Source: a virus
Taxonomy: Duplodnaviria; Heunggongvirae; Uroviricota; Caudoviricetes
Strand: one strand, 5' to 3'
IMG/VR virus record: IMGVR_UViG_2740892235_000008
DNA length: 9,382 bases
In this document: piece after piece, positions 1 through 9,382 of the stretch
How the letters are laid out: each line of letters opens with the position of its first letter
How positions within the stretch are numbered: the first letter of the stretch is position 1
Program-made: the position numbers and the translations under genes
The notes under the pieces: model-generated
Told to the model about the DNA's origin: nothing
Database searches by the model: none
Seen by the model: the letters and a program-made list of their open reading frames with translations, nothing else

Positions 1-688
1 AGGTACGGCTGTATCGTTCGCGCTGCTCGACGATCCCCAGCTTCGCCATCTGGTGATATGCCTGATTAGCCGTAAGGCGGATACCATACTGTTTCAGCAG
101 TGCACTCAGCGACAGTGTCGGGCGACTTGAGCCATCAGGCGCGTCAGCAGGAGCATCAATGGCATAGCGCGGTGCCAGATTCGGTAAGCCAACAGCCTCC
201 TGGAGTTTCTGACAGGCACCAAGCACTGATGAGTTAGACAGATTTAACTCCCGGCGCATAAAGTCCAGCAGAATCACGCCAGCCTGCATCTTGTCAGCAG
301 CCTGCCCGGATAATTTTTCCGGTGCGCTGGTTACCATGTCGAAAGTGCGGATCACCTTCAGATGGAATGACGGGCTGATCCACATTGCATAGGCATACAC
401 CAGTTCCTTACAGACATATGTTCCGCCATTCCGCCCTTCTATTTTACTGACAGGTTTACTACCCAAATTTTGGGTAGTTTCATTGAATGAACCGACACCC
501 AGATTTTGGGTATCGATCAATTCCTGAACCAGCTCAGTAATCTGTTGGCTGGAAAGAAACTTTCCCGGCTCCTTGGTTCTGGCATTTGCACCAGATGCTA
601 CTGCTGCGCGATGCAGATCGTTCAGGCTGTAACGTCCATAAGCATCACGACGAACTTCAATACCATCAATGACCATCAGATTATTCAT
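1..688 (-). CDS. KilA-N/Bro-N-type antirepressor-like protein, 3' end runs off the window start
   Basis: Hand translation of the reverse complement from ATG (686-688) is open to position 1 (about 229 codons, MNNLMVIDGIEVRRDAYGRYSLNDLHRAA...). AAGAGGAG Shine-Dalgarno lies about 8 nt upstream (complement of 696-703). Not in the ORF track because there is no in-window stop. Family assignment is from N-terminal resemblance as remembered. Confidence 0.6.
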   Translation of the reverse strand, partial: MNNLMVIDGIEVRRDAYGRYSLNDLHRAAVASGANARTKEPGKFLSSQQITELVQELIDTQNLGVGSFNETTQNLGSKPVSKIEGRNGGTYVCKELVYAYAMWISPSFHLKVIRTFDMVTSAPEKLSGQAADKMQAGVILLDFMRRELNLSNSSVLGACQKLQEAVGLPNLAPRYAIDAPADAPDGSSRPTLSLSALLKQYGIRLTANQAYHQMAKLGIVEQRERYSRT

Positions 689-707
689 ACTTCGTTTCTC
701 CTCTTAA

Positions 708-890
708 TCAGGCGGCTGCACCCGCCGTTTTCTCGTACTTACTGATAGTGATCTCGACCTTCCCTTCCGGGATAACCGGTCCCCACTCCACCAGCATTCT
801 TTTCACCTGGCTGTCGTCTTCCCACACACCCGCGTGGGTCAGGGCGTCAAACAGCGCCTTGTTATAGTTGTCCAGATCGCGGATCCGGTT
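708..890 (-). CDS. rusA: RusA Holliday-junction resolvase, C-terminal part (5' side cut by N gap; N-terminal part is at 1514-1801)
   Basis: Translation NRIRDLDNYNKALFDALTHAGVWEDDSQVKRM... with stop at 708-710. The RDLDN / FDAL / DD motif is typical of RusA. Bases 821-890 repeat 1524-1594 with one SNP, so the two pieces are the same gene split by the scaffold join. Confidence 0.75.
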   Translation of the reverse strand, partial: NRIRDLDNYNKALFDALTHAGVWEDDSQVKRMLVEWGPVIPEGKVEITISKYEKTAGAAA

Positions 891-900
891 NNNNNNNNNN
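891..900. other. assembly gap (10 N)
   Basis: Run of n characters; flanking sequence repeats 1524-1594. Confidence 0.95.
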
Positions 901-1137
901 TTTGCAGACATACGTCCCCTGGTTATTTCCGCCACGAATAACGTTAACTGGCTCTATATTGACCGAGTTGCAAATCTGCAACTCGCTTATTAAACGTTCA
1001 GTTTGCTCATTGCGGAGCCAGAATGCAGGCTTATGCTTATCCAGAGAACCGGCAGCCCTGTGCAGATCGTTCAGGCTGTAACGCCCATAAGCATCACGAC
1101 GAACTTCAATACCATCAATGACCATCAGATTATTCAT
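901..1137 (-). CDS. KilA-N-domain protein, second allele, N-terminal fragment bounded by gaps
   Basis: ATG at 1135-1137. Translation MNNLMVIDGIEVRRDAYGRYSLNDLHRAAGSLDKHKPAFWLRNEQ...GTYVCK: first 29 aa identical to the 1-688 gene, then divergent, then reconverging at GTYVCK. 1063-1140 nearly repeats 606-690. Confidence 0.5.
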
Positions 1138-1140
1138 ACT

Positions 1141-1150
1141 NNNNNNNNNN
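1141..1150. other. assembly gap (10 N)
   Basis: Run of n characters. Confidence 0.95.
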
Positions 1151-1297
1151 GCGTAACTGCTCAACTATTGCTGCACACGCCGCGCTCTGGAATTTGCGCC
1201 CCGCTGCGCTTATCAGGCTCTTACCAGCAAACGCCCCTTTGTTGGGGTGTCGCCAGTACGTGTTCACGCTGGGCGGAAAAGGCAGAATCAGCTTCAT
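1151..1297 (-). CDS. rusA: RusA N-terminal fragment, second allele
   Basis: ATG at 1295-1297, translation MKLILPFPPSVNTYWRHPNKGAFAGKSLISAAGRKFQSAACAAIVEQLR. Near-identical with SNPs to 1660-1801. Confidence 0.55.
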
Positions 1298-1503
1298 ACT
1301 TTCAGGCCCCTCTCATGTAACCAGTGGGCTGCACGCAGCCTGGCGTTTTCCTCACCGGCAAGCAGTGCGCGGATAATCCCGACCGCCTCGCTGTCGTCGT
1401 CCTTCACCGCGGTATGAAGCGTTATCCCCCGGGCCACGCCACGCTTTATCGTGATGACGCCTTTTTTCTCCAGTGCGCGAAGATGCTCCACCGCTGCATT
1501 CAC
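1294..1503 (-). CDS. LexA-DBD-like regulator, C-terminal fragment, second allele
   Basis: Translation VNAAVEHLRALEKKGVITIKRGVARGITLHTAVKDDDSEAVGIIRALLAGEENARLRAAHWLHERGLKV, stop 1294-1296 overlapping the RusA ATG (ATGA). SNP variant of 1798-2003. Confidence 0.5.
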   Translation of the reverse strand: MNAAVEHLRALEKKGVITIKRGVARGITLHTAVKDDDSEAVGIIRALLAGEENARLRAAHWLHERGLKV

Positions 1504-1513
1504 NNNNNNNNNN
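1504..1513. other. assembly gap (10 N)
   Basis: Run of n characters. Confidence 0.95.
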
Positions 1514-1801
1514 ACTGTCGTCTTCCCACACACCCGCGTGGGTCAGGGCGTCAAACAGTGCCTTGTTATAGTTGTCCAGATCGCGGATCCGGTTATCCGG
1601 AGGAAACAACACGATCTCCACTGAAGCAGGTGCCGACGTTGGTTTCGGCAGACGACGTAACTGCTCAACTATTGCTGTGCACGCCGCACTCTGGAATTTT
1701 CGCCCCGCCGCGCTTATCAGGCTCTTACCAGCAAATGCCCCTTTGTTGGGGTGTCGCCAGTAGGTGTTCACGCTGGGTGGAAAAGGCAGAATCAGCTTCA
1801 T
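1514..1801 (-). CDS. rusA: RusA Holliday-junction resolvase, N-terminal part (cut by gap)
   Basis: ATG 1799-1801; translation MKLILPFPPSVNTYWRH...VEIVLFPPDNRIRDLDNYNKALFDALTHAGVWEDDS. Start overlaps the upstream gene stop as ATGA, indicating translational coupling. Confidence 0.8.
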
Positions 1802-2124
1802 ACTTTCAGCCCCCTCTCATGTAACCAGTGGGCTGCACGCAGCCTGGCGTTTTCCTCACCAGCAAGCAGTGCGCGGATAATCCCGGCCACCTCGCTGTCG
1901 TCGTCCTTCACCGCGGTATGAAGCGTGATGCCCCGGGCCACGCCACGCTTTATCGTGATGACGCCTTTTTTCTCCAGTGCGCGAAGATGCTCCACCGCTG
2001 CATTCACTGAACGGTATCCCAGCATGGTAGCCACCTCCTGATTGGTTGGCGGGAAGCCACGTTCTTTCTGGTAAGAAATCAGCATATCCAGCACCTGCTG
2101 CTGGCATTGAGTTAACGTCGTCAT
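1798..2124 (-). CDS. LexA N-terminal DNA-binding-domain homolog (winged helix), no S24 peptidase domain, about 108 aa
   Basis: Translation from ATG 2122-2124: MTTLTQCQQQVLDMLISYQKERGFPPTNQEVATMLGYRSVNAAVEHLRALEKKGVITIKRGVARGITL..., which aligns closely to the remembered LexA DBD (…[65 protein letters not shown]). ATG overlaps the upstream stop (TAATG). The ORF-track start at 2157 is an unsupported upstream extension. Confidence 0.75.
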   Translation of the reverse strand: MTTLTQCQQQVLDMLISYQKERGFPPTNQEVATMLGYRSVNAAVEHLRALEKKGVITIKRGVARGITLHTAVKDDDSEVAGIIRALLAGEENARLRAAHWLHERGLKV

Positions 2125-2612
2125 TAAGCCCCCACGTAATTCCCTGACAGATACCACTCTTCACCCGATACAGCGCGCTTGCTGCTTTTCCGTAAACACC
2201 GCTCACGACGCGCAAGAAAATTGTTTCGCTCTTGCTGGGAGTGGCTTTCACGGAATGCCGCCATCCACACCGTTGCAGCACGACGGTATAAGCCCCTGGA
2301 CTCCAGTTCTTCCGCCTGGCGGGTCAGGCACAAAATCACCCGGGGATCGTTAGTGCCGACATAGAAATTGCGCACAGGTCTGGATTCACGAACTGGTTGC
2401 GGTTCCGGCTCCTGCGGTATCTCAGTCAGCCGCGGGAAATGTCTGCGTGTATCCCCTTCACAACGGTGAGCCACACGCCCACTCTGACGTAACTTGCTTG
2501 CTGACTGCAGAACGCGCTGTCGTGAGTAACCTGCAAAAGCATCCGCAATGTCTCCGGAAGTACACCCCGGATGGGCTTCAATGAATTTCTGAACGTCATT
2601 CAAAAGACTCAT
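2124..2612 (-). CDS. PerC/ANR-family-like regulator with an additional N-terminal domain, about 162 aa
   Basis: ATG 2610-2612 preceded by AGGGGG with about 5 nt spacing (GTG at 2616-2618 is the alternative). C-terminal LESRGLYRRAATVWMAAF...RRERCL matches the remembered PerC/Pch signature (GLWRRAA..W...RR..CL). Stop overlaps the next ATG. Confidence 0.5.
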   Translation of the reverse strand: MSLLNDVQKFIEAHPGCTSGDIADAFAGYSRQRVLQSASKLRQSGRVAHRCEGDTRRHFPRLTEIPQEPEPQPVRESRPVRNFYVGTNDPRVILCLTRQAEELESRGLYRRAATVWMAAFRESHSQQERNNFLARRERCLRKSSKRAVSGEEWYLSGNYVGA

Positions 2613-2614
2613 GA

Positions 2615-3794
2615 TCACCCCCTGAATCCTGCCGGGATCTGGCTGTAGTCCACATTGTCGTAACTGGCTTTGAAGTACGGGTCTTCGCGTTTTTCTGTGT
2701 ACGTGCTGACGGACGGCGATAAGCGCAGGGAAAGCTCATCCCATTTTTCCCGCAGCTTCGACGGGCTGAGCACGTTNNNNNNNNNNATTTGAAGTACGGG
2801 TCTTCGCGTTTTTCGGTGTACGTGCTGACGGACGGCGATAAGCGCAGGGAAAGCTCATCCCATTTTTCCCGCAGCTTCGACGGGCTGAGCACGTTACGGC
2901 ACCAGAACGGATCGCGGCTGACGCGGCTGTACATCTCGCAGATTTGTTTATGAGTACGACCATCCTGCACACACATCAGGCGAATTTCGTTTGCCCAGGC
3001 TGTCCAGTTCGGTTCTTTGGGACGAACCACCTCGCCGTCACATTCGGCAGCCTGCTCGTACAGGGCGATGATTTTTTTCCAGAACCACTGTGCGCAGGTC
3101 AAATCATCCTGCGTCCCCCACTGGCGTTTTTTAGGGCTGAATACAACCGCATCAGGATGGCGAGTTAAAAAATCCTGTTCAGCCGTCTGCGTGTCCGGTT
3201 GCGAAGAGTCCGGACGAGAAGGTTTTTTATCTGACGGATCATGTTTTGATTTTACTGACGGATCCCCGCCAGATTCTGACGGGTGAAAACCCGCTTTTTT
3301 GCCAGATTTCGACGCATCAAATTTTGACGGGTCAGATTTTGATGCGTCAGATTTTGACGGGTCAGAATCTGACAGTTGAGAAAATGCCGCTGCCTGAAGC
3401 TTCGCAACGTTAAGCTGATAAACATTCGACGCATTGCGGTTACCCTGGCGACGCGCCTTACGCGTTAACCAGCCTTCTGCTTCCAGCCGTGCGATAGCCG
3501 TTCTGACGGTACTCATCCCCGCGCCAATCTGGCGTGCAATGGTTTCAATCGATGGCCAGCACACACCTTCGTCATTACTGAAATCAGCCAGGCGGGCCAT
3601 AATTGCCACGCTGGATAATTTCATGCCTGANNNNNNNNNNAGCCAATCTGACGGGCAATGGTTTCAATTGATGGCCAGCACACACCTTCGTCATTACTGA
3701 AATCAGCCAGGCGGGCCATAATTGCCACGCTGGATAATTTCATGCCTGACGCTGCGCAACCATCCCATACATAGCCGGTTAATTTAGTGCTCAT
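2615..3794 (-). CDS. phage replication initiator, O-like (N-terminal wHTH, Ser/Asp/Lys-rich repeat linker, C-terminal domain); spans two scaffold joins with duplicated flanks
   Basis: ATG 3792-3794 with GAGG Shine-Dalgarno 7 nt upstream; translation MSTKLTGYVWDGCAASGMKLSSVAIMARLADFSNDEGVCWPSIETIARQIG... In-frame through segment 2787-3630. True stop TGA at 2615-2617 found by hand translation (…DPYFKASYDNVDYSQIPAGFRG). The ORF-track frame after the 2777-2786 gap is an artefact. Real gene length is shorter than the coordinate span because 2672-2776 / 2789-2896 and 3520-3630 / 3641-3751 are duplicated overlaps. Confidence 0.6.
2777..2786. other. assembly gap (10 N)
   Basis: Run of n characters; about 105 bp either side are near-identical direct repeats. 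Confidence 0.95.
3224..3377. repeat. iteron-like tandem array (15-bp period; consensus CAGATTTTGACGNGT; 5 contiguous copies at 3303-3377 plus degenerate copies at 3224-3284); candidate replication origin inside the initiator gene
   Basis: Direct reading: cagatttcgacgcat / caaattttgacgggt / cagattttgatgcgt / cagattttgacgggt / cagaatctgacagtt, plus cagattctgacgggt at 3270-3284 and two CTGACGGATC-containing units at 3224-3265. They encode the SDxSK pentapeptide repeats of the linker. Lambda ori iterons lie inside O in the same way (established knowledge). Confidence 0.5.
3631..3640. other. assembly gap (10 N)
   Basis: Run of n characters; 3520-3630 and 3641-3751 are near-identical with 3 SNPs. 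Confidence 0.95.
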
Positions 3795-3803
3795 GACCGA
3801 CCT

Positions 3804-4142
3804 CTATTTCCCTGAATTTACGACGAAACTGTTCGAGCGGGCTGAAGCACTCATGCTCATAGCCTTCGCGGAGGTAGATAACACGTTGTGTTTCCGGCTC
3901 CCAACGAATGACTCTGACGGGCACTCCGTAGTGATCTTTGAACCAGCGGTTAACTTGTCGCAAAGGACTGTCTCCTTCTGCCGGTTGAAATCACCCACAG
4001 CCCACTCTGCAAAGCTGTGGGTTACAATTTCCCTGTCACCTGGTACATTTACTGCATAGCAATACTCCACCTTCGCTTTTCCACCCGGTACAGGAAGCGC
4101 AATCAGTTGCGAGCGACGGTAGTGTGTTGTTAAACTGTTCAT
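3804..4142 (-). CDS. hypothetical protein (112 aa) between cII-like and replication genes
   Basis: ORF-track ORF; ATG 4140-4142 overlaps the upstream stop as ATGA; stop is 9 nt before the replication gene ATG. Same strand as the whole operon. No recognisable family. Confidence 0.4.
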
Positions 4143-4690
4143 GCGTTAGTTTCTCCACAGTCACGACACGCCACGGCGCCCGGAGCTGCACACTCGCGGG
4201 CGTCACTACTTTCTGAAACGCAAAAGATTTTGTAGACCAGTGCTGCATGCTCCTGCAGCTTCGAAATTGAGAGGTACAGCTCATCGTTAATTGCTGTCTT
4301 CTCATGCGGTTCCACTACACCGTCTTCAATTGCTGAACGAATCTGTTTTGAATAACTGCCGATCTGTTCAATGACCTCCAGCAGGCGTTGGTTGATATCG
4401 GCGTTGTCCACATCCTCGACATCAGGAAGAGACACAAAGACGCCATTTGCAGACTGCGCCACAGCGTCAGCAATGAAGTGAGTTCCACCAGCACGTTGCA
4501 AAATCATTGCCCATCCCAGCGGGAAAATCTGATCGCCATCGGCACGAAGGCGGTTAAATAATGCGTTCTCTGTTACATCCAGCCAGTCAGCAGCTTCAGC
4601 GTACCCCCCCGGCAACGCTGCGATAGTTTTTCTGACAGCTTTCACGTACCACTCAGGCTGTTTTTCTACTTTCCAGTGATGCTTACCCAC
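4139..4690 (-). CDS. cII-like early regulator (HTH-containing, 183 aa)
   Basis: GTG start 4688-4690 preceded by a perfect AGGAGG with 6 nt spacing. Sits immediately downstream of the cro-like gene. Remote cII-like HTH pattern in …[19 protein letters not shown]. Function inferred from position and weak pattern. Confidence 0.55.
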
Positions 4691-4943
4691 GGTTCACCTC
4701 CTGTTCCTGTGGTTTAAACCCATTCTGGTTTTGGCTAGATTGAAAACGTGCCGGATAAAGAATCTGCATTTCGCTGACTTCACCCTTAAAAAAATTGGCT
4801 AAACGTTCTGCAAGCTCGATAGATGGAATCTGCTCCAGCCTCTCAATACGACTCAACGTCGCTGGATTGACTTGAACACCCGCAGCAACATGCTGCAAAG
4901 TGAAACCATGCGCCTTACGCACATTTCGTAATGGTGATTGCAT
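4683..4943 (-). CDS. cro: Cro-like XRE-family HTH repressor (86 aa), immunity module 1
   Basis: ATG 4941-4943 with GGAGGG Shine-Dalgarno; translation MQSPLRNVRKAHGFTLQHVAAGVQVNPATLSRIERLEQIPSIELAERLANFF is a typical HTH_3 fold. Divergent from the cI-like gene across a 97-bp operator region. Confidence 0.7.
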   Translation of the reverse strand: MQSPLRNVRKAHGFTLQHVAAGVQVNPATLSRIERLEQIPSIELAERLANFFKGEVSEMQILYPARFQSSQNQNGFKPQEQEVNRG

Positions 4944-5040
4944 ATGCCCTCCAAATATTGCGCGTTATGCATGTTATTTCACGCAATTATTTTGCGCAAG
5001 TTGATTTGCTTATCACGCAATAAAGAAATGTAATAAACGC
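4944..5040. promoter_or_regulatory. divergent promoter/operator region (OR/PR/PRM-like) of immunity module 1
   Basis: Between divergent cro-like and cI-like starts. Contains dyad TTGCTTATCACGCAA (5006-5020), a weaker TTGCGCGTTATGCAT (4958-4972) and the palindrome CGCAATTATTTTGCG (4982-4996). Possible PR toward cro: -35 TTGCGC, -10 TAACAT read on the minus strand. Confidence 0.55.
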
Positions 5041-5733
5041 ATGAACATAGGAAACCGAGTCAGACAACTTCGCCAAGCGAAGAACATGAAAATCGCCGAT
5101 CTCGCTGAAGCGATAGGAGTAGATGCGGCGAACATCTCGCGCTTAGAAACGGGTAAGCAAAAACAATTTACCGAACAAACACTGAGTAATATTGCCAGGA
5201 GCTTAGGTGTTGATATTGCTGATCTCTTTACCTCTGCCCACAAAAGTAATACTGTATATAAAAACAGTAATAATGAGGATGTTGCGCAGGTGAAGGATGT
5301 GTTCCGTATTGAAATGCTGGATATCAGTGCCAGTGCGGGAAATGGCCTTATCCAGGGCGGTGATGTCATTGATGTGATTCATGCCATCGAATACAGAACT
5401 GATAATGCTGTATCAATGTTCGGCGGACGACCAGCCAATCACATCAAAGTTATCAACGTTCGTGGGGACAGTATGTGTCCAACCATTGAGCCCGGAGATC
5501 TCATCTTCGTTGATGTCAGCATCAATCAGTTTGATGGTGATGGTATATATGTCTTTGGTTTTGATGACAAAATATACGTTAAAAGACTTCAAATGATTCC
5601 TGACAAACTGCTGGTGATTTCTGATAACCAGATTTACCGTGAATGGGGAATTACTAGCGAAAACGAACACCGATTCATGGTCTTTGGAAAGGTCTTAATC
5701 AGTCAGTCGCAAACCCTTAAGAGACATAATTAA
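5041..5733 (+). CDS. cI: CI-like phage repressor (N-terminal XRE HTH, C-terminal S24/LexA-type autopeptidase), 230 aa
   Basis: Translation has HTH (VRQLRQAKNMKIADLAEAIGVDAANISRLETGK), a candidate Ala-Gly cleavage site (ASAGNG) and the S24 catalytic motifs GDSM … KRL. Stop TAA 5731-5733. Confidence 0.9.
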   Translation: MNIGNRVRQLRQAKNMKIADLAEAIGVDAANISRLETGKQKQFTEQTLSNIARSLGVDIADLFTSAHKSNTVYKNSNNEDVAQVKDVFRIEMLDISASAGNGLIQGGDVIDVIHAIEYRTDNAVSMFGGRPANHIKVINVRGDSMCPTIEPGDLIFVDVSINQFDGDGIYVFGFDDKIYVKRLQMIPDKLLVISDNQIYREWGITSENEHRFMVFGKVLISQSQTLKRHN

Positions 5734-5742
5734 CCTCAATAT

Positions 5743-5765
5743 CCCATCCATCGGCCACCGAAAGG
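5743..5765 (+). terminator. rho-independent terminator downstream of cI-1
   Basis: GGCCACC-GAAA-GGTGGC hairpin followed by TTTTT (ggccaccgaaaggtggcttttt). Confidence 0.7.
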
Positions 5766-5777
5766 TGGCTTTTTATT

Positions 5778-5828
5778 ACCTATAAATTTGCATATCTCGC
5801 AAATATCACTTGCATATCTCGCAATTTA
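5778..5828 (+). promoter_or_regulatory. candidate OL/pL of module 1: two 15-bp direct repeats TTGCATATCTCGCAA (5778-5792, 5800-5814) overlapping a sigma70-like promoter (-35 TTGCAT 5800-5805, 17-bp spacer, -10 TATCTT 5823-5828)
   Basis: The repeats share the TTGC-N7-GCAA dyad and 13 of 15 bases with the OR site 5006-5020, consistent with the same repressor binding at both. Spacing of the two copies is 22 bp. Confidence 0.45.
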
Positions 5829-5920
5829 ATTTTATCTTTTGTTCCAGACCAACTACAGGATTACAACAAAATCTGGTTGCAACACGGTGCATGTGTCGTA
5901 AGCAGTCAGTAAATGTCAAA

Positions 5921-5985
5921 AACGAACAGGCAGGACGCCCACGAAGTAGCCGCCGGTGGCGTATGAATGACCGGATGATTCGTTA
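5921..5985 (+). ncRNA. conserved 65-nt structured element, copy 1 (candidate cis-acting leader RNA, nut/put-like, or small RNA)
   Basis: Same 65-nt sequence as 8186-8250 except in a 20-nt core. Outer inverted repeat AACGAA…TTCGTT. Inner stem CCGGT(N12)ACCGG here versus CCTGG(N12)CCAGG in copy 2, i.e. two compensatory base-pair changes preserve the stem. Confidence 0.4.
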
Positions 5986-6009
5986 AATACTATGTGTAAG
6001 AGAGCGCAA

Positions 6010-6213
6010 ATGAACCGTTATTTCACATGCTCGTTTTGTGGCGCAAACGAGCTGCAGGCAAAAAAAATCATCGCCAAAGGCGGAAAAGATGAAGTTGCTA
6101 TCTGCTCTGAGTGCGTAGTCTTGTGTGTCGGGGCATTAATCAATAGCAGCACAACTATTCGGTTCACACCAAATGAGAATGCGCCTTTAGATGCGCGGAA
6201 ATCTGGAGGTTAA
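6010..6213 (+). CDS. small ClpX-type C4 zinc-finger (ClpX N-terminal ZBD-like) protein, about 67 aa
   Basis: Translation MNRYFTCSFCGANELQAKKIIAKGGKDEVAICSECVVLC… matches the remembered ClpX N-terminal zinc-binding signature ([33 protein letters not shown]). Purine-rich AAGAGAG 5 nt before ATG 6010; the ORF-track ATG at 5992 has no Shine-Dalgarno. Confidence 0.55.
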   Translation: MNRYFTCSFCGANELQAKKIIAKGGKDEVAICSECVVLCVGALINSSTTIRFTPNENAPLDARKSGG

Positions 6214-6221
6214 AGAACAAA

Positions 6222-6497
6222 ATGAAAGTCCAGATTTTAAACAATAGTGGTGAAGTCGTTTGGTCATACGACATAGCCGCTCCTGTAGATCAGAGCGGCG
6301 ATAGCTGGACCAATGGGAAACATCAGATTATGGCTGGAGTTGTATTCTCTTTACGCCGTGCTTTGGAACAGGCTGAAGTCTTTCCATCAGACCCTGAATG
6401 GAAATGGCCTTTTTCTATTTGTCCAAATTCGGAGAGTACATTTCAGAAAATTGGTCAGAAAGTCGCACTCGAAGAGCATCAGCCAACTGTTTCCTGA
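6222..6497 (+). CDS. hypothetical protein (91 aa)
   Basis: ORF-track ORF. GGAGG at 6205-6209 but with 12-nt spacing to the ATG. Its 3' 83 nt overlap the convergent ORF at 6415-6660, so the true extent of one of the two is uncertain. Confidence 0.4.
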   Translation: MKVQILNNSGEVVWSYDIAAPVDQSGDSWTNGKHQIMAGVVFSLRRALEQAEVFPSDPEWKWPFSICPNSESTFQKIGQKVALEEHQPTVS

Positions 6498-6660
6498 TTT
6501 TTTCAGGTAACTCGTCGGCATCGCAGAAACAACAACGCTCGATCATGTTGAAAGCCGATTCGTAGAACTGTTTCTGCTGAGTGTCGCTGAGACAGGAAAA
6601 GAGCGACGTTACGATGATTTTATTAATTGCATTATCAAGTTCTTTTTCATCAAAAGTCAT
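6415..6660 (-). CDS. hypothetical protein (81 aa), convergent to the preceding ORFs
   Basis: ATG 6658-6660 with AAGGA Shine-Dalgarno about 7 nt upstream (revcomp of 6661-6680 is atacataaaaggaaaatcaa). Protein-like composition with a CCFCD motif. Confidence 0.45.
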   Translation of the reverse strand: MTFDEKELDNAINKIIVTSLFSCLSDTQQKQFYESAFNMIERCCFCDADELPEKIRKQLADALRVRLSDQFSEMYSPNLDK

Positions 6661-6689
6661 TTGATTTTCCTTTTATGTATACGGGCTTA

Positions 6690-6803
6690 AAAGGATACCA
6701 CCGAGCCTGAAGTGGTGAAAAGACAGGCACATAACAGCTAAGTATTTTCAACCAGAGAGAATCCTTAGCGTTGTGGTGAATGCGGCTCAGCGCACGCGGG
6801 TTA
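6690..6803. repeat. conserved right-flank element, copy A (6725-6803 identical to 8930-9008; 6690-6724 similar with SNPs to 8896-8929)
   Basis: Direct comparison of the two stretches; copy A is truncated by the gap at 6804. Confidence 0.6.
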
Positions 6804-6813
6804 NNNNNNNNNN
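6804..6813. other. assembly gap (10 N)
   Basis: Run of n characters. Confidence 0.95.
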
Positions 6814-7128
6814 TTCCAGCAGGCGTTGGTTGATATCGGCGTTGTCCACATCCTCGACGTCAGGAAGAGACACAAAGACGCCATTTGCAGACTGCGCCAC
6901 TGCGTCAGCAATGAAGTGAGTTCCACCAGCACGTTGCAAAATCATTGCCCATCCCAGCGGGAAAATCTGATCGCCATCGGCACGAAGGCGGTTAAATAAT
7001 GCGTTCTCTGTTACATCCAGCCAGTCAGCTGCTTCAGCGTAACCACCCGGCAACTTTGCGATAGTTTTTCTGACAGCTTTCACGTACCACTCAGGCTGTT
7101 TTTCTACTTTCCAGTGATGCTTACCCAC
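6814..7128 (-). CDS. cII-like regulator, second copy, N-terminal part (3' end cut by gap)
   Basis: GTG 7126-7128 with GAGG Shine-Dalgarno 6 nt upstream; translation nearly identical to 4139-4690 (one A to K change seen). 6814-7128 repeats 4376-4690. Confidence 0.55.
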
Positions 7129-7165
7129 GGTTAGCCTCATCGTTCTGTGGTTTCTGTTAATCGAT

Positions 7166-7366
7166 TTATCCATTAGATTTTTCATAAAGCTCAGGTTTAA
7201 ATGGCAACCGTCCGCAAGTTCTATATGCAGCTTCTGCTGCACGTCCTTTTGGAATTAACTGGCCCGGACGGTTTCGCCACTGATAAACGGCTTCAGTTGT
7301 TATGCCGAAAAAAGCAGCAACTTTCTCAATACTGCCGAAGTAGCTTTCGATATCGTCAGTTGTCAT
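7166..7366 (-). CDS. cro: Cro-like small HTH protein (66 aa), immunity module 2
   Basis: ATG 7364-7366 preceded by TTTGGAGGGCGT, the same leader as cro-1. Translation …SIEKVAAFFGITTEAVYQWRNRPGQLIPKGRAAEAAY is a Cro/YdaS-type HTH pattern. Divergent from cI-2. Confidence 0.65.
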   Translation of the reverse strand: MTTDDIESYFGSIEKVAAFFGITTEAVYQWRNRPGQLIPKGRAAEAAYRTCGRLPFKPELYEKSNG

Positions 7367-7463
7367 ACGCCCTCCAAACTAAGTTTTGTTAGATGCTAAT
7401 TACAAATCTATCTTTGGTCAATAAAAACTAAGATTACTTAGCAATTAAAGAAATGGTGCTCCT
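7367..7463. promoter_or_regulatory. divergent promoter/operator region of immunity module 2
   Basis: Contains 14-bp dyads CTAAGTTTTGTTAG (7379-7392) and CTAAGATTACTTAG (7428-7441); consensus CTAAG-N4-sTTAG, unrelated to the module 1 operator motif. Confidence 0.5.
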
Positions 7464-8090
7464 ATGGAAACGGTTGGTCAGCGTATAAAAGCTCTGAGAA
7501 GAGTTACCAGAACGTCCCAGAAAGAATTGGGTAAATTTTGTGGAGTAAGCGACGTTGCTGTGGGGTACTGGGAGAAAGACATCAATACCCCTGGCGGGGA
7601 GGCACTTTCGAAATTAGCGAAGTTCTTCAATACGTCAATAGATTACATTCTTTATGGTGCTGAGTTTGAAGGCAAACTCGTCACAAACATGCGCAGAGTT
7701 CCTGTAATATCGTGGGTTCAGGCTGGGCAGTTTACTGAGTGCAGGGCAGCAGAAGTGTTTAGTGAAGTGGACAAGTGGGTAGATACATCATTAAAGGTTG
7801 GTGATAACTCATTTGCATTAGAGGTTAAAGGTGACTCCATGACTAACCCTAATGGCCTCCCAACAATACCAGAAGGCGCAACAGTGATTGTAGATCCAGA
7901 TGCAGAACCTCGTCATGGAAAAATAGTCATCGCTCGACTTGATGGAACAAACGAAGCTACAGTAAAAAAATTAGTCATCGATGGCCCTCAAAAGTTTTTA
8001 GTGCCATTAAATCCTCGGTATCCCAACATCCCTATCAATGGTAATTGCCTTATCATTGGTGTAGTCAAAGGAGTTCAATACGAACTCTAA
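7464..8090 (+). CDS. cI: CI-like phage repressor 2 (HTH plus S24 autopeptidase), 208 aa
   Basis: Translation has HTH (IKALRRVTRTSQKELGKFCGVSDVAVGYWEKD) and the S24 motifs GDSM … KKL. Sequence is unrelated to cI-1 apart from fold-level motifs. Confidence 0.9.
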   Translation: METVGQRIKALRRVTRTSQKELGKFCGVSDVAVGYWEKDINTPGGEALSKLAKFFNTSIDYILYGAEFEGKLVTNMRRVPVISWVQAGQFTECRAAEVFSEVDKWVDTSLKVGDNSFALEVKGDSMTNPNGLPTIPEGATVIVDPDAEPRHGKIVIARLDGTNEATVKKLVIDGPQKFLVPLNPRYPNIPINGNCLIIGVVKGVQYEL

Positions 8091-8112
8091 GATCTCTCTT
8101 CTCTAACTAAGG

Positions 8113-8145
8113 CACCGAACTAAGAAAAGTTTGGTGTTTTCTCTT
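8113..8145 (+). terminator. rho-independent terminator downstream of cI-2
   Basis: CACCGAAC-(8-nt loop)-GTTTGGTG, an 8-bp stem with one G-U pair, followed by TTTTCTCTT. Confidence 0.55.
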
Positions 8146-8172
8146 GCCATGATAACTAAGTTAAGTTAGATT
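8144..8172 (+). promoter_or_regulatory. candidate OL/pL of module 2: -35 TTGCCA (8144-8149), 17-bp spacer containing operator CTAAGTTAAGTTAG (8156-8169), -10 TAGATT (8167-8172)
   Basis: The operator matches the module 2 OR dyad consensus; promoter hexamers read directly. Confidence 0.4.
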
Positions 8173-8185
8173 TTATATCAAAGAT

Positions 8186-8250
8186 AACGAACAGGCAGGA
8201 CGCCCACGAAGTAGCCGCCTGGGGCATATGAAGTCCAGGATGATTCGTTA
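8186..8250 (+). ncRNA. conserved 65-nt structured element, copy 2
   Basis: See copy 1; starts only about 6-8 nt after the predicted pL2 transcription start. Confidence 0.4.
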
Positions 8251-8254
8251 GCAA

Positions 8255-8279
8255 CAAAAAAGCGCCCTACAGGACGCTT
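8255..8279 (-). terminator. rho-independent terminator for the convergent cargo gene (possibly bidirectional)
   Basis: On the minus-strand RNA: AGCGUCC-UGUA-GGGCGCU (7-bp stem, one G-U) followed by UUUUUU. On the plus strand the same hairpin has one C-A mismatch. Confidence 0.65.
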
Positions 8280-8317
8280 AGCTCTTTAACAATCAGGATA
8301 TCCACAACAGTAGTAAT

Positions 8318-8809
8318 CTACAGATTGCCGTTAAGTTTTCTGGACAACTCCTCAATGGATGGAGGCGATACGTAATCCGGATTTTTATTCATCAGAAACT
8401 TATTTTCACAGTGGAGGCACCTGCTTTTATGAAAAAGCTCATCTTCGCTAACCGGGAATGGTTGAAGTATCGATACTATCTTTTGTCCAAAACATTTTGG
8501 GCAAAGATGCATGGTTATGCTGCCACCGTTCACGATTACCTCCTTCGAGTATACAAAAGTACCCGACTCAAGTTGGTTAAGGATATAGCCTTCCGTCTGA
8601 GCCTCAAAGTTTTCGAATTCTGCAATTTTAGCTTTGAGAGAAGCATTTATTTCTTGATAAGAGCCCACCAGTTCAACGAGAGACACGCATTCGCGCTGAA
8701 TAGACGCAAGCTTTGAGTTCAGCTCACCAATAGCCGCATTTACTTCAGCTTGAGTTTTTGCCTCGTTCATTAGTTTTGCAATCTGGGCTGTTTCACGAAT
8801 AGCCGTCAT
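8318..8809 (-). CDS. hypothetical cargo protein, about 163 aa: N-terminal predicted coiled coil, C-terminal CxxC…CxxC zinc-ribbon-like motif
   Basis: In-frame ATG 8807-8809 (MTAIRETAQIAKLMNEAKTQAEV…) is the first start downstream of the shared flank; the ORF-track start at 9097 would read through the shared flank. The Shine-Dalgarno is weak and a later ATG at 8768-8770 (MNEAK) is possible. C-terminal …HLCPKCFGQKIV…CLHCENKF…; stop 8318-8320; own terminator at 8255-8279. Confidence 0.5.
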   Translation of the reverse strand: MTAIRETAQIAKLMNEAKTQAEVNAAIGELNSKLASIQRECVSLVELVGSYQEINASLKAKIAEFENFEAQTEGYILNQLESGTFVYSKEVIVNGGSITMHLCPKCFGQKIVSILQPFPVSEDELFHKSRCLHCENKFLMNKNPDYVSPPSIEELSRKLNGNL

Positions 8810-8847
8810 TGCTGCCGTTAATTCAGCGATCACATTGAATACTCTTA

Positions 8848-8901
8848 TTGTTGTTGGGGATATCCAGATTAACCGAATCCTTGTTGTTGGGGAATAACCA
8901 G
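8848..8901. repeat. two about 20-bp direct repeats TTGTTGTTGGGGA(T/A)A(T/A)CCAG (8848-8867, 8881-8901) upstream of the cargo gene start
   Basis: Direct reading. Lies in the putative promoter region of the minus-strand gene, 33-bp period. Confidence 0.5.
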
Positions 8902-9008
8902 GTCCACCTCGCCTGATGTGGCTAAAAGCAGGCACATAACAGCTAAGTATTTTCAACCAGAGAGAATCCTTAGCGTTGTGGTGAATGCGGCTCAGCGCAC
9001 GCGGGTTA
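8896..9008. repeat. conserved right-flank element, copy B
   Basis: 8930-9008 identical to 6725-6803; preceding about 34 bp similar with SNPs. Confidence 0.6.
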
Positions 9009-9120
9009 AGGTTGAGGCTGACAGTCGACCTTCTGTGGATACCCACCCGCCTGGTGTGCAACCTTCGCCAGGCACCGGGAGGCACCCGGCACCACAACTT
9101 TATGCTGTGTGTAGTCCTGG

Positions 9121-9166
9121 CGGTACCAGTTTGTACCCTTGCTTCCGGCTGGTACCGTCCTTTTTT
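9121..9166 (+). terminator. large hairpin plus T-tract (CGGTACCAG-N19-CTGGTACCG then TCCTTTTTT); candidate plus-strand terminator
   Basis: 9-bp perfect inverted repeat followed by a T6 run. An allelic copy at 9258-9304 keeps the stem and carries a CTCTTTTT tract. Confidence 0.5.
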
Positions 9167-9247
9167 GCAAAACAGAGAAGAGCATCACCGGACGACGGGC
9201 TCATAACCCAATCCATCCGGGCGGCTGCCACCGCAGGTGTTCTTCTC

Positions 9248-9257
9248 NNNNNNNNNN
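9248..9257. other. assembly gap (10 N)
   Basis: Run of n characters; 9119-9247 and 9258-9382 are near-identical. Confidence 0.95.
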
Positions 9258-9382
9258 TGTACCAGTTTGTACCCTTGCTTCCGGCTGGTACCGCTCTTTT
9301 TACAAAACAGAGAAGAGCATCACCGGACGACGGGCTCATAACCCAATCCATCCGGGCGGCTGCCACCGCAGGTGTTCTTCTC

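Follow-up and report, generated by a model that had tools for sequence, protein, structure and literature searches.

The window, meaning the whole 9,382-nt stretch of DNA that was analysed, is very probably a scaffold or pseudo-contig of eight contigs assembled from short reads, which belong to a pair of similar prophages in a single E. coli strain. The repeats beside its gaps and the genes read across these gaps are assembly artefacts, not biology, and its N runs are linkers of fixed length, not measured gaps. The argument was built on close relatives instead of the sequenced isolate. Reference loci came from the complete E. coli RM9245 chromosome (NZ_CP044314.1): prophage A (L001), which is of the e14 type and adjoins icd, and prophage B (L002), which is of the DLP12 type and adjoins tRNA-Arg/intD on the same chromosome. 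Gene names follow the RefSeq annotation of the 99.9-100% identical loci. All features are listed in Table 1.

Table 1. Contigs, genes, linkers and repeats of the window (A and B, prophages A and B; variant site, position exactly 80 nt before the 3' end of the contig).
Feature	Position	Strand	Origin	Remarks
S1	1-890		A	99.9% (1 mismatch) to L001 5654-6543 = NZ_CP044314.1 4042783-4043672; variant site 810
KilA-N gene without C-terminal end (S1)	1-688	-		
RusA, C-terminal part (S1)	708-890	-		
Linker 1 (10 N)	891-900		A to B	false adjacency
S2	901-1140		B	100% to L002 6019-6258
KilA-N, B copy, N-terminal fragment (S2)	within 901-1140			
Linker 2 (10 N)	1141-1150		B to A	false adjacency
S3	1151-1503		A	100% to L001 6604-6956; 96.0% to L002
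RusA, N-terminal part (S3)	1151-1297	-		
LexA-family regulator, C-terminal part (S3)	1294-1503	-		
Linker 3 (10 N)	1504-1513		A to B	false adjacency
S4	1514-2776		B	99.9% (1 mismatch, at 1559) to L002 6378-7639 = NZ_CP044314.1 3292634-3293895; variant site 2696
RusA without C-terminal end (S4)	1514-1801	-		
LexA-family regulator (S4)	1798-2124	-		
PerC/YfdN (S4)	2124-2618	-		
Replication-initiator-like helix-turn-helix (HTH) gene, C-terminal part (S4)	2615-2776	-		
Linker 4 (10 N)	2777-2786		B to B (S4/S5)	sole true adjacency; real gap negative
S5	2787-3630		mostly B-type	99.8% to L002 7532-8374; 98.7% to L001; variant site 3550
HTH replication-initiator-like gene, internal part (S5)	within 2787-3630			
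Linker 5 (10 N)	3631-3640		B-type end to A-type start	108-bp homologous overlap doubled, 3 mismatches
S6	3641-6803		A	99.9% (3 mismatches) to L001 9001-12163 = NZ_CP044314.1 4037163-4040325; variant site 6723
HTH gene, N-terminus (S6)	3641-3794	-		
DUF4222 (S6)	3784-3963	-		
ymfL (S6)	4139-4690	-		
cro-like gene (S6)	4683-4943	-		
cI-like XRE/S24 repressor (S6)	5041-5733	+		
ClpX-type zinc-finger protein (S6)	5992-6213	+		
Hypothetical gene (S6)	6222-6497	+		
Linker 6 (10 N)	6804-6813		A to B	false adjacency
S7	6814-9247		B	100% to L002 9001-11434 = NZ_CP044314.1 3288839-3291272; variant site 9167
ymfL without C-terminal end (S7)	6814-7128	-		
cro (S7)	7166-7366	-		
cI-like LexA-family repressor (S7)	7464-8090	+		
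Hypothetical gene (S7)	8318-8833	-		
Frameshifted ORF, start only	end of S7			
Linker 7 (10 N)	9248-9257		B to A	joins S7 to S8
S8	9258-9382		A	100% to L001 12278-12401; 96.8% to L002; variant site 9302
Repeat	811-890 vs 1515-1594			80 bp, 1 mismatch, E-value 5e-36 (self-BLAST)
Repeat	612-691 (S1) vs 1061-1140 (last 80 nt of S2)			80 bp, 1 mismatch
Repeat	1152-1503 vs 1656-2007			352 bp, 96.0% identity, E-value 1e-166
Repeat	2669-2776 vs 2788-2895			108 bp, 1 mismatch
Repeat	3523-3630 vs 3642-3749			108 bp, 3 mismatches
Repeat	4377-4715 vs 6815-7153			339 bp, 96.2% identity
Repeat	6698-6803 vs 8904-9008			106 bp, 94.3% identity
Repeat	9123-9247 vs 9259-9382			125 bp, 96.8% identity

The seven N runs are all of the same length, as arbitrary linkers are, and bound eight contigs (S1 to S8). 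When the window was compared with itself by BLAST, the flanks of every run (80-352 bp) recurred elsewhere in it at 94-99% identity, which is far beyond chance. Some of the repeat units stand apart from their partner, not side by side. The earlier note had described the 10-N runs as flanked by nearby repeats with SNPs; this was borne out for 7/7 runs, and the four coordinate pairs that it gave as examples were correct to within 1-10 bases. Missing from these examples were two internal repeats of greater length (352 and 339 bp).

Contigs S1, S3, S6 and S8 were assigned to prophage A (99.9-100% identity) and S2, S4, S5 and S7 to prophage B (99.8-100% identity). At informative sites, A-type alleles were found at 146/147 positions of S1 and 15/15 positions of S3, the latter being the paralogue of S4 1655-2007, and S8, from A, is paralogous to the final 125 nt of S7 (9123-9247). 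The best matches of the joined contigs thus lie in two prophages that are ~743 kb apart in NZ_CP044314.1, and for this reason the adjacency is false at six of the seven junctions, S4 and S5 alone being true neighbours. This agrees with the warning in the earlier note that adjacency across the N runs is unreliable. At the S4/S5 junction, L002 7532-7639 is covered by both contigs, and these 108 bp are written twice. In homologous coordinates, the contigs of the two prophages interleave (A, B, A, B, B, A, B, A) and are sorted by their midpoints, not strictly by start or end: S2 falls inside the span of S1, and S7 begins at the homologue of position 4376 in S6. This order fits either reference-guided or paired-end placement. 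Of prophage A, roughly 2 kb (L001 6957-9000, including the methyltransferase gene) are absent from the window; relative to prophage A, S4 lacks a methyltransferase insert of ~650 bp. Positions 12164-12276 of L001 were found only inside S7, and a near-identical 1.5-kb zone (2787-4376) is represented once only.

According to the RefSeq annotation, both loci carry the divergent pair of a cI-like gene (HTH and S24 peptidase) and a cro-like gene that characterizes lambdoid early/immunity regions, together with YmfL, the HTH replication-like gene, PerC, RusA, KilA-N and Q antiterminators. The immunity region of S7 (prophage B) differs from that of prophage A. Gene families and gene order match those of the E. 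coli K-12 elements e14 (icd site), DLP12 (argU site) and CPS-53 and of phages SfV and ST64B, the shared families being ymfL, yfdN/PerC, RusA, KilA-N, DUF4222 and the divergent cI-like/cro-like pair. The flanks of the reference loci match as well, with intE/xisE beside icd (A) and intD, essD, rrrD, rzpD, bor and quuD beside tRNA-Arg (B). In contrast to the decayed K-12 remnants, both reference loci have complete complements of early, lysis and integration genes, and their early modules are ~96-100% identical to each other.

The contig ends are placed as is typical of a de Bruijn graph whose k is near 81. In seven of the eight contigs, the 3' end lies exactly 80 nt past the last difference from the paralogue. 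The 3' end of S8 coincides with the end of the window, and that of S3 lies 80 nt past position 1423 and 77 nt past 1426, its last difference from S4. Moreover, each contig from S3 to S8 begins on a variant base. A simple graph with two copies is fitted poorly by the 77-nt distance in S3 and by the terminal 80 nt of both S1 and S2, which each show one mismatch to their partner, and S4 has a T at 1559 that is absent from both RM9245 copies; these misfits would call for SNPs specific to the strain or for a third related copy. The 80-nt rule offers a quick, read-free test for joins of this kind in other windows.

Two contigs are mosaics of A-type and B-type alleles. The informative sites of S5 read A at three positions, all in the first ~165 nt, and then B at eleven, whereas those in the 5' part of S6 read A (four), B (three) and A (19), the three mismatches of S6 to L001 all being B-type alleles at 3753-3883. 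The exact haplotype of neither contig was present among the complete genomes, where the best matches had one mismatch (S5) and three mismatches (S6); JNE131328 is within one mismatch of S5. These mosaics may reflect chimeric contigs or natural variation. It is unlikely, though conceivable, that the switching in S5 and the 5' part of S6 records a real, recent gene conversion between two resident prophages instead of a consensus artefact and, at the extreme, that some junctions belong to a real icd/argU prophage recombinant.

If the flanks were genuine short tandem duplications and the N runs small real gaps, gaps 4, 5 and 7 would be the natural examples, as 108, 108 and 125 bp, respectively, are repeated directly across the Ns in the window. 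The remaining four gaps show no tandem arrangement at all, and the copies bear SNPs diagnostic of A versus B. Each flank unit was single copy in 23/23 ungapped related prophage loci. A 1341-nt query over gaps 4 and 5, expected to span 1105 nt if both 108-bp overlaps were single copy, spanned 1100-1118 nt in 28/28 full-length matches, sampled evenly over the ranking among 1576 complete E. coli records. Contiguous tandem copies of the flanks were seen neither in the 23 ungapped loci nor in the sampled complete genomes, in every one of which the units collapse. As written, duplication plus linker (118 nt) also frameshifts an otherwise intact gene for a protein of 313 aa. Merging S4, S5 and S6 with their overlaps collapsed restored this HTH protein at 313/313 identity, and joining the tail of S1, 60 nt present only in S4 and the head of S3 yielded the exact RusA of prophage A (129 aa). 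There are 14 ORFs of 50 aa or more that extend across an N run; the largest (342 aa, 2596-3624, minus strand) consists of residues 18-296 of the real 313-aa protein and 63 aa of out-of-frame junk. Genuine tandem duplication is therefore an explanation with next to no probability, and two further statements of the earlier note, that the flanks are duplicated contig ends and that gap-crossing ORFs are artefacts, are upheld.

A real hybrid prophage, or a rearrangement by recombination between resident prophages in which A and B truly alternate, deserves as little credence. Lambdoid prophages are mosaic and do recombine, and the allele switches in S5 and the 5' part of S6 could be read in this sense. 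However, both versions of the same interval are present in three places (S3 and S4 1655-2007; S6 4376-4715 and S7 6814-7153; S8 and the end of S7), genes are cut at every N run, and the 80-nt rule links the breakpoints with k-mer length instead of biology. More serious, but still very improbable, is the view that the two versions are alleles of two distinct strains or phages that were sampled together (in a metagenome or a contaminated culture), in which case the scaffold would still be an artefact. Concatenation with 10 Ns is in use for viral bins from metagenomes (PMC11498083), and the mosaics S5 and S6 lack an exact match in any complete genome. Against this view, S6 (99.7-99.9% identity) and S7 (100%; also identical in seven other complete genomes), the largest contigs of the A and B sets, respectively, occur together in eight complete chromosomes, including RM9245, at two integration sites 0.73-0.82 Mb apart, and the same two loci of RM9245 also take the remaining six contigs. 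One genome is thus enough for all eight contigs. The proposal in the earlier note that allelic or repeat contigs were joined end to end therefore holds as to the joining, whereas the copies appear not to be alleles but paralogous prophages of a single chromosome.

For a scaffold of two prophages, the following origin is proposed. The source strain would be close to the RM9245 / O113:H21 FWSEC0010 group of E. coli, a lineage that carries two paralogous lambdoid prophages, A of the e14 type at icd and B of the DLP12 type at tRNA-Arg, with early-region modules 96-100% identical and different immunity cassettes. This similarity would have defeated a short-read de Bruijn-graph assembler (k about 81), leaving it unable to separate the stretches common to A and B. 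Copy-specific branches would have come out as short contigs of their own, which end 80 nt (k-1) inside shared sequence, and shared stretches only once, some of them as A/B mosaics. A later step, perhaps paired-end scaffolding, the ordering of contigs along a reference or the concatenation of a bin, would then have strung the eight pieces together by homologous position with fixed 10-N linkers, so that the duplicated flanks would represent overlapping or paralogous contig ends. We infer the assembler, the joining step and the presence of both prophages in one genome, not two strains, from these patterns.

Collapsed or branching repeats in short-read de Bruijn-graph assemblies joined with N linkers resemble the window in their fixed N length, paralogous or overlapping ends with SNPs, ends k-1 nt past a variant, shared stretches that appear once and branch contigs of 125-353 bp. 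The window departs from this class in that its contigs are interleaved by homologous position, not simply adjacent, and in the few ends that misfit a strict two-copy graph. The MVP pipeline, in which multi-contig viral bins are joined up by 10-N linkers for CheckV, likewise places exactly 10 Ns as an arbitrary linker between contigs of unproven adjacency (PMC11498083); the order by homologous position seen in the window is not guaranteed by plain concatenation. No viral, genome or metagenome contig contained a pattern that spans a junction (19 nt + 10 N + 22 nt), and a 61-mer specific to S4 matched 21 IMG/VR contigs, with N runs in 0/21; the source of the window was not among them. The value of these results is confined to quality control. 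Across the seven N runs, gene calls, gene order and deduced repeats or duplications should be discarded, and the window is best treated as pieces of two separate prophages.

A scan of the whole window against Rfam at gathering thresholds gave no match, also for a conserved structured element of ~65 nt that was observed 3' of both repressor genes. Homology of this element to the put RNA of HK022 was considered and rejected, its covariance model having no match in HK022 20000-32000 at E <= 10. Iteron-like 15-nt repeats were observed in S5 at 3303-3377.

The repeated flanks and the joins across the N runs of the window are an assembly artefact, not a real biological feature. The stretch is divided into eight segments (S1-S8) by seven runs, each exactly 10 N long, and self-BLAST of these segments showed that both flanks of every run recur elsewhere in the window, with E-values of 1e-36 to 1e-166 (see table). 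The earlier note, which described N runs flanked by nearby repeats with SNPs, was borne out for all seven runs, and its repeat coordinates were right within a few bases. The 10-N spacer itself is an arbitrary linker. Some scaffolders place a fixed artificial gap of 10 N where neighbouring contig ends fail to merge. Spacers of 10 N are also used to concatenate multi-contig viral bins (PMC11498083).

In 143 complete E. coli genomes, S6 was matched at a coverage of 80% or more, the best matches (99.9% identity) being RM9245, JNE120393, RM10466, O113:H21 FWSEC0010 and others. S7 was 100% identical to the best-matching genomes of S6, at another chromosomal position, and S4 mapped adjoining S7. For segment mapping, both loci were taken from RM9245 (NZ_CP044314.1): prophage A (L001), bounded by intE/xisE and icd at the e14 integration site, and prophage B (L002), which occupies the DLP12 integration site, has intD and tRNA-Arg as its borders and carries essD, rrrD, rzpD, bor and quuD. 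A and B lie ~743 kb apart in RM9245, and S6 and S7 are separated by 0.73-0.82 Mb in seven other close genomes. Since the segments map to two distant loci, the window order is A,B,A,B,B,A,B,A, an interleaving of contigs from two paralogous prophages by homologous position, with monotonic midpoints. The underlying biology is ordinary and known, namely two lambdoid prophages drawn from the e14/DLP12/CPS-53/SfV/ST64B gene pool, which differ in immunity cassette and are carried by a Shiga-toxin-producing E. coli (STEC) lineage resembling O113:H21.

Coordinates of N runs, segments, repeat pairs and further features of the window
Feature	Window coordinates	Strand	Prophage coordinates (RM9245)	Length, identity or detail	Last variant
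10-N runs	891-900, 1141-1150, 1504-1513, 2777-2786, 3631-3640, 6804-6813, 9248-9257				
S1	1-890		A 5654-6543	1 mismatch	810
S2	901-1140		B 6019-6258	100% identity	1060
S3	1151-1503		A 6604-6956	100% identity	
S4	1514-2776		B 6378-7639	1 mismatch	2696
S5	2787-3630		B 7532-8374	2 mismatches	3550
S6	3641-6803		A 9001-12163	3 mismatches	6723
S7	6814-9247		B 9001-11434	100% identity	9167
S8	9258-9382		A 12278-12401	100% identity	9302
Repeat pair	811-890 / 1515-1594			80 bp, 1 mismatch	
Repeat pair	612-691 / 1061-1140			80 bp, 1 mismatch	
Repeat pair	1152-1503 / 1656-2007			352 bp, 96.0% identity	
Repeat pair	2669-2776 / 2788-2895			108 bp, 1 mismatch	
Repeat pair	3523-3630 / 3642-3749			108 bp, 3 mismatches	
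Repeat pair	4377-4715 / 6815-7153			339 bp, 96.2% identity	
Repeat pair	6698-6803 / 8904-9008			106 bp, 94.3% identity	
Repeat pair	9123-9247 / 9259-9382			125 bp, 96.8% identity	
Largest gap-crossing ORF	2596-3624	-		342 aa	
~65-nt element	5921-5985 and 8186-8250	+		also loci L024-L029, L031-L107	
Helices of ~65-nt element				P1 A(A/G)CGAA / TTCG(T/C)T; P2 GGC/GCC; P3 5-bp stem, four covarying pairs	
Prophage-A operator-like repeats	5788-5824 and 5887-5901				

The claim that adjacency across the N runs is unreliable was upheld at gaps 1, 2, 3, 6 and 7 (numbered 5' to 3'), where an A contig meets a B contig or the reverse in false adjacencies. At gap 5, the B-type end of S5 is followed by the A-type start of S6, with a 108-bp homologous overlap written twice. 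Gap 4 (S4|S5) is the sole true adjacency among the seven, and its true size is -108 bp, both contigs containing B 7532-7639. Where the two copies are identical, some parts of each prophage are found only in a contig of the other: A 6544-6603 only as S4 1595-1654, and A 12164-12276 only as S7 9009-9121. A 6957-9000 (~2 kb of L001) is absent from the window, with contigs from either side present; it holds the N-terminus of a LexA-family gene, an N-6-adenine methyltransferase gene (found in prophage A, not in prophage B), perC and most of the helix-turn-helix (HTH) replication-initiator-like gene, and may lie on another scaffold or be missing from the source strain.

ORFs reading through the gaps had been called artefacts, and this held: 14 ORFs of 50 aa or more read across N runs, and the largest is part real and part out-of-frame. 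From its start to residue 279 it equals residues 18-296 of the real 313-aa HTH replication-initiator-like protein, after which come 63 residues of out-of-frame read-through; a duplication and its linker together add 118 nt each time (1 mod 3). With the S4, S5 and S6 overlaps collapsed, a 313-aa ORF was restored that is identical to the B protein at 313/313 residues. Joining the S1 tail, a 60-nt bridge and the S3 head likewise gave the exact RusA of prophage A.

Genuine tandem duplication of the flanks is contradicted by two results. Every flank unit was single copy in 23/23 ungapped loci containing that unit (the two RM9245 loci and 21 IMG/VR prophage contigs). In addition, a literal query over gaps 4 and 5 (window 2560-3900, 1341 nt), predicted to span 1105 nt if both 108-bp units were single copy and ~1321-1341 nt if tandem, matched 1576 complete-genome records at a coverage of at least 80%, and its three pieces spanned 1100-1118 nt in all 28 rows sampled evenly down the ranking at that coverage. 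Together with the two-locus mapping and the gene restoration, the single-copy flanks show that the artefact diagnosis was correct. As to its origin, the distance from the last position differing from the paralogue to the contig 3' end is exactly 80 nt in 7 of the 8 contigs, and the first base of each of S3 to S8 is a variant base. The contigs would be edges in the graph of a de Bruijn assembler with k-1 = 80, whose branches would have been output as far as the shared (k-1)-mer; we infer a k of about 81. In the zone of 98.5% identity, isolated SNPs were apparently collapsed into a single path. Compared with RM9245, the alleles run A,A,A then B x11 in S5, and A x4, B x3, A x19 in S6, and the exact haplotype of either was found in no complete genome searched. 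Since one complete genome lies within 1 mismatch of S5, natural variation or gene conversion may also account for the switching.

Some points depart from a simple two-copy pattern. At window 1559, S4 carries a T, against C in the S1 overlap and in both RM9245 copies. A further 21 IMG/VR prophage contigs share this T together with its 61-nt context, and it may come from a third related copy or be a SNP of the strain. S1 and S2 each differ from their partner at one position within their last 80 nt, and S3, which ends 80 nt past variant 1423 but 77 nt past variant 1426, misses the 80-nt rule by 3 nt. All of these would be accounted for by strain-specific SNPs or a third related copy.

On the early-left operon strand, each cI-like repressor gene is followed after ~100-190 nt by a structured element of ~65 nt. 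Its two window copies are 89% alike, in otherwise unrelated immunity regions, and the 27 nt of its core (CAGGCAGGACGCCCACGAAGTAGCCGC) are invariant. It is present in one copy per genome among phages of Escherichia, Shigella, Salmonella, Yersinia, Pectobacterium, Pantoea and other genera (Enterobacterales), including the named temperate phages SfII, SfV, SfIV, ST64B, ZF40, mEp460, YeP1 and AH07 (at the same position in ZF40, SfV, ST64B, AH07 and YeP1), and is unannotated in every phage found with it; an exact 25-nt core is present in >120 IMG/VR contigs. A three-helix fold is backed by covariation: with loci chosen for an exact core match and an alignment fitted to the model, 97.3% of cells were paired in 67 distinct sequences (slid controls, at most 46%), seven pairs showed changes on both sides (117 cells), and 98.1% of cells were paired in 11 hand-picked sequences. 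The element had no Rfam match, its covariance model gave no hit in the HK022 put region, and the literature searched did not print its core sequence. A promoter-like site of prophage B (8144-8172) would put it at the extreme 5' end of the early-left (pL) transcript. One hypothesis is that it serves as a cis-acting 5' leader RNA of the pL operon, for antitermination or transcript stability.

An 81-aa ORF (6415-6660, minus strand) overlaps the 3' end of a hypothetical gene (6222-6497) and is without annotation in the 99.9% identical RefSeq locus. Inside the HTH gene, iteron-like direct repeats of the TGACGGGTCAGATTTTGA type (window 3232-3377, 15-nt period, five copies) encode the repetitive peptide SDSDPSKSDASKSDPSKFDASKS, an arrangement resembling that of lambda, where gene O contains the origin iterons. 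The operator-like TTGCATATCTCGCAA is present downstream of the repressor gene of prophage A in two exact copies 22 nt apart and a third, 73% copy; in prophage B, AAACTAAGTTTTGTTAG and AAACTAAGATTACTTAG are found in the interval from cro to the cI-like gene (7376-7441). These repeats are probably the operators of the two immunity specificities.

Follow-up and report, generated by a model that had tools for sequence, protein, structure and literature searches.

A protease-free LexA DNA-binding domain in the early operon of SfII/SfV-type prophages: a tentative candidate for a RecA-insensitive LexA surrogate

The SOS response governs prophage induction, Shiga-toxin release, mutagenesis and antibiotic tolerance in Escherichia coli. 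Forms of LexA that bind DNA and that activated RecA cannot inactivate are familiar as Ind− mutants and as the N-terminal product of cleavage, and Kim and Little reportedly observed in 1992 that the isolated N-terminal fragment is still operator-specific. For intact LexA, the residues reported to be in contact with bases are S39, N41, A42, E44 and E45 (PMC3091678). A phage has put the same domain to another use: gp6 of Bacillus phage GIL01, a tectivirus, is a truncated LexA homologue that binds GaCACAnnTGTGaC and, by way of a palindrome of its own, switches on the late promoter P3, for which K38 is essential (PMC6182141). Here, we describe a protein from a tailed enterobacterial phage that resembles gp6 in being a phage-encoded LexA DNA-binding domain (DBD) without protease, in belonging to an early operon, and in coming from a temperate phage responsive to the host SOS system. 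Despite these likenesses, BLASTP gives no alignment between the two proteins at E ≤ 100, which argues for independent capture of the LexA DBD, and where gp6 comprises 66 residues and no tail, the lambdoid protein carries an added, conserved one.

The window, by which we mean the whole stretch of DNA analysed, is a scaffold of 9,382 bases broken by seven runs of exactly ten N, and the gap map and the list of open reading frames (ORFs) reveal that the pieces flanking the gaps repeat each other. The LexA-DBD gene and its overlap with the PerC-like gene lie wholly inside one gap-free piece (1514–2776; Table 1), and an intact RusA allele of 129 residues is present in a related locus, L001. The region is the early-right operon of a lambdoid prophage, whose nearest named relative is Shigella phage SfII (cI 99.3% identical, gene order matching). 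Taken together with a gap-free copy in E. coli NCTC86, in which KilA-N, DUF968, Q and lysis genes come after RusA, the order is that of an SfII/SfV-type prophage: cro, cII-like, replication, PerC, LexA-DBD, RusA, KilA-N, DUF968 and Q. Neither a minus-strand terminator nor a consensus promoter was found between cro and RusA, and the consensus promoter scan returned no internal promoter for the LexA-DBD gene itself; a putative dam promoter has been annotated in SfV, and its counterpart in the window is weak (TTGCGC ... TACGGA). Expression of the LexA-DBD gene is probably limited to times at which the early operon is open.

Table 1. Positions of the features discussed, numbered along the 9,382-base window
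Feature	Position	Strand	Basis or remark
LexA-DBD gene, 108 aa	1798..2124, stop codon included	minus	Translation, Pfam, PDB, PHROG 362, RefSeq
Recognition-helix codons, S39-V-N-A-A-V-E-H46	1987..2010	minus	Read from sequence and translation
C-terminal two-helix tail codons, residues 75-103	1816..1902	minus	AF2 helices and conserved motif; proposed dimerisation module
TAATG, overlap of PerC-like stop and LexA-DBD start	2122..2126	minus	GGGGG Shine-Dalgarno upstream
ATGA, overlap of LexA-DBD stop and RusA start	1798..1801	minus	Direct reading
PerC/YfdN-like gene, 162 aa	2124..2612	minus	Pfam PerC, PHROG 1324, RefSeq name yfdN
RusA gene, 5' part	1514..1801	minus	Pfam RusA 1.8e-10; cut by scaffold gap 1504-1513
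Second, partial LexA-DBD allele (C-terminal 69 aa)	1294..1503	minus	ORF list and gap map; neighbouring scaffold piece
RusA fragments	708-935 and 1130-1297		ORF list; examples of repeated scaffold pieces
HTH_36 replication-type protein	2596-3624	minus	
DUF4222	3784-3963	minus	
CII/YmfL-like	4139-4690	minus	
cro-like HTH	4683-4943	minus	
cI-cro intergenic region	4944..5040		Presumed early-right promoter (cro through RusA), placed from gene order
cI-like repressor, HTH and S24	5041-5733	plus	Divergent from early genes
SOS box TACTGTATATAAAAACAGTA in cI-like gene	5250..5269		Candidate phage-borne target

The domain assignment is secure. Pfam LexA_DNA_bind (PF01726) matches residues 1–65 over all 65 profile positions (E = 2.9e-19), and an ungapped alignment to residues 2–70 of E. 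coli LexA (PDB 1LEA, 1JHH and 3JSO; E about 1e-15) yields 35 identities in 70 positions, or 50%. The AlphaFold2 model (pLDDT 77.5) folds into the three helices and two-strand wing of the LexA N-terminal domain, followed by a low-confidence linker at residues 69–74 and by extra helices at 75–87 and 91–103 (pLDDT about 80), and its top structural match is the LexA–DNA complex 3JSO (rmsd 1.1 Å over 68 columns). Residues 1–70 are the full LexA winged-helix domain without the autopeptidase. The original prediction had proposed as much from an alignment by eye, roughly half identical over about 70 residues, and the profile search that it recommended now bears it out. It was equally right about the missing S24 autopeptidase: the chain ends at residue 108, and the Pfam scan that detects S24 in the neighbouring cI product finds no S24 match in this protein.

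What was kept of LexA, and what was lost, can be followed across the family. Four of the five base contacts so listed for LexA are retained (S39, N41, A42 and E45) and the fifth is replaced, E44 by valine; within the same helix (SVNAAVEH), P40 has also become valine. In the family alignment S39 is invariant, N41 nearly so, A42 and E45 are mostly kept, and position 44 is occupied by V, T, F, A, L or Y, never by Glu. The DBD positions that are invariant among members of 39–87% identity (L4, Q8, V11, P25, P26, E30, A32, S39, L50, K53, I56, R64, G65 and I66) are all identical in E. coli LexA, with which the phage protein has in common the S-x-N-A-A-x-E-H recognition helix and the R64-G65-I66 wing. 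It differs from host LexA in its lack of the S24/dimerisation domain, in E44V and P40V, and in a two-helix tail of its own. The LexA repressor equivalog TIGR00498 aligns over profile positions 1–91 and misses its cut-off (67.4 against 110.95 bits). The window copy does have an Ala-Gly pair, A88-G89 (LLAGEE), near the position equivalent to the LexA self-cleavage site, but this pair is not conserved, being AN, AK or VG in close relatives and having no counterpart in distant ones. With no S24 domain, a score below the TIGR00498 cut-off and no conserved Ala-Gly, the protein is, judged by its sequence, not a LexA orthologue. Cleavage of the tail in trans by host LexA, UmuD or CI was considered and rejected, because the pair is not conserved even among close relatives. 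A search of an anti-phage defence library gave no meaningful match.

The C-terminus had been described as short and unrelated, and this part of the original prediction needs revision. An exhaustive profile-free search recovered eight relatives at 39–52% identity that align over their full length, and the tail consensus IIRALLxGEExARxRAxxWLxxRG is kept down to 39% identity, with A97 and L101 invariant. The tail forms two amphipathic helices, and is a conserved family module, not a random extension; we infer that it replaces the dimerisation domain lost from LexA. The ORF itself is intact and steady in length (106–112 residues), again down to 39% identity, in nine enterobacterial genera: Escherichia/Shigella, Citrobacter, Salmonella, Hafnia, Cronobacter, Kosakonia, Enterobacter, Cedecea and Klebsiella. 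Proteins with a tandem pair of LexA DBDs (P0129 and P0152, for example) also emerged from the same search, and they represent another route to two recognition helices without S24. A scan of species genomes with the family alignment was set aside as uninformative about the short family: the search pattern amounted to a generic recognition helix, and all 80 loci returned were real lexA genes; the three among them that aligned as far as residue 102–108 (L120, L160 and L163) encode full-length LexA of 203–259 residues with no RusA nearby.

The immediate neighbours, too, had been correctly named, as a PerC/ANR-like regulator and RusA: the upstream 162-residue protein matches Pfam PerC over residues 98–150 (9.1e-10; 39.1 bits against a cut-off of 22.6), with NCBIfam ANR_neg_reg matching weakly at 24 bits, below its cut-off of 32. 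Similarly, the TAATG and ATGA overlaps are read directly on the minus strand. How much these arrangements mean is another matter. Among 80 close relatives from viral contigs, RusA lies directly downstream in all 80, whereas the gene preceding the LexA-DBD is dam in 47 of them, PerC in 32 and another gene in one. In five distant lineages (39–47% identity) RusA is the next gene or the next but one, and upstream there is either a replication gene or a DNA methyltransferase gene, the latter of several kinds; four of the five have no PerC, and in the fifth there is a 78-residue weak match beyond a dam gene. An identical Shine–Dalgarno sequence and TAATG junction stands before dam in SfV and before the LexA-DBD gene in the window, so dam behaves as a precise cassette. 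The 4-bp overlap with RusA is also seen in seven further loci of the set, and the K-12 prophage DLP12 shows the same four-base overlap between ybcO and rusA; four-base overlaps are generic in this type of operon. Because PerC is inconsistent upstream and the overlaps are generic, the weight that had been placed on a PerC partner, and on translational coupling, largely falls away. The conserved neighbour is RusA, not PerC, and the RusA linkage is real.

This is not a new object. Of 5426 complete E. coli genomes, 2233 (about 41%) carry the LexA-DBD gene, at 2855 places, and 2681 carry the 815-bp block of this locus; the gene is also present in 50 phage records, among them SfV (orf42), SfII, mEp460 and Stx2a- and Stx2c-converting phages. 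PHROG 362, labelled ‘transcriptional repressor’, is matched end to end (7e-58; residues 1–108 on profile positions 1–106 of 106), and in RefSeq the ORF has the accession WP_000210176.1 and the name ‘LexA family transcriptional regulator’. The members of PHROG 362, SfV orf42, SfII_44 and the ‘LexA DNA binding domain protein’ of mEp460 belong to the same family as the window protein; the SfV, SfII and mEp460 genes are 96–98% identical to the window gene at the DNA level and differ in being preceded by dam, which the window copy is without. The gene is thus very common and already named, and the names in PHROG, RefSeq and the phage records rest on homology; a literature search found no functional study of the lambdoid LexA-DBD protein.

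Are there sites in these phages to which such a protein could bind? The original prediction had recommended a check for SOS-box-like sequences in the prophage, and that check was positive: the window holds one perfect CTGT-N8-ACAG site, located in the linker-coding part of its own cI and identical at 20 of 20 positions to the E. coli K-12 umuDC operator. Across nine haplotypes of the window cI allele neither arm of this box varies, in contrast to the spacer and the two flanks, and the arms appear to be under selection. The surroundings are of interest as well. TTTACC, 17 bp and TACTGT form a promoter-like arrangement that is followed by GAGGA as a Shine–Dalgarno sequence and by an in-frame GTG 20 nt past the box, a layout that parallels the one upstream of umuD, whose ATG lies 19 nt past its box and whose promoter we take to be TTGATC, 17 bp, TACTGT. 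One possibility, offered as a lead, is therefore an SOS-controlled internal start in cI that would give rise to an S24-only CI fragment; our literature search found no paper on an SOS box inside cI.

Related loci contain further consensus boxes, namely in codons 3–9 of a DNA methyltransferase gene downstream of Q, in the RusA/KilA-N intergenic region of two loci (L003 and L053), and, in L090, immediately before the LexA-DBD cluster. Counting as strong any box with CTGT, a spacer of at least six A/T in eight, and ACAG, we found strong boxes, in four distinct site families, in 41 of 80 loci with the LexA-DBD gene, as compared to one of 80 lambdoid control loci centred on DLP12-type RusA and none of 80 centred on lambda NinG (chance expectation, at most one distinct box per set), an enrichment that is confounded by shared lineage, since neither control set contains the box-bearing cI and methyltransferase modules. 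There is no SOS box that all loci share, several of them (L001, L085–89 and L091–92) being without any, and no palindrome of any kind was found in all of them. In an unbiased search, ACTGT-N8-ACAGT was the only palindrome shared by divergent loci outside homologous coding sequence.

We tentatively favour, at somewhat less than an even chance, the view that this early-operon product is a RecA-insensitive LexA surrogate acting at SOS-type operators. From its place in the early-right operon, the product would be made only after loss of the phage repressor or after infection. Its winged helix and its largely preserved recognition helix point to SOS-box specificity, and two copies are probably joined through the C-terminal helical hairpin; lacking S24, the protein is incapable of cleaving itself. 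Once activated RecA has destroyed host LexA, the surrogate would then bind operators of the CTGT-N8-ACAG type, for which the boxes inside cI, upstream of the KilA-N gene and at the start of the methyltransferase gene are the candidate phage targets and host SOS promoters probable additional ones, and the expected outcome is repression. What favours this reading is the conserved recognition helix, the contrast with gp6, the putative dimerisation tail, the timing expected of an early operon, and the SOS boxes borne by the phages themselves. Occupancy of SOS boxes was also one of the roles put forward in the original prediction, of which it is the best-supported reading and a plausible one. The other was interference with LexA; by way of mixed dimers this is excluded, since LexA dimerises through the very domain that the phage protein lacks. 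Several considerations pull against the surrogate. Position 44 is never Glu and P40 has become valine, so that specificity may differ; no box is common to all loci, and the enrichment of boxes carries the lineage confound described above; gp6 sets the precedent of a truncated LexA homologue that serves as an activator and has acquired new targets; and the dimer geometry imposed by the new tail might not match the spacing of an SOS box.

A more elaborate version, which we regard as unlikely, is a two-layer, SOS-wired circuit in SfII/SfV-type prophages, and hence in roughly 40% of E. coli genomes. In the first layer, host LexA would keep the phage-borne SOS boxes shut, including the umuDC-identical one in cI, and upon LexA cleavage the promoter-like arrangement at this box could give rise to a CI fragment consisting of the protease domain only, which would poison repressor dimers. 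In the second, the early operon would fire and its uncleavable LexA copy would shut these boxes again, and with them the SOS regulon of the host, at a time of continuing RecA activity, leaving the cell committed to phage production and silencing competitors under SOS control (other prophages, colicins and toxins, for instance).

The main rival to the surrogate is a phage-specific regulator in the manner of gp6, whose operator has drifted into a private one and which would turn phage promoters on or off (for example, for middle or late timing) with no role at SOS boxes. Although somewhat doubtful, this idea draws on a real precedent, a DBD-only early-gene product that activates a late promoter from its own palindrome, and it would accommodate both the departures from LexA at positions 40 and 44 and the lack of an SOS box shared by all loci. 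It fits less well with the recognition helix as a whole: S39, N41, A42 and E45 stay LexA-like over about 60% divergence, whereas gp6 changed four of the five contacts, and position 44 is so variable (V, T, F, A, L or Y) as to be unlike a new specific contact. In the unbiased palindrome search, moreover, no inverted repeat other than the SOS box is shared across divergent loci outside homologous coding sequence. The steadfast linkage to RusA invites a quite different proposal, that the protein is not a transcription factor and instead serves the recombination module as a DNA-binding accessory, one that might, for instance, load or restrain this Holliday-junction resolvase on phage DNA. RusA follows in every one of the 80 close relatives and of the five distant lineages examined, the junction being usually a 4-bp overlap, and the two genes are nearly equal in number in E. 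coli (2855 places against 2977 for RusA). We nevertheless consider a RusA accessory improbable, as it accounts for the synteny and nothing else. RusA is 70–80% identical where the LexA-DBD is only 40–48% identical, so the two do not co-diverge; L090 has a different RusA subtype, and in both L089 and L090 an extra ORF separates the genes; the RusA of DLP12 functions with no partner of this kind, and its gene has the same sort of overlap with an unrelated one; and to our knowledge there is no precedent for a winged-helix partner of RusA.

Two further explanations start from what the protein has lost. A weak, mostly monomeric binder of half-sites could compete with host LexA for operators, not repressing them itself, and thereby raise SOS expression and prophage induction, a scenario consistent with kept recognition residues in a protein deprived of LexA's own dimerisation domain. 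The conserved amphipathic tail, however, points to self-association, occupancy of an operator that overlaps a promoter normally means repression, and a protein expressed only after the phage repressor is gone would arrive when cleavage of host LexA is already under way; de-repression of SOS genes by this route seems to us very improbable. Finally, the protein resembles a truncated host gene, and three copies (P0001, P0121 and L003) are frameshifted or fused, as would be expected of a functionless, decaying lexA fragment. To this last explanation we attach almost no credence, because the pattern of conservation already contradicts decay: the ORF remains intact at 106–112 residues in nine genera and down to 39% identity, its tail and recognition helix are conserved, and its genomic position is fixed.

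Returning to the RecA-insensitive surrogate and to the systems with which we began, the phage gene departs from host LexA in its genetic setting as well as in its architecture, being housed within an early operon and not autoregulated behind SOS boxes of its own. It would share with LexA Ind− mutants and with the N-terminal cleavage fragment the property of a DNA-binding LexA that activated RecA cannot inactivate, and differs from both in being a natural gene with its own putative dimerisation surface, neither a mutant nor a degradation product. If the surrogate reading is true, the prophages of about 40% of strains, Stx2-converting phages among them, make a LexA copy beyond the reach of RecA, and through it they could alter the course of the host SOS response and of the induction of co-resident prophages during lytic growth; the protein would also provide a tool found in nature, a binder of the LexA type that does not respond to DNA damage. 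The recognition helices mark the distance from gp6: that of gp6, SHKTAHRY, departs from the SPNAAEEH of LexA at four of the five listed contacts and places K38 at the position of N41, whereas the lambdoid SVNAAVEH keeps four of the five and is LexA-like, not gp6-like. The lambdoid protein is best regarded as working like a truncated phage LexA that stands outside the gp6 family. In gp6, the only characterised phage LexA homologue, the captured domain acquired a new target and became an activator; the lambdoid family looks like the opposite outcome, in which the target would have been kept and the switch removed.

The sequences on either side of the runs of N in the window are near-repeats of each other that carry small differences and fall in the RusA, LexA-DBD, replication and YmfL-like genes, which makes the window a scaffold in which prophage alleles have been collapsed, and adjacency across its gaps is not guaranteed. 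The ORF list further places a second immunity region, unlike the first, at 6787-8090 in another piece of the scaffold, and this region presumably comes from another prophage of the same genome.

Between the PerC-like and LexA-DBD genes, the dam methyltransferase gene behaves as a precise present/absent cassette when the window is compared with phage SfV, the same junction, GGGGGCTTAATG, being found at 2122-2126 in the window and at 4975-4979 in SfV (L002). The cassette is found in 47 of the 80 close relatives, and in distant relatives its slot is often filled by other DNA methyltransferases.

Metagenomic proteins of 140-350 aa (P0129, P0130, P0146, P0150-P0153, P0157-P0160, P0164, P0180, P0188 and P0213) carry two tandem LexA DNA-binding domains without an S24 domain; their arrangement, read in P0129 and P0152, resembles a pseudo-dimer of the LexA DBD built from a single chain. 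In some copies of the LexA-DBD gene its frame and the frame upstream are joined as one longer ORF, as in locus L003 and in proteins P0001 and P0121; such fused ORFs result either from frameshifts or from errors in sequencing. A relative at 41% identity, P0138 (Enterobacter/Cedecea; locus L090:2863-5408), is encoded downstream of a minus-strand RNase_A_bac toxin/CdiI_2-like pair and of an SOS-like box; its expression in this phage may be under LexA control or autoregulated.

SOS boxes also occur elsewhere at loci carrying the LexA-DBD gene. The box over the start of the methyltransferase gene in L027 is likewise present in SfV (402-421) and in about 26 of the 80 close-relative viral loci L003-L082, and no box-bearing DNA methyltransferase module was found in the two control sets of lambdoid loci (80 DLP12-type RusA loci and 80 lambda NinG loci). 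The box of L003 and L053 lies in a region directly downstream of the LexA-DBD/RusA pair.

Coordinates of the features discussed in the window and at related loci
Feature	Location	Details
Runs of exactly ten N (seven)	window 891-900, 1141-1150, 1504-1513, 2777-2786, 3631-3640, 6804-6813, 9248-9257	
CII/YmfL-like gene	window 6787-7242	second immunity region
Small cro-like gene	window 7166-7366	second immunity region
HTH+S24-type repressor gene	window 7464-8090	second immunity region
SOS box inside cI-like gene	window 5250-5269	gene 5041-5733, + strand; 20/20 match to E. coli umuDC LexA operator
Consensus SOS box TACTGTAAAAATAAACAGTG	L027:14038-14057	over codons 3-9 of the DNA methyltransferase gene (SfV orf48) that follows Q downstream
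SOS box TACTGTATTTATGAACAGTG	L003:10765-10784; L053:10765-10784	150-bp intergenic region, RusA to KilA-N-type gene
SOS-like box ACCTGTACATTCATACAGTA	L090, 4560	precedes P0138 gene
Fused ORF	L003:9512-10327	PerC-like + LexA-DBD frames, 271 aa
Fused ORF	P0001	HTH_36-type upstream protein + LexA-DBD, 188 aa
Fused ORF	P0121	N-terminal extension + LexA-DBD, 217 aa

Within the window, the umuDC-identical operator copy maps to the linker-coding portion of the phage repressor gene cI, an allele that is shared with phage SfII and carried by 1040 of 5426 E. coli genomes. Comparison of nine haplotypes shows the arms of this box to be unchanged, with a variable spacer and variable flanks. Together with an in-frame GTG at 5290, the box is a candidate SOS-controlled internal start that could yield a 147-aa, S24-only CI fragment. 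Its surroundings are arranged like those of umuDC itself: TTTACC, 17 bp and TACTGT, followed by GAGGA and the GTG.

Follow-up and report, generated by a model that had tools for sequence, protein, structure and literature searches.

The initiator gene and its product

The window, by which we mean the whole stretch of 9,382 nucleotides of phage DNA analysed here, carries on its minus strand an O-like replication initiator gene (2615..3794) related to that of SfII gp41. Two scaffold joins break this gene, leaving runs of N at 2777-2786 and 3631-3640, and about 108 nt are duplicated on either side of each run (2669-2776 is repeated as 2788-2895, and 3523-3630 as 3642-3749). The protein considered below is the 313-aa product obtained after both joins have been collapsed; it has the same length as SfII gp41 and is about 99% identical to it. 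Its RefSeq label is merely "helix-turn-helix domain-containing protein", and its match among the PHROG families is PHROG 391, "replication initiation O-like" (E = 6e-135).

Residues 1 to ~98 make up an N-terminal DNA-binding domain of the winged-helix kind, whose coding region, 3382..3794 on the minus strand, includes the duplication around 3631-3640. The domain matches Pfam HTH_36 over residues 23-70 (E = 4e-11), with further matches to GntR, MarR and, weakly, DnaD_N; a search of the PDB sequences with the initiator returned only weak MarR-type winged-helix matches (E ~ 0.008). No similarity to the N-domain of lambda O was detected (hhalign probability 0.04), and the Phage_rep_O family (PF04492) is matched by lambda O (E = 6e-36) but not by the window protein. 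The C-terminal domain (residues ~172-277, encoded by 2845..3162, minus strand) is, judging by BLASTP, homologous to the P-binding C-terminal domain of lambda O (residues ~176-270): residues 70-277 align onto 78-270 with 31% identity over 216 columns (E = 6e-26). A single-sequence AlphaFold2 model of the 313-aa initiator, which had no predicted helix in residues 99-161, was discarded as unusable given its mean pLDDT of 42.

The initiator gene occupies a site in the pR operon, behind cro and cII, and the next gene after it (2124-2612) encodes a PerC-like activator; another neighbour, at 3804-4142, encodes a protein of 112 aa. A P-type helicase loader was not found directly downstream of it, nor is any helicase or loader (P, DnaC) annotated across the SfII genome. 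In the SfII/SfV-type phages a dam-type methylase gene lies near the initiator gene.

An iteron array and A+T-rich repeats inside the gene

Between the HTH_36 and the lambda-O-like domains, the gene contains an array of five head-to-tail 15-bp units (3302..3377, minus strand) that emerges from repeat searches, from a comparison of 84 homologues and from the constraint on its synonymous sites. Each unit has an 11-bp dyad-symmetric core (3302-3312, 3317-3327, 3332-3342, 3347-3357 and 3362-3372), with variable 4-bp spacers parting the neighbouring cores, and the array as a whole encodes pentapeptides of the form S-D/K-S-D-x. Tandem Repeats Finder describes 3303-3366 as 4.3 copies of period 15 (81% matches) or 2.1 copies of period 30 (88%). 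A repeat search widens the array to 3303-3377, five contiguous 15-mers, and adds a sixth related copy at 3267-3289. Throughout the 9.4-kb window, the core TCARAWTCTGA, with at most one mismatch, occurs only at 3269, 3317, 3332, 3347 and 3362; the remaining, degenerate unit at 3302-3312 has two mismatches. Since the core (TCAGA-A-TCTGA) is palindromic over nearly all of its 11 bp, these sites count as 10 matches over both strands, against 0.75 expected, and none of 200 shuffled sequences reached 10. The five contiguous repeats of the initial annotation, and their placement in the linker-coding part of an O-like gene, are thus borne out.

The core at 3269..3279 (minus strand; TCAGAATCTGG on the gene strand) stands apart from the array. 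It is the most conserved single site of the family, being kept even in a homologue of only 52% identity (L088). The repeats cover gene nt 304-411. The spacer between them (3280..3301, minus strand; GGCAAAAAAGCGGGTTTTCAC on the gene strand) contains A6 and T4 tracts, and its pattern of an A-run followed by TTTT is preserved among the homologues. A terminator-like 5-bp hairpin with a T run can be drawn on the plus strand at 3280-3293; it is weak and absent from the homologues, and we reject it. The strong single-strand DNA fold of the region (z = -5.15) is likewise ascribed to the dyad-symmetric units and not to an RNA or cruciform function.

Past the isolated core lies a candidate DNA-unwinding element (3217..3264, minus strand), made up of two 24-nt direct repeats, GATCCGTCAGTAAAATCAAAACAT and GATCCGTCAGATAAAAAACCTTCT, that run from 3264 to 3241 and from 3240 to 3217, each opening with GATCCGTCAG on the gene strand. 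The isolated core and these two repeats are what the initial annotation had seen as degenerate upstream copies; the copies exist, but in a minus-strand gene they are downstream of the array. It had also proposed the A+T-rich stretch 3222-3260 for unwinding, and the least stable 40-mer of the O gene does fall there (3217-3256, dG -47.0), though the effect is modest: the window mean is -54.8 (sd 4.3), and the segment is among the least stable 0.1% within the gene and the least stable 4% in the window. The GC content of 3220-3259 is 0.325. GATC is not enriched overall, with 30 occurrences in the window against 34 expected; what is special is the position of the two in the box, not their number. 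No exact DnaA box was found within or beside 3200-3400.

In the 41-kb SfII genome, both the core motif and the sole strong tandem array lie inside the initiator gene, and nothing comparable, neither array nor motif cluster, was found elsewhere in that genome. The stretch at about 3200-3400 of the window corresponds to SfII 30,930-31,110. Rfam gave no matches in the window, and everything returned by a promoter and terminator scan of 2500-5100 was within shuffle expectation.

Conservation among homologues

The comparison set comprised 84 non-redundant initiator homologues across the Enterobacterales, with hosts ranging from Escherichia to Yersinia, Proteus, Providencia, Rahnella, Pantoea and Tatumella. 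Initiator homologues devoid of the repeats, which the initial annotation would have counted against its reading had they still supported replication, did not turn up: cores (YCARAWTCTGR) are present in 84/84, at 2-10 per gene with a median of 5. The geometry is also well preserved. The array starts at gene nt 298-358, 263 of the 375 core-to-core gaps measure exactly 15 nt, and the distance from the last array unit to the isolated core is 48 nt in 59/84 genes and 33 nt in 16/84. In 75/84 genes the last core is followed by the first GATC at a distance of exactly 15 nt, the first two GATCs are spaced by 24 nt in 67/72, and one homologue (L080) has the 24-nt unit in triplicate. In 72/84 genes the least stable 40-mer begins 0-60 nt past the last core.

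Repeats of this kind, in a protein linker, could conceivably be just low-complexity Ser/Asp/Lys sequence that expands by slippage and has no cis-acting function in the DNA. Their varying copy number (2-10 among the homologues, which also tolerate frame-shifted segments), the simple S-K-S-D-x pattern and the absence of helix over residues 99-161 in the low-confidence model are all compatible with this view. The codons tell a different story. When units were chosen by the peptide pattern S[KE]S[DEG] alone (n=230), the first Ser codon was TCA in 213 and the third-position Ser was TCT in 195; AGY codons, which make up 45% of Ser codons elsewhere, occurred once at each of these two positions. Lys is encoded by AAA in 526/542 cases in the linker versus 815/1272 elsewhere. 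The 4-bp spacers, on the other hand, are free to vary, their codon switching non-synonymously among P, A, T, G and R, and the N-domain is saturated at its four-fold degenerate sites, with only 37-39% identity to the window (homologues below 95% amino-acid identity). Moreover, two homologues (L006 and L079) carry the identical DNA motif translated in another frame. Near-frozen synonymous sites in the repeats, taken with this change of frame, show that the constraint acts on the repeat DNA rather than on the encoded peptide. The box downstream of the array is more than 90% conserved per nucleotide, third positions included, and Asp is preferentially GAT in the 24-nt repeats and GAC in the array; codon choice is biased so as to preserve the GATC positions. 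We therefore regard a linker devoid of function at the DNA level as highly improbable.

The array type follows the N-terminal domain

Three related genes combine similar and dissimilar parts of the initiator in an informative way. In mEp460_4F5, the C-domain is shared with the window at ~95% DNA identity; its N-domain is a different one, and at the same position in the gene there is a 23-24-nt x 5.4 array (GGTCAAAATGAC...). The O gene of the Stx phage 24B has a third array type, with units of 22-24 nt (GGTGGGGCAGGAGCTGCCC), again with a different N-domain. As in the window, the tandem arrays of mEp460 and 24B (gene nt ~290-440) follow directly on the winged-helix N-domain. The mosaic joints fall at window position ~3233 for mEp460 and ~3197 for phiNP, in both cases just upstream of the C-domain in the gene. 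To judge from mEp460_4F5, phiNP and 24B, the array type is inherited with the N-terminal DNA-binding domain and not with the C-domain.

Comparison with known origins

The origin of lambda and the experiments on which its paradigm rests are described in PMC7466680. Ori-lambda consists of four iterons and an A+T-rich tract within gene O; in the version of the Stx phages 933W and P27 the iterons number six. The window shares with lambda the location of the repeats in the initiator gene, between a DNA-binding N-domain and the C-domain (nt 304-411 as against nt 349-433 in lambda), their dyad symmetry and A-tracts, a least stable duplex that comes after the last repeat in the direction of transcription, homologous C-terminal domains, and a place behind cro and cII in the pR operon. 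The differences are equally clear. The N-domain belongs to HTH_36 and not to Phage_rep_O; an 11-bp core recurs at a strict 15-bp spacing, whereas the 18-bp lambda iterons are spaced by 20-24 bp; a further core, with no counterpart in lambda, stands alone 48 bp away; the unwinding candidate is a pair of GATC-headed 24-bp repeats, less A+T-rich than its lambda counterpart (dG -47 and GC 30-33%, compared to dG -43 and GC 20-23%); and no P gene follows the initiator, as it does in lambda.

In E. coli oriC (the 13-mers) and in P1 oriR, the A+T-rich unwinding repeats open with or contain GATC. The GATCs in the A+T-rich repeats of the window resemble these and may point to Dam/SeqA control; unlike in oriC or P1 oriR, the units are 24 nt long and DnaA boxes are absent in or beside the element. 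An origin of the plasmid iteron type, with a Rep protein, 17-22-bp iterons set about two helical turns apart and DnaA boxes close by, was considered and rejected: the spacing is 15 bp and there is no exact DnaA box near 3200-3400. Matches in a plasmid collection proved to be prophages that lie in misfiled chromosomes or in megaplasmids, a 15-kb e14-like circle produced by excision and a 16-kb lambdoid fragment; none of them shows the module at work as the sole replicon.

The SrsR boxes of E. coli K-12

This array has been encountered before under another name. Kobayashi et al. (2022; PMC9181523) described a cluster of "SrsR boxes" in the yfdO/yfdP spacer of the K-12 prophage CPS-53 (TCAaATTTTGa, TCAGATTTTGa, TCAGATTTTGa and TCAGAgTcTGa), and these four boxes are, save for a single base, the cores that the window has at 3317-3372. 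In K-12, yfdO is a remnant that has lost the initiator N-terminus, which is why the array looks intergenic there. The published reading, which mentions neither iterons nor an origin, is that the boxes are operators of a host LysR-type activator (PMC9181523).

Could the array then be primarily an operator cluster for SrsR (YgfI) that controls the neighbouring prophage genes, and no origin at all? In genomic SELEX it gave the highest peak (intensity 1206, as compared to 150-288 for the other nine sites), SrsR protected 66 bp with four boxes from DNase I, and the changes in yfdONMLK mRNA depend on SrsR (PMC9181523). That footprint establishes the array as a genuine protein-binding platform in vitro. 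However, it required 10-40 uM protein (PMC9181523), and the other SrsR sites fit the box poorly, at 6-9 of 11 positions, so the large peak may reflect avidity for four tandem near-palindromes. An operator should sit upstream of a regulated promoter, but where the phage is intact the array is found some 300 nt into the initiator ORF. A Proteus mirabilis chromosome preserves the array architecture, yet at E <= 1e-20 the limited record collection that contains this chromosome yielded no homologue of SrsR from any host but E. coli. Finally, the array type tracks the phage N-domain. Operators with no origin function thus seem to us an improbable explanation.

A more elaborate proposal is that the top target of SrsR is a fossil phage origin, that SrsR and Dam/SeqA, the latter through the two fixed GATCs of the unwinding element, together gate prophage replication, and that the phage, with its lambda-O-type C-domain but no helicase loader, recruits DnaB by an undescribed route; we think it unlikely, if somewhat less so than the operator reading. 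If it were true, stationary-phase SrsR might occupy the iterons wherever the initiator is intact, competing or cooperating with the phage initiator.

A probable replication origin

Taken together, the array and its adjoining GATC repeats are probably the replication origin of an SfII/SfV/CPS-53-type lambdoid prophage, located in its O-like gene, with the array as the half that binds the initiator and the repeats as the half that unwinds. The lambda-like arrangement foreseen in the initial annotation is well supported at the level of sequence by the gene family and its lambda-O-like C-domain, the position of the repeats and their presence in all the homologues compared, the least stable duplex that follows them, the synonymous constraint and the co-inheritance with the N-domain. 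By analogy, dimers of the N-terminal winged-helix domain would bind the 11-bp dyad cores (YCAGA-A-TCTGR), and the five packed sites at 15-bp spacing plus the isolated site 48 bp off would assemble an O-some-like nucleoprotein complex. Torsional stress from this complex could then melt the adjoining least-stable segment, 3217-3264, after which the lambda-O-type C-domain would recruit the host DnaB helicase. As P, DnaC and helicase genes are absent, this recruitment would have to pass through a loader of the host or through a phage protein not yet recognised as one. The pR transcript would cross the site, in lambda fashion, and the conserved GATC pair suggests that Dam/SeqA would control firing.

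Several observations speak against an origin. The 15-bp spacing is unlike that of either lambda (20-24 bp) or plasmid iterons and makes one dimer per site a tight fit; the A+T-rich element falls short of its lambda counterpart in strength; and there is no helicase loader gene. In addition, the sole demonstrated ligand of the array DNA is the host LysR-type regulator SrsR. No initiator-binding or origin experiment on the SfII/SfV-type family was found in the literature searched, and a search of published text for the motif returned unrelated primers only. The SfIV genome paper names the replication module but not an origin; an earlier mention in the SfV paper (Allison et al. 2002) is possible.

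Perhaps the repeats bind the initiator for some other purpose, such as autoregulation of pR or a roadblock to it, copy control by handcuffing, or phage exclusion, with initiation taking place elsewhere. Plasmid iterons do double as control elements (for a review, see PMC5043065). Ectopic copies of ori-lambda are reported to inhibit lambda (PMC3349717, PMC4488673). Nevertheless, the SfII genome offers no other array, and no motif cluster like it, for such an initiation site, and the fixed adjacency of the repeats to the least stable duplex is what an origin requires. We consider a purely regulatory or exclusion role a rather improbable explanation, albeit one slightly more plausible than SrsR operators.

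Implications

The proposed origin represents no new kind of system; the build is that of lambda, with different repeats. The initiator gene is very common: among 5426 complete E. coli genomes, 1944, or about a third, hold no less than 80% of a 627-nt part of it in which the array lies. The candidate array would annotate the origin of SfII/SfV/CPS-53-type prophages, among them the serotype-converting phages of Shigella, and it would provide a simpler account of a published result, the K-12 "SrsR boxes" being the iterons of a decayed prophage origin. With its 15-bp packing, its GATC-headed unwinding repeats and its lack of P, it would be a natural variant of the lambda design, one that may be useful for finding out by what means an O-type C-domain recruits the helicase when P is absent.

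Organization of the early region and its initiator gene

The window covers the early region of a lambdoid prophage resembling SfII; where it can be aligned with Shigella phage SfII, identity is 97-98%. The cI gene (5041-5733) is on the plus strand, and the early-right operon is on the minus strand: cro (4683-4943), a CII/YmfL-like gene (4139-4690), a 112-aa gene of PHROG 1170 (3804-4142), the O-like initiator gene (3794 down to 2615), a PerC-like activator gene (2612-2124) and then a dam-type methylase gene. The 112-aa gene lies immediately 5' of the initiator gene, whose start its end overlaps; its product gave no Pfam match and might have a role in replication. The equivalent neighbour in a plasmid collection is labelled a DUF4222 domain protein.

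The sequence contains seven runs of exactly 10 N each (891-900, 1141-1150, 1504-1513, 2777-2786, 3631-3640, 6804-6813 and 9248-9257). It appears to be a scaffold in which overlapping or variant contigs from related prophages were joined, and positions in it do not run colinear with those of a real phage genome. The runs at 2777-2786 and 3631-3640 are inside the initiator gene, each flanked by a duplication of ~108 nt (97-99% identical); with both joins collapsed the protein has 313 aa, the same length as its SfII counterpart gp41, and neither join touches the repeats described below. Further long duplicates pair 4377-4676 with 6815-7114 (98%), 1152-1451 with 1656-1955 (95%), 811-890 with 1515-1594, 603-691 with 1052-1140, 6719-6803 with 8924-9008 and 9162-9247 with 9297-9382.

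The initiator protein matches PHROG 391 ("replication initiation O-like", E = 6e-135). Its residues 23-70 match Pfam HTH_36 (E = 4e-11), with weaker matches to GntR, MarR, DnaD_N and RepC-type winged-helix domains, and residues 70-277 align with residues 78-270 of lambda O (31% identity, E = 6e-26), almost all of this signal coming from the C-terminal domain. Since the N-domain has no sequence relationship to the Phage_rep_O domain of lambda O, while the C-domain is homologous, the initiator is a mosaic that combines a DNA-binding domain not of the lambda type, a middle part encoded by the repeats and a C-domain of the lambda O type.

The repeat array and its conservation

The initial annotation had proposed a replication origin within this gene, based on five contiguous 15-bp repeats with degenerate copies beside them. 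Both features were recovered: Tandem Repeats Finder reported 3303-3366 as a 15-nt unit repeated 4.3 times (81% matches) or a 30-nt unit repeated 2.1 times (88%), and a repeat search extended this to five contiguous 15-nt units (3303-3377) and added a related sixth copy at 3267-3289. Read on the strand of the gene, the unit is CCGTCAAAATCTGAC, with an 11-bp near-palindrome, TCAGA-A-TCTGA, as its conserved part. Allowing at most one mismatch, this core occurs in the window only at 3269, 3317, 3332, 3347 and 3362; the 10 matches observed (0.75 expected) were reached in none of 200 shuffles. Moreover, in the complete 41-kb SfII genome the core is restricted to the initiator gene, and the array is the sole tandem repeat scoring at least 60.

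We compared 8 phage and 80 genome loci that encode the N-domain (52-100% identity), from Escherichia, Shigella, Citrobacter, Klebsiella, Enterobacter, Kluyvera, Yersinia, Proteus, Providencia, Rahnella, Ewingella, Pantoea, Tatumella and other genera. Homologous initiators without the repeats, which the initial annotation had regarded as evidence against an origin, did not appear: all 84 non-redundant full-length genes have cores, 2-10 each (median 5), starting at gene nt 298-358, and only three cores lie outside nt 250-700 in the 84 genes together. The gap between successive cores is exactly 15 nt in 263 of 375 cases, and the last core is isolated, 48 nt after the array in 59 genes and 33 nt after it in 16. 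Among divergent relatives the repeats differ or form higher-order units: Tatumella saanichensis (L083) has at least four copies of a 60-nt unit that is itself composed of four different 15-mers, a metagenome-assembled genome (L088) has 33-nt repeats between two cores, and a Providencia locus (L070) has up to 9-10 cores.

DNA-level constraint on the repeats

Could these repeats simply encode a conserved peptide linker? The N-domain offers a baseline, as its four-fold degenerate sites show only 37-39% identity to the window across all homologue classes below 95% amino-acid identity, and are therefore saturated. To avoid circularity, repeat units were chosen by the peptide pattern S[KE]S[DEG] alone. 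Among the 230 units the first Ser codon is TCA in 213, the second is TCT in 195 and the K/E codon ends in A in 226; AGY occurs once at each Ser position, although it supplies 45% of the Ser codons in the rest of these genes, and within the linker AAA accounts for 526 of 542 Lys codons, versus 815 of 1272 elsewhere. Two genes, those of Stx2_KH16-043 (L006, gene nt 468) and L079 (gene nt 450), carry one iteron copy in a shifted frame, encoding ...LTLQNLT... or ...FTRQNLT... instead of ...PSESD..., with the normal frame back a few codons later; here the DNA motif is retained at the peptide's expense. Finally, the 70 nt after the array are at least 90% conserved per nucleotide, third positions included (62 anchored sequences). 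Because of the codon bias, the shifted-frame copies and this third-position conservation, the constraint on the repeats acts at the DNA level, and we reject a pure peptide-linker reading. Recent transfer of the whole segment can likewise be ruled out as the source of the conservation, since both the fifth codon of the unit, which encodes P, A, T, G or R, and the final base of the fourth are free to vary.

Modular exchange of the initiator domains

At least three C-domain types are joined to the module of N-domain plus array. In Citrobacter phage phiNP the region 3197-3507 (N-domain, array and the GATC-headed repeats described below) is shared at 86% but the C-domain differs; conversely, mEp460_4F5 is 94.7% identical to the window over 2896-3233 only, i.e. 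the C-domain, with a different N-domain upstream. The array and the GATC-headed repeats travel with the N-domain, and repeats that do so are the classic argument for iterons in lambdoid phages. O-like initiators with other N-domains have their own tandem arrays at an equal relative position in the gene: in mEp460_4F5 a 23-24-nt unit repeated 5.4 times (gene nt 315-440) is followed by 12-nt A-rich repeats (nt 315-491 overall), and a third type of array is present at nt 292-355 in phage 24B O, the N-domain of which is 43% identical. In one E. coli chromosome (ECDA1023, L063, match 1501-1737) the array is deleted and a 455-aa ORF fuses the first 79 initiator residues (99% identical) to another protein, judged by eye to be presumably a terminase large subunit, as in e14 YmfN. 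The circular 15.2-kb record OR902851.1, filed as a plasmid, represents an excised e14-like element.

A candidate unwinding element

Downstream of the array in the gene are two 24-nt direct repeats (3264 to 3241 and 3240 to 3217), each headed by GATCCGTCAG. They correspond to a stretch initially described as moderately AT-rich. This region is the gene's least stable 40-mer (dG -47.0, mean -54.8, sd 4.3), ranking in the top 0.1% for the gene and the top 4% for the window, and the corresponding 40-mer begins 0-60 nt past the last core in 72 of 84 genes. The GATC sites (window 3237-3240 and 3261-3264) are fixed at 15 and 39 nt after the last iteron among the homologues: the first follows the last core's start by exactly 15 nt in 75 of 84 genes, and the first two are spaced by 24 nt in 67 of 72. 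A Pectobacterium locus (L080) has three copies of the 24-nt unit. Within Asp-Pro dipeptides, Asp is encoded inside the array by GAC 105 times and GAT 6 times, so that GATC is avoided; after the last core by GAT 158 times and GAC 36 times, so that GATC is created; and elsewhere by GAT 463 and GAC 409 times. The two sites are maintained by this biased codon choice. As GATC-headed, A+T-rich repeats, the units of the candidate element recall the 13-mers of oriC. Considering the fixed GATCs, their avoidance in the array and the dam-type methylase gene one or two genes downstream of the initiator, methylation or SeqA may control the putative origin.

The array as a binding platform for SrsR

E. coli K-12-type genomes retain window 2896-3442, including the array and the GATC-headed repeats, in the prophage remnant CPS-53 (1339-2065 of our comparison locus). 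The CPS-53 initiator gene, yfdO, is a pseudogene without the N-terminal DNA-binding domain, and because of this loss the array falls in the supposed yfdO/yfdP spacer. In genomic SELEX this spacer gave by far the highest peak for the LysR-type regulator SrsR (YgfI), which raised yfdONMLK mRNA and footprinted 66 bp with four 11-bp boxes (TCAaATTTTGa, TCAGATTTTGa, TCAGATTTTGa and TCAGAgTcTGa); the paper mentions neither iterons nor an origin (Kobayashi et al. 2022, PMC9181523). The four boxes are the cores at window 3317-3372. The footprint (PMC9181523) shows that in vitro the array serves as a platform for protein binding, and it defines independently the 11-bp core that we derived from conservation. 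Nevertheless, we do not take SrsR binding as the conserved function, because in intact phages the array is within an ORF, the footprint required 10-40 uM protein (PMC9181523), the remaining SrsR sites match the box poorly, the architecture is kept in a Proteus mirabilis chromosome, and no SrsR homologue was detected outside E. coli in the collection, a limited sample, that holds this record.

Comparison with lambda and overall interpretation

Lambda has four annotated iterons at gene nt 349-433, with starts 20, 24 and 23 bp apart, and its least stable 40-mer begins at nt 437 (dG -43.0); in the window gene the cores are at nt 304-411 and the least stable 40-mer starts ~20 nt past the start of the last one. 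The order and position of the repeats and of the least stable segment are alike, whereas the two genes differ in how the repeats are spaced, in how long the core is and in how strong the A+T-rich element is. The C-domain of lambda O binds P. Here the gene next to the initiator (2124-2612, minus strand) is PerC-like and not P-like, several relatives have a methylase gene directly 3' of the initiator, and the annotation of the whole SfII genome includes no P, DnaC, helicase or primase. The pairing of a C-domain of the lambda O type with no P gene implies that loading of the DnaB helicase takes an undescribed route.

On this comparative evidence the origin interpretation is well supported, and it is quite probable that the array is the iteron part of a phage origin. 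It would be of a known kind, the lambdoid origin embedded in its initiator gene, for which this sequence is a candidate with features of its own: its 11-bp cores recur every 15 bp, a sixth site stands alone, the candidate unwinding repeats begin with GATC and there is no P gene. The presence of the element in 1944 of 5426 complete E. coli genomes raises its interest somewhat, and the re-reading of the "SrsR boxes" as iterons of a CPS-53 remnant adds to it. Searching just 3' of the winged-helix domain may be a general route to the origins of this class of O-like initiators.

Follow-up and report, generated by a model that had tools for sequence, protein, structure and literature searches.

Sequence evidence for a DUF4222 gene embedded beneath a stop-free reading frame in ymfM of e14-type prophages

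Genes that lie out of frame inside other genes are known from lambdoid phages, the best comparison being the Rz and Rz1 spanin genes of lambda, where one gene is contained in the other and both frames encode conserved, functional proteins. Coupling by termination and reinitiation is known as well, both from the ATGA junctions of phage operons and from the out-of-frame lysis gene of MS2. We know of no gene between cII and O in lambda. In the cryptic prophage e14 of Escherichia coli K-12 MG1655, ymfM (b1148), labelled "cell division inhibitor YmfM", is flanked by ymfL and the replication-gene remnant ymfN/oweE. Expression of the ymfM ORF from pBAD24 led to strong filamentation with loss of the Z rings (Ansari et al., bioRxiv 10.1101/2020.11.19.390815). 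According to the same study, YmfM overexpression blocks FtsZ-ring formation and is connected to SOS-associated filamentation, the filamentation needs neither SulA nor SlmA nor MinC, and the SOS-associated SfiC phenotype was attributed to ymfM (bioRxiv 10.1101/2020.11.19.390815). The same region had been recovered earlier in shotgun screens (PMC3614548, PMC6206680).

The ORF described here lies in the window, which is the whole stretch of DNA that was analysed (9,382 nucleotides). Compared to Rz/Rz1, it shows a similar layout, since a small gene that is complete and starts independently, here a DUF4222 gene, lies inside a larger ORF of a lambdoid phage and both would appear to be expressed. The differences are that the outer frame of the ymfM overlap comprises no peptide conservation but only an avoidance of stops and a fixed termination point, and that DUF4222 extends 20 nt past the stop of the outer ORF. 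With coupled operons the locus shares a series of junctions formed by an ATGA or a short gap, from ymfL to ymfM, from the N-terminal domain (N-domain) gene of the short forms to the next gene and from a separate +1 ORF to the replication gene. The difference in this case is that about 55 codons without a conserved peptide cross another gene in a different frame.

Identity and position of ymfM in the window

The ORF and its neighbours comprise the following features.
4139..4690, minus strand: ymfL-like gene for a CII-type regulator, upstream of ymfM; its TGA overlaps the ymfM ATG
3804..4142, minus strand: ymfM ORF, 112 codons plus TAG, the feature under study
3801..3806, minus strand: TAGAGG in the sequence, the ymfM stop fused to the Shine-Dalgarno sequence (GAGG) of the replication gene
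3641..3794, minus strand: 5' part of the replication gene (HTH_36-type), beginning MSTKLTGYVWDG...

In the sequence, the start codon ATG at 4142-4140 shares an ATGA with the stop codon (TGA) of the 183-aa gene upstream. At the opposite end the TAG at 3806-3804 and the AGG behind it together contain the GAGG at 3804-3801, and the ATG of the replication gene at 3794-3792 follows exactly 9 nt past the ymfM stop. The replication gene is interrupted by a run of N at 3631-3640 and resumes in the ORF 2596-3624. Since ymfM lies inside the uninterrupted block between this run and the second one at 6804-6813 (10 N each), an assembly artefact can be ruled out as its origin. The length of 112 aa is insignificant by itself, because the ORF list of the same window contains several overlapping, clearly spurious ORFs of at least 100 aa. 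It is the conservation that places the ORF beyond chance, with exactly 112 codons kept in 61 of 62 unique e14-type sequences and an open frame in divergent lineages.

The initial annotation had described the ORF as genuine, as coupled on both sides by the ATGA upstream and the 9-nt gap with GAGG downstream, and as lying between a CII-like gene and a replication gene. These descriptions agree with the present data. The upstream gene matches Pfam Phage_CP76 (E=1.5e-13), the CII-like activator family phrog_101 and the NCBIfam YmfL equivalog NF041471 (168 bits compared to a cut-off of 90). For the downstream gene, the orthologue is labelled 'helix-turn-helix domain-containing protein', and Pfam HTH_36 is found in related loci. 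What did not hold was the further statement that the ORF is unassigned and belongs to no recognised family. In the profile search that had been proposed, the protein matched phrog_1170 end to end (positions 1-112 of 112, E=4.6e-70). An alignment with K-12 YmfM showed 109 of 112 identical residues (97%) over the full length without gaps, and the three differences all lie in the second half of the protein, referred to below as the tail.

The K-12 gene has the same length and position, the same neighbours, the same ATGA overlap and the same 9-nt gap as the copy in the window, which occupies the rightward early operon slot between ymfL and the replication gene with an ATGA to ymfL. Judged from the sequence, the ORF is orthologous to ymfM and belongs to an e14-like lambdoid prophage of E. 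coli; the gene is hence already known. The immunity module of the window, with an XRE-type repressor at 5041-5733, is unlike ymfK/ymfT of K-12 and matches that of strain RM10466. DNA of the ymfM region is present in 2701 of 5426 complete E. coli genomes. The 112-aa ORF gave no match in Pfam or NCBIfam, NCBIfam holds no model for YmfM or for the DUF4222 product, and a Foldseek search of the PDB with the YmfM model found nothing (best E=1.5).

The DUF4222 gene in the 3' half of ymfM

Two properties of the region had been overlooked earlier, namely that the -1 frame contains a 59-aa DUF4222 ORF and that the 112-aa translation does not resemble a protein in its second half. The region can be divided as follows.
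3972..4142, minus strand: coding part of the N-domain, codons 1-57 of ymfM, delimited by polymorphism, profile relatives and structure model
3807..3971, minus strand: ymfM tail, codons 58-112, in the +1 frame relative to DUF4222
3972..3977, minus strand: AAGGAG in the sequence, the Shine-Dalgarno motif of DUF4222, separated from its TTG by 8 nt
3784..3963, minus strand: DUF4222 gene, 59 aa, running from TTG to TAA, -1 with respect to the ymfM frame
3787..4059, plus strand: antisense ORF of 90 codons, considered earlier as an alternative; not a gene

The 59-aa ORF matches Pfam PF13973 with E=8.6e-19 and 67.3 bits compared to a cut-off of 27, covering model positions 3-52 of 53. The gathering threshold for DUF4222 is reached by this embedded ORF at 3784-3963 and not by the 112-aa ORF. 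The small proteins of enterobacterial prophages that are collected in the Pfam family correspond to the embedded frame. The ORF also matches phrog_1343 and shows 98% identity to the PGAP-annotated protein WP_001250269.1. It extends into the replication gene, with its stop located 8 nt within that gene. In other lineages DUF4222 starts with ATG, GTG or TTG (ATG in most of them) after a purine-rich sequence resembling a Shine-Dalgarno motif. All of the first 11 long-form lineages, which comprise Escherichia, Phytobacter, Atlantibacter, Raoultella, Citrobacter and metagenomic relatives, carry a DUF4222 gene with its own start and Shine-Dalgarno sequence under the tail in the -1 frame. In lineage L174, DUF4222 was also found without an adjacent N-domain gene. 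The AlphaFold2 model of DUF4222 is a five-stranded beta-barrel with a mean pLDDT of 82.6, predicted to be SH3/Tudor-like, the match being to generic SH3/Tudor/KOW-like barrels only.

The frames were tested by counting variable sites at each codon position within the population of 61 unique e14-type sequences. In the first 59 codons of the ymfM frame, the counts at positions 1, 2 and 3 were 2, 6 and 15, while in the overlap the counts in the DUF4222 frame were 6, 3 and 23. Across genera, the amino acids of DUF4222 are conserved while the tail in the ymfM frame is scrambled. These patterns of variation identify DUF4222 as the frame under amino-acid selection in the 3' half of ymfM, and they point to the N-domain as the only part of ymfM that is under selection at the protein level in the ymfM frame. 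Measured against the Rz/Rz1 pair, coding in both frames is indicated by the two sets of counts together with the stop avoidance described below, and the inner gene is equipped with a ribosome-binding site and a start codon (AAGGAG, 8 nt, TTG) of its own. A conservation of both overlapping peptides is not found, since the ymfM tail is unconserved and predicted to be unstructured.

An exhaustive profile search with residues 1-57 of YmfM yielded 102 proteins, many of which are stand-alone proteins of 58-64 aa while others comprise 104-120 aa. The motif PQLRC.P..GG...F.Y....G.W...NHSFA.W.VG is common to these relatives, phrog_20047 is matched by the N-domain, and at every locus for which DNA was fetched the N-domain gene is preceded by a CP76 CII-like gene. 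In the AlphaFold2 model of YmfM, residues 11-60 showed block-mean pLDDT values of 73-88, and the confident fold, consisting of a strand, a hairpin and a helix (42-64), spans residues 11-64. Profile relatives and model together indicate a small folded domain as the product of the first ~57 codons, and this domain occurs on its own in many phages. The description of the ORF as one ordinary 112-aa protein has to be abandoned, because the conserved domain comprises only ~57 residues and the remainder overlaps another gene. From the initial annotation as a whole, the genuine, coupled ORF in its slot is retained, while its unassigned status and the single ordinary protein are not.

The two frames are annotated inconsistently. 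The K-12 RefSeq record contains only ymfM although the DUF4222 frame is intact there, whereas PGAP annotates only DUF4222 in other E. coli (WP_001250269.1 with its TTG start) and leaves the first 175 nt after ymfL, where ymfM starts, blank. The two genes are never annotated together in RefSeq, and in PHROGs each frame forms a family of its own, of unknown function. Each of the two annotations can be read as a statement that the other frame is no gene. For DUF4222 as the only gene, with the ymfM frame as a chance ORF carried along as a legacy of K-12, speak the PGAP call with its first 175 nt left blank, the missing Pfam or NCBIfam family for the 112-aa ORF and the off-frame second half. This is barely tenable in view of the surplus of variable third positions in the N-domain part (2/6/15), of the 102-member N-domain family, which includes stand-alone genes in the same syntenic slot, and of the conserved ATGA to ymfL, the confident N-domain fold and the stop avoidance. 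The opposite view, with ymfM as the only gene and an accidental DUF4222 match, is in line with the K-12 RefSeq record and with the weak TTG start of the e14 type. We give it the least credence, as it would have to account for a Pfam score of 67 bits compared to a cut-off of 27, amino-acid conservation across genera, the polymorphism of 6/3/23, ATG starts in most lineages, a confident beta-barrel model and the presence of DUF4222 where no N-domain ORF reads into it.

A third candidate, the plus-strand ORF at 3787-4059, was rejected as a gene. It has no Pfam match and lies in exact antisense codon register with DUF4222, and for this reason it is open whenever DUF4222 contains no TTA, CTA and TCA codons. 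The initial annotation had named absence or frameshift of the 112-aa ORF in related prophages, with conservation of the plus-strand ORF instead, as the outcome that would speak against it, and had suggested examining such prophages. There, the ymfM ORF is intact and its frame is open in all divergent lineages examined, while the plus-strand ORF is broken in several of them, its longest open run dropping to 50-60 codons in lineages L007, L179 and L191.

The stop-free frame over DUF4222 and its end point

The tail of ymfM shows none of the properties of the N-domain. Residues 65-112 have a pLDDT below 50 in the AlphaFold2 model, and the tails of homologues are scrambled between lineages. Already within the e14 type, 23 polymorphic sites of the overlap hit second codon positions of the ymfM frame; since these are the third-position sites of DUF4222, each of them alters the tail peptide. 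Nonetheless, the ymfM frame (+1 relative to DUF4222) was free of stops over DUF4222 in 240 of 240 instances, corresponding to 89 of 89 unique sequences and 19 of 19 lineages. The lineages were derived from the 89 unique DUF4222 sequences and defined by less than 85% nucleotide identity. Scans with e14-type N-domain and DUF4222 alignments returned near-identical loci only and were used for the population census, while the diversity came from genome contigs, exact-protein look-ups and queries with divergent DUF4222 proteins. Five of the first 11 long forms had been chosen by length; the later sampling was based on divergent DUF4222 proteins alone.

Flanking genes and safe-context codons within DUF4222 served as controls for the stop avoidance. 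Synonymous resampling with pooled local codon usage gave a probability of an open frame of 0.016-0.105 per lineage (geometric mean 0.053), values which overstate the significance if multiplied because the lineages share ancestry, a bias that the internal control and the codon turnover described below only mitigate. Under pooled usage, 1.7-3.0 stops were expected per lineage (17 lineages), compared to zero observed in 19. As an empirical null, 8.7% of the 52-codon windows in flanking long ORFs were open. Within DUF4222, valine, leucine and isoleucine codons never ended in A or G before a codon starting with A (0 of 48), compared to 23 of 64 before C or T (Fisher p=4e-7). Such sites alternate between GTT and GTC, CTT and CTC or ATC and ATT from lineage to lineage, and this turnover at sites at risk of a stop indicates that the avoidance is maintained and not merely inherited. 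The +2 frame was closed in 89 of 89 sequences, but it is uninformative as a control since the K/E/D/R-rich composition predicts this closure. Lineage L174 was tried as a control with a non-overlapped DUF4222 and was discarded after its own ATGA-coupled +1 ORF had been found. By these comparisons, the ymfM frame over DUF4222 is kept stop-free in every lineage while its amino acids drift freely. We know of no described case of a conserved open frame with an unconserved peptide, and the combination represents an unusual signature.

The strong protection of the frame from stops would also be expected if the tail had a function as a polypeptide, such as that of a disordered extension required for inhibition or stability, and the frame were kept open for the sake of this peptide. 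Furthermore, the full 112-aa ORF was what had been cloned and caused filamentation, and long forms of 104-120 aa are common. A functional segment of this kind is difficult to reconcile with a tail that shows no conservation past the DUF4222 constraint, changes at 23 second positions within the e14 type alone, is scrambled between lineages and has a pLDDT below 50 throughout. In addition, many relatives consist of the N-domain alone, and an AT-rich group of loci has a separate ORF encoding a hydrophobic peptide of quite different composition. Altogether, a functional tail peptide is considered rather unlikely.

Compared to the peptide, the point at which the frame ends is far less variable. In 16 of 16 lineages in which the start of the next gene was located, the stop of the ymfM frame lies between -11 and +12 nt from the ATG of this gene. 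For the DUF4222 stop, the corresponding range is -83 to +9. The spacing TAGAGG-N6-ATG occurs in 9 lineages, and TAGGTG with an equal 9-nt gap in L177 brings the total to 10. The TAG of the ymfM frame arises where DUF4222 uses ATA or GTA, both rare codons. In 5 lineages the stop is a TAA located 8 nt inside the next gene. In the AT-rich group, the representative L191 has a TGA whose end lies 2 nt past the ATG of the next gene, and in L217 the TGA and this ATG are merged in an ATGA. In L174 the stop of the +1 frame lies 12 nt upstream of the next gene. Five arrangements of the locus were distinguished.
Type I, e14-like loci: the N-domain ORF continues over DUF4222
Type II, L217 and L193: the N-domain ORF ends at an ATGA that starts a separate +1 ORF of 61-62 codons
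Type III, L191 and L239: N-domain and DUF4222 share a frame and form a natural fusion; the +1 ORF stands separately
Type IV, L174: the +1 ORF begins by ATGA at the stop of an intervening 84-aa gene
Type V, L182-L184: the N-domain occurs alone, without DUF4222, and is coupled directly to the next gene

The peptide of the type II +1 ORF (MRTQTNLIATIKITEVSLFMLFVM...) is unrelated to the e14 tail. Across the types that contain DUF4222, it is the open, coupled +1 path to the downstream gene that remains constant while the peptide varies. Conserved as well is the ATGA overlap of the N-domain gene with the ymfL-type gene.

The natural in-frame fusions in L191 and L239, and possibly in P0010 and P0048, suggest that the two parts work together. 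Combined with the location of DUF4222 in the -1 frame relative to ymfM, they could be taken to mean that a programmed -1 frameshift joins the N-domain to DUF4222 and that a fusion of ~119 aa is the real product. Such a frameshift is highly improbable. None of 14 type-I lineages contains an X_XXY_YYZ heptamer in the ymfM frame. In the DUF4222 frame, a stop precedes the start of the profile match by 3-66 nt, and by no more than one codon in L007 and L187; DUF4222 has its own Shine-Dalgarno sequence and start everywhere. Moreover, the zero frame stays open for ~55 codons further, which frameshifting does not require. The apparent fusions P0001-P0005 were considered as the ancestral protein and rejected; they are near-identical sequences on single contigs and switch frame at different places, and therefore look like indel errors.

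Proposed ribosome passage and the product likely to inhibit division

The distance between stop and next start is conserved at both junctions, ymfL/ymfM and ymfM/replication gene, as is characteristic of termination and reinitiation. Based on this, ymfL, ymfM and the replication gene would form a chain of translationally coupled ORFs. Translation of ymfM would start by ATGA coupling to ymfL, and the tail would relay the ribosomes over DUF4222 to a point 9 nt before the ATG of the replication gene. The second frame over DUF4222 could serve this purpose either fused to the N-domain of ymfM or as a separate ATGA-coupled ORF. Ribosomes in transit would cover the start site of DUF4222 and may thereby modulate its initiation, which might fix the proportion of the two products. 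It is thus probably the passage of ribosomes through the tail, and not the tail peptide, that is selected, with translational coupling as the purpose.

Two observations fit less well with this relay. In loci of the L191 type, the chain is not strictly unbroken, since no upstream ORF terminates at the ATG of the +1 ORF. In many lineages the end of DUF4222 is also close to where the replication gene starts, and hence the coupling could also run through DUF4222, which makes a second relay frame seem redundant. Taken as a whole, the explanation of the locus as an e14-type ymfM with an embedded DUF4222 gene, a tail acting as a ribosome relay and an N-domain as the likely inhibitor nevertheless appears probable to us. 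The more general reading, in which DUF4222 of enterobacterial lambdoid prophages is systematically dual-coding, its open second frame carries ribosomes and the SfiC phenotype, known for 40 years, would be due to the N-domain, the tail or the DUF4222 protein, is regarded as evenly balanced.

The phenotype itself is known for the K-12 allele only, and for the copy in the window division inhibition would be expected from the 97% identity. Concerning the part of the locus that causes it, the published constructs have to be considered. The pBAD ymfM clone also carries DUF4222 except for its last ~6 codons, strong Shine-Dalgarno sequence included, and in the clone D1-8E of 2013 both ymfM and DUF4222 are complete. 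The experiments by which ymfM was equated with SfiC thus expressed DNA that also encodes almost the whole of DUF4222. The division-inhibiting activity most likely resides in the conserved N-domain of YmfM, an assignment which is the weakest step of the explanation. Since nearly all of DUF4222 was present in these constructs, it remains a candidate inhibitor, and the natural fusions suggest that N-domain and DUF4222 may act together; either DUF4222 or the combination of both might accordingly be the inhibitor.

With Kil of lambda, KilR of Rac and DicB of Qin, the N-domain (~57 aa) shares the small size, the location in an early operon and the loss of Z rings on overexpression. No similarity of these proteins to YmfM in sequence or fold was found with Pfam, PHROGs and Foldseek. 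A further difference is that DicB acts via MinC, whereas YmfM acts without it.

While the gene itself is known, its dual-coding architecture and the conflict between its annotations appear to be undescribed; in the literature searched, DUF4222 is mentioned only in unrelated papers, and no ymfM paper mentions the overlap. The inconsistent annotation of the two frames touches about half of the complete E. coli genomes. If the proposed relay is true, it would represent a compact way to tie the translation of the replication gene to the CII and ymfM cistrons.

Composition of the scaffold

The window contains seven runs of undetermined bases, each comprising exactly 10 N. For all seven, the 25-mer directly 5' of the run was found again elsewhere in the window: for four runs the second copy lies about 95-120 nt downstream, whereas for the other three the distance ranges from several hundred to about 2200 nt. 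For example, the 25-mer at 3606-3630 is present again at 3725-3749. Judged by these repeats, the runs look like scaffold joins at which overlapping contig ends were left unmerged, with the effect that genes including rusA, the LexA-like gene and the replication gene downstream of ymfM seem partly duplicated.

Furthermore, two distinct immunity modules, 4139-5733 and 6787-8090, were observed within only 9.4 kb.

Features of the window (N-runs, immunity modules and zinc-finger-like ORF)
891-900, 1141-1150, 1504-1513, 2777-2786, 3631-3640, 6804-6813, 9248-9257; N-runs
within 4139-5733; CII-like gene ymfL, first module
4683-4943, minus; HTH Cro-like gene, first module
5041-5733, plus; XRE-type repressor, first module
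5992-6213, plus; 73-aa ORF with a CxxC...CxxC pattern, beginning MCKRAQMNRYFTCSFCGANELQAKKIIAKGGKDEVAICSECVVLC
6787-7242, minus; ymfL copy interrupted by an N-run, second module
7166-7366, minus; YdaS/ymfT-like gene, second module
7464-8090, plus; LexA/S24 ymfK-like repressor, second module

The two modules correspond to the two types found in strains RM10466 and Es_ST80, and the scaffold is probably a mixture of two related prophages from one genome. The 73-aa ORF is the counterpart of the RM10466 'ClpX C4-type zinc finger protein', which is annotated beside the repressor.

Frame relation and integrity of DUF4222

The relation between the ymfM N-domain (codons 1-57) and the embedded 59-aa gene DUF4222 was found to vary among homologous loci. 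In two IMG/VR contigs (L191 and L239, GC about 0.40, about 1280-1655) both are in frame and form a single ORF, a natural fusion, whereas in the sister loci L217 and L193 the N-domain lies in another frame and ends at an ATGA. The frame relation flips inside one closely related group. At locus L174, an additional 84-aa ORF (1683-1937, beginning MNPDLFIRQNIERQLSAEGF) with ATGA coupling at both ends is placed between the N-domain gene and DUF4222; it showed no match to Pfam. Here, the gene caller put a 96-aa ORF on the opposite strand over DUF4222, which itself remained uncalled.

Two loci carry a damaged DUF4222. In Phytobacter sp. V91 (L007, about 2680-2860) a nonsense codon has taken the place of the conserved Trp (MRIVDR*FKDH...). 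The ymfM frame across it is still open with 113 codons, so that the recent knockout affects DUF4222 alone. In an Atlantibacter MAG (L009, 2501-2730) most of DUF4222 was lost by a deletion that shortens the ymfM frame to 75 codons and leaves the N-domain intact.

Conflicting annotation and the antisense ORF

The annotation conflict goes both ways. K-12 RefSeq (NC_000913.3) lists ymfM and not DUF4222, although the 59-aa frame is intact at 5002-5181, whereas the PGAP genomes (L001 and L002) list DUF4222 and leave blank the 175 nt comprising the ymfM start and N-domain (3163-3337).

The long antisense ORF of the window (3787-4059, plus) runs exactly in the codon register of DUF4222, and it is open because DUF4222 contains no TTA, CTA or TCA codons in this register. 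The antisense ORF is thus a passive by-product of DUF4222 codon use. Register-matched genes without these three codons are a frequent origin of false antisense ORFs.

Follow-up and report, generated by a model that had tools for sequence, protein, structure and literature searches.

The 9,382-nucleotide viral stretch analyzed here (IMG/VR record IMGVR_UViG_2740892235_000008; the window) presents two cI/cro immunity modules one after the other, which raises the question of how they came to lie side by side and what joins them to the flanks they share. The window is very probably a draft scaffold that alternates between two mosaically related lambdoid prophages of a single Escherichia coli chromosome, carrying heteroimmune, exchangeable cassettes.

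Two prophages probably underlying one scaffold

The window consists of eight contigs separated by N10 linkers (Table 1), and near-duplicates of approximately 108 to 125 nt, 94 to 99% identical, lie on both sides of several of these gaps. The linker between the modules and the six other N10 gaps near duplicates are absent from the first-pass annotation of this DNA. When compared to E. coli RM10466, the contigs match L001 and L002 in alternation at 99.8 to 100% identity, the few mismatches indicating that the source is a different isolate. In addition, both module contigs occur in at least eight complete E. coli chromosomes (99.7 to 100% identity), at a spacing of 0.73 to 0.82 Mb. Prophage A is located at icd (the e14 site) and carries intE and module 1, while prophage B is located at tRNA-Arg (the DLP12 site) and carries intD and module 2. 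Both are intact according to the closed-genome annotation and have the ymfL...Q and yfdP/Q/R blocks in common. The adjacency of the modules in the window is a scaffolding artefact, and neither module is a contaminant.

Table 1 Features of the window
Feature	Position	Strand	Remarks
N10 gaps	891, 1141, 1504, 2777, 3631, 6804, 9248
N10 scaffold linker	6804-6813		Prophage-A contig/prophage-B contig
ymfL-1	4139-4690	-	CII-like regulator gene; left flank common to both modules; Pfam, PHROG, RefSeq
cro-1	4683-4943	-	86 aa; HTH_3, Pfam E=5e-10
OR-1 control region	4944-5040
cro-1 leader TTTGGAGGGC	4946-4955	-
OR-1 operator-like sites	4958-4972, 5006-5020		TTGC-N7-GCAA; first site with 1 mismatch
cI-1 repressor	5041-5733	+	230 aa; HTH and Peptidase_S24 (Pfam)
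Intrinsic-terminator-like hairpin and T run	5753-5780	+	3' of cI-1
OL-1/pL-1	5788-5838	+	Operator and promoter-like matches
65-nt structured RNA element, copy 1 (putative)	5915-5987	+	Core repeat 5921-5985; covariance-model match, 92.8 bits
Module-1-specific accessory genes	5992-6660		ORFs 5992-6213 (+), 6222-6497 (+), 6415-6660 (-)
Shared right flank, contig A	6698-6803	+	Start only (contig end)
ymfL-2	6814-7128	-	5' 315 nt only; contig end cuts gene
cro-2	7166-7366	-	66 aa; P22_Cro, Pfam E=4e-11
OR-2 control region	7367-7463
cro-2 leader TTTGGAGGGC	7369-7378	-
OR-2 operators	7379-7392, 7428-7441
pR-like promoter before cro-2	7421-7393	-	TTGACC (7421-7416)-17-TAGCAT (7398-7393)
cI-2 repressor	7464-8090	+	208 aa; HTH and Peptidase_S24 (Pfam)
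pL-2	8144-8172	+	TTGCCA-17-TAGATT; operator 8156-8169 overlaps
65-nt structured RNA element, copy 2 (putative)	8180-8252	+	Core repeat 8186-8250; covariance model
Hairpin, then exact rrn-type boxA	8260-8292	+	Hairpin 8260-8279; GCTCTTTAACAA 8281-8292; module 2
Module-2-specific accessory gene	8318-8833	-	171 aa; reverse-oriented; PHROG 1244 (unknown function)
Shared right flank, contig B	8904-9247	+

The first-pass annotation had offered two explanations, either co-resident, otherwise near-identical prophages or a scaffold merging two strains. Co-residence is borne out by the closed E. coli chromosomes that carry both prophages at two att sites; for the actual source strain it is likely, judging from these closed relatives. 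The prophages are far from near-identical outside their early regions. Their common DNA is restricted to two blocks (L001 15437-21075 and L001 23058-25347) and the 65-nt island, and they differ in late genes (tail-sheath/HK97-type versus lambda-type), integrases, and att sites. Because the early regions are 95 to 98% identical, the assembler broke them up; they would have been split into bubble arms and shared nodes, which would then be laid end to end.

A merger of strains or a mixed culture, with one prophage and one module per strain at the same locus, would also yield the 1 to 5% allelic differences seen among the contigs. The window by itself is compatible with this scenario, as it contains no attachment site that would place both modules in one chromosome. 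However, the scenario is superfluous given the eight closed chromosomes, each from a single isolate, and alternation of two paralogous prophages accounts for every contig, making a merger improbable. True adjacency, in the form of tandem or nested prophages or of a locally duplicated region whose cassette was swapped, can be practically dismissed. The colinear order is superficially tandem-like, but each junction is an N10 linker between overlapping near-duplicate contig ends, ymfL-2 is cut precisely at the linker, and the contigs are far apart (0.73 to 0.82 Mb) in the eight listed closed genomes that contain both.

Immunity cassettes and their joints

Each module has the anatomy of what would be a complete lambda-type bistable switch, in which CI and Cro would be produced divergently from OR and the same palindromic operator would act again over pL, just 3' of cI. 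Both repressors have an N-terminal helix-turn-helix (HTH) with Pfam HTH_3, HTH_26, or HTH_31 matches, a predicted Ala-Gly cleavage site (SASAG in CI-1, QAG within QAGQ in CI-2), and a C-terminal S24 domain (PF00717; E=6e-19 and E=2e-27, respectively) with a Ser/Lys dyad; the Ala-Gly sites and the motifs GDSM...VK(R/K)L were read from the translations. Both Cro proteins are small HTH proteins encoded divergently from cI. The gene following cro directly, ymfL, encodes a putative CII-like activator, given its membership of Phage_CP76 (PF06892, E=1.5e-13) and of PHROG 101, "CII-like transcriptional activator" (E=2.5e-70), and its RefSeq name.

The operators previously proposed for the two modules, TTGC-N7-GCAA and CTAAG-N4-STTAG, recur in OR and at pL, with three sites each. 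All sites are located in the cro/cI intergenic region or just 3' of cI, and no more than two or three copies per region fit the proposed consensus. The module-1 motif (5006, 5788, and 5810, versus 0.37 expected) is only moderately above chance, three sites being reached in 2 of 200 shuffles, while 0.01 sites were expected for the module-2 motif (7379, 7428, and 8156). At OL-1, two identical TTGCATATCTCGCAA operators (5788-5802 and 5810-5824) overlap the promoter-like sequence TTGCAT-17-TATCTT (5810-5838), a candidate pL-1 promoter, and a degenerate operator site (8120-8133) is found near pL-2.

The earlier description of the two pairs as unrelated holds at the DNA level and for the Cro proteins, which do not align with each other. 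It does not hold for the repressors. The alignment of CI-1 with CI-2 is confined to the vicinity of the S24 active site (E=0.015), and the two are therefore distant homologues with one domain architecture. With different DNA-binding domains and different operators, each repressor should leave the other phage unsilenced, which would allow coexistence in one cell. Heteroimmunity, repressor-operator binding, RecA-stimulated self-cleavage, and inducibility are predicted properties.

On the left side, the modules are preceded by a nearly identical cII-like gene, as previously reported, with 98% identity between 4377-4676 and 6815-7114, although 6814-7128 is only the 5' part of a gene that is full length in the closed genomes. 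The shared cro leader TTTGGAGGGC likewise stands, being found twice versus 0.02 expected. However, unrelated cro genes sit between this 10-mer and ymfL, which argues against a joint at the cro ribosome-binding site. Homology begins at 4715 and 7153, approximately 27 nt before the GTG of ymfL, and the final 33 nt of cro-1 overlap the common ymfL leader. The left joint instead falls at the ymfL ribosome-binding site. SfV/e14 represents a third immunity type with the same left boundary, and the SfV cro leader lacks TTTGGAGGGC.

On the right side, both modules are followed by the same 65-nt element (5921-5985 versus 8186-8250, 89% identical) and the same right flank (6698-6803 versus 8904-9008, 94 to 98% identical). 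The two are shared as stated in the first-pass annotation but are not contiguous, as 712 nt (module 1) and 653 nt (module 2) of unrelated accessory DNA separate them. The module-1 accessory genes, including an ORF with a ClpX-type zinc finger (5992-6213), gave no PADLOC match and belong to PHROGs of unknown function. A sub-threshold STnc100-like match (8945-9168) lies inside the contig-B right flank. The proposal of a joint downstream of pL is supported. At least three types of flank precede the 65-nt element and at least three follow it, most of the nine pairings being represented, and the right joint is this element, recombining freely with different flanks. The cassette of mEp460 is module-1-like; that of mEp460_4F5 is module-2-like and adjoins a module-1-type 65-nt element.

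Toward pR, the conserved boundary is formed by ymfL together with its ribosome-binding site; toward pL, it is formed by the 65-nt leader element. Because conserved sequence bounds it on both sides, the cassette is exchangeable, and homologous recombination in these linkers would swap cI, cro, and the operators as a co-adapted unit. Exchange of cI/cro cassettes among lambdoid phages is textbook knowledge, and the swap as such is ordinary phage module swapping that was already known. A computational study of mEp and lambdoid phages has documented co-transfer of cI and Cro (PMC9836094). As in the lambda immunity region (with its classical heteroimmune replacements imm434, imm21, and immP22; modular theory of lambdoid phage evolution), cI and cro diverge from OR, copies of the operator recur at pL, the repressor is of the self-cleaving S24 type, and the whole unit is swapped by recombination in conserved flanks. 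The modules differ from lambda in their e14/SfV-like backbone with the CII-like gene ymfL, in having neither N nor rex, and in a right-hand linker that is a predicted structured leader RNA rather than N/nutL. Module 1 (4716-5920) is 99.3% identical over 1,205 nt to the cI/cro region of Shigella phage SfII, and module 2 (7154-8185) is 99.3 to 99.4% identical over 1,032 nt to Escherichia phages vB_EcoM-689R6 and vB_EcoS-569R4, in which cI and cro are annotated. No notable difference from these phages was found in the immunity regions; here, the modules reside in icd and tRNA-Arg prophages of STEC-like strains.

The 65-nt element and its surroundings

The 65-nt element is of more interest than the cassette swap. 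Rfam gave no match overlapping the element at E<=1 when the full window was searched and nothing relevant at E<=10 for 101 nt alone, and no counterpart was found in the literature searched. Its predicted architecture comprises a closing stem (P1), a short hairpin (P2), a covarying hairpin (P3), and invariant junction strands. Across the three helices, 94% of cells are paired, compared to 22 to 42% when the partners are slid. Compensatory changes occur in 10 of the 14 pairs, and none of 500 shuffles reached the observed covariation score. The strand of the element is not fixed by covariation. Every variant keeps GGA in the P2 loop (AGGAC, AGGAU, AAGGAAA, and AUGGAG), a second GGAUGA is nearly invariant, CAGGAUGA sits 3' of P3, and CACGAAGUAGCCGC and GGCRUAUGAA are further invariant stretches.

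The element is always located 3' of a repressor gene, on the same strand. The ORFs upstream of it fall into at least 32 clusters, most with repressor-like HTH N-termini. Genes in reverse orientation and terminator hairpins are common downstream of the element. A sigma-70-like -10 hexamer that ends 9 to 12 nt ahead of P1 is present in 31 of 82 contexts. In copy 2, P1 begins 10 nt past the pL-2 -10 hexamer, and the best promoter match of copy 1 ends 79 nt upstream. With the covariance model, each prophage yields a single copy, which lies on the pL side; the pR side yields none. The strong covariation indicates a conserved structured RNA that usually forms the 5' end of pL transcripts.

In module 2, the element is followed by a hairpin, terminator-like on the minus strand for ORF 8318-8833, and by a boxA that agrees exactly with the E. 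coli consensus and lies on the transcribed leader strand, a candidate Nus-factor antitermination site. Module 1 has no boxA. Among 91 contexts, 21 have a boxA-like site on the same strand no more than 400 nt downstream of the element, compared to 2 with such a site on the opposite strand and none with one upstream. The sequence GCUCUUUAACAA, present in module 2 and about one-quarter of related loci, often directly after a hairpin, is identical to the rrn boxA (PMC2724277).

Possible roles of the element

The element may be a cis-acting RNA of the pL transcript that alters elongation, as an N-independent processive antiterminator or an anti-Rho leader, acting alone or with an rrn-type boxA and analogous to HK022 putL or lambda nutL. 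This reading is held tentatively. It is consistent with the three-helix covariation, the invariable position 3' of and on the same strand as the repressor gene, and the same-strand boxA excess downstream. The spacing from the -10 hexamer compares with that of HK022 putL, which begins at +3 (PMC9378689). The carrier prophages have no annotated N gene, and SfII, SfIV, and SfV have been reported to lack N (PMC3851460). Moreover, the reverse-oriented genes and terminator hairpins after the element imply that pL RNA there would be untranslated and Rho-sensitive, by a principle described previously (PMC7665894). On the other hand, approximately three-quarters of contexts, including module 1, lack a boxA, the strand is not set by covariation, and the lack of similarity to HK022 put and of a pR-side copy also weighs against it.

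A close analogy, HK022 putL/putR, concerns structured RNAs of approximately 65 to 75 nt located a few nucleotides after the pL start in a lambdoid phage without N (PMC9378689). Antitermination by put is factor-independent and depends on the zinc-binding domain of the RNA polymerase beta' subunit. Like put, the element stands at the very start of the pL transcript of an N-less phage, in module 2 and the 31 contexts with a spaced -10 hexamer. It differs in having a three-helix junction with a closing stem rather than two side-by-side stems, and a single copy rather than one each after pL and pR. The covariance model (R1) gave no match at E<=10 in HK022 22000-34000, and only ACGAAC(A)GGC and CAGGAUGA were seen by eye to be common to both. 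Homology to put was rejected, there being no sequence or covariance-model similarity and only a single copy. With the rrn leader (boxB hairpin-boxA-boxC) and lambda nut (boxA-boxB), module 2 shares a hairpin and an rrn boxA; unlike in those systems, the 65-nt element lies upstream of boxA, there is no N or recognizable lambda boxB, and module 1 has no boxA.

Another role, as an RNase E 5' stabilizer, CsrA-binding leader, processed small RNA, or DNA-level recombination linker, is likewise a tentative candidate. The conserved GGA motifs, together with CAGGAUGA, would fit CsrA binding, which leaves the invariant CACGAAGUAGCCGC and GGCRUAUGAA unexplained. The element is clearly a crossover point, as a linker would be, yet a pure DNA linker would not give compensatory base changes in two helices, and the boxA association points toward transcription elongation.

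Returning to elongation, a further, doubtful proposal is that the element represents an undescribed leader-RNA family of N-less temperate phages of Enterobacterales; it is also found in T5-like Providencia phages. It would render host RNA polymerase termination-resistant with no phage protein involved, cooperating with an rrn-type boxA in a subset. Since it has to be preserved as the repressors diverge, it would double as a recombination linker for moving immunity cassettes. If this is true, HK022 put would have an independent counterpart, a second solution of its kind.

Scaffold structure and the two resident prophages

The window contains seven runs of exactly 10 N, and near-duplicate sequences border several of these gaps. 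It was cut at the gaps, and the eight resulting pieces were queried by BLAST against the two prophage loci of the closed E. coli RM10466 chromosome (NZ_CP028381.1): L001, located at icd and carrying module 1, and L002, located at tRNA-Arg and carrying module 2. The pieces alternate between the two loci. The window is therefore not one continuous DNA stretch but an interleaved scaffold, in which assembly-graph pieces of two paralogous regions were linearised, and the apparent direct repeats (D1 to D8 and D12) are all assembly artefacts. The tandem arrangement of the two modules is a scaffolding artefact as well, with an N10 linker (6804-6813) falling exactly between them. This calls for caution, as N-linked draft scaffolds can juxtapose paralogous prophage contigs and thereby imitate local duplications.

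The contigs carrying module 1 and module 2 are both 99.7 to 100% identical to sequences in the same eight complete genomes (RM9245, JNE120393, RM10466, O113:H21 FWSEC0010, "strain 10", "strain 4", 00-3076, and JNE131328), where they lie 0.73 to 0.82 Mb apart. The proposal that two heteroimmune prophages co-reside in one genome thus holds in closed chromosomes, which provide a clean, well-documented case of such coexistence in STEC-like strains. The two prophages are, however, not otherwise near-identical, as the first-pass annotation had supposed. In RM10466, the module-1 prophage has intE/xisE, an HK97-type head, a tail sheath, and a P27-type terminase, while the module-2 prophage has intD, lambda-type head and tail genes, nohD, bor, and quuD. 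They have in common only two blocks (L001 15437-21075, 95 to 98% identity; L001 23058-25347, 97%, holding yfdP/Q/R) and the 65-nt element, an isolated island of 89% identity, and differ throughout outside these three. The first block comprises Q, DUF968, KilA-N, RusA, a LexA-like gene, PerC, a replication gene, and DUF4222, up to ymfL. The LexA-like gene, adjoining RusA in the pR operon of both prophages, encodes a short "LexA family" protein limited to the LexA DNA-binding domain, without S24.

Features of the window (RM10466 identities by BLAST)
Feature	Position (strand)	Remark
Piece 1	1-890	L001, 99.9%
Piece 2	901-1140	L002, 100%
Piece 3	1151-1503	L001, 100%
Piece 4	1514-2776	L002, 99.9%
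Piece 5	2787-3630	L002, 99.8%
Piece 6, with module 1	3641-6803	L001, 99.9%
Piece 7, with module 2	6814-9247	L002, 100%
Piece 8	9258-9382	L001, 100%
N10 runs	891-900, 1141-1150, 1504-1513, 2777-2786, 3631-3640, 6804-6813, 9248-9257	
Near-duplicates at a gap	2669-2776, 2788-2895	99% identity
Near-duplicates at a gap	3523-3630, 3642-3749	97% identity
Near-duplicates at a gap	9123-9247, 9259-9382	95-99% identity
Short LexA family genes	1798-2157 (-), 1294-1503 (-)	
Replication-initiator gene	2596-3624 (-)	
Iterons	3303-3377	within replication-initiator gene
Module 1	4716-5920	
Operator variant, module 1	4958	one mismatch
65-nt element, copy 1	5921-5985	core repeat; structured element 5915-5987
Zinc-finger ORF	5992-6213 (+)	
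Accessory gene, PHROG 3311	6415-6660 (-)	
Module 2	7154-8185	
Predicted pR, module 2	7421-7393 (-)	
Predicted pL, module 2	8144-8172 (+)	
65-nt element, copy 2	8186-8250	core repeat; structured element 8180-8252
boxA	8281-8292	8260-8292 with preceding hairpin
Accessory gene, PHROG 1244	8318-8833 (-)	
Common right flank, start	6698, 8904	
STnc100-like match	8945-9168 (+)	sub-threshold

Immunity modules and exchange joints

ORF calls bear out the coordinates and gene assignments of both modules. The products of cI-1 and cI-2 each consist of an HTH and a Peptidase_S24 domain, and their translations show the Ala-Gly site and the GDSM...K motif. Cro-1 belongs to HTH_3 and Cro-2 to the P22_Cro family. 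There is no alignment between the two Cro proteins, and that between the two CI proteins is limited to the S24 active site. The CII-like gene flanking both modules is indeed YmfL (Phage_CP76/CII-like family). Both proposed operator motifs are likewise confirmed, each occurring at three sites confined to the cI-cro control region (OR) and the early-left operators 3' of cI (OL) of its own module. TTGC-N7-GCAA has three exact matches (0.37 expected; 2 of 200 shuffles reach three), each in OR-1 or OL-1, in addition to a variant site; CTAAG-N4-STTAG has three in OR-2 or OL-2, against 0.01 expected. The predicted module-2 operators overlap promoter-like hexamers at pR and pL.

Sequenced phages already carry both modules. 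Module 1 matches the cI/cro region annotated in Shigella phage SfII at 99.3% identity over 1,205 nt, and mEp460 and several Stx2a phages at approximately 90%; module 2 matches vB_EcoM-689R6 and vB_EcoS-569R4 at 99.3 to 99.4%. The gene that comes first after the module-1 pL leader, where lambda has N, encodes a 73-amino-acid protein that comprises little beyond a ClpX-type C4 zinc finger (PF06689, E=1.4e-10) and could be a mimic of the ClpX N-domain.

The two prophages remain homologous on the pR side up to positions 4715 and 7153. Their alignment was extended with SfV and K-12 e14, which represent a third immunity type. In this wider alignment, common sequence begins approximately 27 nt 5' of the ymfL GTG and includes the ymfL ribosome-binding site, which places the joint here instead of at the cro ribosome-binding site, as had been suggested. 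The cro-1 gene runs 33 nt into the common ymfL leader (4683-4715), this linker encoding its final 11 codons, and its stop codon overlaps the ymfL GTG; the cro-2 stop codon lies 13 nt short of the leader. The 10-mer TTTGGAGGGC preceding both cro genes is non-random (two matches versus 0.02 expected). It was rejected as a recombination joint because of its location within the variable cassette and its absence from the SfV/e14 type.

On the pL side, the 65-nt element is the first common sequence 3' of each cassette. The element and the right flank are both common to the two loci, as claimed, but they are not contiguous, being separated by 712 or 653 nt of unrelated accessory DNA. Among the IMG/VR loci, three E. 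coli-type upstream flanks, two hairpin variants, and three downstream flanks were distinguished, and most combinations occur. Crossovers therefore take place at or in the element, in agreement with a joint downstream of pL. In addition, mEp460 (JQ182728) has a module-1-like immunity region (90.6%), and mEp460_4F5 (LR595868) has a module-2-like region (95.3%) joined to a module-1-type 65-nt element (98.4%). The pair is an independent case of the same cassette swap, with the joint at the element.

Overall, the analysis confirms the observation and bears out part of its interpretation. Lambdoid phages are well documented to exchange cI and cro together (PMC9836094). Taken as proposed, the finding is a known and ordinary case of immunity-cassette exchange and changes little beyond adding a clean example. 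The sole feature that raises its interest is a leader RNA without a name, strongly covarying and accompanied by boxA, and this by-product may outweigh the finding itself.

Distribution and structure of the 65-nt element

BLAST located the 65-nt element in 53 phage records, including SfII, SfIV, SfV, ST64B, and mEp460, as well as phages of Pectobacterium (ZF40), Yersinia, Pantoea, Klebsiella, Citrobacter, and Aeromonas and T5-like Providencia phages. It is present in 1,846 of 5,426 complete E. coli genomes (about one-third). In K-12 e14, it lies between ymfK and ymfJ without annotation.

An alignment of 51 distinct copies supports three helices, namely, a closing stem (P1), P2, and P3, with 94% of cells paired versus 22 to 42% for slid partners. 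Compensatory double changes occur in 10 of 14 pairs (146 cells), and none of 500 shuffles reaches the observed covariation score. RNAalifold independently gives the same helices. The structure comes from comparative data only, with single-sequence folding of either strand giving z-scores near zero. As an exact 17-mer was used to gather most copies, the core is invariant partly by construction; the 17-mer is likewise invariant in six copies found by BLAST. G:U pairs (approximately 9) versus A:C pairs (approximately 11) do not discriminate the strand, which was assigned from promoter and boxA orientation.

A covariance model built from this alignment finds exactly one copy per prophage. A 16-mer scan of GTDB genomes gave 80 loci, of which 12, all in Enterobacterales, pass the model (≥72 bits); most of the 16-mer matches were dismissed as chance matches in GC-rich genomes. 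Rfam assigned no family to the element, whether the whole window or just the element was scanned. In the papers searched, element sequence strings retrieved only unrelated primers, and searches on ymfJ, ymfK, and e14 yielded nothing on it.

Candidate roles of the 65-nt element and other features

In the loci examined, the element always lies 3' of a repressor gene on the same strand. Clustering at 70% identity sorts the ORFs directly 5' of it into at least 32 groups, most with repressor-like HTH N termini. In 31 of 82 distinct upstream contexts, including pL-2, the best σ70-like promoter match ends 9 to 12 nt before P1, and there the element would form the very 5' end of the predicted pL transcript. 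HK022 putL has the corresponding position in its own pL transcript (PMC9378689). The element is not a put homologue, as the covariance model finds no match in the HK022 putL/putR regions read from the genome. In module 1, the operator-overlapped predicted promoter ends 79 nt upstream of the element.

The sequence GCTCTTTAACAA, preceded by a hairpin, lies 29 nt downstream of copy 2 and matches the rrn boxA exactly (PMC2724277). Of 91 distinct contexts, 21 have a boxA-like site (allowing up to two mismatches) on the element's strand in the 400 nt that follow it; the opposite strand yields two and the preceding 400 nt none. Because many of the 21 are related, the number of independent cases is estimated at six or seven, including the T5-like Providencia phages. 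No boxA was found in module 1 or on the pR side. Reverse-oriented accessory genes and terminators are common just downstream of the element in related loci, with 229 terminator-like hairpins on the opposite strand versus 48 within 1.5 kb. Two such reverse-oriented genes (PHROG 1244 and PHROG 3311) lie between the pL leader and the common early-left genes of the window; PADLOC gave no matches to suggest a defence function. The pL RNA would be untranslated across reverse genes and hence a Rho substrate, and boxA/Nus complexes act on untranslated, Rho-prone RNA such as rRNA and CRISPR transcripts (PMC7665894; PMC5725501). No N gene is annotated in the two RM10466 prophages, and SfII, SfIV, and SfV were reported to lack N and cIII (PMC3851460).

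This context hints at a protein-independent leader controlling elongation, a role to which we assign somewhat less than an even chance. The element may instead be a 5' stabiliser, a processed sRNA, or a CsrA site, the last being in line with the GGA kept by every P2 loop variant, together with CAGGAUGA. If the element does control elongation, it would explain early-left operon expression in the large N-less e14/SfV/ST64B-type phage group and would constitute a compact antitermination part without a protein.

The only Rfam matches in the window are a spurious one to mir-5880 on the iterons and a sub-threshold one to STnc100 (40.3 bits versus a gathering score of 47; E=4e-6). The latter, at the start of the common right flank, coincides in part with a RefSeq "frameshifted hypothetical protein." The iterons, four CAGATTTTGACGGGT-like repeats with a 15-nt period, constitute a putative lambda-O-style internal origin.

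Follow-up and report, generated by a model that had tools for sequence, protein, structure and literature searches.

A conserved three-way-junction RNA downstream of early promoters in lambdoid prophages and in other phages

Two near-identical elements of the window, i.e., the whole 9,382-nt stretch of viral DNA analysed, are members of a widespread family of ~64-nt RNAs predicted to fold as a three-way junction and hereafter called 3WJ RNA. Comparison with homologues shows, at the level of sequence, that the element is a conserved RNA structure carried by the strand predicted to be transcribed from the early-left promoter (pL). 3WJ RNA is tentatively proposed to be a cis-acting leader RNA that would modify the elongation complex, i.e., to act in processive antitermination.

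Copy 1 (repeat 5921-5985) and copy 2 (repeat 8186-8250) are 65-nt direct repeats, identical at 58 of 65 positions (89%; family D10 of the repeat finder), in agreement with a preliminary description of two near-identical 65-nt elements differing in their core. Indeed, their first 34 and last 14 nucleotides are identical, and all seven differences fall within a 22-nt core. Four of these differences make up two compensatory pairs (G5955-C5972 replaced by U-A and U5957-A5970 replaced by G-C), which turn the P3 stem from CCGGU/ACCGG in copy 1 into CCUGG/CCAGG in copy 2 and keep its 5 bp, as had been pointed out; the other three are located in the P3 loop. The identity extends from the AACGAA of the outer stem to one base past TTCGTT (A at 5985 or 8250), and the flanks are unrelated. 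The AACGAA/TTCGTT inverted repeat is thus common to both copies, as previously noticed. The 5-bp stem and the outer repeat recognized at that time are both real, but they are only part of a three-way junction that includes a third hairpin.

The covariance model R1 places both copies on the + strand, copy 1 at 5921..5984 (91.5 bits, E 7e-27) and copy 2 at 8186..8249 (90 bits, E 2e-26). Following the consensus structure, copy 1 comprises P1 (5921-5926/5979-5984), P2 (5929-5931/5937-5939, loop AGGAC), J2/3 (5940-5952, CACGAAGUAGCCG), P3 (5953-5957/5970-5974, with the loop GGCGUAUGAAUG at 5958-5969), and J3/1 (5975-5978, AUGA). The corresponding parts of copy 2 are P1 (8186-8191/8244-8249), P2 (8194-8196/8202-8204), J2/3 (8205-8217), P3 (8218-8222/8235-8239, CCUGG/CCAGG, loop 8223-8234), and J3/1 (8240-8243), all on the + strand.

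Folded singly, the two 65-nt copies are unremarkable, as neither strand folds better than its shuffles (z from -1.04 to +0.13). Since two sequences alone are also weak evidence, comparison with homologues was needed. An alignment of 85 instances (81 distinct) was submitted without constraints to RNAalifold, which returned three helices with double changes at 11 of the 14 pairs. P1 is a closing helix of 6 bp, every pair of which shows double changes (6/6), and P3 consists of 5 bp, doubly changed at 5/5 pairs, under a 12-nt loop. P2 (GGC/GCC with a loop of 5-7 nt) is invariant in the 81-sequence set, and one of its pairs is flipped (GGG/CCC) in the copy from a KP34-like podovirus. Alignment cells are paired in 93-95% of cases, and the covariation score reaches 0.506 vs 0.145 for shuffles, none of which attains it in 500; sliding the partners gives 0.112 at most. 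P1 is found as AACGAA/UUCGUU, GCGAAC/GUUCGC, GUCAUC/GAUGAC, CCACC/GGUGG, AGGAAC/GUUCCU, and GUUCGG/CCGAAC. The selection on RNA structure formerly suggested on the strength of the two copies is therefore upheld by the extensive covariation of P1 and P3 among 81 distinct homologues. That suggestion had been made vulnerable to non-compensatory stem changes in homologues and to a location inside a conserved coding frame; P1 and P3 were found to covary at every pair, and the element lies in no conserved coding frame. Considered separately, a protein-coding reading is rejected because two frames are closed in 81/81 sequences, the third is open in only 38/81, and indels of 1 and 2 nt occur.

The unpaired parts of 3WJ RNA are the most conserved ones. 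The junction CCCAYG..GUAGC is nearly invariant; the consensus of J2/3 is CCCACGAAGUAGC, and the instances chosen without reference to J2/3 display only the variants CACGAAUGUAGC, CACGAGAGUAGC, and CAYGUAAGUAGC. The P3 loop, RGC-AUAYGAA, is almost invariant, J3/1 is AUGA, and GGA is kept in all variants of the P2 loop (AGGAC, AGGAU, AGGAA, AUGGA, and AAGGAAA). About 30 unpaired nucleotides hardly vary, whether between Escherichia and Aeromonas or between unrelated types of phage. Tentatively, the end of J2/3 (GCY) may pair with the start of the P3 loop (RGC) in a 3-bp pseudoknot, either as GCU/AGC or as GCC/GGC; GCU goes with AGC in eight sequences and GCC goes with AGC in one (Fisher p = 3e-4, uncorrected for phylogeny). 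The count of G-U vs A-C cells, used as a strand test, gives ~11 GU vs ~30 AC, 17 of the AC cells being contributed, at the last pair of P3, by a single class. As this count does not decide, the strand assignment of 3WJ RNA rests on the orientation of the promoter and of BoxA.

The window is made of eight assembly pieces set end to end and joined by seven runs of exactly 10 N, and this composition explains its many near-identical internal duplications. Copy 1 is carried by the piece 3641-6803 and copy 2 by the piece 6814-9247, with a 10-N spacer (6804..6813) between them. The completely sequenced E. coli strain RM10466 matches each module at 99-100% identity in a separate prophage, and these prophages lie ~810 kb apart, one integrated with intE/xisE (locus L003) and the other at the argU tRNA with intD (locus L129). 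Hence, the two modules are not genomic neighbours. Both modules present a lambdoid immunity layout, with cro and cII-like genes divergent and leftward from the repressor. Rightward, both follow the order of a CI repressor gene with HTH and S24 domains, a terminator, operators with a sigma70 promoter, 3WJ RNA, the early-left genes and, at the end, xis/int.

In module 1, a CI-type repressor gene (5041..5733, + strand; Pfam HTH plus Peptidase_S24; 98.9% identity to SfII cI) is followed on the same strand by its terminator (5753-5770, terminator scan) and by the pL region (5788..5838), delineated from repeat family D18 and from the sequence. This region contains the operator-like repeats TTGCATATCTCGCAA (5788-5802 and 5810-5824, + strand, D18) and a predicted promoter composed of TTGCAT (5810-5815), a 17-nt spacer, and TATCTT (5833-5838). 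Its predicted start, near 5845, is ~75 nt ahead of copy 1. The homologous promoter of loci L031 and L049 has the same -10 hexamer, which ends ~20 nt 5' of the P2 hairpin, directly before 3WJ RNA. In module 2, a CI/LexA-type repressor gene (7464..8090, + strand; Pfam HTH_3 plus Peptidase_S24; LexA family protein in the RM10466 annotation) precedes a pL-type promoter (8144..8172, + strand; TTGCCA, 17-nt spacer, TAGATT), in an arrangement that recurs in many loci. With a predicted start near 8179, copy 2 would begin at ~+7. The location of the elements just after an early-left promoter, already proposed from the sequence, is confirmed by these sigma70-type promoters beside CI-type repressor genes for both copies. 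The window ORFs downstream of the copies encode a ClpX-type zinc-finger protein (Pfam), which directly follows copy 1, and a protein without Pfam match; no ORF is present for ~700 nt after copy 2.

The same organization is found well beyond the window. R1 yields exactly one match per locus in 100 loci, and no pR-side copy was detected by this search in those loci or in SfII, SfV, ZF40, and pAEv1818. The upstream same-strand ORF encodes an HTH+S24 CI repressor in 71 of 99 contexts, and the remaining ones are mostly exclusion-type moron look-alikes inserted between cI and pL. A good sigma70 promoter, with palindromic operators overlapping it, usually stands just upstream of 3WJ RNA. A promoter could be scored in 55/98 contexts; the distance from its -10 hexamer to the start of P1 is 8-11 nt in 23 of them and 15-19 nt in 12, which would set the start of 3WJ RNA at ~+2 to +12 of the transcript. 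By contrast with this fixed position at the 5' side, the first downstream ORFs of 106 contexts fall into 49 clusters, and no conserved protein-coding partner adjoins 3WJ RNA. None of the carriers examined, which include RM10466, SfII, SfV, ZF40, pAEv1818, SEN34, and SPN3UB, has an annotated N gene, a result based on annotation and Pfam for proteins that are diverse; on the same basis, none follows either module, as the preliminary description had remarked.

3WJ RNA behaves as a self-contained mosaic module, since relatives such as Stx2a_1447 and mEp460 share the same cI, pL, and first ~75 nt of the copy 1 leader and are devoid of the element. The mosaic boundaries are sharp and coincide with the ends of P1. 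Past P1, the sequence is unrelated among classes, with a start codon at once in some cases and a further RNA module in others; after copy 1 and after the copy of the K-12 element e14, a start codon is found within ~10-25 nt. In the CCACC and GUCAUC classes, many members possess in their leader a second conserved module, UUAACGCGCAGYAGGU...AACGUUCCG..., which includes a covarying boxB-like hairpin, with the loop GAAAGA in Aeromonas phages, and which is followed by a small conserved ORF of 38-46 aa. Neither this module nor the small ORF accompanies the window copies.

The family is broadly distributed among phages, the host range being drawn from phage, plasmid, and E. coli collections. BLAST matches include Shigella SfII, SfV, and SfIV, Salmonella ST64B, Pectobacterium ZF40, and Aeromonas pAEv1818, together with Yersinia, Pantoea, Klebsiella, and Citrobacter phages. 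Several of these carriers, i.e., SfII, SfV, ST64B, and ZF40, as well as e14 of K-12, are lambdoid phages without N. The junction 14-mer retrieved 120 viral contigs, with ~85 true copies among 110 distinct matches. Of 5426 complete E. coli genomes, 1386 (~25%) contain a match to the 65-nt query, with up to three copies in each. In E. coli K-12 MG1655, a copy is found in e14, within the ymfK(cohE)-ymfJ spacer (R1 74.5 bits), at about 1,202,109-1,202,179 of NC_000913.3. Lytic phages of other types also carry 3WJ RNA. In T5-like Providencia phages, it is situated in the terminal-repeat, pre-early region ahead of A1/A2-type DNA-transfer genes, and in the KP34-like podovirus Minorna at the early end (R1 57.7 bits). 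By analogy with T7 and T5, those early regions are read by the host polymerase as infection starts. Every copy examined stands in an early region that this polymerase is expected to read. No feature is annotated for 3WJ RNA in SfII, SfV, ZF40, pAEv1818, PSTCR5, mEp237, SEN34, SPN3UB, Minorna, RM10466, or K-12, and the E. coli BLAST rows that report features give "none" beneath the 65-nt match. No account of the element was found in the accessible literature, whether under its sequence, under ymfJ/cohE, or under antitermination of put-like or N-independent type; an earlier mention may exist, for example in King et al. 2011 or Mehta et al. 2004.

A transcription-related signal accompanies some copies of 3WJ RNA. 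Downstream of copy 2, a BoxA (GCTCTTTAACA, 8281..8291, + strand) starts 31 nt after the element and perfectly matches the gamma-proteobacterial consensus GYTCTTTAANA (PMC5725501). The exact 12-mer GCTCTTTAACAA occurs once in the window vs 0.04 expected. Of 104 distinct contexts, 16 contain a BoxA on the transcribed strand within 300 nt downstream, vs ~0.06 expected, and none contains it on the other strand or upstream. At least four arrangements are represented, including one in a T5-like phage where BoxA is only 6 nt past P1. BoxA is missing after copy 1 and in 88/104 contexts.

Terminators are also found on the path of the early-left transcripts. The hairpin between copy 2 and BoxA (8260..8279) is more stable on the - strand (-11.5 kcal/mol) than on the + strand (-7.5 kcal/mol), and it is followed by a U6 run on the - strand vs no U tract on the + strand. 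It has the appearance of a terminator serving the convergent gene 8318-9097, and the pL transcript of module 2 must cross it. That transcript comprises ~700 nt that are untranslated and antisense to a moron. Further downstream lies an STnc100-like RNA, DicF-like at its 3' end (8945..9168, + strand; Rfam RF02076, 40.3 bits vs a gathering score of 47), which ends with an intrinsic terminator on the + strand (stem 9119-9160, U6 9161-9166; -23.3 kcal/mol, z = -3.3). The same STnc100-like element is found in L129, L003, and K-12 e14, and in both modules and e14 it belongs to the same early-left operon as 3WJ RNA, 0.7-0.9 kb downstream of it. A strong terminator (~-23 kcal/mol) thus separates 3WJ RNA from yfdP...xis-int in both modules and from xisE-intE in e14, where it is situated at about 1,201,195-1,201,240 of NC_000913.3. 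The K-12 e14 genes ymfJ, ymfH, xisE, and intE are all induced upon DNA damage (PMC11228462). This induction from ymfJ to intE is what would be expected from pL read-through, and xisE/intE could also have a promoter of their own. With a lenient finder, terminators are not enriched downstream on the pL side (49/88 loci, 0.35/kb) vs the pR side (37/63 loci, 0.32/kb). A strict scan gives a co-oriented terminator in 24/91 loci, and many CCACC-class loci have no terminator at all. The C-over-G skew observed 3' of copy 2 is uninformative as an indicator of rut sites.

From these features, an antitermination role of 3WJ RNA appears plausible. In the proposed model, 3WJ RNA would open the pL transcript, synthesized once the prophage has lost its repressor or upon infection by the phage. 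The invariant surface of the emerging RNA would then bind a conserved host machine, most likely the elongation complex. Indeed, ~30 near-invariant unpaired nucleotides in phages devoid of a common neighbour protein suggest that the partner is a very conserved host component. The polymerase that made 3WJ RNA would become resistant to Rho-dependent and intrinsic terminators, and it could cross untranslated leaders, antisense morons, and the STnc100/DicF-like terminator up to the recombination, xis, and int genes. In some phages, 3WJ RNA may work together with a BoxA/Nus-factor signal. Antitermination is favoured because of the same-strand BoxA, of the terminator before xis/int, and of the location, in all carriers examined, in regions that the host polymerase is expected to read. 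On the other side, there is no terminator enrichment specific to pL, 88 of 104 contexts lack BoxA and, unlike in HK022, no copy was found on the pR side. It is possible, although somewhat doubtful, that 3WJ RNA represents a second class of antiterminator RNA modifying the polymerase, with no structural relation to put and a much wider distribution. With the same reserve, such a class would be shared by temperate and virulent phages and would head host-polymerase transcripts to counter both Rho-dependent and intrinsic termination, perhaps by itself, perhaps as the nucleus of a Nus/BoxA complex.

Other explanations can be weighed against the same observations. One of them considers 3WJ RNA as the RNA half of a nut-like site, playing the part of boxB in a protein-RNA complex which, in place of the RNA alone, would modify the polymerase. 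Candidates for this protein are a phage antiterminator whose gene lies elsewhere and host factors such as NusA, S4, or SuhB. Such a site would fit the same-strand BoxA just downstream in 16/104 contexts, the 6-nt distance between P1 and BoxA in the T5-like phage, which resembles the boxB-boxA spacing of rrn, and the second leader module. Because this module combines a boxB-like hairpin, covarying and with a GAAAGA loop resembling boxB in Aeromonas, with a small conserved ORF after it, a protein-dependent mechanism has to be kept among the candidates. It is nonetheless unlikely, as no protein gene is consistently adjacent (49 clusters among 106 first ORFs) and the carriers include unrelated phage types with no obvious common early protein; BoxA is absent from most contexts, and both the second module and the small ORF are missing at the window copies. 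3WJ RNA could instead be a trans-acting early RNA, processed or terminated after a short distance, and serve as a decoy or sponge for a defence system or for an RNA-binding protein of the host (e.g., CsrA through the GGA loop) or as an anti-defence RNA, being made first merely through its proximity to the promoter. pL-proximal and pre-early regions of phages often hold anti-host functions, GGA is invariant in a P2 loop whose other bases vary, and in module 2 the element and the next hairpin could yield a transcript of ~100 nt. However, no conserved 3' end follows 3WJ RNA, the hairpin past copy 2 has little stability and no U tract on the + strand, and a single good GGA site contrasts with the many sites of CsrA sponges. 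As a trans-acting role would also leave the strict 5'-end position and the linkage with BoxA unexplained, its probability is judged to be low.

A role in the stability or translation of the messenger is quite unlikely. 3WJ RNA would in that case be a 5'-terminal stabiliser against RNase E/RppH decay or a ribosome-loading element for the first gene, in line with its location a few nucleotides from the predicted start in many loci and with the start codon found ~10-25 nt after copy 1 and the e14 copy. Any stable hairpin would suffice for such a purpose, yet ~30 unpaired nucleotides are near-invariant across genera; moreover, neither the distance nor the sequence to the first gene is conserved, module 2 has no gene for ~700 nt, and copy 1 is ~75 nt away from the start. 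With a junction and loops that do not vary, a pseudoknot that may form, and a location in a 5' leader, the architecture itself resembles that of an aptamer, and a riboswitch-like sensor could tune early-left expression in response to a metabolite or an ion. This proposal is very unlikely, given that there is no conserved expression platform, i.e., no recurring terminator or sequestered Shine-Dalgarno sequence after P1, and that the downstream genes are tied to no single pathway. Finally, the sharp recombination boundaries of the mosaic module at the ends of P1 would suit an element acting at the DNA level (protein-binding site, cruciform, or recombination hotspot). But two separate stems covary throughout while the intervening sequence is fixed, and the element always points the same way with respect to the early promoter and BoxA. 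Mere chance resemblance would have to account for the ~85 true copies recovered by one 14-mer among 110 distinct matches. A DNA-level element or a chance resemblance is thus extremely improbable.

To our knowledge, RNA-only control of elongation in phages has been represented for thirty years by essentially one family, that of HK022 put and a few relatives. 3WJ RNA is a different and very well conserved fold occupying the genomic position of put. The expression of recombination, excision, and integration genes by the many N-less lambdoid prophages, past terminators and antisense morons, would be accounted for if 3WJ RNA modifies RNA polymerase, and synthetic biology would then gain a new compact part. 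If, in addition, it acts alone on RNA polymerase, 3WJ RNA would constitute a categorically new RNA family. Should its function be different, it would still be among the most conserved unassigned RNAs of enterobacterial prophages. The e14 copy makes this function accessible in K-12 itself, in an operon switched on by SOS induction (PMC11228462).

Comparison with known RNAs started from Rfam 15, which contains no match to either copy at E<=1 for the whole window or at E<=10 for 5840-6010; this absence is weak evidence of novelty because HK022 put is not in Rfam either. A tRNA- or tmRNA-like reading is rejected, ARAGORN reporting 0 genes in the window. Small structured RNAs are also known at the immunity regions of enterobacterial prophages, such as C4 of P1/P7, CI RNA of P4, IsrK, and DicF, and a DicF/STnc100-like RNA even belongs to the same operon as 3WJ RNA. 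However, 3WJ RNA matches none of their Rfam models at E<=10 and, unlike these immunity RNAs, it is located after a repressed early promoter, would not be expressed in the lysogen, and has no evident antisense target. Other leader RNAs, i.e., EAR in Bacillus eps operons and RARE in the Salmonella mgtCBR leader, shield long operons from termination with no dedicated phage protein. We know of neither of them as phage-borne in enterobacteria, and they differ from 3WJ RNA, which matched no Rfam family, in sequence, structure, host, and context.

With the nut sites of lambda and P22, 3WJ RNA has in common its position in the pL leader and, with the rrn leaders (boxB-boxA-boxC), the succession of a structured RNA and a BoxA after copy 2 and in 16/104 contexts. 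It differs from both by a 64-nt three-way junction in place of a 15-nt hairpin and by the lack of BoxA after copy 1 and most members. Unlike at lambda-type nut sites, neither copy has a GNRA-type boxB hairpin or an N gene. The likeness is closer with put, as both are structured RNAs of ~65-70 nt right after pL in N-less lambdoid phages and neither has a dedicated adjacent protein. HK022 putL starts at +2/+3 of the transcript (PMC9378689), and 3WJ RNA is often within the first 10 nt. The read-through of terminators that HK022-type put brings about in cis is blocked by mutations in the zinc-binding domain of the RNA polymerase beta' subunit; an action in cis on the polymerase making the RNA, as for put, is proposed for 3WJ RNA. 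In structure, put is a V of ~70 nt whose two stem-loops, stem I and stem II, follow one another and are not enclosed by a helix (PMC9378689), whereas 3WJ RNA is a three-way junction closed by the 6-bp helix P1. In addition, HK022 has put in both early operons and 3WJ RNA was found on the pL side only. Homology with HK022 put is rejected, as a BLAST-short comparison of the HK022 immunity region with the two copies gives chance words only; similarly, R1 finds nothing at HK022 putL and putR or anywhere in HK639, including its putL-like RNA, the only such RNA annotated there and clearly of HK022 type. Short strings common to put and 3WJ RNA (GGAUGA, GGCA-AUG) occur in a different order and have no statistical support. 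The put-like or nut-like RNA first suggested is therefore a member of neither the put nor the nut family, in view of the other fold, the absence of R1 matches, and the absence of boxB and N. 3WJ RNA may rather be put-like in function while forming a separate structural family, a view that is put forward tentatively.

The window is a concatenation of eight assembly pieces and contains seven runs of exactly 10 N (891-900, 1141-1150, 1504-1513, 2777-2786, 3631-3640, 6804-6813, and 9248-9257). The ends of the pieces overlap as near-identical sequences (repeat families D1-D8 and D12), and the adjacency of features located on opposite sides of an N run is not physical.

The first gene found 3' of copy 1 of the three-way-junction RNA (5992-6213, + strand) encodes a 73-aa protein matching the Pfam family zf-C4_ClpX (E 1e-10). 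This protein is essentially a ClpX-type C4 zinc finger alone and may serve the phage by modulating ClpX or some other zinc-finger partner. An O-like replication gene (2596-3624, - strand) includes four iteron-like repeats in tandem at 3303-3377, each of 15 nt and of the CAGATTTTGACGGGT type, which are probably the phage origin. An Rfam match to mir-5880 in the window is spurious because of these repeats.

An STnc100-like RNA scoring just under the Rfam gathering score lies at 8945-9168 (+ strand), with a partial copy at 6719-6803. It is also present in both RM10466 prophages (L129 7846-8069 and L003 7881-8103) and in the K-12 prophage e14 (L181 5193-5414, - strand). This RNA, whose 3' hairpin is a weak DicF match, stands within the early-left operon ahead of yfdP/xis-int and ends with a strong terminator. 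RefSeq annotates a "frameshifted hypothetical protein" over it and, in K-12, it is overlaid by the CDS ymfH, both annotations being probably those of a misread RNA gene.

Besides the three-way-junction RNA, a second conserved leader module was identified at L008 3062-3125, in L056, L014, and L024, and in about 40 further loci; in L025, L054, and L069, it is located 5' of the three-way-junction RNA. The module consists of UUAACGCGCAGYAGGU...AACGUUCCGC and a covarying 4-bp hairpin, with the stem variants GCCU/GGGC, GCCG/CGGC, and GCCA/UGGC and the loop GGCGAYAA, which is replaced by GAAAGA in Aeromonas phages. The module matches no Rfam family and has no copy within the window. Immediately 3' of it stands a conserved ORF that encodes only 38-46 aa (L056 8663, L024 8702, L014 2632, L050 9024, L055, and L058) with the protein pattern MIDFARKPxRQQAVxLN..LCYxLAQKGxP.

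In E. coli K-12 MG1655, the e14 copy of the three-way-junction RNA (L181 6110-6180, - strand; NC_000913.3, about 1,202,109-1,202,179) is unannotated and lies between ymfK (cohE) and ymfJ, immediately 3' of a TTGACA-16-CATAAT promoter. The HK639 record carries an annotated "M3-like RNA" (L130 37910-37969) 3' of a cII-like gene in the pR operon.

A perfect consensus match to BoxA, the Nus-factor binding sequence, is found 3' of the three-way-junction RNA at 8281-8292 (+ strand), as well as in L007, L017, L028, L044, L053, L063, L103, L119, and L157, usually with the hairpin AAAAAAGCGCCCnnnnGGACGCTT upstream of BoxA. The RNA, hairpin, and BoxA also occur together (L177 4001-4105) on conjugative IncFIB-IncFIC plasmids from Salmonella, about 145 kb in size (for example, NZ_CP130107.1), at about 1.2 kb from a subtilase AB5 toxin B-subunit gene; this plasmid-borne segment is presumably a prophage fragment. 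BoxA in the pL leaders of these N-less prophages looks like an rrn-style antitermination signal.

Follow-up and report, generated by a model that had tools for sequence, protein, structure and literature searches.

The position beside the repressor is a classic site of exclusion genes, rexAB of lambda and bstA of BTP1 among them. At lambda rexAB, at sieB-esc of lambda and P22 and at bstA-aba of BTP1, as at the locus described here, an exchangeable accessory locus lies beside the immunity region, and these systems share a logic that we propose for our locus as well, namely that a factor expressed in the lysogen needs to be neutralised when the prophage itself goes through lytic growth. Their genes are co-oriented with cI or pL, rexAB being part of the cI operon. 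Our locus is unlike them in that its gene pair is convergent, a terminator and oL operators intervene, no homology is evident, and exclusion is hypothesised.

The e14 genes ymfJ and ymfI and the Rac genes ydaF and sieB share with our locus a place as the first genes after the repressor and an opposite-strand gene that faces its neighbor with a 3′ overlap; in e14, the promoter-like box recurs at ymfI and the leader at ymfJ. SieB is a known superinfection-exclusion protein, and in Rac its gene sits at the same convergent position as the minus-strand gene of our pair. Both ymfI-ymfJ and sieB-ydaF appear among the convergent pairs of the MG1655 excludome, as defined by RNA-seq (PMC12288877). In the Pseudomonas phage Fc02, olg1 and gene 10 are small, overlapping, opposite-strand genes beside the repressor, of which one is active in the lysogen and the other is driven by the lytic promoter (PMC9936078). 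Fc02 is a Mu-like phage with a different overlap geometry and no homology to our pair, and exclusion is experimental there and hypothesised here. Lambda cIII, which is encoded under pL and inhibits FtsH, a protease of the host, offers a parallel of another kind, in that a zinc-finger protein of our locus is probably a small early-left product too and is proposed to interfere with the substrate choice of a host AAA+ protease; unlike that case, there is no homology between the two, cIII targets FtsH rather than ClpX, and the role we assign to the finger is presumptive. Finally, our minus-strand gene resembles the morons of lambdoid phages in having an apparent promoter of its own, in running against the phage operon and in being highly exchangeable. 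It differs from them in that the promoter box is part of the conserved backbone, common to many cargos, a cognate plus-strand partner is often present, and no clear terminator was found.

The window, by which we mean the whole 9,382-nucleotide stretch analysed, is a scaffold of contigs whose joints are runs of 10 N. Two related prophages are the source of module 1 (3641-6803) and module 2 (6814-9247), which are distinct contigs and not adjacent; an e14/SfV-like prophage that E. coli 00-3076 carries at icd is 99.8% identical to module 1. The features of module 1 that concern us are these:

5753-5779, plus strand: intrinsic terminator 3′ of cI, GGCCACC-GAAA-GGTGGC and then a T run, called by a terminator scan
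5788-5802 and 5810-5824, strand unassigned: two identical oL-type operators, TTGCATATCTCGCAA, matching TTGC-N7-GCAA
5810-5838, plus strand: putative pL, with -35 TTGCAT (5810-5815), a 17-nt spacer and -10 TATCTT (5833-5838), a tentative reading by eye
5921-5985, plus strand: structured leader element of ~65 nt in the putative pL leader, recognised by conservation and covariation; left boundary of the slot
6010-6213, plus strand: standalone ClpX-type C4 zinc-finger protein of 67 aa (PF06689, ClpX zinc-binding-domain alignment); an optional module
6222-6497, plus strand: plus-strand cassette gene of 91 aa, the same as SfV orf33 and phrog_3195 (dN/dS, codon-phase switch)
6415-6660, minus strand: minus-strand gene of the cassette, 81 aa, acidic and predicted helical, phrog_3311 (dN/dS, convergent to homologues of the plus-strand gene)
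6693-6727, minus strand: P-box, CCTGTCTTTTCACCACTTCAGGCTCGGTGGTATCC, promoter-like, of the extended -10 type (TGg + TATCCT); right edge of the variable slot
6698-6803, plus strand: conserved right flank, ending at the scaffold gap at 6804

The original prediction held that the same flanks enclose different content in the two modules and that this marks an accessory or defense hotspot. The left flanks (5921-5985 and 8186-8250) match at 89% and the right flanks (6698-6803 and 8904-9008) at 94%, and the cargo between them shows no likeness between module 1 and module 2. The leader that forms the left flank occurs in 120 viral contigs; 63 cargo clusters emerge among the 105 of sufficient length, and the right flank is also present in 43 of the 120, 486-944 nt away. 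Shared flanks around many unrelated cargos across genomes, the mark of a variable accessory slot, are what is found. Its cargos include at least five unrelated plus/minus convergent overlapping pairs and sometimes a lone minus-strand gene, as in module 2. The right flank takes in the 5′ part of the e14 ymfH-like region. In module 2 it corresponds to the start of an STnc100-like RNA, 8945-9168 there scoring 40.3 bits against Rfam STnc100, short of that family's gathering score (47). Against the PADLOC-DB 2.0 component models, 10 alternative slot cargo proteins gave no significant match. We conclude that the slot is delimited by recombination, belongs to an e14/SfV-like prophage and holds three real protein genes.

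All three open reading frames lie where they had been predicted, and the convergent pair does overlap at its 3′ ends by 83 nt (6415-6497). A Shine-Dalgarno sequence, AAGGAA, stands at 6667-6672 ahead of the minus-strand gene. Conservation at the protein level, on which the small ORFs had been staked, is evident as purifying selection: dN/dS is 0.07-0.25 for the plus-strand gene (first 60 codons) and 0.13-0.15 for the minus-strand gene (first 50 codons, where synonymous sites are saturated relative to the window). Codon variability is greatest at the third position of the plus frame up to ~6432-6461 and at that of the minus frame from there on; the selected part of the plus-strand gene ends near 6431-6461, its further tail follows the minus frame, and there is hardly any overlap between the constrained parts of the genes. 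Both ORFs are open in eight lineages, they are convergent and overlapping as well in lineages at 31-68% amino-acid identity and under purifying selection, and in four lineages the cassette is gapless, 439 nt from start to start, at 67-75% nucleotide identity. Because they have been kept open, convergent and overlapping under purifying selection, the overlap goes beyond chance, and the pattern of substitution indicates that both ORFs are real genes.

These two genes also travel together. They co-occur in 18 of 18 viral contigs and in eight of eight diverged lineages, and every plus-strand homologue examined, down to 31-37% amino-acid identity and in e14-like as well as Rac-like prophages, is adjoined by a convergent minus-strand partner; one locus (L004) has two stacked cassettes, each with its own P-box. 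On this distribution, the plus- and minus-strand genes form a strict two-gene cassette that is inherited together. The co-inheritance could be a matter of physical linkage, given overlapping genes between recombination-prone flanks. The cassette is present in 503 of 5426 complete E. coli genomes (~9%), and a whole-library profile search with the plus-strand family recovered 19 representatives among 1.84 billion proteins, all of one small family. A 32%-identity "paralogue" of the plus-strand ORF in L004 proved to be nothing but a junction scar, 14 duplicated codons with a stop behind them.

Homology and structure searches, which had been suggested as a check on each small protein, were informative for the finger and not for the cassette. 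Neither cassette protein has a match in Pfam, NCBIfam, PADLOC or the PDB, and the PHROGs matches are to families of "unknown function". Both products are acidic, soluble and non-hydrophobic (GRAVY ~-0.4, pI 4.6-5.0). AlphaFold2 models of the plus-strand protein (7-row alignment, pLDDT 43.9) and of the minus-strand protein (pLDDT 57.6, three helices) are too poor for a fold search. BLAST and hhalign comparisons of the cassette proteins with YmfJ, YmfI, SieB, YdaF, YdaG, YdaE and the other plus/minus pairs of the slot returned nothing (hhalign probabilities at most 1%); for SieB in particular there is neither BLAST nor profile similarity, and, unlike that membrane protein, the minus-strand product is soluble, hydrophobic segments being absent from the cassette proteins. 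A CxxC zinc site in the minus-strand protein (CCFCDADELPEK against the finger's CSFCGANELQAK, E = 0.04) was considered and dropped, only one Cys being conserved across lineages. No PADLOC model and no toxin or antitoxin domain matches any of the three slot proteins, and the terms "defense hotspot" and "toxin-antitoxin-like" in the original prediction reduce to analogy. Since no known defence or toxin domain was found, what we say of cassette function is inferred.

The third gene had been credited with a ClpX N-terminal C4 signature, and the attribution is borne out. It scores 41.3 bits against PF06689 (zf-C4_ClpX; Pfam gathering cut-off 27), as Salmonella relatives do at 37-41 bits, and ~16 of 34 aligned residues (~47%) are identical to the E. 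coli ClpX zinc-binding domain (PDB 2DS5/1OVX), whose cysteines align with the four of CSFC and CSEC (CxxC...CxxC). It has in common with the ClpX domain (PF06689; PDB 1OVX, 2DS5-2DS8) the signature CSFCG ... ICxECVxLC; unlike ClpX, it is a free-standing 67-aa prophage protein, encoded in the phage early region, with a 25-aa tail in place of the AAA+ module, of which there is no trace (26.6 bits against the NCBIfam ClpX equivalog, cut-off 359). An alternative ATG at 5992 would give 73 aa, and the start at 6010 agrees with that of the Salmonella homologues, MNNYYTCSFCG. The protein corresponds to phrog_5259, and a literature search for the protein accessions and for phage ClpX fingers that stand alone returned nothing. 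When the ClpX zinc-binding domain is supplied free, in trans, it inhibits the breakdown of substrates that depend on the N-domain, lambda O and MuA among them.

No ORF ever intervenes between the structured leader and the finger. The latter is a separate indel of ~190 nt, inside a 235-nt stretch (5985-6219) that is replaced by 45 nt in SfV, and it also stands before other slot cargos. The predicted three-gene set accordingly holds only in part: the 91/81-aa pair is invariably together, and the finger accompanies it in just 4 of the 18 pair-bearing viral contigs, being absent from 14 and from SfV. Such free assortment argues against a requirement for the finger in cassette function. In complete E. 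coli genomes it is present in 98 of 5426 and adjoins this cassette in 83 of those 98. Two fusions are known to us. In L017, a 187-aa protein passes PF06689 at its N-terminus (30.3 bits), is 42% identical to the plus-strand protein at its C-terminus, and has a convergent minus-strand homologue. In Salmonella, a widespread allele fuses the finger to a different plus-strand partner; because this allele is only a 2-nt indel away from the unfused phage allele, in DNA that is 99.8% identical, it offers weak evidence of a functional link between the two.

The slot does not occupy a rexAB-like place within the cI operon: the terminator at 5753-5779, whose counterpart in e14 of K-12 is a hairpin with a T run behind ymfK, and the two oL-type operators come between cI and the slot. 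The operators and an oR site at 5006-5020 are of one 15-mer class, and TTGC-N7-GCAA has three matches in the window against 0.37 expected by chance, a number reached in 2 of 200 shuffles. The putative pL overlaps the second operator; a promoter scan at a stricter threshold did not call it, and both it and the P-box are consensus-level calls. The leader element recurs in module 2, SfV, e14 of K-12, Salmonella phages and Rac-like loci. Across 61 variants, 98.5% of cells are paired as against 88% in shuffles, and the covariation score is 0.274 as against 0.074, matched by none of 500 shuffles, with slid controls at 0.02-0.05; Rfam holds no match to it. An ORF at 5810-5986 with an Arg-rich C-terminus was entertained as an N-like protein and set aside, its only conserved part being the last 21 codons, which fall on the covarying RNA element. 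Because a terminator and two oL-type operators separate cI from the slot, the plus-strand slot genes look like the first genes of a repressed early-left operon, and they are most likely early-left (pL) genes rather than genes expressed in the lysogen in the manner of rexAB. Their positional equivalent in e14, ymfJ, is induced late in the SOS response (log2 fold change 4.05 and then 4.83), in the manner of other e14 genes under CI repression and like ymfM and intE, and ymfI changes little (PMC11002266); the behavior of ymfJ fits placement under pL.

On the other side of the slot, the P-box stands 33 nt upstream of the minus-strand ATG. At least eight unrelated minus-strand cargo ORFs, K-12 e14 ymfI included, have the same box ahead of them at 26-38 nt (in one case 65 nt). 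In the -10-like hexamer of the box T1, A2 and T6 are invariant and positions 3-5 vary (TATCCT, TATCTT, TATGCT, TACTCT, TAACCT). A strict generic promoter scan did not call the box, and its hairpin may possibly be read as terminator-like on the minus strand. The terminator scan found no intrinsic terminator from 5943 to 6696.

The model that we consider best, and to which we give an even chance, is an excludon-like cassette in which a minus-strand gene expressed in the lysogen is set against a cognate, pL-driven plus-strand gene, with a mimic of the ClpX N-domain as an add-on. From the anatomy of the locus and its K-12 equivalents, the finger and plus-strand genes would be the first of a CI-repressed pL operon and be made only on induction or infection; the minus-strand gene would be transcribed from the P-box, independently of CI, and hence be made in the lysogen; and the two transcription units would collide. 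Firing of pL would yield the plus-strand protein and at the same time silence the minus-strand gene through head-on transcription and antisense RNA. Opposing regulation of the two units, as in an excludon, is suggested by analogy with SOS-induced ymfJ and non-induced ymfI. More speculative still are the roles of the products. The minus-strand protein could be a lysogenic-conversion or exclusion factor and the plus-strand protein its cognate early antagonist, conferring self-immunity during the phage's own lytic growth. The finger might mimic the adaptor- and substrate-docking domain of ClpX, acting either as a decoy that spares ClpX-N-domain-dependent substrates or as a link between a fused or paired plus-strand protein and ClpXP.

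Several other readings have to be weighed against this model. That one of the overlapping ORFs is real and the other an artefact of annotation might be suspected from the disagreement between pipelines (PGAP calls only the plus-strand ORF, never the minus-strand gene, and RAST-style phage annotation only the minus-strand ORF), but change is dominated by third positions in the non-overlapping half of each ORF, the constrained frame switches midway and both ORFs are open in eight lineages; we find this reading scarcely credible and, on the record of codon change, regard it as refuted at the evolutionary level. A toxin-antitoxin pair, of type II or of a type I-like kind with 3′-overlapping antisense as in txpA/RatA and bsrG/SR4, is very improbable. 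Convergent transcripts with a 3′ overlap are the layout of several type I systems, and two small genes in strict co-inheritance would suit the idea, yet convergent genes are not co-transcribed as in type II, no toxin or antitoxin domain is found in Pfam, NCBIfam or PADLOC, and the two products, being hydrophilic and acidic, do not resemble type I toxins. Each frame is moreover protein-constrained, so that neither is merely an antisense RNA, and if the plus-strand gene is repressed by CI, the minus-strand product would be alone in lysogens, which leaves no place for an unneutralised toxin. Only a little less improbable is a lysogen-expressed module 3′ of cI, of the lambda rexAB or BTP1 bstA type, whose three genes would jointly serve exclusion, toxin-antitoxin function or the hijacking of proteolysis. 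The classic exclusion-gene position and the high variability of the slot speak for it; the terminator and operators that part cI from the slot, the CI-repressed and SOS-induced behavior of ymfJ, the ability of the pair to do without the finger and the empty PADLOC search speak against it.

For the finger, it is unlikely that we are dealing with a generic zinc ribbon, a nucleic-acid-binding early regulator such as an N-like protein acting on the structured pL leader. Lambdoid phages typically open their pL operon with an antiterminator gene, and the finger always holds that place past the leader, but its identity to the host ClpX core and its passing of a specific Pfam model point elsewhere, an arginine-rich motif is absent, and the leader, present at most loci that lack the finger, does not need it. 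We take more seriously, as possible but less than probable, the reading in which there is no functional coupling, the three being unrelated small accessory or early genes joined by the overlap and by recombination at leader and P-box. The finger's free assortment, the empty domain searches of the cassette proteins, single minus-strand cargos such as that of module 2 and the scant overlap of the constrained gene parts, which may make the overlap itself incidental, all favor it. It does not readily account for a pair geometry that stays fixed in Rac-like backbones with other neighbors, down to ~31% identity, for the retention of overlapping tails that are unconstrained and easily lost, for at least five unrelated families with the same plus/minus layout, or for two independent fusions of finger and plus-strand partner. 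All told, the interpretation offered by the original prediction is partly supported.

A bolder form of the excludon-like model, which we think doubtful, would have the slot house a previously undescribed cassette system of e14/SfV/Rac-type prophages, in which interchangeable units of effector and antidote stand face to face between the pL-leader RNA and a fixed minus-strand promoter, with the ClpX finger as an add-on. The effector, serving exclusion or host modulation, would be expressed in the lysogen and be turned off at the RNA and protein levels when pL fires, and the captured finger would route it to ClpXP or block ClpX. If this were true, the finger would represent a new family of ClpX N-domain mimics encoded by phages.

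The cassette is common in E. coli, yet its minus-strand gene goes unannotated by PGAP and both of its proteins are orphans. The slot in which it lies is defined by the promoter box that its cargos share and by the structured leader RNA, and a mimic of the ClpX N-domain, derived from the host, may be a phage tool for opposing or hijacking ClpXP. Were the excludon-like model wrong, these would be ordinary small phage ORFs of a mosaic region. Since e14 of K-12 has the same architecture in ymfJ and ymfI, the model can be tested in a standard strain, and if it is true, it would amount to a general wiring rule by which lambdoid prophages carry accessory genes expressed in the lysogen without harming their own induction.

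Between the cI repressor gene and the ymfH-like region lies a variable slot with three real genes, of which two form a strictly linked convergent pair and the third is an optional ClpX-type zinc finger ORF (the finger); the slot is bounded by a structured leader and a shared promoter-like box (the P-box). The features concerned are these.

4139-4690, minus strand: CII-like gene, module 1
4683-4943, minus strand: Cro-like gene, module 1
5041-5733, plus strand: S24 CI-type repressor gene, module 1, followed in gene order by the finger and the pair
5753-5779: good intrinsic terminator after the cI stop at 5733 (terminator scan)
5788-5802 and 5810-5824: two identical copies of TTGCATATCTCGCAA, operator-like, after the terminator (motif search)
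5992/6010-6213, plus strand: finger ORF (ORF check)
6222-6497, plus strand: 91-aa ORF, SfV orf33/phrog_3195 (ORF check)
6415-6660, minus strand: 81-aa ORF, phrog_3311 (ORF check)
6727-6693, minus strand: P-box CCTGTCTTTTCACCACTTCAGGCTCGGTGGTATCC, 35 nt, where the variable part of the slot ends, 33 nt upstream of the minus gene's ATG

The window (9382 nt) consists of contigs strung together with runs of 10 N at 891, 1141, 1504, 2777, 3631, 6804 and 9248; adjacency across these gaps is not real, and the short contigs stem from at least two related prophages. Near-duplicates flank several gaps (e.g., 1152-1503 versus 1656-2007 and 4377-4715 versus 6815-7153, each at 96%). Module 1 is the contig 3641-6803, which at 99.8% identity matches a prophage of E. 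coli 00-3076 that is e14/SfV-like and sits at icd; beyond the slot, the complete genome of that strain has the ymfH-like region, yfdP, yfdQ, a gene for an HD hydrolase, xis and int. Module 2 is the contig 6814-9247, from a second related prophage of different immunity type. At 3300-3374, within a replication-protein gene (2596-3624, minus strand), tandem, partly inverted repeats of TCAAAATCTGAC look like origin iterons, and because of these repeats an Rfam microRNA match there is spurious.

The three ORFs lie where the original prediction placed them, the convergent pair overlapping by 83 nt at its 3' ends. Gene calling is discordant, PGAP recognizing only the plus ORF and a RAST-style phage record only the minus ORF. 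Diverged copies show that both are protein-coding, through dN/dS, gapless spacing and a flip in codon class. In diverged Salmonella and metagenomic prophages (L006, L008, L010) both reading frames stay open, converge and overlap, and the plus and minus proteins there are 61-68% and 60-65% identical to those of the window. In the non-overlapping halves third positions hold most changes, synonymous sites are near saturation, and dN/dS is 0.07-0.25 for the plus gene and 0.13-0.15 for the minus gene; the two starts are exactly 439 nt apart, without gaps, in four of four lineages (67-75% nucleotide identity). The third position of one frame is the second position of the other, and the most variable codon class passes from the plus third position to the minus third position at ~6432-6461. 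The constrained part of each gene stops near the middle, the overlap comprising mostly weakly constrained C-terminal tails. Protein-level conservation, whose lack together with a lack of co-occurrence was to count against the original prediction, is shown for both ORFs by these ratios and the diverged homologues.

Purifying selection acts on the minus gene, which ~500 complete E. coli genomes carry. It (L001 8682-8927) is never annotated by PGAP in any PGAP-annotated E. coli genome seen, and in most diverged loci its homologues are also overlooked by gene callers. The 91-aa plus form is a truncated counterpart of relatives that reach 122 aa. Past its TGA the same frame reads on (6495-6551) as FFQVTRRHRRNNNARSC, resembling the Cys/His-rich tails of those relatives; since this region evolves according to the minus frame, the tail is probably not selected as plus protein. 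Both pair proteins are acidic and soluble, and the plus family is tiny (19 representatives among 1.84 billion proteins). Homology searches of each small protein, as originally proposed, placed the finger in PF06689 and yielded no relatives of the plus or minus family in Pfam, NCBIfam, PADLOC or PDB; neither cassette protein falls into a family described so far.

Co-occurrence of all three ORFs elsewhere held for the pair but not for the finger: the 91/81-aa pair is a unit, of which the finger is not part. Among 105 IMG/VR contigs with the left flank, the plus and minus genes occur together in 18 of 18, and only 4 of these 18 carry the finger. A minus homologue is convergent to each plus homologue examined, including those in loci L017, L018, L019/L020 and L021, where the minus protein is only 31-37% identical. 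The finger is missing beside the pair in SfV and in two E. coli phages; where the window has 5985-6219, SfV has 45 nt. The finger, present in 11 IMG/VR contigs, also precedes other cargos (a second plus/minus pair, a Salmonella cargo, F1055-type genes) and acts as a discrete ~190-nt insertion that lengthens the leader-to-flank distance (611 to 801 nt; 584 to 773 nt). Of 5426 complete E. coli genomes, 503 contain the pair, 98 the finger and 83 all three ORFs in this arrangement. E. coli O19:H7 730V1 (L004 2783-4128) carries two cassettes in tandem behind a single finger, each with its P-box; at their junction, codons 1-14 of the 91-aa ORF are repeated and followed by a stop, a recombination scar.

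The finger belongs to PF06689 (zf-C4_ClpX; 41.3 bits, gathering score 27) yet is not ClpX. Aligned to the zinc-binding domain of E. coli ClpX, whose structure is solved, it keeps four of four cysteines and is identical at ~16 of 34 core residues, bearing out the ClpX N-terminal C4 signature first read in this 67-aa protein. Some plus relatives have no start codon of their own and form the C-terminal domain of a longer protein. The L017 protein begins with a complete ClpX-type finger (PF06689 at 30.3 bits) and ends in a part that shares 42% identity with the plus protein, and a minus homologue is convergent to the fusion gene; in other long relatives the N-terminal domain is an unrelated one. 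A widespread Salmonella allele fuses the finger to a different plus partner, again facing a minus gene, and in a phage allele 99.8% identical to it a 2-nt indel leaves finger and partner separate. These two fusions suggest that the finger can function in one polypeptide with plus partners, the Salmonella fusion being weak evidence for such a link.

As predicted, the same flanks enclose different content in the two modules: the left flank (5921-5985 versus 8186-8250, 65 nt) agrees at 89% and the right (6698-6803 versus 8904-9008, ~105 nt) at 94%, and the sequence between them is unrelated. The slot boundaries appear to be functional elements. The left flank is a structured element of ~65 nt; in 61 distinct variants, two positions of its inner 5-bp hairpin take four pair types each (CG25/GC19/UA13/AU3 and GC24/UA17/AU12/CG3), and its outer stem shows GC34/AU20. 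Cells are paired at 98.5% versus 88% in shuffles, and covariation is strong, the score being 0.274 versus 0.074 in shuffles (0 of 500 reach 0.274), with slid controls at 0.02-0.05. The element has no Rfam match; prophages of the e14/SfV/ST64B-like kind, e14 of K-12 among them, and some Rac-like ones carry it in their early-left leader. Whether RNA or DNA, and on whichever strand, it may serve in antitermination, as a nut/put-like site, or in processing.

At the other edge, the P-box (CCTGTCTTTTCACCAC-N-GTGGTATCC, 35 nt) precedes at least eight unrelated minus-strand cargo ORFs at a distance of 26-38 nt (65 nt in one case), including K-12 ymfI (box at L012 5427-5461, in e14). Its hexamer, TATCCT, varies at positions 3-5 only and directly follows TGg. 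Since TGg ahead of a -10-like hexamer is the signature of an extended -10 promoter, we infer that the P-box is a shared promoter of this type. A generic promoter scan did not call it and flagged as terminator-like a hairpin that the same box forms, in which L010 has one compensatory change.

Because a terminator, paired operators and a plausible pL follow cI, we infer that the slot heads a CI-repressed early-left operon, outside the cI operon. TTGCATATCTCGCAA, like the cI-cro intergenic operator (5006-5020), is of the TTGC-N7-GCAA class, which has 3 matches in the window versus 0.37 expected; the candidate pL (TTGCAT, 17 nt, TATCTT) overlaps the second operator. The order is alike in e14 and SfV: terminator, TTGACA-N17-CATAAT, leader. 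By analogy, published K-12 data agree with this placement: ymfJ, which comes first after the e14 repressor gene, rises late in the SOS response along with ymfM and intE (for ymfJ, log2 fold change 4.05, then 4.83), and ymfI, facing ymfJ, changes little (PMC11002266).

In module 2 the cargo consists of one 163-aa ORF (8318-8809, minus strand, starting MTAIRET), coiled-coil-like in its N-terminal half and with a zinc ribbon, CPKC...CLHC, at the C-terminal end. Neither Pfam nor PADLOC gave a match for this ORF, which recurs in 5 viral contigs and has a degenerate P-box upstream. At 8945-9168 (plus strand) lies a sub-threshold Rfam match to the prophage sRNA STnc100 (40.3 bits, gathering score 47, E = 4e-6), which ends with a terminator-like stem and U run, overlaps a ymfH-like "frameshifted hypothetical" annotated by PGAP, and has a module 1 equivalent starting near 6739; a 2026 preprint links STnc100 to the PasD sRNAs. 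Between repressor and slot, other genomes have larger genes inserted: E. coli DETEC-P61 one for a BRCT-domain protein of 296 aa, on the opposite strand (L005 1506-2396), and a Salmonella Rac-like prophage one for an HSDR_N (restriction-endonuclease-like) protein of 384 aa (L006 2552-3706).

At least five unrelated pairs of one design (a small plus ORF, then a convergent minus ORF with 3' overlap) occupy the slot: the pair studied here, 68/63-aa, 68/144-aa (13 contigs), 108/78-aa and ymfJ/ymfI. Profile comparison found no homology among them. Rac has the exclusion gene sieB in the same convergent position, opposite ydaF, and the convergent "excludome" that RNA-seq defined for MG1655 includes ymfI-ymfJ as well as sieB-ydaF (PMC12288877). 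The main rival explanation takes the ORFs as functionally unrelated, held together by overlap and flank recombination; it appeals to the 83-nt overlap and the common flanks, beside which stands the persistence of the convergent pair in distant loci, and we consider it rather unlikely. Nor did the exclusion, toxin-antitoxin or defence-system reading first offered for the slot gain support, tests for membership in Rex, SieB, BstA, toxin-antitoxin and PADLOC systems being negative.

We propose instead that the finger and the plus gene would be early-left genes, silent in the lysogen, where the minus gene would be transcribed from the P-box; firing of pL would send head-on transcription into the minus unit, and the plus protein would be made. 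This anatomical and regulatory model, taken whole, seems to us evenly poised between right and wrong. The fuller reading is improbable: the minus protein might be a lysogenic-conversion or exclusion factor, the plus protein its cognate antagonist, and the finger a ClpX N-domain mimic, decoy or adaptor. The idea of a mimic draws on the lambda cIII/FtsH analogy and on the inhibition of N-domain-dependent degradation in vitro by the free ClpX zinc-binding domain.

Elements of the locus had been annotated singly as hypothetical (SfV orf33, phrog_3195, phrog_3311); we found no description of the cassette logic, shared P-box, structured leader or optional finger in the searchable literature. The locus would work like known repressor-adjacent accessory loci and excludons, and there is experimental precedent for antisense-overlapping small genes beside a repressor in a Pseudomonas phage, where one gene is lysogenic, the other lytic, and both have exclusion activity (PMC9936078).

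Follow-up and report, generated by a model that had tools for sequence, protein, structure and literature searches.

Gene order and control elements around the ZBD gene

The window (the whole stretch of DNA analysed here, 9,382 nt of a Caudoviricetes virus recorded in IMG/VR as IMGVR_UViG_2740892235_000008) contains a gene for a 67-aa protein that resembles the zinc-binding domain (ZBD) found at the N-terminus of ClpX, situated downstream of a CI-type repressor gene and a structured leader RNA (Table 1). Since the scaffold that makes up the window is interrupted by seven runs of 10 N, the gene order was verified against complete genomes. E. coli 00-3076 has the region as a prophage, located at the icd/e14 attachment site and with SfV-, SfII-, and CPS-53-like genes. 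The order on the first strand is Q, RusA, Dam, PerC, replication protein, DUF4222, YmfL (CII-like), and a Cro-like gene; on the opposite strand, it is the CI-like repressor, the ZBD gene, an orf33-like gene, YfdP, YfdQ, an HD hydrolase, Xis, and Int. The host element is an e14/SfV-like prophage. The window also holds near-duplicate pieces with RusA-like and LexA-like ORFs, a YmfL/CII-like gene that occurs twice, and a second, different immunity region with its own Cro and CI.

Table 1. Positions of genes, control elements, and other features in the window
Feature	Position	Strand	Basis or remark
Runs of 10 N	891-900, 1141-1150, 1504-1513, 2777-2786, 3631-3640, 6804-6813, 9248-9257
RusA-like and LexA-like ORFs, near-duplicate pieces	708-2157
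YmfL/CII-like gene, two occurrences	4139-4690, 6787-7242
OR site TTGCTTATCACGCAA	5006-5020		cro-cI intergenic region
CI-type repressor gene	5041-5733	+	Pfam, PHROG; directly upstream of the leader/ZBD region
Intrinsic terminator after cI	5753-5777	+	terminator at 5753-5770; stem, then TTTTTATT
Two identical operator-like sites TTGCATATCTCGCAA	5788-5802, 5810-5824	+	match to OR; read as OL
Putative PL promoter	5810-5838	+	by eye; -35 TTGCAT 5810-5815, -10 TATCTT 5833-5838
ORF rejected as an N-like peptide (MCRKQ...RRWRMNDRMIR)	5892-5987
Conserved leader RNA, three helices, ~70 nt	5919-5988	+	covariance model, 92.1 bits
ORF with internal ATG at 6010	5992-6213	+	ORF list of the window
Shine-Dalgarno-like AAGAGAG	5998-6004	+	read from sequence; 5 nt 5' of ATG 6010
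Gene for the 67-aa stand-alone ClpX-type ZBD protein	6010-6213	+	Pfam, PDB, fold model, selection
ZBD core, about residues 5-47	6022-6150	+	part of the 67-aa protein
GGAGGT, possible ribosome-binding site of the next gene	6205-6210	+	read from sequence; in the last ZBD codons
Next operon gene, 91 aa, SfV orf33 family	6222-6497	+	PHROG (phrog_3195); ATG 6222
81-aa ORF	6415-6660	-	convergent on the early operon
Cro, second immunity region	7166-7366
CI, second immunity region	7464-8090
Second leader RNA copy	8184-8253	+	covariance model; just after a repressor gene and operators
Exact rrn-type boxA GCTCTTTAACAA	8281-8292	+	28 nt after the second leader RNA copy
259-aa ORF	8318-9097	-	opposite the second early operon
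STnc100 sRNA match	8945-9168	+	Rfam, sub-threshold

The CI-type repressor, which combines an HTH with a self-cleaving S24 peptidase, is recognized by Pfam (Peptidase_S24, E 6e-19; HTH_3/HTH_26) and falls among the transcriptional repressors of PHROG. Its gene is followed by an intrinsic terminator with a 7-bp stem, five pairs of which are G-C, and a terminator is annotated at the same place after cI in SfII and SfV. Both of the operator-like sites downstream match the OR site; these three are the only exact matches to TTGC-N7-GCAA in the window, against 0.37 expected, and two of 200 shuffled versions of the window reach three matches. The hexamers of the putative PL promoter are separated by a 17-nt spacer. 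A consensus promoter scan did not call PL, and the hexamers chosen by eye are therefore uncertain. In phage Eeyore, TTTTATCTT is also found upstream of the leader RNA, as at the putative PL.

The layout recurs in Salmonella prophages with a ZBD homolog, whose operators at OR and downstream of cI are variants specific to them, and in Salmonella phages with a different operator sequence the ZBD gene is again the first ORF after the repressor gene. In the second immunity region of the window, the operators are of a quite different sequence (ACTAAG-N5-CTTAG) and are likewise repeated after the cI gene. Because operators recur after cI in Salmonella and in this second immunity region, we infer that the segment 5788-5838 represents OL/PL and that the ZBD gene is the first ORF of a CI-repressed leftward early operon. 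Expression early after induction, as proposed in the initial annotation, is likely, since the gene follows the cI terminator and two copies of an operator that match OR.

The orf33-family gene that follows also occurs in phages without the ZBD gene. Its homologs form a narrow ORFan family, and the AlphaFold model of its product (pLDDT 47) is unusable. The end of this gene is overlapped by 83 nt by the convergent 81-aa ORF, which matches phrog_3311 (E 3e-55) and has a good ribosome-binding site and no PGAP call; it may be a gene that is expressed in the lysogen. A convergent gene also lies directly after the ZBD gene in the Salmonella loci. The 259-aa ORF has a coiled-coil-like middle and a C-terminal CPKC...CLHC zinc-ribbon-like motif, and had no match in PADLOC. 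The STnc100 match scores 40.3 bits (E 4e-6) against a gathering score of 47.

A free-standing ClpX-type C4 zinc finger

The N-terminus MN(R/N/S)Y(F/Y)TCSFCG is common to all relatives found. Because the N-termini of the homologs agree and AAGAGAG precedes the ATG at the appropriate place, the start of the ZBD gene is assigned to 6010, as had been proposed earlier; the PGAP start at 5992 is probably six codons too long. In the 73-aa form, residues 12-46 match the Pfam profile zf-C4_ClpX (PF06689) with 41.3 bits (E 1.4e-10), above its gathering score of 27 bits. The closest sequence matches in the PDB are exclusively ClpX ZBDs (2ds5, 1ovx; E about 1e-4). An AlphaFold model of the 67-aa protein, built on 18 sequences, predicts a β-hairpin and a C-terminal helix with high confidence (pLDDT 80-95 over residues 1-50), and the C-terminal tail of about 20 residues (52-67) is predicted to be disordered (pLDDT below 50). 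The top Foldseek matches of this model are 9a5x, an integrative CLPX-CLPP model, and the ClpX ZBD crystal structures 2ds5, 2ds6, and 2ds8; they superpose with an rmsd of 1.2-1.9 Å over 42-45 residues (TM 0.8 on the target) at 36-38% identity. The matches after the ClpX ZBD group have E-values about 100-fold worse.

No AAA+ module was found in the 67-aa protein. The NCBIfam ClpX models (TIGR00382 and PRK05342) cover only the N-domain (the first ~45 residues) and score 26.6 and 23.5 bits, far below their cut-offs of 359 and 371, and searches with PADLOC and NCBIfam gave no family for the protein other than ClpX's own N-domain. The initial annotation had described a phage-encoded, stand-alone ClpX-type ZBD without AAA+ module. 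The profile match, the PDB matches, and the predicted fold bear this out, as do the four cysteines of the two CxxC pairs (C7, C10, C32, and C35), which are invariant in 13 and in 18 aligned sequences. The description had also held that both the residues and the spacing agree with ClpX. This stands for the residues, CSFCG and ICxECV; the spacing is similar only, since the gap between C10 and C32 is 21 residues as against 18 in E. coli ClpX. The difference is due to a three-residue insertion in the β-hairpin (AKGGKDEVA versus AGPSVY in ClpX), a spacing that the zf-C4_ClpX profile tolerates. On the combined evidence of sequence and predicted structure, the protein is confirmed as a free-standing ClpX-type C4 zinc finger. 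It shares with the E. coli ClpX ZBD the two CxxC pairs, the CSFCG and ICxECV..LC motifs, and the hairpin-helix fold, and is unlike it in the missing motor, the longer hairpin, the disordered tail, and the loss of two residues of the binding pocket, H23 and I47.

C7, F9, C10, I31, C32, C35, and C39 are invariant in 18 single-domain relatives, down to 34% identity, and A22 (A30 in ClpX) is kept in at least 90% of the sequences. The KGGKDE insertion in the hairpin is conserved within the phage family. Between the versions of E. coli, Salmonella, and an IMG/VR contig (L123), dN is 0.19-0.33 and dS ranges from 0.69 to above 2, with synonymous sites saturated or nearly so; dN/dS is 0.14-0.35 where computable. 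These values indicate that the gene is under purifying selection, which is strong on the first 50 codons. In some genomes, variants are frameshifted or fused, and the C-terminal tail is variable. Because the identity to the ClpX ZBD is so limited, the protein is, judged from its sequence, an old, diverged relative and not one that was copied from the host domain recently.

When 1.84 billion representatives were searched exhaustively with HMMER, no more than 15 proteins had E below 1e-10. Among these, one is a spurious eukaryote-like repeat protein, two have four tandem ZBD copies, and the others are short and enterobacterial where the source could be traced. The matches beyond these 15 are proteins with 2-4 tandem ZBD copies, and most matches of the whole search are proteins of 90-300 aa with 2-4 tandem ZBDs. 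Bacterial ClpX-type zinc fingers without AAA+ (known by RefSeq name and as PHROG 5259 and 20296) share the domain and the stand-alone architecture with the phage protein. They have one or several fingers. The phage family differs in being confined to a narrow enterobacterial group and in its fixed place in the early operon. The gene is present in 131 of 5426 complete E. coli genomes, and its Salmonella form is indexed in 13,265 blocks of an assembly collection. In RefSeq, the protein already bears the name "ClpX C4-type zinc finger protein" (WP_250559297.1), and it falls in PHROG 5259 and 20296, both without assigned function. The identification is thus correct, yet the label is already in public annotation. 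In a literature search, neither stand-alone nor phage-encoded ClpX zinc fingers turned up in any paper.

A conserved leader RNA and a variable first-gene slot

The leader RNA lies between the promoter/operator region and the start of the ZBD gene. Its identity is 86-98% in SfV, SfII, mEp460, Eeyore, and two Salmonella phages (118970_sal3 and F1055), no matter which gene comes next, 97% in ST64B, and 82-88% in phages of Yersinia, Pectobacterium, Pantoea, Providencia, and Aeromonas; it is also found in Shigella and Klebsiella phages. The alignment of 44 distinct copies has 26 invariant columns and three helices, namely a closing helix and two short hairpins, with highly conserved unpaired stretches (CCCACGAAGUAGCCG, GGCAUAUGAA, and GGAUGA). 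Compensatory double changes are seen in nine of the 13 pairs (for example CCGGU/ACCGG, CCUGG/CCAGG, CCACC/GGUGG, and CCGAC/GUCGG). In the alignment, 97.4% of cells are paired, versus 22-46% with slid partners, and none of 500 shuffles reached the covariation score. The conserved G-U pairs would fit the + strand, which is that of the PL transcript. Single-sequence folding of the 173-nt leader gave no signal (z = +1.4); the structure is visible only through sequence comparison.

Rfam searches with the whole window and with a 131-nt slice gave no match for the leader RNA, and a sequence-string search of papers for its core was also without a match. Of 5426 complete E. coli genomes, 1838 (about a third) have the RNA, which is never annotated; in K-12, it is situated in e14 between ymfK and ymfJ. 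About 96 nt upstream of the RNA, and on its strand, lies the end of a gene for a CI-like S24 repressor in 61 of 89 sampled viral loci.

The phages with the leader RNA have no recognisable N. For this reason, and because the RNA stands right where the early operon begins, it is hypothesized to act in processive antitermination; alternatively, it may be a processed small RNA or an mRNA-stability element. In the window, the second copy is followed by a boxA that has a short imperfect hairpin before it and suggests that antitermination there may depend on Nus factors. The same boxA is found in 21 of 136 fetched loci, at the same distance after the RNA element in the loci checked (L019, L052, and L057), and no boxA follows the copy upstream of the ZBD gene. 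The RNA may matter more than the ZBD gene. It marks the start of the leftward early operon in roughly a third of the complete E. coli genomes and in many temperate phages, and may explain terminator read-through in lambdoid phages without N.

The leader RNA is distinct from the put antiterminator RNA of HK022. The covariance model has no match in the early region of HK022 at E up to 10, and putL and putR of HK022 are two long stem-loops in a V shape (PMC9378689), unlike the arrangement of helices in the leader RNA. The ORF with an arginine-rich tail that overlaps the RNA was considered and rejected as a source of an N-like peptide, since its Salmonella counterpart lacks a start codon and is preceded by an in-frame TAG, and compensatory changes in the conserved stretch are of the RNA type. 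One subtype of the leader RNA, marked by an ACCACC/GGUGG closing helix, precedes a first gene for a protein of ~61 aa with an arginine-rich start (MEKLTRRRFKTFR...). It was seen in loci L111 and L014 and 13 others (IMG/VR; mEp237-like) and matches PHROG 22279 and 31129, both without assigned function. Its MEKLTRRRFKTFR stretch recalls the RNA-binding motif of lambdoid N proteins.

The gene that follows the leader RNA varies. The ZBD gene is missing from SfV, SfII, and E. coli S56, which share the repressor, the operators, and the orf33-like gene with the window. In a survey of about 95 viral contigs, sampled only via the upstream RNA element, 15 loci have the 61-aa arginine-rich protein as the product of the first ORF after the RNA, 11 have an orf33-like protein, 10 the product of another small ORF, and 7 the ZBD protein; the remainder include many singletons. 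All the proteins of this slot that were tested fall in PHROGs without assigned function. ZBD cassettes are found behind promoter/immunity contexts of at least three kinds, and the junction sequence is the same in each. From these comparisons, the slot is a hypervariable site of small accessory ORFs, with the pattern of dispensable accessory genes, and such a site fits a dispensable function in host interference.

A possible ClpX decoy and other explanations

The phage protein, which should appear once the repressor has been cleaved, might act as a free copy of the docking domain of ClpX. In this role, it would be a competitor of ClpX for adaptors (e.g., SspB and RssB), and for tethering partners such as UmuD and substrates that depend on the N-domain, so that a subset of ClpXP proteolysis would be damped early in lytic growth. 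The phage could benefit through protection of a labile phage protein, or through a block of protease-triggered host responses, e.g., the degradation of an antitoxin such as MqsA. By analogy with isolated ClpX ZBD, we regard this competition for docking partners as the likeliest of the mechanisms considered, if still tentative and open to considerable doubt. The stronger form of the proposal is rather unlikely: a first natural free-ZBD decoy that shuts off the N-domain-dependent branch of ClpXP and leaves direct substrates untouched. The affected branch would then comprise RssB/sigma-S, SspB, UmuD/UmuD', MqsA-type antitoxins, and some replication or transposition proteins, with the result that phage functions are protected or a protease-triggered defence is disarmed.

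Several biochemical findings form the background of the decoy proposal. The isolated ClpX ZBD, added in trans, inhibits RssB-dependent degradation of sigma-S by ClpXP in vitro (PMC7226468). This titration by a free ZBD without motor is the mechanism proposed here; the difference is that the inhibitor was a laboratory fragment of the host protein in micromolar excess, whereas the phage gene is natural and diverged. The hydrophobic pocket of the ZBD dimer (F16 and I46, mature numbering) overlaps the lambda O site, and its region is where SspB, RssB, and trigger factor bind (PMC7804408). Delivery of the MqsA antitoxin goes via the ClpX N-domain and needs L12, L13, and H23 (PMC8808172). Small phage proteins that inhibit host AAA+ proteases are also known, namely T4 PinA and T7 gp4.5, which act on Lon, and lambda RexB, which acts on ClpP-dependent proteolysis; they are a counter to protease-gated toxins, and their proposed benefit is that phage proteins are protected or that toxins are not activated by the protease (PMC10286901). 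None of the three is related to the phage ZBD in sequence or fold. RexB also differs in being a membrane protein made in the lysogen, in which the phage ZBD gene appears to be repressed. The rexB gene is located in the lambda immunity region, adjoining cI.

With the pocket residues mapped from two studies (PMC8808172; PMC7804408; Met1 numbering), F17 of ClpX corresponds to an identical and invariant F9 in the phage protein, and A30, at which A30S is neutral in ClpX, to an identical and nearly invariant A22. L12 and L13 are replaced by Y4 and F5, which retain the hydrophobic character and are aromatic. H23 is altered to L15 (M, R, or Q in relatives), I47 to the smaller A42 (A, T, V, I, L, or K in relatives), and Y35 to A30. 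The alignment thus indicates that the adaptor/substrate pocket is only partly conserved. The loss of H23 and I47, together with the longer hairpin, counts against the decoy.

The same differences suit an explanation in which the fold is a small zinc-stabilised dimerisation or protein-binding module whose target is unrelated to ClpXP; it might bind a protein of host defence, a regulator, or some other protein of the phage. Many proteins other than ClpX have ZBD-type fingers, as the tandem proteins of the HMMER search show, so a role related to ClpX does not follow from the fold alone. At key positions, the pocket residues are not those of ClpX (PMC8808172), the conserved KGGKDE insertion suggests a surface of the family's own, and the other slot genes are unrelated ORFans without assigned function. 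Against this stand the ClpX-typical residues that are kept although they are not ligands (in CSFCG, K-I/L-I-A, ICxECV, and LC), and no conserved partner gene points to another target. Such a module is a real possibility, though a doubtful one. The protein could instead act on ClpX itself, through mixed N-domain dimers or docking to the hexamer, so that the platform is disabled or re-targeted. The ClpX ZBD is a constitutive dimer (PMC7226468; PMC8808172), and the helix and hairpin of the fold are predicted with high confidence. The N-domains of the hexamer are, however, at high local concentration, which would make exchange with a partner of 36-38% identity unlikely, and this explanation is accordingly rated as improbable.

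The position of the ZBD gene as the first gene after a structured RNA is that of the gene after nutL or putL in lambda and HK022 (PMC9378689), and the protein might thus be the partner of the leader RNA, an RNA-binding or antitermination factor in the position of N. We consider this very improbable, as only 7 of about 95 independently sampled loci have the ZBD gene after the RNA, the RNA occurs with many unrelated first genes, and a Pfam search found no known RNA-binding domain in the protein, which also has no arginine-rich motif. That the gene is a decaying, functionless fragment of a captured clpX would agree with the short product, the variable tail, and the frameshifted or fused variants of some genomes. 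This is hardly credible in view of the strong purifying selection on the first 50 codons, the invariant cysteines, the position conserved across genera, and the low identity to host clpX.

If the decoy proposal is true, it would represent a new kind of phage control over a host AAA+ protease, in which the docking domain is copied instead of the enzyme being bound. Such control would be selective for adaptor-dependent substrates, and the protein would be a natural tool to tell ClpXP proteolysis that depends on the N-domain from direct proteolysis. The means by which some prophages keep labile early proteins stable, or keep protease-gated toxins inactive, could also be explained in this way. If it is false, the ZBD gene is another small accessory ORF with a known domain.

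As for the client of a decoy, the initial annotation had named the replication initiator of the same window as an obvious candidate. The replication protein is HTH_36/DnaD-like by Pfam, and the Pfam search gave no homology to lambda O. Its N-terminus, MSTKLTG, presumably resembles the N-terminal ClpX signals of lambda O and Dps only loosely; such signals were reportedly described by Flynn et al. in 2003. E. coli S56 has the same cI-replication module without the ZBD gene, and in Salmonella the ZBD gene is found alongside two types of replication protein (HTH_36 and Phg_2220_C). These observations argue against a specific link, and the proposal of the replication initiator as client is unsupported.

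Follow-up and report, generated by a model that had tools for sequence, protein, structure and literature searches.

Gene content and setting of the locus

The window (the whole stretch of DNA analysed here, 9,382 nt, to which all positions refer) contains two small ORFs, A and B, that converge and share their 3' ends. Loci fetched for comparison carry L-numbers (L001, L302 and so on) as labels; an L001 coordinate minus 301 gives the window coordinate.

6222-6497, plus strand: gene A, 91 aa, ATG start (phrog_3195; RefSeq WP_001514782.1; SfV orf33)
6415-6660, minus strand: gene B, 81 aa, ATG start (phrog_3311; RefSeq WP_000141752.1)
6415-6497, both strands: convergent CDS overlap of A and B, 83 bp, 3' end to 3' end, from the ORF list

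An 83-bp convergent overlap had been reported in a preliminary description of this DNA and is borne out by the ORF list, which gives both ORFs at exactly these coordinates. The same description had credited both ORFs with plausible start contexts, and Shine-Dalgarno sequences are indeed kept in diverged relatives (GAGG or GGAGG for A, AAGGA for B). Within the overlap, the first codon positions of the two genes face each other, position 3 of A faces position 2 of B, and position 2 of A faces position 3 of B, a phase that leaves hardly any substitution there synonymous in both genes.

Rather than a single contiguous locus, the window appears to be scaffolded from prophage contigs that are collapsed or related, and the A/B pair sits within the N-bounded piece at 3641-6803. 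Runs of ten Ns occur at seven places (891-900, 1141-1150, 1504-1513, 2777-2786, 3631-3640, 6804-6813 and 9248-9257), and near-duplicates of prophage genes recur among the resulting pieces: two RusA-like genes, two replication-O-like pieces, two ymfL-like genes and two different repressors. The 1.1 kb surrounding A/B matches E. coli chromosomes with 100% identity, and Shigella phage SfV and Escherichia phage vB_EcoM-720R4 are also identical to parts of it. It represents a lambdoid prophage immunity region of the e14/SfV-like type, in which the following features precede A.

4683-4943, minus strand: cro-like gene
5041-5733, plus strand: S24 cI-type repressor gene
5753-5770, plus strand: intrinsic-terminator-like hairpin and T-run at the end of the repressor gene (GGCCACCGAAAGGTGGCT and TTTTATTACC)
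5992-6213, plus strand: ClpX-type C4 zinc-finger gene, 73 aa (Pfam PF06689, E=1.4e-10)

Terminators comparable to that at 5753-5770 are found downstream of the repressor operon in L004, L006, L009 and L299. The zinc-finger gene, whose product PGAP names 'ClpX C4-type zinc finger protein', ends 8 nt 5' of A. Past B, complete genomes continue with yfdP, yfdQ, an HD hydrolase gene, xis and int, all on the plus strand.

Distribution and co-inheritance of A and B

Both genes are present in 291 of the 295 fetched loci; the four exceptional loci have a B match only, truncated to 40-67 of the 81 residues. In one of these (L209, 3001-3288) a deletion inside the overlap fuses B residue 67 to unrelated DNA that runs into tail-fibre-like ORFs, removing A and creating a 95-aa chimeric ORF, and in L208 the same junction is followed by the end of the contig. 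We considered whether these two loci, which lack A, represent B living alone and rejected the idea: L209 is a deletion, i.e. prophage decay, and L208 shares its junction.

Profile scans with A and B of a collection of species-representative genomes gave no confirmed match, suggesting that the family is confined to accessory prophages, and the matches in viral and metagenome scans were almost all of the near-identical E. coli type. The useful divergence came from protein searches followed by contig look-ups. Protein searches returned diverged relatives of A at 57-68% identity, and a profile search placed relatives of B in Salmonella, Klebsiella and Yersinia; on the contigs of these diverged relatives, each locus with one gene also carries the other. 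The resulting core alignment comprises 10 sequences from five deep lineages with 30-36% nucleotide divergence. Across it, the 439 nt from the start codon of A to the start codon of B contain zero indels, and the two ORFs overlap in all 10 sequences, by 65-161 nt.

An exhaustive profile search with A identified further relatives, and DNA was fetched for three of them (L302, L303 and L304), in all of which B lies antisense to A. The A protein of L302 has an 83-residue N-terminal extension, yet the distance from the start of the A domain to the ATG of B is again 439 nt, with an overlap of 137 nt. In L303, A and B are one codon shorter (spacing 436, overlap 140 nt); helix 3 of B is kept, while the C-terminal motif of A is not recognisable. 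This one lineage argues that the C-terminal segment of A can be lost. L304 (101-664) encodes a zinc finger of the ClpX type and the A domain as a fusion in one 187-aa ORF, and has a three-codon deletion located in the relaxed linker described below. The other distant A proteins retain the motif [ST]F[QH][KR]xG[KQ]xIAL[EG].

A and B are intact in every diverged lineage examined as well as in the three distant loci. The pair is a conserved cassette of lambdoid prophages in Enterobacterales and, judging from its distribution, is old and co-inherited, both genes being at least as old as the split of the sampled Escherichia, Klebsiella and Yersinia phage lineages.

Selection on the two reading frames

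Substitution rates were obtained as parsimony counts on a neighbour-joining tree and are given in steps per site. In the part of A outside the overlap (6225-6414), codon positions 1, 2 and 3 of the A frame change at 0.88, 0.57 and 1.60 steps/site, and in the corresponding part of B (6498-6657) the positions of the B frame change at 0.81, 0.60 and 1.87 steps/site. Codon periodicity has a chi2 of 34.9 (p=3e-8) for the A frame and of 44.5 (p=2e-10) for the B frame, and outside the overlap A and B have pairwise dN/dS values of 0.21 and 0.15, respectively. Polymorphisms that are frequent in the E. coli population are mainly synonymous within each gene's own part, and nonsense variants of A or B are singletons. 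Substitution patterns of this kind indicate that A and B are both genuine protein-coding genes under protein-level purifying selection.

The suspicion raised in the preliminary description that one of the ORFs might be spurious is refuted by this selection in both frames. A chance open frame antisense to the other gene, i.e. an annotation artefact, would fit with the fact that annotation pipelines call just one ORF in every record examined, and long antisense shadow ORFs do exist here, as the 122-aa extension of A illustrates (see below). However, each ORF has a third-position-dominated region of its own, at the p values just given, dN/dS is 0.15-0.21, start codons and Shine-Dalgarno sequences are kept, and both ORFs are intact throughout deep lineages. 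Codon periodicity, low dN/dS and the kept Shine-Dalgarno sequences thus argue that neither A nor B is a chance frame; we regard that explanation as extremely improbable, the comparative data already refuting it.

Constraint within the overlap

The overlap divides into three zones that differ in how they evolve. The first, 6415-6440, is fast in all phases (1.62 steps/site) and corresponds to a variable linker in A (residues 65-73) and to the ragged end of B, which stops after 75, 76, 80 or 81 codons depending on the lineage. Indels in the distant relatives are found only within this zone. The last, 6477-6497, has the codon pattern of B only; here the last six codons of A are unconstrained and the stop of A is variable. 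Between them lies the slowest part of the cassette.

6441-6476, both strands: dual-coding core, 36 nt; plus strand, A residues 74-85 (FQKIGQKVALEE, a C-terminal helix by prediction); minus strand, B residues 62-73 (ALRVRLSDQFSE, within helix 3)

The core changes at 0.69 steps/site, as compared with 1.02-1.09 in the single-coding parts. Third positions of B drop to 0.92 steps/site in the core from 1.87 elsewhere in B (Mann-Whitney p=0.004), and 6 of the 12 in the core are invariant, as against 5 of 53 elsewhere in B (Fisher p=0.003). Third positions of A likewise change at 0.42 steps/site in the core and 1.60 elsewhere in A (p=0.0004 and 0.003). Among all 12-codon windows the core has the lowest synonymous-site rate in A as well as in B. 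Its dS is 0.39 in the A frame (1.33 elsewhere) and 0.31 in the B frame (1.80 elsewhere), a 4-5 fold drop, while dN stays at about 0.25; this dual-constraint result rests on 12 codons and five deep lineages. Replacements in the core are conservative in both proteins, with K/Q/R, I/V and G/A exchanges in A and D/E, Q/R, F/L, S/A and M/I/L exchanges in B.

These rates point to a dual-coding signature that is carried by the core 6441-6476 and not by the outer tails (6415-6440 and 6477-6497). Synonymous-site constraint among homologs, which the preliminary description had named as the mark of dual coding, is accordingly found in both frames of the 36-nt core and only there, and the fall in dS from 1.3-1.8 to 0.3-0.4 in both frames supports the genuine sense/antisense pair that it had offered as one of its explanations. 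Its other suggestion, that one ORF is shorter than called, applies to A residues 86-91 and roughly to B residues 74-81, which are unconstrained and whose stops vary, and fails for the rest. By these measures the constrained part of A comprises residues 1-85, and the last few codons of A and of B appear dispensable.

In most relatives the A frame is open to 122 codons, and A occurs in length variants of 91, 93 or 122 aa. We rejected 122 aa as the true length of A: the extension shows the codon pattern of B, its A-frame dN/dS is 1.6, and in simulations that kept the B protein and randomised its codons the A frame stayed open with P=0.76-1.0 in the long-form lineages. Given this codon pattern and these simulations, the extension is a shadow ORF of B.

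It is conceivable that the same holds for the core, i.e. that only B constrains the shared DNA and that A functionally ends near residue 66-72, after WxWPFSI. The A segment FQKIGQKVALEE would then be a translated, unselected shadow of helix 3 of B, and the synonymous conservation of the core would be due to a signal in the RNA, for example mRNA structure or a site for processing or RNase III. From 6477 on, constraint is indeed in the B frame only, and position 3 of B is the most variable class across the overlap as a whole. The variable stop of A, with a 122-aa form that is a passive result of the B sequence, agrees with such a reading, as do the low-confidence structure model of A and L303, which retains helix 3 of B without the C-terminal motif of A. 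On the other hand, second positions of A in the core change at 0.92 steps/site, like those elsewhere in A (0.57, p=0.24) and unlike those of the unconstrained A extension (1.92, p=0.003). The conservative nature of the A replacements, the retention of the motif in distant A homologs of about 40% identity, and the lack of any conserved RNA hairpin seen in the core also speak against constraint by B alone. We consider it unlikely, albeit the main alternative, and favor constraint by both proteins.

The control region upstream of A

Upstream of the zinc-finger gene are further elements that bear on how A might be transcribed.

5788-5802 and 5810-5824: two identical 15-bp palindromic operator-like repeats, TTGCATATCTCGCAA, 22 bp apart (L001 6089-6103 and 6111-6125)
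5921-5984, plus strand: structured leader RNA element, about 65 nt, three helices, with a second copy at about 8186-8249 (plus strand)

A third copy of the repeat (87% identity) is located between cro and cI (L001 5307-5321). By analogy with lambdoid phages, we infer that 5788-5824 is the OL/pL region driving plus-strand early-left transcription. Promoter-like sites are found at the matching place upstream of A in the diverged loci L006, L009 and L299.

The leader RNA has 16 consensus pairs, 8 of them with compensatory changes among 13 variants. Phage records with the element in the early-left region number 53 and span about 11 genera, most without an annotation for it; carriers include SfV, SfII, ST64B, ZF40 and phiNP as well as e14 of K-12. 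Each of its copies in the window follows just after a repressor gene. Searches of the A/B region, the window and L001 against Rfam gave no match. The element may be an antitermination or processing signal. A minus-strand terminator-like site at 5942-5926 was evaluated as a terminator for B and rejected, as it is one helix of this covarying plus-strand RNA. In Yersinia phages the element is found on the opposite side of the A/B cassette, consistent with A/B being a mobile cassette.

With operator-like repeats and a structured leader RNA upstream, A can be placed in a pL operon. We infer that the zinc-finger gene and A are the first genes of a repressor-controlled early-left operon, with B antisense inside it.

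The leader of B

No other non-coding part of the cassette is as well conserved as the approximately 70 nt 5' of B. Conserved pairing defines three helices, S1-S3.

6661-6728, minus strand: 5' leader of B
6728-6724 with 6709-6705, minus strand: S1, GCCUG/CAGGC
6716-6712 with 6701-6697, minus strand: S2, ACCAC/GUGGU, interleaved with S1
6695-6688 with 6675-6668, minus strand: S3, anti-SD paired with the Shine-Dalgarno region

For S1 and S2, 98% of cells are paired and three pairs show compensatory changes; in one pair, G.U occurs on the B-sense strand only and would be A.C on the opposite strand. Interleaved as they are, S1 and S2 could form a pseudoknot or two alternative hairpins. The two strands of S3 covary, taking different forms by lineage (UCCUUUUA/UAAAAGGA, UCCUUCU/AGAAGGA, UCCUUG/CAAGGA and UCUUGGU/ACCAAGA), and the helix is predicted in 11 of 11 leaders (z = -1.1 to -3.7). 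It covers the Shine-Dalgarno sequence in nine of them and ends just 5' of it in two Yersinia leaders. As a single sequence, the leader of B has unremarkable thermodynamic stability (z = -1.07). Taken together, the conserved pairing suggests that translation of B is probably gated, its ribosome-binding site being masked by one of the leader helices.

Because conserved helices extend up to 6728, the B mRNA must start upstream of that position. A consensus search identified no promoter for B, the sole sigma-70-like match lying inside B. Two candidate signals near the start of B were discarded. For GGTATCCT, which resembles an extended -10 element, the 3' arm of S2 together with the anti-SD strand of S3 is the better reading: in L009 its TG is gone, with a compensatory change, and its downstream bases covary with the Shine-Dalgarno sequence. 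The 'putative terminator' annotated in SfV at the start region of B is just a 5-bp A/T stem.

Properties of the A and B proteins

Both proteins are acidic, with GRAVY values of -0.38 (A) and -0.45 (B) and top 19-residue hydropathies of 0.89 and 0.80, respectively; they are soluble proteins without a membrane segment. The AF2 model of B, of moderate confidence (pLDDT 74.8), has three helices (residues 5-21, 26-47 and 53-75), of which helix 3 is the one encoded in the overlap. The model of A is poor (pLDDT 44.6), with a beta-hairpin and helices at 34-50 and 73-84, so that a C-terminal helix of A is a weakly supported prediction.

Comparisons of A and B with Pfam, NCBIfam and PADLOC returned nothing above threshold, and neither a sequence search of the PDB nor a Foldseek search against PDB and BFVD gave a match, the model of A being too poor to search. 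The only PHROGs matches are to families without assigned function (phrog_3195 and phrog_3311). B also has no Pfam match to the SieB family and resembles sieB just in position and orientation. The fusion of zinc finger and A in L304 suggests a joint function of the two; a connection of this role with ClpX is speculation.

A link to toxin-antitoxin or exclusion modules had been drawn from the overlap in the preliminary description and finds no support in these searches or in the acidic, soluble character of the proteins. Type I toxin-antitoxin systems are a poor fit, as neither protein has a hydrophobic segment and both strands encode conserved proteins. One could nevertheless picture A/B as an antagonistic two-protein module (toxin-antitoxin, abortive infection or exclusion) in which the overlap merely couples inheritance. 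Lambdoid phages carry exclusion genes such as sieB at the early-left position, as in the gene order of Rac, and the cassette occupies that very place. Its strict co-inheritance and fixed spacing across genera and different phage backgrounds are cassette-like, and translation of B appears to be leader-gated, as with some toxin mRNAs. Against this stand the lack of a match in PADLOC, Pfam, NCBIfam, solved structures or viral predicted structures, the hydropathy of the proteins, and the convergent arrangement of the genes, which is unlike that of type II operons. Furthermore, A looks like an early lytic gene and not a lysogen-expressed one, partly by analogy with ymfJ (see below). We therefore think an antagonistic module improbable.

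A convergent pair that could act as an excludon

As the coding regions themselves overlap, no terminator can separate the transcription units of A and B; a transcript from pL would run antisense through the whole of B, and one of B would be antisense to the end of A at the least. This geometry, together with analogous prophage pairs in K-12, makes mutual antisense interference, i.e. an excludon, the most likely mode of action. Our explanation as a whole, to which we assign a probability of roughly 0.62, is that A and B are a genuine gene pair with a dual-coding core that most likely forms an excludon in the pL operon. A would be transcribed rightward, among the first genes of the repressor-controlled pL operon and just after the zinc-finger gene, and B leftward from the far side, antisense within that operon. 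In the repressed prophage only B could be made, its translation gated by the leader helix over the ribosome-binding site. Once pL fires, polymerase collision and RNA duplex formation would shut B down while A is made, so that the B state (repressed) and the A state (induced) would be exclusive.

A more elaborate version would make the cassette a lysis/lysogeny 'excludon switch', in which the shared segment couples the two proteins, A through its C-terminal helix and B through helix 3, by mutual contact or by competition for a target, possibly ClpX via the zinc-finger protein, and translation of B is unlocked only by remodelling of its pseudoknot/anti-SD leader. If this were true, the overlap would force two antagonists to co-evolve and would be no accident of compaction; we regard it as a highly speculative and quite improbable extension of the excludon reading.

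Lambda OOP is a 77-nt non-coding RNA whose 3' overlap with the cII mRNA leads to RNase III-dependent down-regulation of one partner. A/B resembles OOP/cII in that convergent transcripts (predicted ones in the case of A/B) share their 3' ends within a regulatory region of a lambdoid phage. It differs in that A and B both encode conserved proteins and the shared DNA is selected in both frames.

The closest parallels by position are two pairs of E. coli K-12, ymfI-ymfJ of e14 and sieB-ydaF of Rac. In these pairs, as in A/B, an oppositely oriented gene runs tail-to-tail into one located just past the repressor, on the early-left side; A and B have no sequence similarity to either pair and are analogous by position only. 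The CDSs of ymfI and ymfJ converge with a 63-bp overlap beside the e14 repressor gene ymfK (L295 5498-6085). SieB is a membrane protein of 162 aa, in contrast to the soluble B. Both K-12 pairs were recognized as convergent excludons from transcript overlap in RNA-seq data (ExcludonFinder, PMC12288877). In the late SOS response ymfJ is up about 28-fold (log2 4.83) and ymfI about 4-fold (log2 1.98) (PMC11002266); ymfJ, the positional equivalent of A, thus behaves as a repressor-controlled late-SOS gene.

A/B is a third, unrelated pair at the map position of ymfI/ymfJ and sieB/ydaF, suggesting a recurrent design in which lambdoid prophages place a counter-oriented gene just inside the early-left operon. 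Excludon-type control and leader-gated translation could be tested in this compact system; the practical importance of the finding is modest until either protein has a function.

Annotation of the pair

PGAP calls A and not B in strains 00-3076 and O157:H7 PV15-279, and B and not A in strain CX21, though both ORFs are intact there. The SfV record has A only (orf33) and the 720R4 record B only; across the records examined (including L001, L305, L306, L002 and L003), A or B is annotated, never both. DNA specific to B is found in 502 of 5426 complete E. coli genomes (~9%), O157:H7 among them, and most of the RefSeq E. coli records sampled (40 in all) have nothing annotated on this B-only segment. 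These counts expose a systematic annotation gap, one gene of the pair being usually missed.

Long convergent coding overlaps in bacteria are a class usually dismissed as mis-annotation, and A/B provides a clean comparative case. The antisense genes described in E. coli O157:H7 are reportedly, for the most part, young ORFs lying inside an older 'mother' gene, whereas A and B are similarly conserved and share just their 3' ends. The non-trivially overlapping pairs in the reports on asa (PMC6294744) and on three novel antisense genes (PMC9927249) are like A/B in that both strands are protein-coding and automatic annotation retains one frame.

Neighbouring elements

Two further elements lie near the cassette. 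Between the leader of B and yfdP is a G+C-rich stretch (L001 7100-7400, where the locus continues past window position 6803), with similar sequence at window positions ~8985-9366. It contains a 25-nt inverted repeat (L001 7262-7286 and 7326-7350, 84% complementary), and PGAP labels it 'frameshifted hypothetical protein'; the stretch may be a structured RNA instead of coding sequence. In the Salmonella-type locus L004 (2552-3706), a gene for a 384-aa protein with an HSDR_N (restriction-endonuclease-like) domain is situated between the repressor and the A/B cassette and is likely a lysogen-expressed defence gene.

Follow-up and report, generated by a model that had tools for sequence, protein, structure and literature searches.

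Why should a prophage immunity region carry, just ahead of a gene that faces its early transcript, a sequence of the type that heads ribosomal RNA operons, and by which factors might it be read? The window in which this question arises, that is, the entire 9,382-nt stretch of caudoviral DNA under analysis, contains two lambdoid immunity modules, each consisting of a plus-strand cI-type repressor gene (5041-5733 in module 1 and 7464-8090 in module 2) and a divergent cro-like gene. Immediately 3' of the second repressor gene we find, in order, a terminator hairpin, a predicted early-left promoter (pL2), a 65-nt element, AGCAAC followed by six A residues, another hairpin, a single base, the 12-mer GCTCTTTAACAA and a convergent open reading frame. 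The features on which the argument turns are as follows.

5921..5985, plus strand: pL-leader RNA copy 1, in module 1 (direct repeat; 93.7 bits with covariance model R1)
7464..8090, plus strand: repressor gene of module 2, cI-type and of the LexA/S24 family (phrog_4 in PHROG, a transcriptional repressor, at E=1.7e-55; annotated as LexA family in E. coli RM10466)
8109..8140, plus strand: repressor-gene terminator hairpin, 8109-8149 with its U-tract (13-bp stem, -15.1 kcal/mol, z=-3.3 in a fold of 8100-8150, then UUUUCUCUU)
8144..8172, plus strand: predicted early-left promoter pL2, sigma-70-like (-35 TTGCCA, 17 nt, -10 TAGATT; 9/12 in a promoter scan)
8186..8250, plus strand: pL-leader RNA copy 2, AACGAACAGG...GATTCGTTA (direct repeat; 92.9 bits with R1)
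8260..8279, minus strand: hairpin AAGCGCCCTACAGGACGCTT, predicted intrinsic terminator of the convergent cargo gene (8 bp plus a U6 tail, read from A6 at 8256-8261 of the plus strand; terminator scan and folds)
8281..8292, plus strand: boxA GCTCTTTAACAA, rrn type with CUUUA (fits GYTCTTTAANA; enriched downstream of the element)
8293..8303, no strand assigned: conserved flank TC(A/T)GGATATCCA, containing the palindrome GGATATCC and recurring after boxA in many loci
8318..8833, minus strand: convergent cargo gene, 171 aa by the RefSeq start (ORF 8318-9097; annotated as 516 nt in RM10466; phrog_1244, E=9e-60)
8945..9168, plus strand: STnc100-like untranslated RNA (Rfam RF02076 at 40.3 bits, under the gathering score of 47; the same match is found in natural loci)

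No complete E. coli genome is colinear with the entire window, and several duplications occur inside it; module 2 matches a DLP12-like prophage situated at tRNA-Arg in strains such as RM10466. In that strain the leftward cro and rightward cI are followed by the element, a leftward gene for a 171-aa hypothetical protein and then plus-strand genes, which past the cargo gene comprise a frameshifted ORF, yfdP, yfdQ, yfdR, yfdT, an excisionase-like fragment and intD. Based on this gene order in the RM10466-type prophage, we take the plus strand 3' of cI to be the early-left operon, and 8144-8292 is most likely the head of the pL operon of an N-less lambdoid prophage with a left arm of the DLP12/SfIV/ST64B type, in which a leftward cro, a rightward cI and a rightward pL are followed at some distance by yfdP, yfdQ and yfdR and, further on, by xis and int. 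The predicted pL2, whose -35 is overlapped by the U-tract of the repressor terminator and whose hexamers enclose the palindrome TAACTAAGTTA, would start transcription at about 8179-8180, some 7 nt before the first helix of the leader RNA. In other loci an equivalent promoter (TTGAC-17-TAnnnT) stands 5-25 nt 5' of the element, and a sigma-70 promoter was present in every locus inspected. Transcripts from pL would be antisense across the cargo gene at 8318..8833, whose stop codon occupies 8318-8320 on the minus strand. On the path from pL2 to yfdP they would then cross the STnc100-like RNA, which sits between the convergent gene and yfdP and is ended by a strong plus-strand intrinsic terminator (about 9119-9168; -23.3 kcal/mol in the fold, then U6). 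About 1 kb separates the 12-mer from yfdP, with no credible translated plus-strand gene in that interval.

The 12-mer had been singled out in an initial annotation for its resemblance to the ribosomal-operon boxA, and the resemblance is exactly as described there, at correct coordinates throughout, with 8280-8292, AGCTCTTTAACAA, agreeing with TGCTCTTTAACAA at 12/13 positions. It also fits GYTCTTTAANA, the gamma-proteobacterial consensus obtained experimentally from functional BoxA elements of E. coli (PMC5725501), of which 8281-8291, GCTCTTTAACA, is the sole match in the window. The candidate NusB-NusE-binding RNA at this site reads CUUAGCUCUUUAACAAUCAGG. The 7-mer GCTCTTA, tried as a test for lambda-type nutR and nutL sites, proved uninformative as it occurs at chance level. 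A match to GYTCTTTAANA is expected 0.07 times per window, with 14/200 shuffles containing at least one against the one observed, and the 13-mer with up to two mismatches is expected 0.32 times; chance is therefore not negligible within the window alone, and the case against it rests on comparison. Across 1.18 Mb of non-redundant element-bearing loci, 21 of the 26 matches to the consensus lie on the same strand as the element and 60-300 nt after it, where the background rate predicts about 0.06. We consider a chance origin of the 12-mer excluded by these comparative data.

Conservation in related prophages, which had been named beforehand as the test of the 12-mer, points the same way: 21 distinct block variants preserve it intact, with the caveat that these share descent and that their number overstates their independence, and so do 1114 complete E. 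coli genomes that carry the composite. Within these variants the 11-mer varies solely at the N of the consensus, as C or A; a further variant, GCTCTTTAAGA, changes only at this same position, which is G in a variant from Pseudescherichia. Additional block variants come from Scandinavium, Enterobacter, Atlantibacter, Buttiauxella and Kosakonia. Around the constant 11-mer, the hairpin loop, the spacer base (A, C, T or none), the length of the A-tract, the flanks and the downstream DNA all vary. The block is identical in SfIV, 689R6 and PhiR29_1 despite differing downstream DNA, being followed by a co-directional 68-aa ORF in SfIV and 689R6 and by a convergent gene in the window and PhiR29_1. The window and SfIV share their DNA up to five bases past boxA and then diverge, and conversely two loci (L143 and L222) have the same boxA and cargo with different upstream sequence and hairpin. 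By these comparisons, boxA is the constant piece at a mosaic joint. Furthermore, an extended form of the motif, GCTCTTTAACAATC(T/A)GG, heads the promoter-proximal leaders and the classical boxA-boxB nut sites of many other phage contigs. Taken together, the comparisons show, at the level of sequence, that the 12-mer is a genuine boxA, under purifying selection and homologous to the boxA of nut and rrn sites.

A constant piece at a mosaic joint might also be a mere relic or recombination linker: in an ancestral nutL (leader-boxA-boxB-N) cargo genes would have taken the place of boxB and N, and the boxA left behind would be functionless here, persisting either because it is young or because it belongs to a shared stretch where lambdoid phages recombine. 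Such a history would account for mosaic breakpoints falling right at boxA, as well as for the loci (L314, L303, L313 and L186) in which the leader lies directly 5' of a classical nutL and N-like genes. A relic, however, should decay, and the 11-mer has stayed intact in 21 variants and in several genera though loop, spacer and flanks diverged, the sole change falling on the N of the consensus. We hence regard this history as plausible in itself but difficult to reconcile with flanks that have diverged around an intact 11-mer, and rate it as a rather unlikely account of the present-day 12-mer.

The second hairpin, directly preceding boxA, bears on how the site is read. The initial annotation had seen in this succession the rrn-type order, in which a hairpin accompanies boxA from its 5' side. 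The order as such finds parallels elsewhere, since a hairpin of -6 kcal/mol or better ending 0-4 nt before a boxA motif recurs in unrelated phage contigs, in 41/109 contexts against 8/109 shuffled controls. The hairpin as a boxB-like partner of boxA we reject, for its minus-strand stability and U6 run point to a terminator. On the minus strand it forms eight pairs, five of them G-C and one a G.U wobble, with a stability of -11.5 kcal/mol and U6 following, whereas the plus-strand version is weaker (-7.5 kcal/mol), contains a C.A mismatch and has the tail UUAGCUCUUU. The difference holds across the block variants, the minus-strand form being the more stable in 21/21 (mean -11.5 vs -7.2 kcal/mol) and the U6 run being found on that strand only. 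The minus strand thereby displays the GC-rich stem, the directly following U-run and the 5' cargo stop codon of an intrinsic terminator. Because the greater minus-strand stability extends to all 21 variants and U6 is found only there, we predict that the hairpin is primarily an intrinsic terminator for minus-strand transcription from the downstream cargo gene. We further propose that this terminator may shield pL and cI from antisense transcripts.

The relation of boxA to the convergent gene is likewise recurrent: 20/21 variants have a convergent ORF, 80 codons or longer, whose stop lies 5-235 nt past the 12-mer, in keeping with the earlier suggestion that the site is placed where pL transcription enters a convergent gene. 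When leader-bearing loci are divided by a heuristic ORF call, boxA is present in 14/31 with a convergent ORF as opposed to 0/60 with a co-directional one. Nevertheless, boxA is not obligatory for this operon type, since 17 loci scored as convergent, and 143/181 leader-bearing loci overall, are devoid of it. For the boxA-like motifs of viral contigs taken together, the excess of convergent ORFs behind them is only about two-fold (25/98 vs 61/490), a value from a noisy sample to which we attach little weight.

The proximity of terminator and 12-mer on the cargo strand raises the alternative that the conserved sequence works in the opposite sense, with UUGUUAAAGAGC forming part of a module at the 3' end of the cargo mRNA, where it might serve as a terminator-upstream element or seed a small RNA derived from the 3' UTR and able to pair with the boxA of rrn leaders or of the nut sites of superinfecting phages. 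It would agree with the hairpin being a canonical terminator solely on the minus strand, with the 12-mer lying just 5' of this terminator, in the cargo 3' UTR, in 20/21 variants, and with the module remaining constant while the cargo genes differ. It is contradicted by boxA following the leader without a convergent gene or terminator in L314, L303, L313 and L291, by the identical extended motif occupying promoter-proximal sense-strand positions in many phages, and by the coincidence of the variable site with the degenerate position of the boxA consensus. As the 3' UTR of the cargo carries the exact complement of boxA, it could conceivably act as an anti-boxA RNA, which we hold to be the less likely option, and a minus-strand function of the 12-mer in general strikes us as improbable.

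The loci just mentioned deserve closer description. In Xenorhabdus (L314, L303, L313) and Kluyvera (L291) the same leader RNA is followed by boxA without an intervening terminator hairpin, and in L314 boxA starts just 4 nt after the closing helix P1. In L314 and L303 it is succeeded by a hairpin and then an N-like gene (phrog_271; E=3e-6 and 1.4e-4, respectively), and in L313 by a boxB with a GAAAA loop, an insertion and a more distant N-like ORF detected by phmmer alone; boxA is accordingly part of a classical nutL near an N-like gene in all three Xenorhabdus loci. L186 has its nutL further downstream of the leader, again with boxA, hairpin and N-like gene (phrog_271, E=4e-7). From the hairpin-free occurrences behind the same leader we conclude that boxA is read on the plus-strand RNA, as the initial annotation had supposed, and that it is homologous to the boxA of nutL.

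The architecture seen in the window differs from these nutL sites in its surroundings. An N-like ORF accompanies 4/6 loci in which boxA follows the leader without an A-run hairpin and 0/32 loci of the window's architecture, where distant forms could be missed given the diversity of N proteins. No N gene is annotated in the left operon of RM10466, and PHROG scans of the first genes after the element in five representative phages returned none that is N-like. Downstream of boxA, the best hairpin of the block reaches only -2.7 kcal/mol (in L003) and the sequence past boxA differs between homologues, so that a boxB is not apparent. The pR operon of the window has no second boxA (nutR) even with two mismatches allowed, and no GU-rich boxC-like element is visible in 8293-8330. 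Judged by boxB, N and nutR, the architecture appears to fail as a lambda-type nut site.

The 65-nt element itself, which the initial annotation had correctly placed at 8186 as the second copy of a structured element, is an 89% identical direct repeat of 5921-5985. Copy 1 leads straight into a co-directional ORF, the hairpin and boxA being absent there. Differences between the two copies are compensatory in one stem (CCGGT/ACCGG vs CCTGG/CCAGG), and an alignment of 75 sequences yields a three-helix consensus fold that in copy 2 corresponds to P1 (8187-8191/8244-8248), P2 (8194-8196/8202-8204) and P3 (8218-8222/8235-8239). In this alignment 95.8% of cells are paired, compared with 22-43% in slid-partner controls; P1 and P3 covary heavily, with 10 pairs showing changes on both sides, and the observed covariation score was reached by 0/500 shuffles. 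P2 is invariant in the 75-sequence set and is supported instead by variants of the core, namely a C-to-U change giving G.U in L153 and a loop of 7 nt rather than 5 nt in L186 and L206. The three-helix structure of the leader RNA is thus shown by covariation. What is conserved in sequence is a 27-nt core, the P3 loop GGCAUAYGAA and the junction AUGA, represented in copy 2 by the invariant stretch 8193-8219, the loop GGCAUAUGAA and 8240-8243. The combination of covarying helices with a core that is the same throughout Enterobacterales suggests a conserved host partner or target of the RNA. The string CAGGACGC of the leader core recurs in the 3' arm of the hairpin adjacent to boxA.

BLAST against phage genomes recovered the leader RNA in SfII, SfIV, SfV, ST64B, phiNP, ZF40, YeP1-3, AH07, SPN3UB, SEN34 and others, unannotated throughout, and in each phage examined it lies 100-170 nt past cI on the same strand, heading the left operon. 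An exact search with a 23-nt portion of the core found it in at least 120 viral contigs, and a slightly degenerate core search matched 114 species-representative genomes from Escherichia, Klebsiella, Enterobacter, Citrobacter, Kosakonia, Serratia, Yersinia, Pantoea, Sodalis, Photorhabdus and Xenorhabdus, along with a few records from outside Enterobacterales. It is carried by 1843/5426 complete E. coli genomes, including K-12, whose e14 prophage has it between ymfK (cohE) and ymfJ. Rfam 15 gave zero matches at E<=1 over 8186-8250 or 5921-5985 and none at E<=0.01 in natural loci; the literature we searched contained neither the core sequence nor the term "put-like" in connection with prophage antitermination.

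Several candidate identities for this RNA were considered and set aside. That leader and hairpin together constitute a terminated small RNA is at odds with most loci, where no hairpin separates the leader from the ribosome-binding site and ORF that directly follow it, and is further ruled out by the lack of a proper U-tract after the plus-strand hairpin. A dedicated partner protein encoded next to it was also rejected, the first downstream genes being mutually unrelated and not N-like. Identity with the put RNA of HK022, whose putL is located a few nucleotides after pL (PMC9378689), was rejected as BLAST found nothing and R1 gave no match at HK022 putL or putR or at the annotated putL-like RNA of HK639; the short strings common to leader and put (ACGAAC and CAGGATGA) fall in structurally non-equivalent positions. 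By sequence and covariance model, the leader is therefore not a member of the put family, though its place is that of putL. In 5 kb of lambda the best R1 match is the pL leader, at a non-significant 8.1 bits (E=1.3), which is a lead and not evidence; positions +5 to +13 of the lambda pL transcript, shortly before nutL, likewise read GCAGGACGC, and the non-significant match falls exactly there.

Its position nevertheless invites the view that the leader RNA is itself the processive antiterminator, an analogue of HK022 put that binds RNA polymerase, with boxA auxiliary or dispensable. This would be consistent with its placement, like putL, a few nucleotides after pL, with the conserved host target intimated by an invariant core and covarying helices across Enterobacterales, with most carriers having neither N nor boxA, and with the presence downstream of an intrinsic terminator that boxA complexes should not pass. 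Conversely, it is unrelated in sequence or structure to putL, putR or the put-like RNA of HK639, and a second, putR-like copy in the pR operon is absent, R1 having found one copy per immunity region in the window and nine related loci. The RNA further coexists with complete N/nut systems in at least four loci, so it is not simply a replacement for N; and as 143/181 carriers have no boxA, it does not need one. On this balance we deem it unlikely that the leader alone accounts for antitermination at this locus. A broader formulation, in which the 65-nt leader represents an undescribed class of RNA that binds host machinery (RNA polymerase or the Nus complex) and that, alone or with boxA, gives N-independent processive antitermination, replacing N-boxB and distinct from HK022 put, we offer as a tentative suggestion.

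In light of the above, we propose that the 12-mer is an N-independent Nus loading site of the rrn/CRISPR type in the head of the pL operon, guarding pL transcripts from Rho, a reading based on sequence comparison and analogy to which we assign a probability of roughly 0.55. Upon loss of the repressor, transcription would begin at the predicted start near 8179 and first produce the 65-nt three-helix leader RNA. Judging by folding and the position of the U-tract, RNA polymerase would then cross the hairpin as only a weak terminator on the plus strand, whereupon the transcript would present the boxA GCUCUUUAACAA. Here, at 8281-8292, NusB-NusE(S10), with NusA, NusG and SuhB, may load without a phage N, as they do at rrn leaders, CRISPR arrays and suhB, and the Nus-loaded elongation complex would become Rho-resistant. 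The need for such resistance would arise from the 0.7-1 kb of untranslated pL RNA that comes next, comprising first the antisense of the cargo gene and then the STnc100-like stretch, before yfdP is reached. There are precedents: without N or boxB, the rrn boxA and a few bases around it are enough to counter Rho-dependent terminators (PMC2724277), and long untranslated CRISPR transcripts receive BoxA protection from Rho (PMC7665894). As rrn-type complexes do not suppress intrinsic terminators (PMC2724277) and boxA-type complexes are not known to defeat them, the terminator at about 9119-9168 would need another activity, which, speculatively, might be supplied by the leader RNA.

BoxA can also act negatively, as in the Rho-dependent repression at suhB (PMC5725501), and one could imagine that at the present locus, as in the suhB leader, Nus binding blocks translation or promotes Rho termination, keeping antisense read-through low. 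The documented BoxA-dependent repression through Rho is the precedent for this, but no start codon or ribosome-binding site lies within reach of the boxA in the window, and the downstream genes of the left operon, including xis and int, must be expressed on induction. We accordingly view a negative role as very improbable.

In these N-less left operons selection has retained a consensus boxA at the point where early transcription meets, in antisense, a cargo gene expressed in the lysogen. This suggests how phages might tolerate convergent moron insertions between pL and the recombination and excision genes. What is new beyond this is the structured RNA that opens the pL transcript, both unannotated and very common, being found in about a third of E. 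coli genomes; as K-12 e14 holds a copy, its function is directly testable in standard strains.

The locus can be compared with several known systems. It resembles bidirectional or convergent-gene intrinsic terminators in its GC-rich 8-bp stem located between convergent units, with an A-tract on one side and a U-rich tract on the other, but differs in that the plus-strand U-rich tail doubles as the start of a conserved boxA. The put RNA of HK022 acts through the beta-prime zinc-binding domain and suppresses termination without protein factors; like the leader, the put RNAs of HK022 and HK639 are structured, measure about 65-70 nt and are encoded a few nucleotides beyond pL, in phages that for the most part have no N. 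In contrast to the two independent stems of put, the leader is a three-way junction closed by P1, is single-copy per phage, can coexist with N and gives no covariance-model match. The boxA of lambdoid phages is normally discussed solely within N-dependent nut sites, in which a boxB stem-loop read by N lies a few to about 15 nt 3' of boxA, with nutR located downstream of cro. The present site is like these in lying some 100 nt into the pL leader, in a boxA and 3' flank (AATCTGG) common to bona fide nut sites of other phages, and in having the same leader RNA that precedes classical nutL in Xenorhabdus prophages, but it is without boxB after boxA, an N-like gene or a second boxA in the pR operon. 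With the rrn antiterminator (boxB hairpin, boxA, boxC) it has in common a hairpin immediately 5' of boxA, although this hairpin is predicted to be a minus-strand terminator and not an rrn boxB, no boxC-like element follows, and the site stands in a repressor-controlled prophage operon behind a separate conserved structured RNA. With the rrn antiterminator, the CRISPR leaders and suhB together, it shares an rrn-type boxA (CUUUA), the lack of a phage N and a long untranslated RNA that follows; N-free BoxA/Nus antitermination, already established for rRNA, CRISPR arrays and suhB, thus has here a candidate case in a prophage early operon.

Beyond the window, the structured pL-leader RNA occurs in the e14 prophage of an E. 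coli K-12 derivative, where it lies unannotated between ymfK (cohE) and ymfJ (L234 2496-2576), is accompanied by neither the hairpin nor boxA, and offers a convenient model for experiments. A classical nutL is found downstream of the leader in three Xenorhabdus loci (L314, L303 and L313) and in the IMG/VR locus L186, and N-like genes follow the leader and nutL in all four. In the Xenorhabdus loci boxA starts between 4 and about 45 nt past P1, the closing helix of the leader, and the boxB of L313 has a GAAAA loop; in L186 boxA is placed approximately 360 nt downstream, beyond a 103-aa ORF, and a nutR with the order hairpin-boxA-boxB directly follows cro. Exact matches to the leader core were also recovered from a few non-Enterobacterales records, namely Chryseobacterium sp. 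(L267), Delftia (L271) and Pseudomonas (L280 and L293), which could reflect either contamination or a genuinely wider host range.

The first gene 3' of leader copy 1 is:

5992-6213, plus strand, 73-aa protein of the phage protein family phrog_5259

Its product displays a TCSFCGA motif resembling the ClpX zinc finger, and homologues are likewise encoded by the first gene past the leader in several other loci. Separately, many viral loci, such as L007, L013 and L040, have a second conserved non-coding motif about 60-130 nt past the leader, and Salmonella phage SPN3UB is one of the carriers. The motif comprises GCGCAGCAGGU..AACGUUCCGC and a covarying hairpin (CGCUGGCCGGCG / CGCCAGCCUGGCG / CGUCGGCCAGACG), and is placed just ahead of the first ORF.

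The second repressor gene is followed by its terminator hairpin (8109-8149), whose U-tract shares bases with the -35 hexamer of pL2, the predicted early-left promoter. Further downstream we detected:

8945-9168, plus strand, STnc100-like RNA (Rfam RF02076, 40.3 bits, under the gathering score of 47)

A strong terminator on the plus strand (-23.3 kcal/mol, then U6) forms the 3' end of this RNA, of which a partial copy is present at 6719-6803. In natural prophages a likewise sub-threshold match to RF02076 precedes yfdP, and Salmonella phage ST64B has one as well. In the right-operon region of this phage (L006 242-430, minus strand) a C4 antisense RNA (79.7 bits) adjoins isrK (64.3 bits).

A colinearity comparison found at least 80% of the window at one place in no complete E. 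coli genome. The 3' end carries a 135-nt tandem copy, one among many near-identical internal duplications:

4377-4676 and 6815-7114, near-identical pair
1152-1451 and 1656-1955, near-identical pair
6719-6803 and 8924-9008, near-identical pair
2669-2895, 3523-3749 and 9123-9382, further repeat segments

The window looks chimeric or rearranged, its two immunity modules meeting at a junction near 6803-6815. An O-like replication gene (ORF 2596-3624, minus strand) contains:

3303-3377, four CAGATTTTGACGGGT-like iterons at 15-nt spacing

These likely mark a lambdoid origin of replication; a mir-5880 Rfam match from the same region was dismissed as spurious.

Immediately 3' of boxA stands the palindrome GGATATCC, often as TGGATATCCA, both in the window (8295-8302) and in many loci that differ from one another in their upstream leaders and downstream cargo. 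The word CAGGACGC occurs twice in the window, in the leader core (8196-8203) and in the 3' arm of the boxA-adjacent hairpin (8271-8278). In phage lambda, GCAGGACGC forms positions +5 to +13 of the pL transcript, just 5' of nutL (L235 1540-1592, minus strand), and these occurrences in lambda and in the window may represent a shared determinant, or chance.

What the first reader, a model, noticed from the sequence alone, without database searches (positions are those of the whole stretch)
8251..8929. Self-contained convergent cargo gene (coiled coil plus zinc ribbon) in the variable slot of immunity module 2
A single 163-aa ORF (8318-8809, minus) sits between the shared 65-nt element and the shared right flank. 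It is convergent to the cI/pL transcription direction, has a strong terminator of its own (8255-8279) and a repeat-bearing upstream region (8848-8901). That is the architecture of a moron-type accessory gene expressed from the prophage. The protein has a predicted coiled-coil N-terminus and a C-terminal CxxC…CxxC motif and matches no family I recognise. The slot downstream of the repressor in lambdoid prophages classically holds exclusion or defense functions (rexAB, sieB), so this is the best single candidate here for an undescribed anti-phage or lysogenic-conversion function.
Basis: partly seen in the sequence, partly recalled or inferred. Interest (0 to 1): 0.75.

Follow-up and report, generated by a model that had tools for sequence, protein, structure and literature searches.

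The report
Prophage Rip1-family pore-forming antiphage gene
The flagged gene is a real, conserved prophage accessory gene, but it is not an unknown: it belongs to the Rip1 family, described in 2026, whose members kill infected cells by forming a membrane pore around ring-shaped proteins of an invading phage.

Summary
The ORF, its minus-strand terminator and the upstream repeats are all present. The segment is 100% identical to E. coli prophage DNA (DLP12-type prophage at tRNA-Arg).

Two corrections:
- The start is the conserved GTG at 8833 (171 aa, WP_000559922.1), not the ATG at 8809.
- The gene lies inside the early-left (pL) transcription unit, antisense to it, not merely downstream of the repressor.

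The protein has no Pfam, NCBIfam or PADLOC hit, but it matches phrog_1244. It is a full-length homologue of Rip1 ("ring interacting pore 1") of phage HK446:
- Family profile against PDB 9oox: E=4.5e-17.
- BLASTP: 27% identity.

Rip1 (Patel et al., Nature 2026) is a single-protein abortive defence. It assembles around small-terminase or portal rings of an infecting phage and forms a pore. Homologues in HK446, HK620 (hkaP), DMS3 (gp25) and others are all single genes oriented against a lytic operon.

This is a new member of a known kind, and no function was tested here.

Still unexplained are the shared 92-nt upstream "head" used by other cargo genes, an rrn-type boxA, and a covarying 65-nt leader element.

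The parts
8318..8833 (-). rip1-like CDS: 171 aa, GTG start, stop codon included. Identical to WP_000559922.1. N-terminal helices (aa 2-24, 28-79), then a C-terminal beta domain with CxxC...CxxC (C111, C114, C139, C142).
   Evidence: for the gene and model. Homology to HK446 Rip1 (PDB 9oox).
8842..8846 (-). Shine-Dalgarno AAGAG, 8 nt upstream of the GTG start.
   Evidence: Read directly from the sequence. Conserved in the alignment.
8850..8941 (-). Conserved 92-nt 'head' upstream of the gene, presumed promoter and 5' leader. It contains the two CCCCAACAACAA repeats. It is shared almost unchanged with unrelated cargo genes in the same slot, and it is more conserved than the CDS. No consensus sigma-70 promoter was found. 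The candidate -10 is GTTAAT (8873-8868), which reads TATAAT in the 67%-identity alleles.
8291..8316 (.). Inverted copy of the head repeat. It pairs with 8845-8870 (26 nt, 81% complementary) and contains the palindromic core GGATATCC. It lies directly 3' of the stop codon. Function unknown.
8250..8279 (-). Intrinsic terminator for the minus-strand transcript: stem 8279..8260, then a T tract. It is part of the constant slot frame and is also retained with other cargo.
8280..8292 (+). rrn-type boxA, AGCTCTTTAACAA (12 of 13 positions), in the pL direction, immediately after the hairpin. It is the perfect TGCTCTTTAACAA in the Qin/dicB-type context.
   Evidence: Interpretation inferred.
8144..8172 (+). 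Predicted pL (TTGCCA-17-TAGATT), overlapped by ACTAAG-N4-CTTAG operators (8105-8170) of the same type as those between cro and cI (7378-7440). This puts the gene inside the pL transcription unit.
   Evidence: (family D2). Inferred, not mapped.
8186..8250 (+). 65-nt structured element at the 5' end of the predicted pL transcript. It forms the left border of the slot and is not part of the gene.

Best explanation
The gene encodes a Rip1-family protein, a single-protein abortive-infection defence carried by a DLP12-type lambdoid prophage.

Shown here:
- It is an intact, selectively maintained 171-aa protein.
- It is homologous over its full length, and similar in predicted fold, to HK446 Rip1.
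- It is a single gene oriented against the prophage's early-left operon, with a terminator on its own strand.

Taken from the literature on the family (review PMC13434031 of Patel et al. 2026; PDB 9oox title):
- Rip1 is harmless alone.
- When a superinfecting phage makes its ring-shaped small terminase (E. coli phages) or portal (Pseudomonas phages), twelve Rip1 subunits bind around the ring through their C-terminal domains.
- Their N-terminal amphipathic helices then form a membrane pore that kills the cell before phage maturation is complete.

Inferred by me:
- This protein works the same way, with the C-terminal Cys4 beta domain as sensor and helices 1-79 as effector.
- It is transcribed from the conserved 92-nt head while pL is repressed in the lysogen.
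- Convergent pL transcription on induction lowers its expression, which would help spare the prophage's own packaging.
- Its trigger specificity is unknown.
For: Homology:
- The profile of 22 family members hits 9oox_L (HK446 Rip1) at E=4.5e-17, covering profile positions 6-151 and chain residues 16-160. The next hit is E=0.14.
- BLASTP gives 27% identity over 148 residues, E=2e-11.
- All four Cys align.

Fold:
- The AF2 model has pLDDT 87.7.
- In Foldseek against the PDB, only 9oox_L and 9oox_M are significant (E=5e-7 and 8e-7, probability 1.0, TM on target 0.53 and 0.73).

Family links:
- HK446 Rip1 in turn matches DMS3-25, D3112 orf25 and JBD30 (31-33% identity, E about 1e-17) and HK620 hkaP.
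- My protein matches the same set.
- DMS3-25 lies between the small-terminase-position gene and the large terminase gene, the position reported for Pseudomonas Rip1.

Context:
- The gene is counter-oriented in every distinct context examined. These were the DLP12-type prophage, HK620 and HK630 with one shared module, DMS3 (14), HK446 (50), a Qin/dicB-type prophage (57), RcWaterboi (90) and vB_EcoM-689R2 (91).

Selection and spread:
- dN/dS is 0.13-0.23.
- The cassette is in 647 of 5426 complete E. coli genomes.
- The family has 2290 representatives at E<=1e-3, and all of the best 150 listed are short stand-alone proteins of 67-211 aa, mostly about 145-180 aa.

Mechanism of the family.
Against: - No experiment was done on this protein. 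Identity to the characterised members is only 27-30%.
- I could not read the primary paper. The mechanism is taken from a review, a meeting report and the PDB title.
- A simple hydrophobic-moment test did not single out an amphipathic N-terminal helix, either here or in HK446 Rip1, so that feature is unconfirmed.
- No consensus promoter was found on the minus strand upstream of the gene. Expression in the lysogen is inferred from architecture alone.
- PADLOC (2023) has no model for the family, so there is no independent defence annotation.
- HK446 Rip1 has a basic C-terminal part (net +7), whereas this one is -1. The partner surface may therefore differ.
Confidence: 0.75

Rival explanations
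1. It is a Rip1 homologue whose main role is in the prophage's own life cycle. It might bind the phage's own small terminase or portal ring to time lysis or packaging, rather than defend against other phages.
For: In Pseudomonas Mu-like phages the gene sits between the terminase genes. The family's C-terminal domain binds terminase rings. The gene is widely kept in inducible phages such as PhiR49_1 and PhiR29.
Against: It is oriented against the lytic operons in every context examined. A lytic-cycle function would be expected to be co-transcribed with those operons. In this slot it is freely replaced by unrelated cargo, so it is dispensable. The review reports defence by expression and deletion analyses.
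Confidence: 0.1
2. It is a SieB-like or other superinfection-exclusion or abortive function that does not form a pore, as HK620 hkaP was annotated from its position alone.
For: It has the same position and orientation as lambda sieB (from my own knowledge of the lambda map). HK620 hkaP is annotated 'putative superinfection exclusion protein'.
Against: No Pfam family reached its threshold at E<=10, so SieB did not match either. There is no hydrophobic segment (the highest mean Eisenberg hydrophobicity over 19 aa is 0.35), whereas SieB is a membrane protein (own knowledge). Sequence and fold match Rip1 specifically.
Confidence: 0.05
3. It is a zinc-ribbon nucleic-acid or RNA-polymerase binding regulator (DksA/TraR-like: helical hairpin plus C4 zinc finger) that modulates host or prophage transcription.
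For: It has long N-terminal helices plus CxxC...CxxC. There are weak sub-threshold NCBIfam hits to RNA polymerase subunit P and to a CxxC family (E 0.02-0.13).
Against: There is no hit to zf-dskA_traR or any Pfam family above threshold. The fold searches return Rip1, not DksA or TraR. The helices are modelled as one long helix plus a short one, not a DksA-type hairpin.
Confidence: 0.03
4. It is a decaying or inert remnant with no current function.
For: The host prophage type (DLP12-like) is often defective. A few truncated copies exist (146-156 aa and 61 aa calls; partial hits).
Against: dN/dS is 0.13-0.23 with saturated synonymous divergence. Start codon, length and Cys residues are conserved across alleles of 55-93% identity. 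The gene is present in inducible, plaque-forming phages.
Confidence: 0.05

Closest known systems
Rip1 (ring interacting pore 1) of Escherichia phage HK446 (HK446_037, AFH20665.1; PDB 9oox, complex with T6 small terminase)
   Same: Full-length sequence homology (profile E=4.5e-17; 27% identity) and the same length class (164 vs 171 aa). Same predicted fold: N-terminal helices plus a C-terminal beta domain with four conserved Cys. Both are single genes antisense within the pL operon of a lambdoid phage.
   Different: Only 27% identical. The C-terminal part is near-neutral here and basic in HK446 Rip1. The backbones differ: DLP12-type prophage without an N gene in the region, against an HK97-like phage where rip1 abuts N. 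The trigger for this protein is unknown.
Rip1 of P. aeruginosa Mu-like prophages (the DMS3-25 / D3112 orf25 / JBD30 homologue)
   Same: Homologous (about 30% identity, E=6e-11 by tblastn). It is a stand-alone, counter-oriented gene in a temperate phage. The family is reported to sense portal protein in Pseudomonas phages.
   Different: It is located between the terminase genes in the late region, not in the early-left operon. The host genus differs.
HK620 / HK630 HkaP
   Same: Homologous (29% identity, E=7e-13). Same position class: antisense in the pL operon between N/hkaQ and cIII. A 32-nt stretch of the upstream head (8904-8934) is also present about 70 nt upstream of hkaP.
   Different: It was never characterised and was annotated only by position as a putative superinfection exclusion protein.
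Lambda SieB / RexAB (classical lysogen-expressed exclusion genes near the immunity region)
   Same: Expressed from the prophage, placed next to the immunity region, abortive outcome. sieB is likewise antisense to pL (own knowledge of the lambda map).
   Different: No sequence or fold relationship. SieB and RexB are integral membrane proteins, whereas this protein has no hydrophobic segment.

Membership tests
Rip1 (ring interacting pore 1) antiphage family | Sequence homology over the whole protein to a characterised Rip1 | tested here: met
   Profile against PDB 9oox_L: E=4.5e-17, positions 6-151 of 171. BLASTP: E=2e-11, 27% identity. Reciprocal links to DMS3-25 and HkaP.
Rip1 (ring interacting pore 1) antiphage family | Two-part fold: N-terminal helical part plus a C-terminal ring-binding domain | tested here: met
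Rip1 (ring interacting pore 1) antiphage family | Amphipathic N-terminal helix able to insert into the membrane | tested here: inconclusive
   The maximum hydrophobic moment in the first 80 aa (0.44) is no higher than in shuffles (170 of 500 reach it). The same holds for HK446 Rip1 itself (230 of 500), so the test does not discriminate.
Rip1 (ring interacting pore 1) antiphage family | Single stand-alone gene in a prophage, outside the lytic operons' orientation | tested here: met
   Counter-oriented single gene in every context examined. All of the best 150 listed family representatives are short stand-alone proteins (67-211 aa) matched in a single stretch.
Rip1 (ring interacting pore 1) antiphage family | Forms a 12-mer around an oligomeric phage ring (small terminase 11-mer or portal) and makes a pore | not testable with these tools
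   This needs multimer modelling, biochemistry or cryo-EM. It is known only for HK446 Rip1 with T6 small terminase (PDB 9oox title; review).
Rip1 (ring interacting pore 1) antiphage family | Protects the lysogen against superinfecting phage; not toxic alone; escapers map to small terminase or portal | not testable with these tools
   Experimental only. Reported for other family members.
PHROG phrog_1244 | Significant match to the family HMM over most of its length | tested here: met
   E=2.4e-58, residues 1-148 on profile positions 9-153 of 157. The family is annotated 'unknown function'.
SieB superinfection exclusion | Homology to SieB and membrane-spanning segments | tested here: not met
   No Pfam family reached its threshold at E<=10, so SieB did not match. 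No hydrophobic stretch.
DksA/TraR zinc-finger regulators | Match to zf-dskA_traR and a coiled-coil hairpin fold | tested here: not met
   No Pfam hit to zf-dskA_traR. Fold searches do not return DksA or TraR among the top matches.

The most novel reading that the evidence does not exclude
The gene itself is a Rip1. The frame it sits in may be an undescribed, portable accessory-gene hotspot of enterobacterial lambdoid prophages.

A constant 92-nt head (8850-8941) drives whichever antisense cargo occupies the slot. The cargo seen were Rip1, ECs1072-family, LprI-like, BssS-like and several unknowns.

On the other strand, the pL transcript begins with a covarying 65-nt RNA, followed by a hairpin and an rrn-type boxA. 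Together these could form a protein-independent or Nus-only antitermination leader.

If this is right, the other cargo families are candidates for new defence or lysogenic-conversion genes, and the leader would be a new cis-acting RNA class.
Probability: 0.3. Interest if true: 0.6.

Novelty: new member of a known kind. Interest (0 to 1): 0.3.

Why it matters
The result assigns a probable function to a 'hypothetical protein' (WP_000559922.1 and its alleles). The cassette is carried by about 12% of complete E. coli genomes, many of them STEC. The family is phrog_1244, still labelled 'unknown function', and it includes HK620/HK630 hkaP, which has been unexplained since 2001.

It also predicts that these lysogens abort infections by phages whose small terminase or portal ring is recognised. 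That is relevant to phage host range and to phage therapy.

The result is not a new kind of system, because the family and its mechanism were published in 2026. The remaining open points are the trigger specificity of this divergent clade, how the resident prophage avoids self-triggering, and the shared regulatory frame of the slot.

Tried and rejected
- Pfam, NCBIfam and PADLOC scans of the protein gave only sub-threshold coiled-coil or zinc-ribbon noise.
- A literature search for 'hkaP' returned only unrelated substring hits.
- Two Pseudomonas exclusion papers concern other genes: Fc02 olg1/gene 10, and PlzR.
- The primary Rip1 paper is not held. No preprint was found.
- The hydrophobic-moment test for an amphipathic helix did not discriminate.
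- The sigma-70 consensus scan found no promoter on the minus strand upstream of the gene. The candidate -10 that I name is weak and unverified.
- I considered that the 8848-8901 repeats were the OL operators. I rejected this because the operators between cro and cI have a different motif (ACTAAG-N4-CTTAG), which recurs at 8105-8170, and the repeat motif occurs nowhere else in the 25.8-kb prophage segment.
- I considered that the flanking 26-nt inverted repeat marks a mobile cassette. The swap junctions with other cargo (about 8298 and 8849) cut through the repeats rather than outside them, so this remains unresolved.
- I tested whether the 65-nt element is HK022 put. A covariance model built from it finds nothing in the HK022 immunity region, HK620, HK630 or HK446. 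Rfam has no match. The model is narrow, so distant kinship is not excluded.
- The 259-aa TTG-extended ORF and the 243-aa call in PhiR49_1 are over-extensions. The upstream part is non-coding sequence shared with unrelated cargo.

Full report
**1. What is in the sequence**

The window is a chain of variant segments joined by runs of ten N. The flagged region has no joint, and 7400-9240 is 100% identical to several complete E. coli chromosomes. In strain RM10466 it lies in a DLP12-type lambdoid prophage integrated next to tRNA-Arg. The local gene order is cro, a LexA-family repressor ("cI"), this gene on the opposite strand, then yfdP-yfdQ-yfdR-yfdT-int. The same gene is in the inducible ECOR phages PhiR49_1 and PhiR29.

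- All homologues, down to 50% identity, conserve eight more residues (MIAELSAAM).
- All seven alleles I extracted start at a GTG.
- That GTG (8833) follows an AAGAG Shine-Dalgarno by 8 nt.
- PGAP calls the same 171-aa product, WP_000559922.1.

Pairwise dN/dS is 0.13-0.23, while synonymous sites are saturated against the more distant alleles. It is therefore a maintained protein-coding gene.

- The minus-strand terminator is confirmed: 8-bp stem at 8279..8260, 4-nt loop, then a T tract.
- The upstream direct repeats are confirmed, and there is a third, inverted copy directly after the stop codon.
- The shared 65-nt element and the shared right flank are confirmed.

**2. Where it sits**

The space between cro and cI holds ACTAAG-N4-CTTAG palindromes. 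The same motif recurs at 8105-8170, just after cI. There it overlaps the only plus-strand promoter-like site in the region, TTGCCA-17-TAGATT at 8144-8172. I read this site as OL/pL. The gene therefore lies inside the early-left transcription unit and antisense to it, rather than in a gap after the repressor. This is inferred from the sequence, not mapped.

**3. What the protein is**

Pfam, NCBIfam and PADLOC give nothing above threshold. PHROGs gives phrog_1244, annotated "unknown function", at E=2.4e-58.

tblastn against phage genomes finds these homologues:

| Homologue | Identity |
|---|---|
| Klebsiella phages | 48% |
| HK620 / HK630 / HK629 hkaP | 29% |
| gp25 of the P. aeruginosa Mu-like phages DMS3, JBD30, MP42 and others | 30% |

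A profile search of 1.84 billion cluster representatives returns 2290 proteins at E<=1e-3. All of the best 150 listed are short stand-alone proteins (67-211 aa, mostly about 145-180 aa) matched in a single stretch.

An AlphaFold model built on 22 homologues has pLDDT 87.7. It shows helices 2-24 and 28-79, followed by a beta domain that carries the four invariant Cys.

Three independent comparisons point to one solved structure, PDB 9oox. Its title is [quoted passage not shown].
- The family profile hits chain L at E=4.5e-17 over essentially the whole length. The next hit is E=0.14.
- In Foldseek, chains L and M of 9oox are the only significant matches (E about 5e-7, TM on target up to 0.73).

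Direct BLASTP gives 27% identity, E=2e-11, and the CxxC...CxxC motifs align. HK446 Rip1 also matches DMS3-25, D3112 orf25 and hkaP, so these proteins form one family.

**4. What the family does (from the literature, not tested here)**

[quoted passage not shown] It is not in the library. The following points come from a review (PMC13434031):
- Rip1 was found in a P. aeruginosa prophage, between the small and large terminase genes.
- It is not toxic on its own.
- Escape mutants carry changes in the portal protein (Pseudomonas phages) or the small terminase (E. coli phages).
- Twelve Rip1 subunits ring an 11-mer of small terminase. The C-terminal half contacts the ring and the N-terminal amphipathic helices form a pore.
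- The pore releases dye from liposomes and makes holes in cells, so the infected cell is lysed before phage maturation is complete.
- Homologues are widespread in proteobacteria, mostly in prophages.

A meeting report and a 2026 paper on terminase sensors agree with this account.

**5. Most likely mechanism here**

By homology, this protein is a Rip1-type sensor-effector. The Cys4 beta domain would recognise a ring-shaped packaging protein of an invading phage, and helices 1-79 would form the pore. I put this at 0.75. The homology and the architecture are shown; the activity is inferred.

Gene orientation is a consistent feature. In every context I looked at, the gene is a single gene pointing against a lytic operon:

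| Context | Position |
|---|---|
| DLP12-type prophage | Inside the pL unit |
| Qin/dicB-type prophage (93% allele) | Between the DUF1391 gene and dicB |
| HK620 / HK630 (one shared module) | Between N/hkaQ and cIII |
| HK446 | Abutting N |
| DMS3 | Between the terminase genes |
| Rhodobacter Mu-like RcWaterboi | Inside the early operon |
| vB_EcoM-689R2 | Next to the repressor |

I infer that the gene is transcribed while the lytic promoters are repressed. I also infer that convergent transcription after induction damps it, which would help the prophage avoid triggering its own Rip1. Neither point is tested.

The two halves of the protein have different histories in some alleles. The N-terminal half of L079 is close to L082, and its C-terminal half is close to the window allele. 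This fits shuffling between a sensor half and an effector half.

**6. The slot**

The cassette 8281-8941 occurs in 647 of 5426 complete E. coli genomes. About 780 more genomes have only its first 92 nt, 8941..8850.

In those genomes the same head, conserved up to about 12 nt before the start codon, precedes unrelated genes in the same orientation. Two examples are an ECs1072-family protein and a 167-aa protein. The swap junctions are at about 8298 and 8849.

I also looked at 119 IMG/VR loci fetched through the 65-nt element, which does not bias toward Rip1. Of these, 34 carry the head, and 26 have an ORF called next to it:

| Cargo next to the head | Loci |
|---|---|
| ECs1072 family | 15 |
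| Rip1 | 6 |
| LprI-like | 2 |
| BssS-like | 1 |
| Other unknowns | 2 |

None of these alternative cargo proteins matches a PADLOC family.

The head is nearly identical between alleles whose coding sequences are saturated at synonymous sites. A 32-nt part of it also lies upstream of hkaP and of HK446 rip1. It contains no consensus sigma-70 promoter, and its function is unproven.

The terminator hairpin also belongs to the constant frame. On the plus strand it is followed at once by AGCTCTTTAACAA, which matches 12 of 13 positions of the rrn boxA. In the Qin-type context a different hairpin is followed by the perfect TGCTCTTTAACAA.

**7. Comparison and novelty**

The gene passes every Rip1 membership feature that can be tested in silico: sequence, fold, stand-alone architecture and prophage context. 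The amphipathic-helix test was uninformative even for the reference protein. Oligomerisation, pore formation and protection cannot be tested with these tools.

The gene is not SieB and not DksA/TraR-like.

The family, its mechanism and its wide distribution were published in 2026. This is therefore a new, untested member of a known kind. I set interest at 0.3. What keeps it above zero is the divergence from the characterised members, the unknown trigger, and the shared regulatory frame.

**8. Side finding**

The 65-nt element (8186-8250; second copy at 5921-5985) is a structured element supported by covariation. On 32 distinct variants:
- 97.4% of cells pair.
- The covariation score is 0.296, against 0.093 in shuffles (0 of 500 shuffles reach it) and at most 0.055 when the 3' partners are slid.
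- Three pairs switch freely among GC, CG, UA and AU.

It lies a few bases after the predicted pL start. It occurs, unannotated, in SfII, SfIV, SfV, mEp460 and in Klebsiella, Citrobacter, Yersinia, Pantoea and Pectobacterium phages. It has no Rfam match. A covariance model built from it does not find it in the HK022 immunity region or in HK620, HK630 or HK446.

Its position resembles that of HK022 putL, which is about 70 nt long and lies just downstream of PL (PMC9378689). That is a lead only, not a tested relationship.

Noticed in passing
window 8186-8250 (+), second copy 5921-5985: A 65-nt element just after the predicted pL has strong base-pair covariation: 97.4% of cells paired, score 0.296 against 0.093 in shuffles, three pairs switching among GC, CG, UA and AU. 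It is widespread and unannotated in temperate phages of Escherichia, Shigella (SfII, SfIV, SfV), Klebsiella, Citrobacter, Yersinia, Pantoea and Pectobacterium. It has no Rfam family, and a covariance model built from it finds nothing in the HK022 immunity region. It may be a cis-acting leader RNA of the early-left operon.
   Followed up: partly
window 8280-8292 (+), with hairpin 8257-8279: An rrn-type boxA (AGCTCTTTAACAA, 12 of 13 positions) sits directly 3' of the hairpin that serves as the minus-strand terminator. In the Qin/dicB-type context a different hairpin is followed by the perfect TGCTCTTTAACAA. The hairpin may work on both strands, and the pair may be a Nus-dependent antitermination signal for pL.
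   Followed up: partly
window 8850-8941 (-): A 92-nt upstream 'head' is shared almost unchanged by at least seven unrelated antisense cargo genes in the same slot: ECs1072 family, Rip1, LprI-like, BssS-like and others. About 780 further complete E. coli genomes carry it without rip1. It is more conserved than the coding sequences it precedes, yet it lacks a consensus promoter. A 32-nt piece (8904-8934) also lies upstream of HK620 hkaP and HK446 rip1.
   Followed up: partly
window 8291-8316 and 8845-8870: A 26-nt inverted repeat (81% complementary, core GGATATCC) brackets the coding sequence. It is conserved in alleles down to 55% protein identity. It could pair in the mRNA (5' with 3' UTR) or bind a regulator. 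The swap junctions with other cargo cut through it.
   Followed up: no
window 8945-9168 (+): A sub-threshold Rfam match to the sRNA family STnc100 (40.3 bits against a gathering score of 47; E=4e-6) lies in the shared right flank, in the pL direction. It overlaps a region that PGAP annotates as a frameshifted hypothetical gene.
   Followed up: no
window 5992-6213 (+), 6222-6497 (+), 6415-6660 (-): The equivalent slot of immunity module 1 holds different cargo. One is a 73-aa protein with a ClpX-type C4 zinc finger (Pfam zf-C4_ClpX, E=1.4e-10). Another is a 91-aa ORF with no family. The third is an antisense 81-aa ORF similar to a 76-aa cargo seen behind the head in an IMG/VR locus (L148).
   Followed up: partly
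L079 / L082 compared with window 8318-8833: The Rip1 alleles are mosaics. The N-terminal 80 codons of L079 are close to L082 (dS 0.38), while its C-terminal part is closer to the window allele (dS 0.65 against 1.87). This suggests recombination between the helical half and the ring-binding half.
   Followed up: partly
whole window (N runs at 891, 1141, 1504, 2777, 3631, 6804, 9248): The window is a concatenation of near-duplicate variant segments joined by N10 linkers. There are two immunity modules, duplicated ymfL, rusA and replication-gene fragments, and a duplicated right end. It is not one contiguous natural locus.
   Followed up: partly
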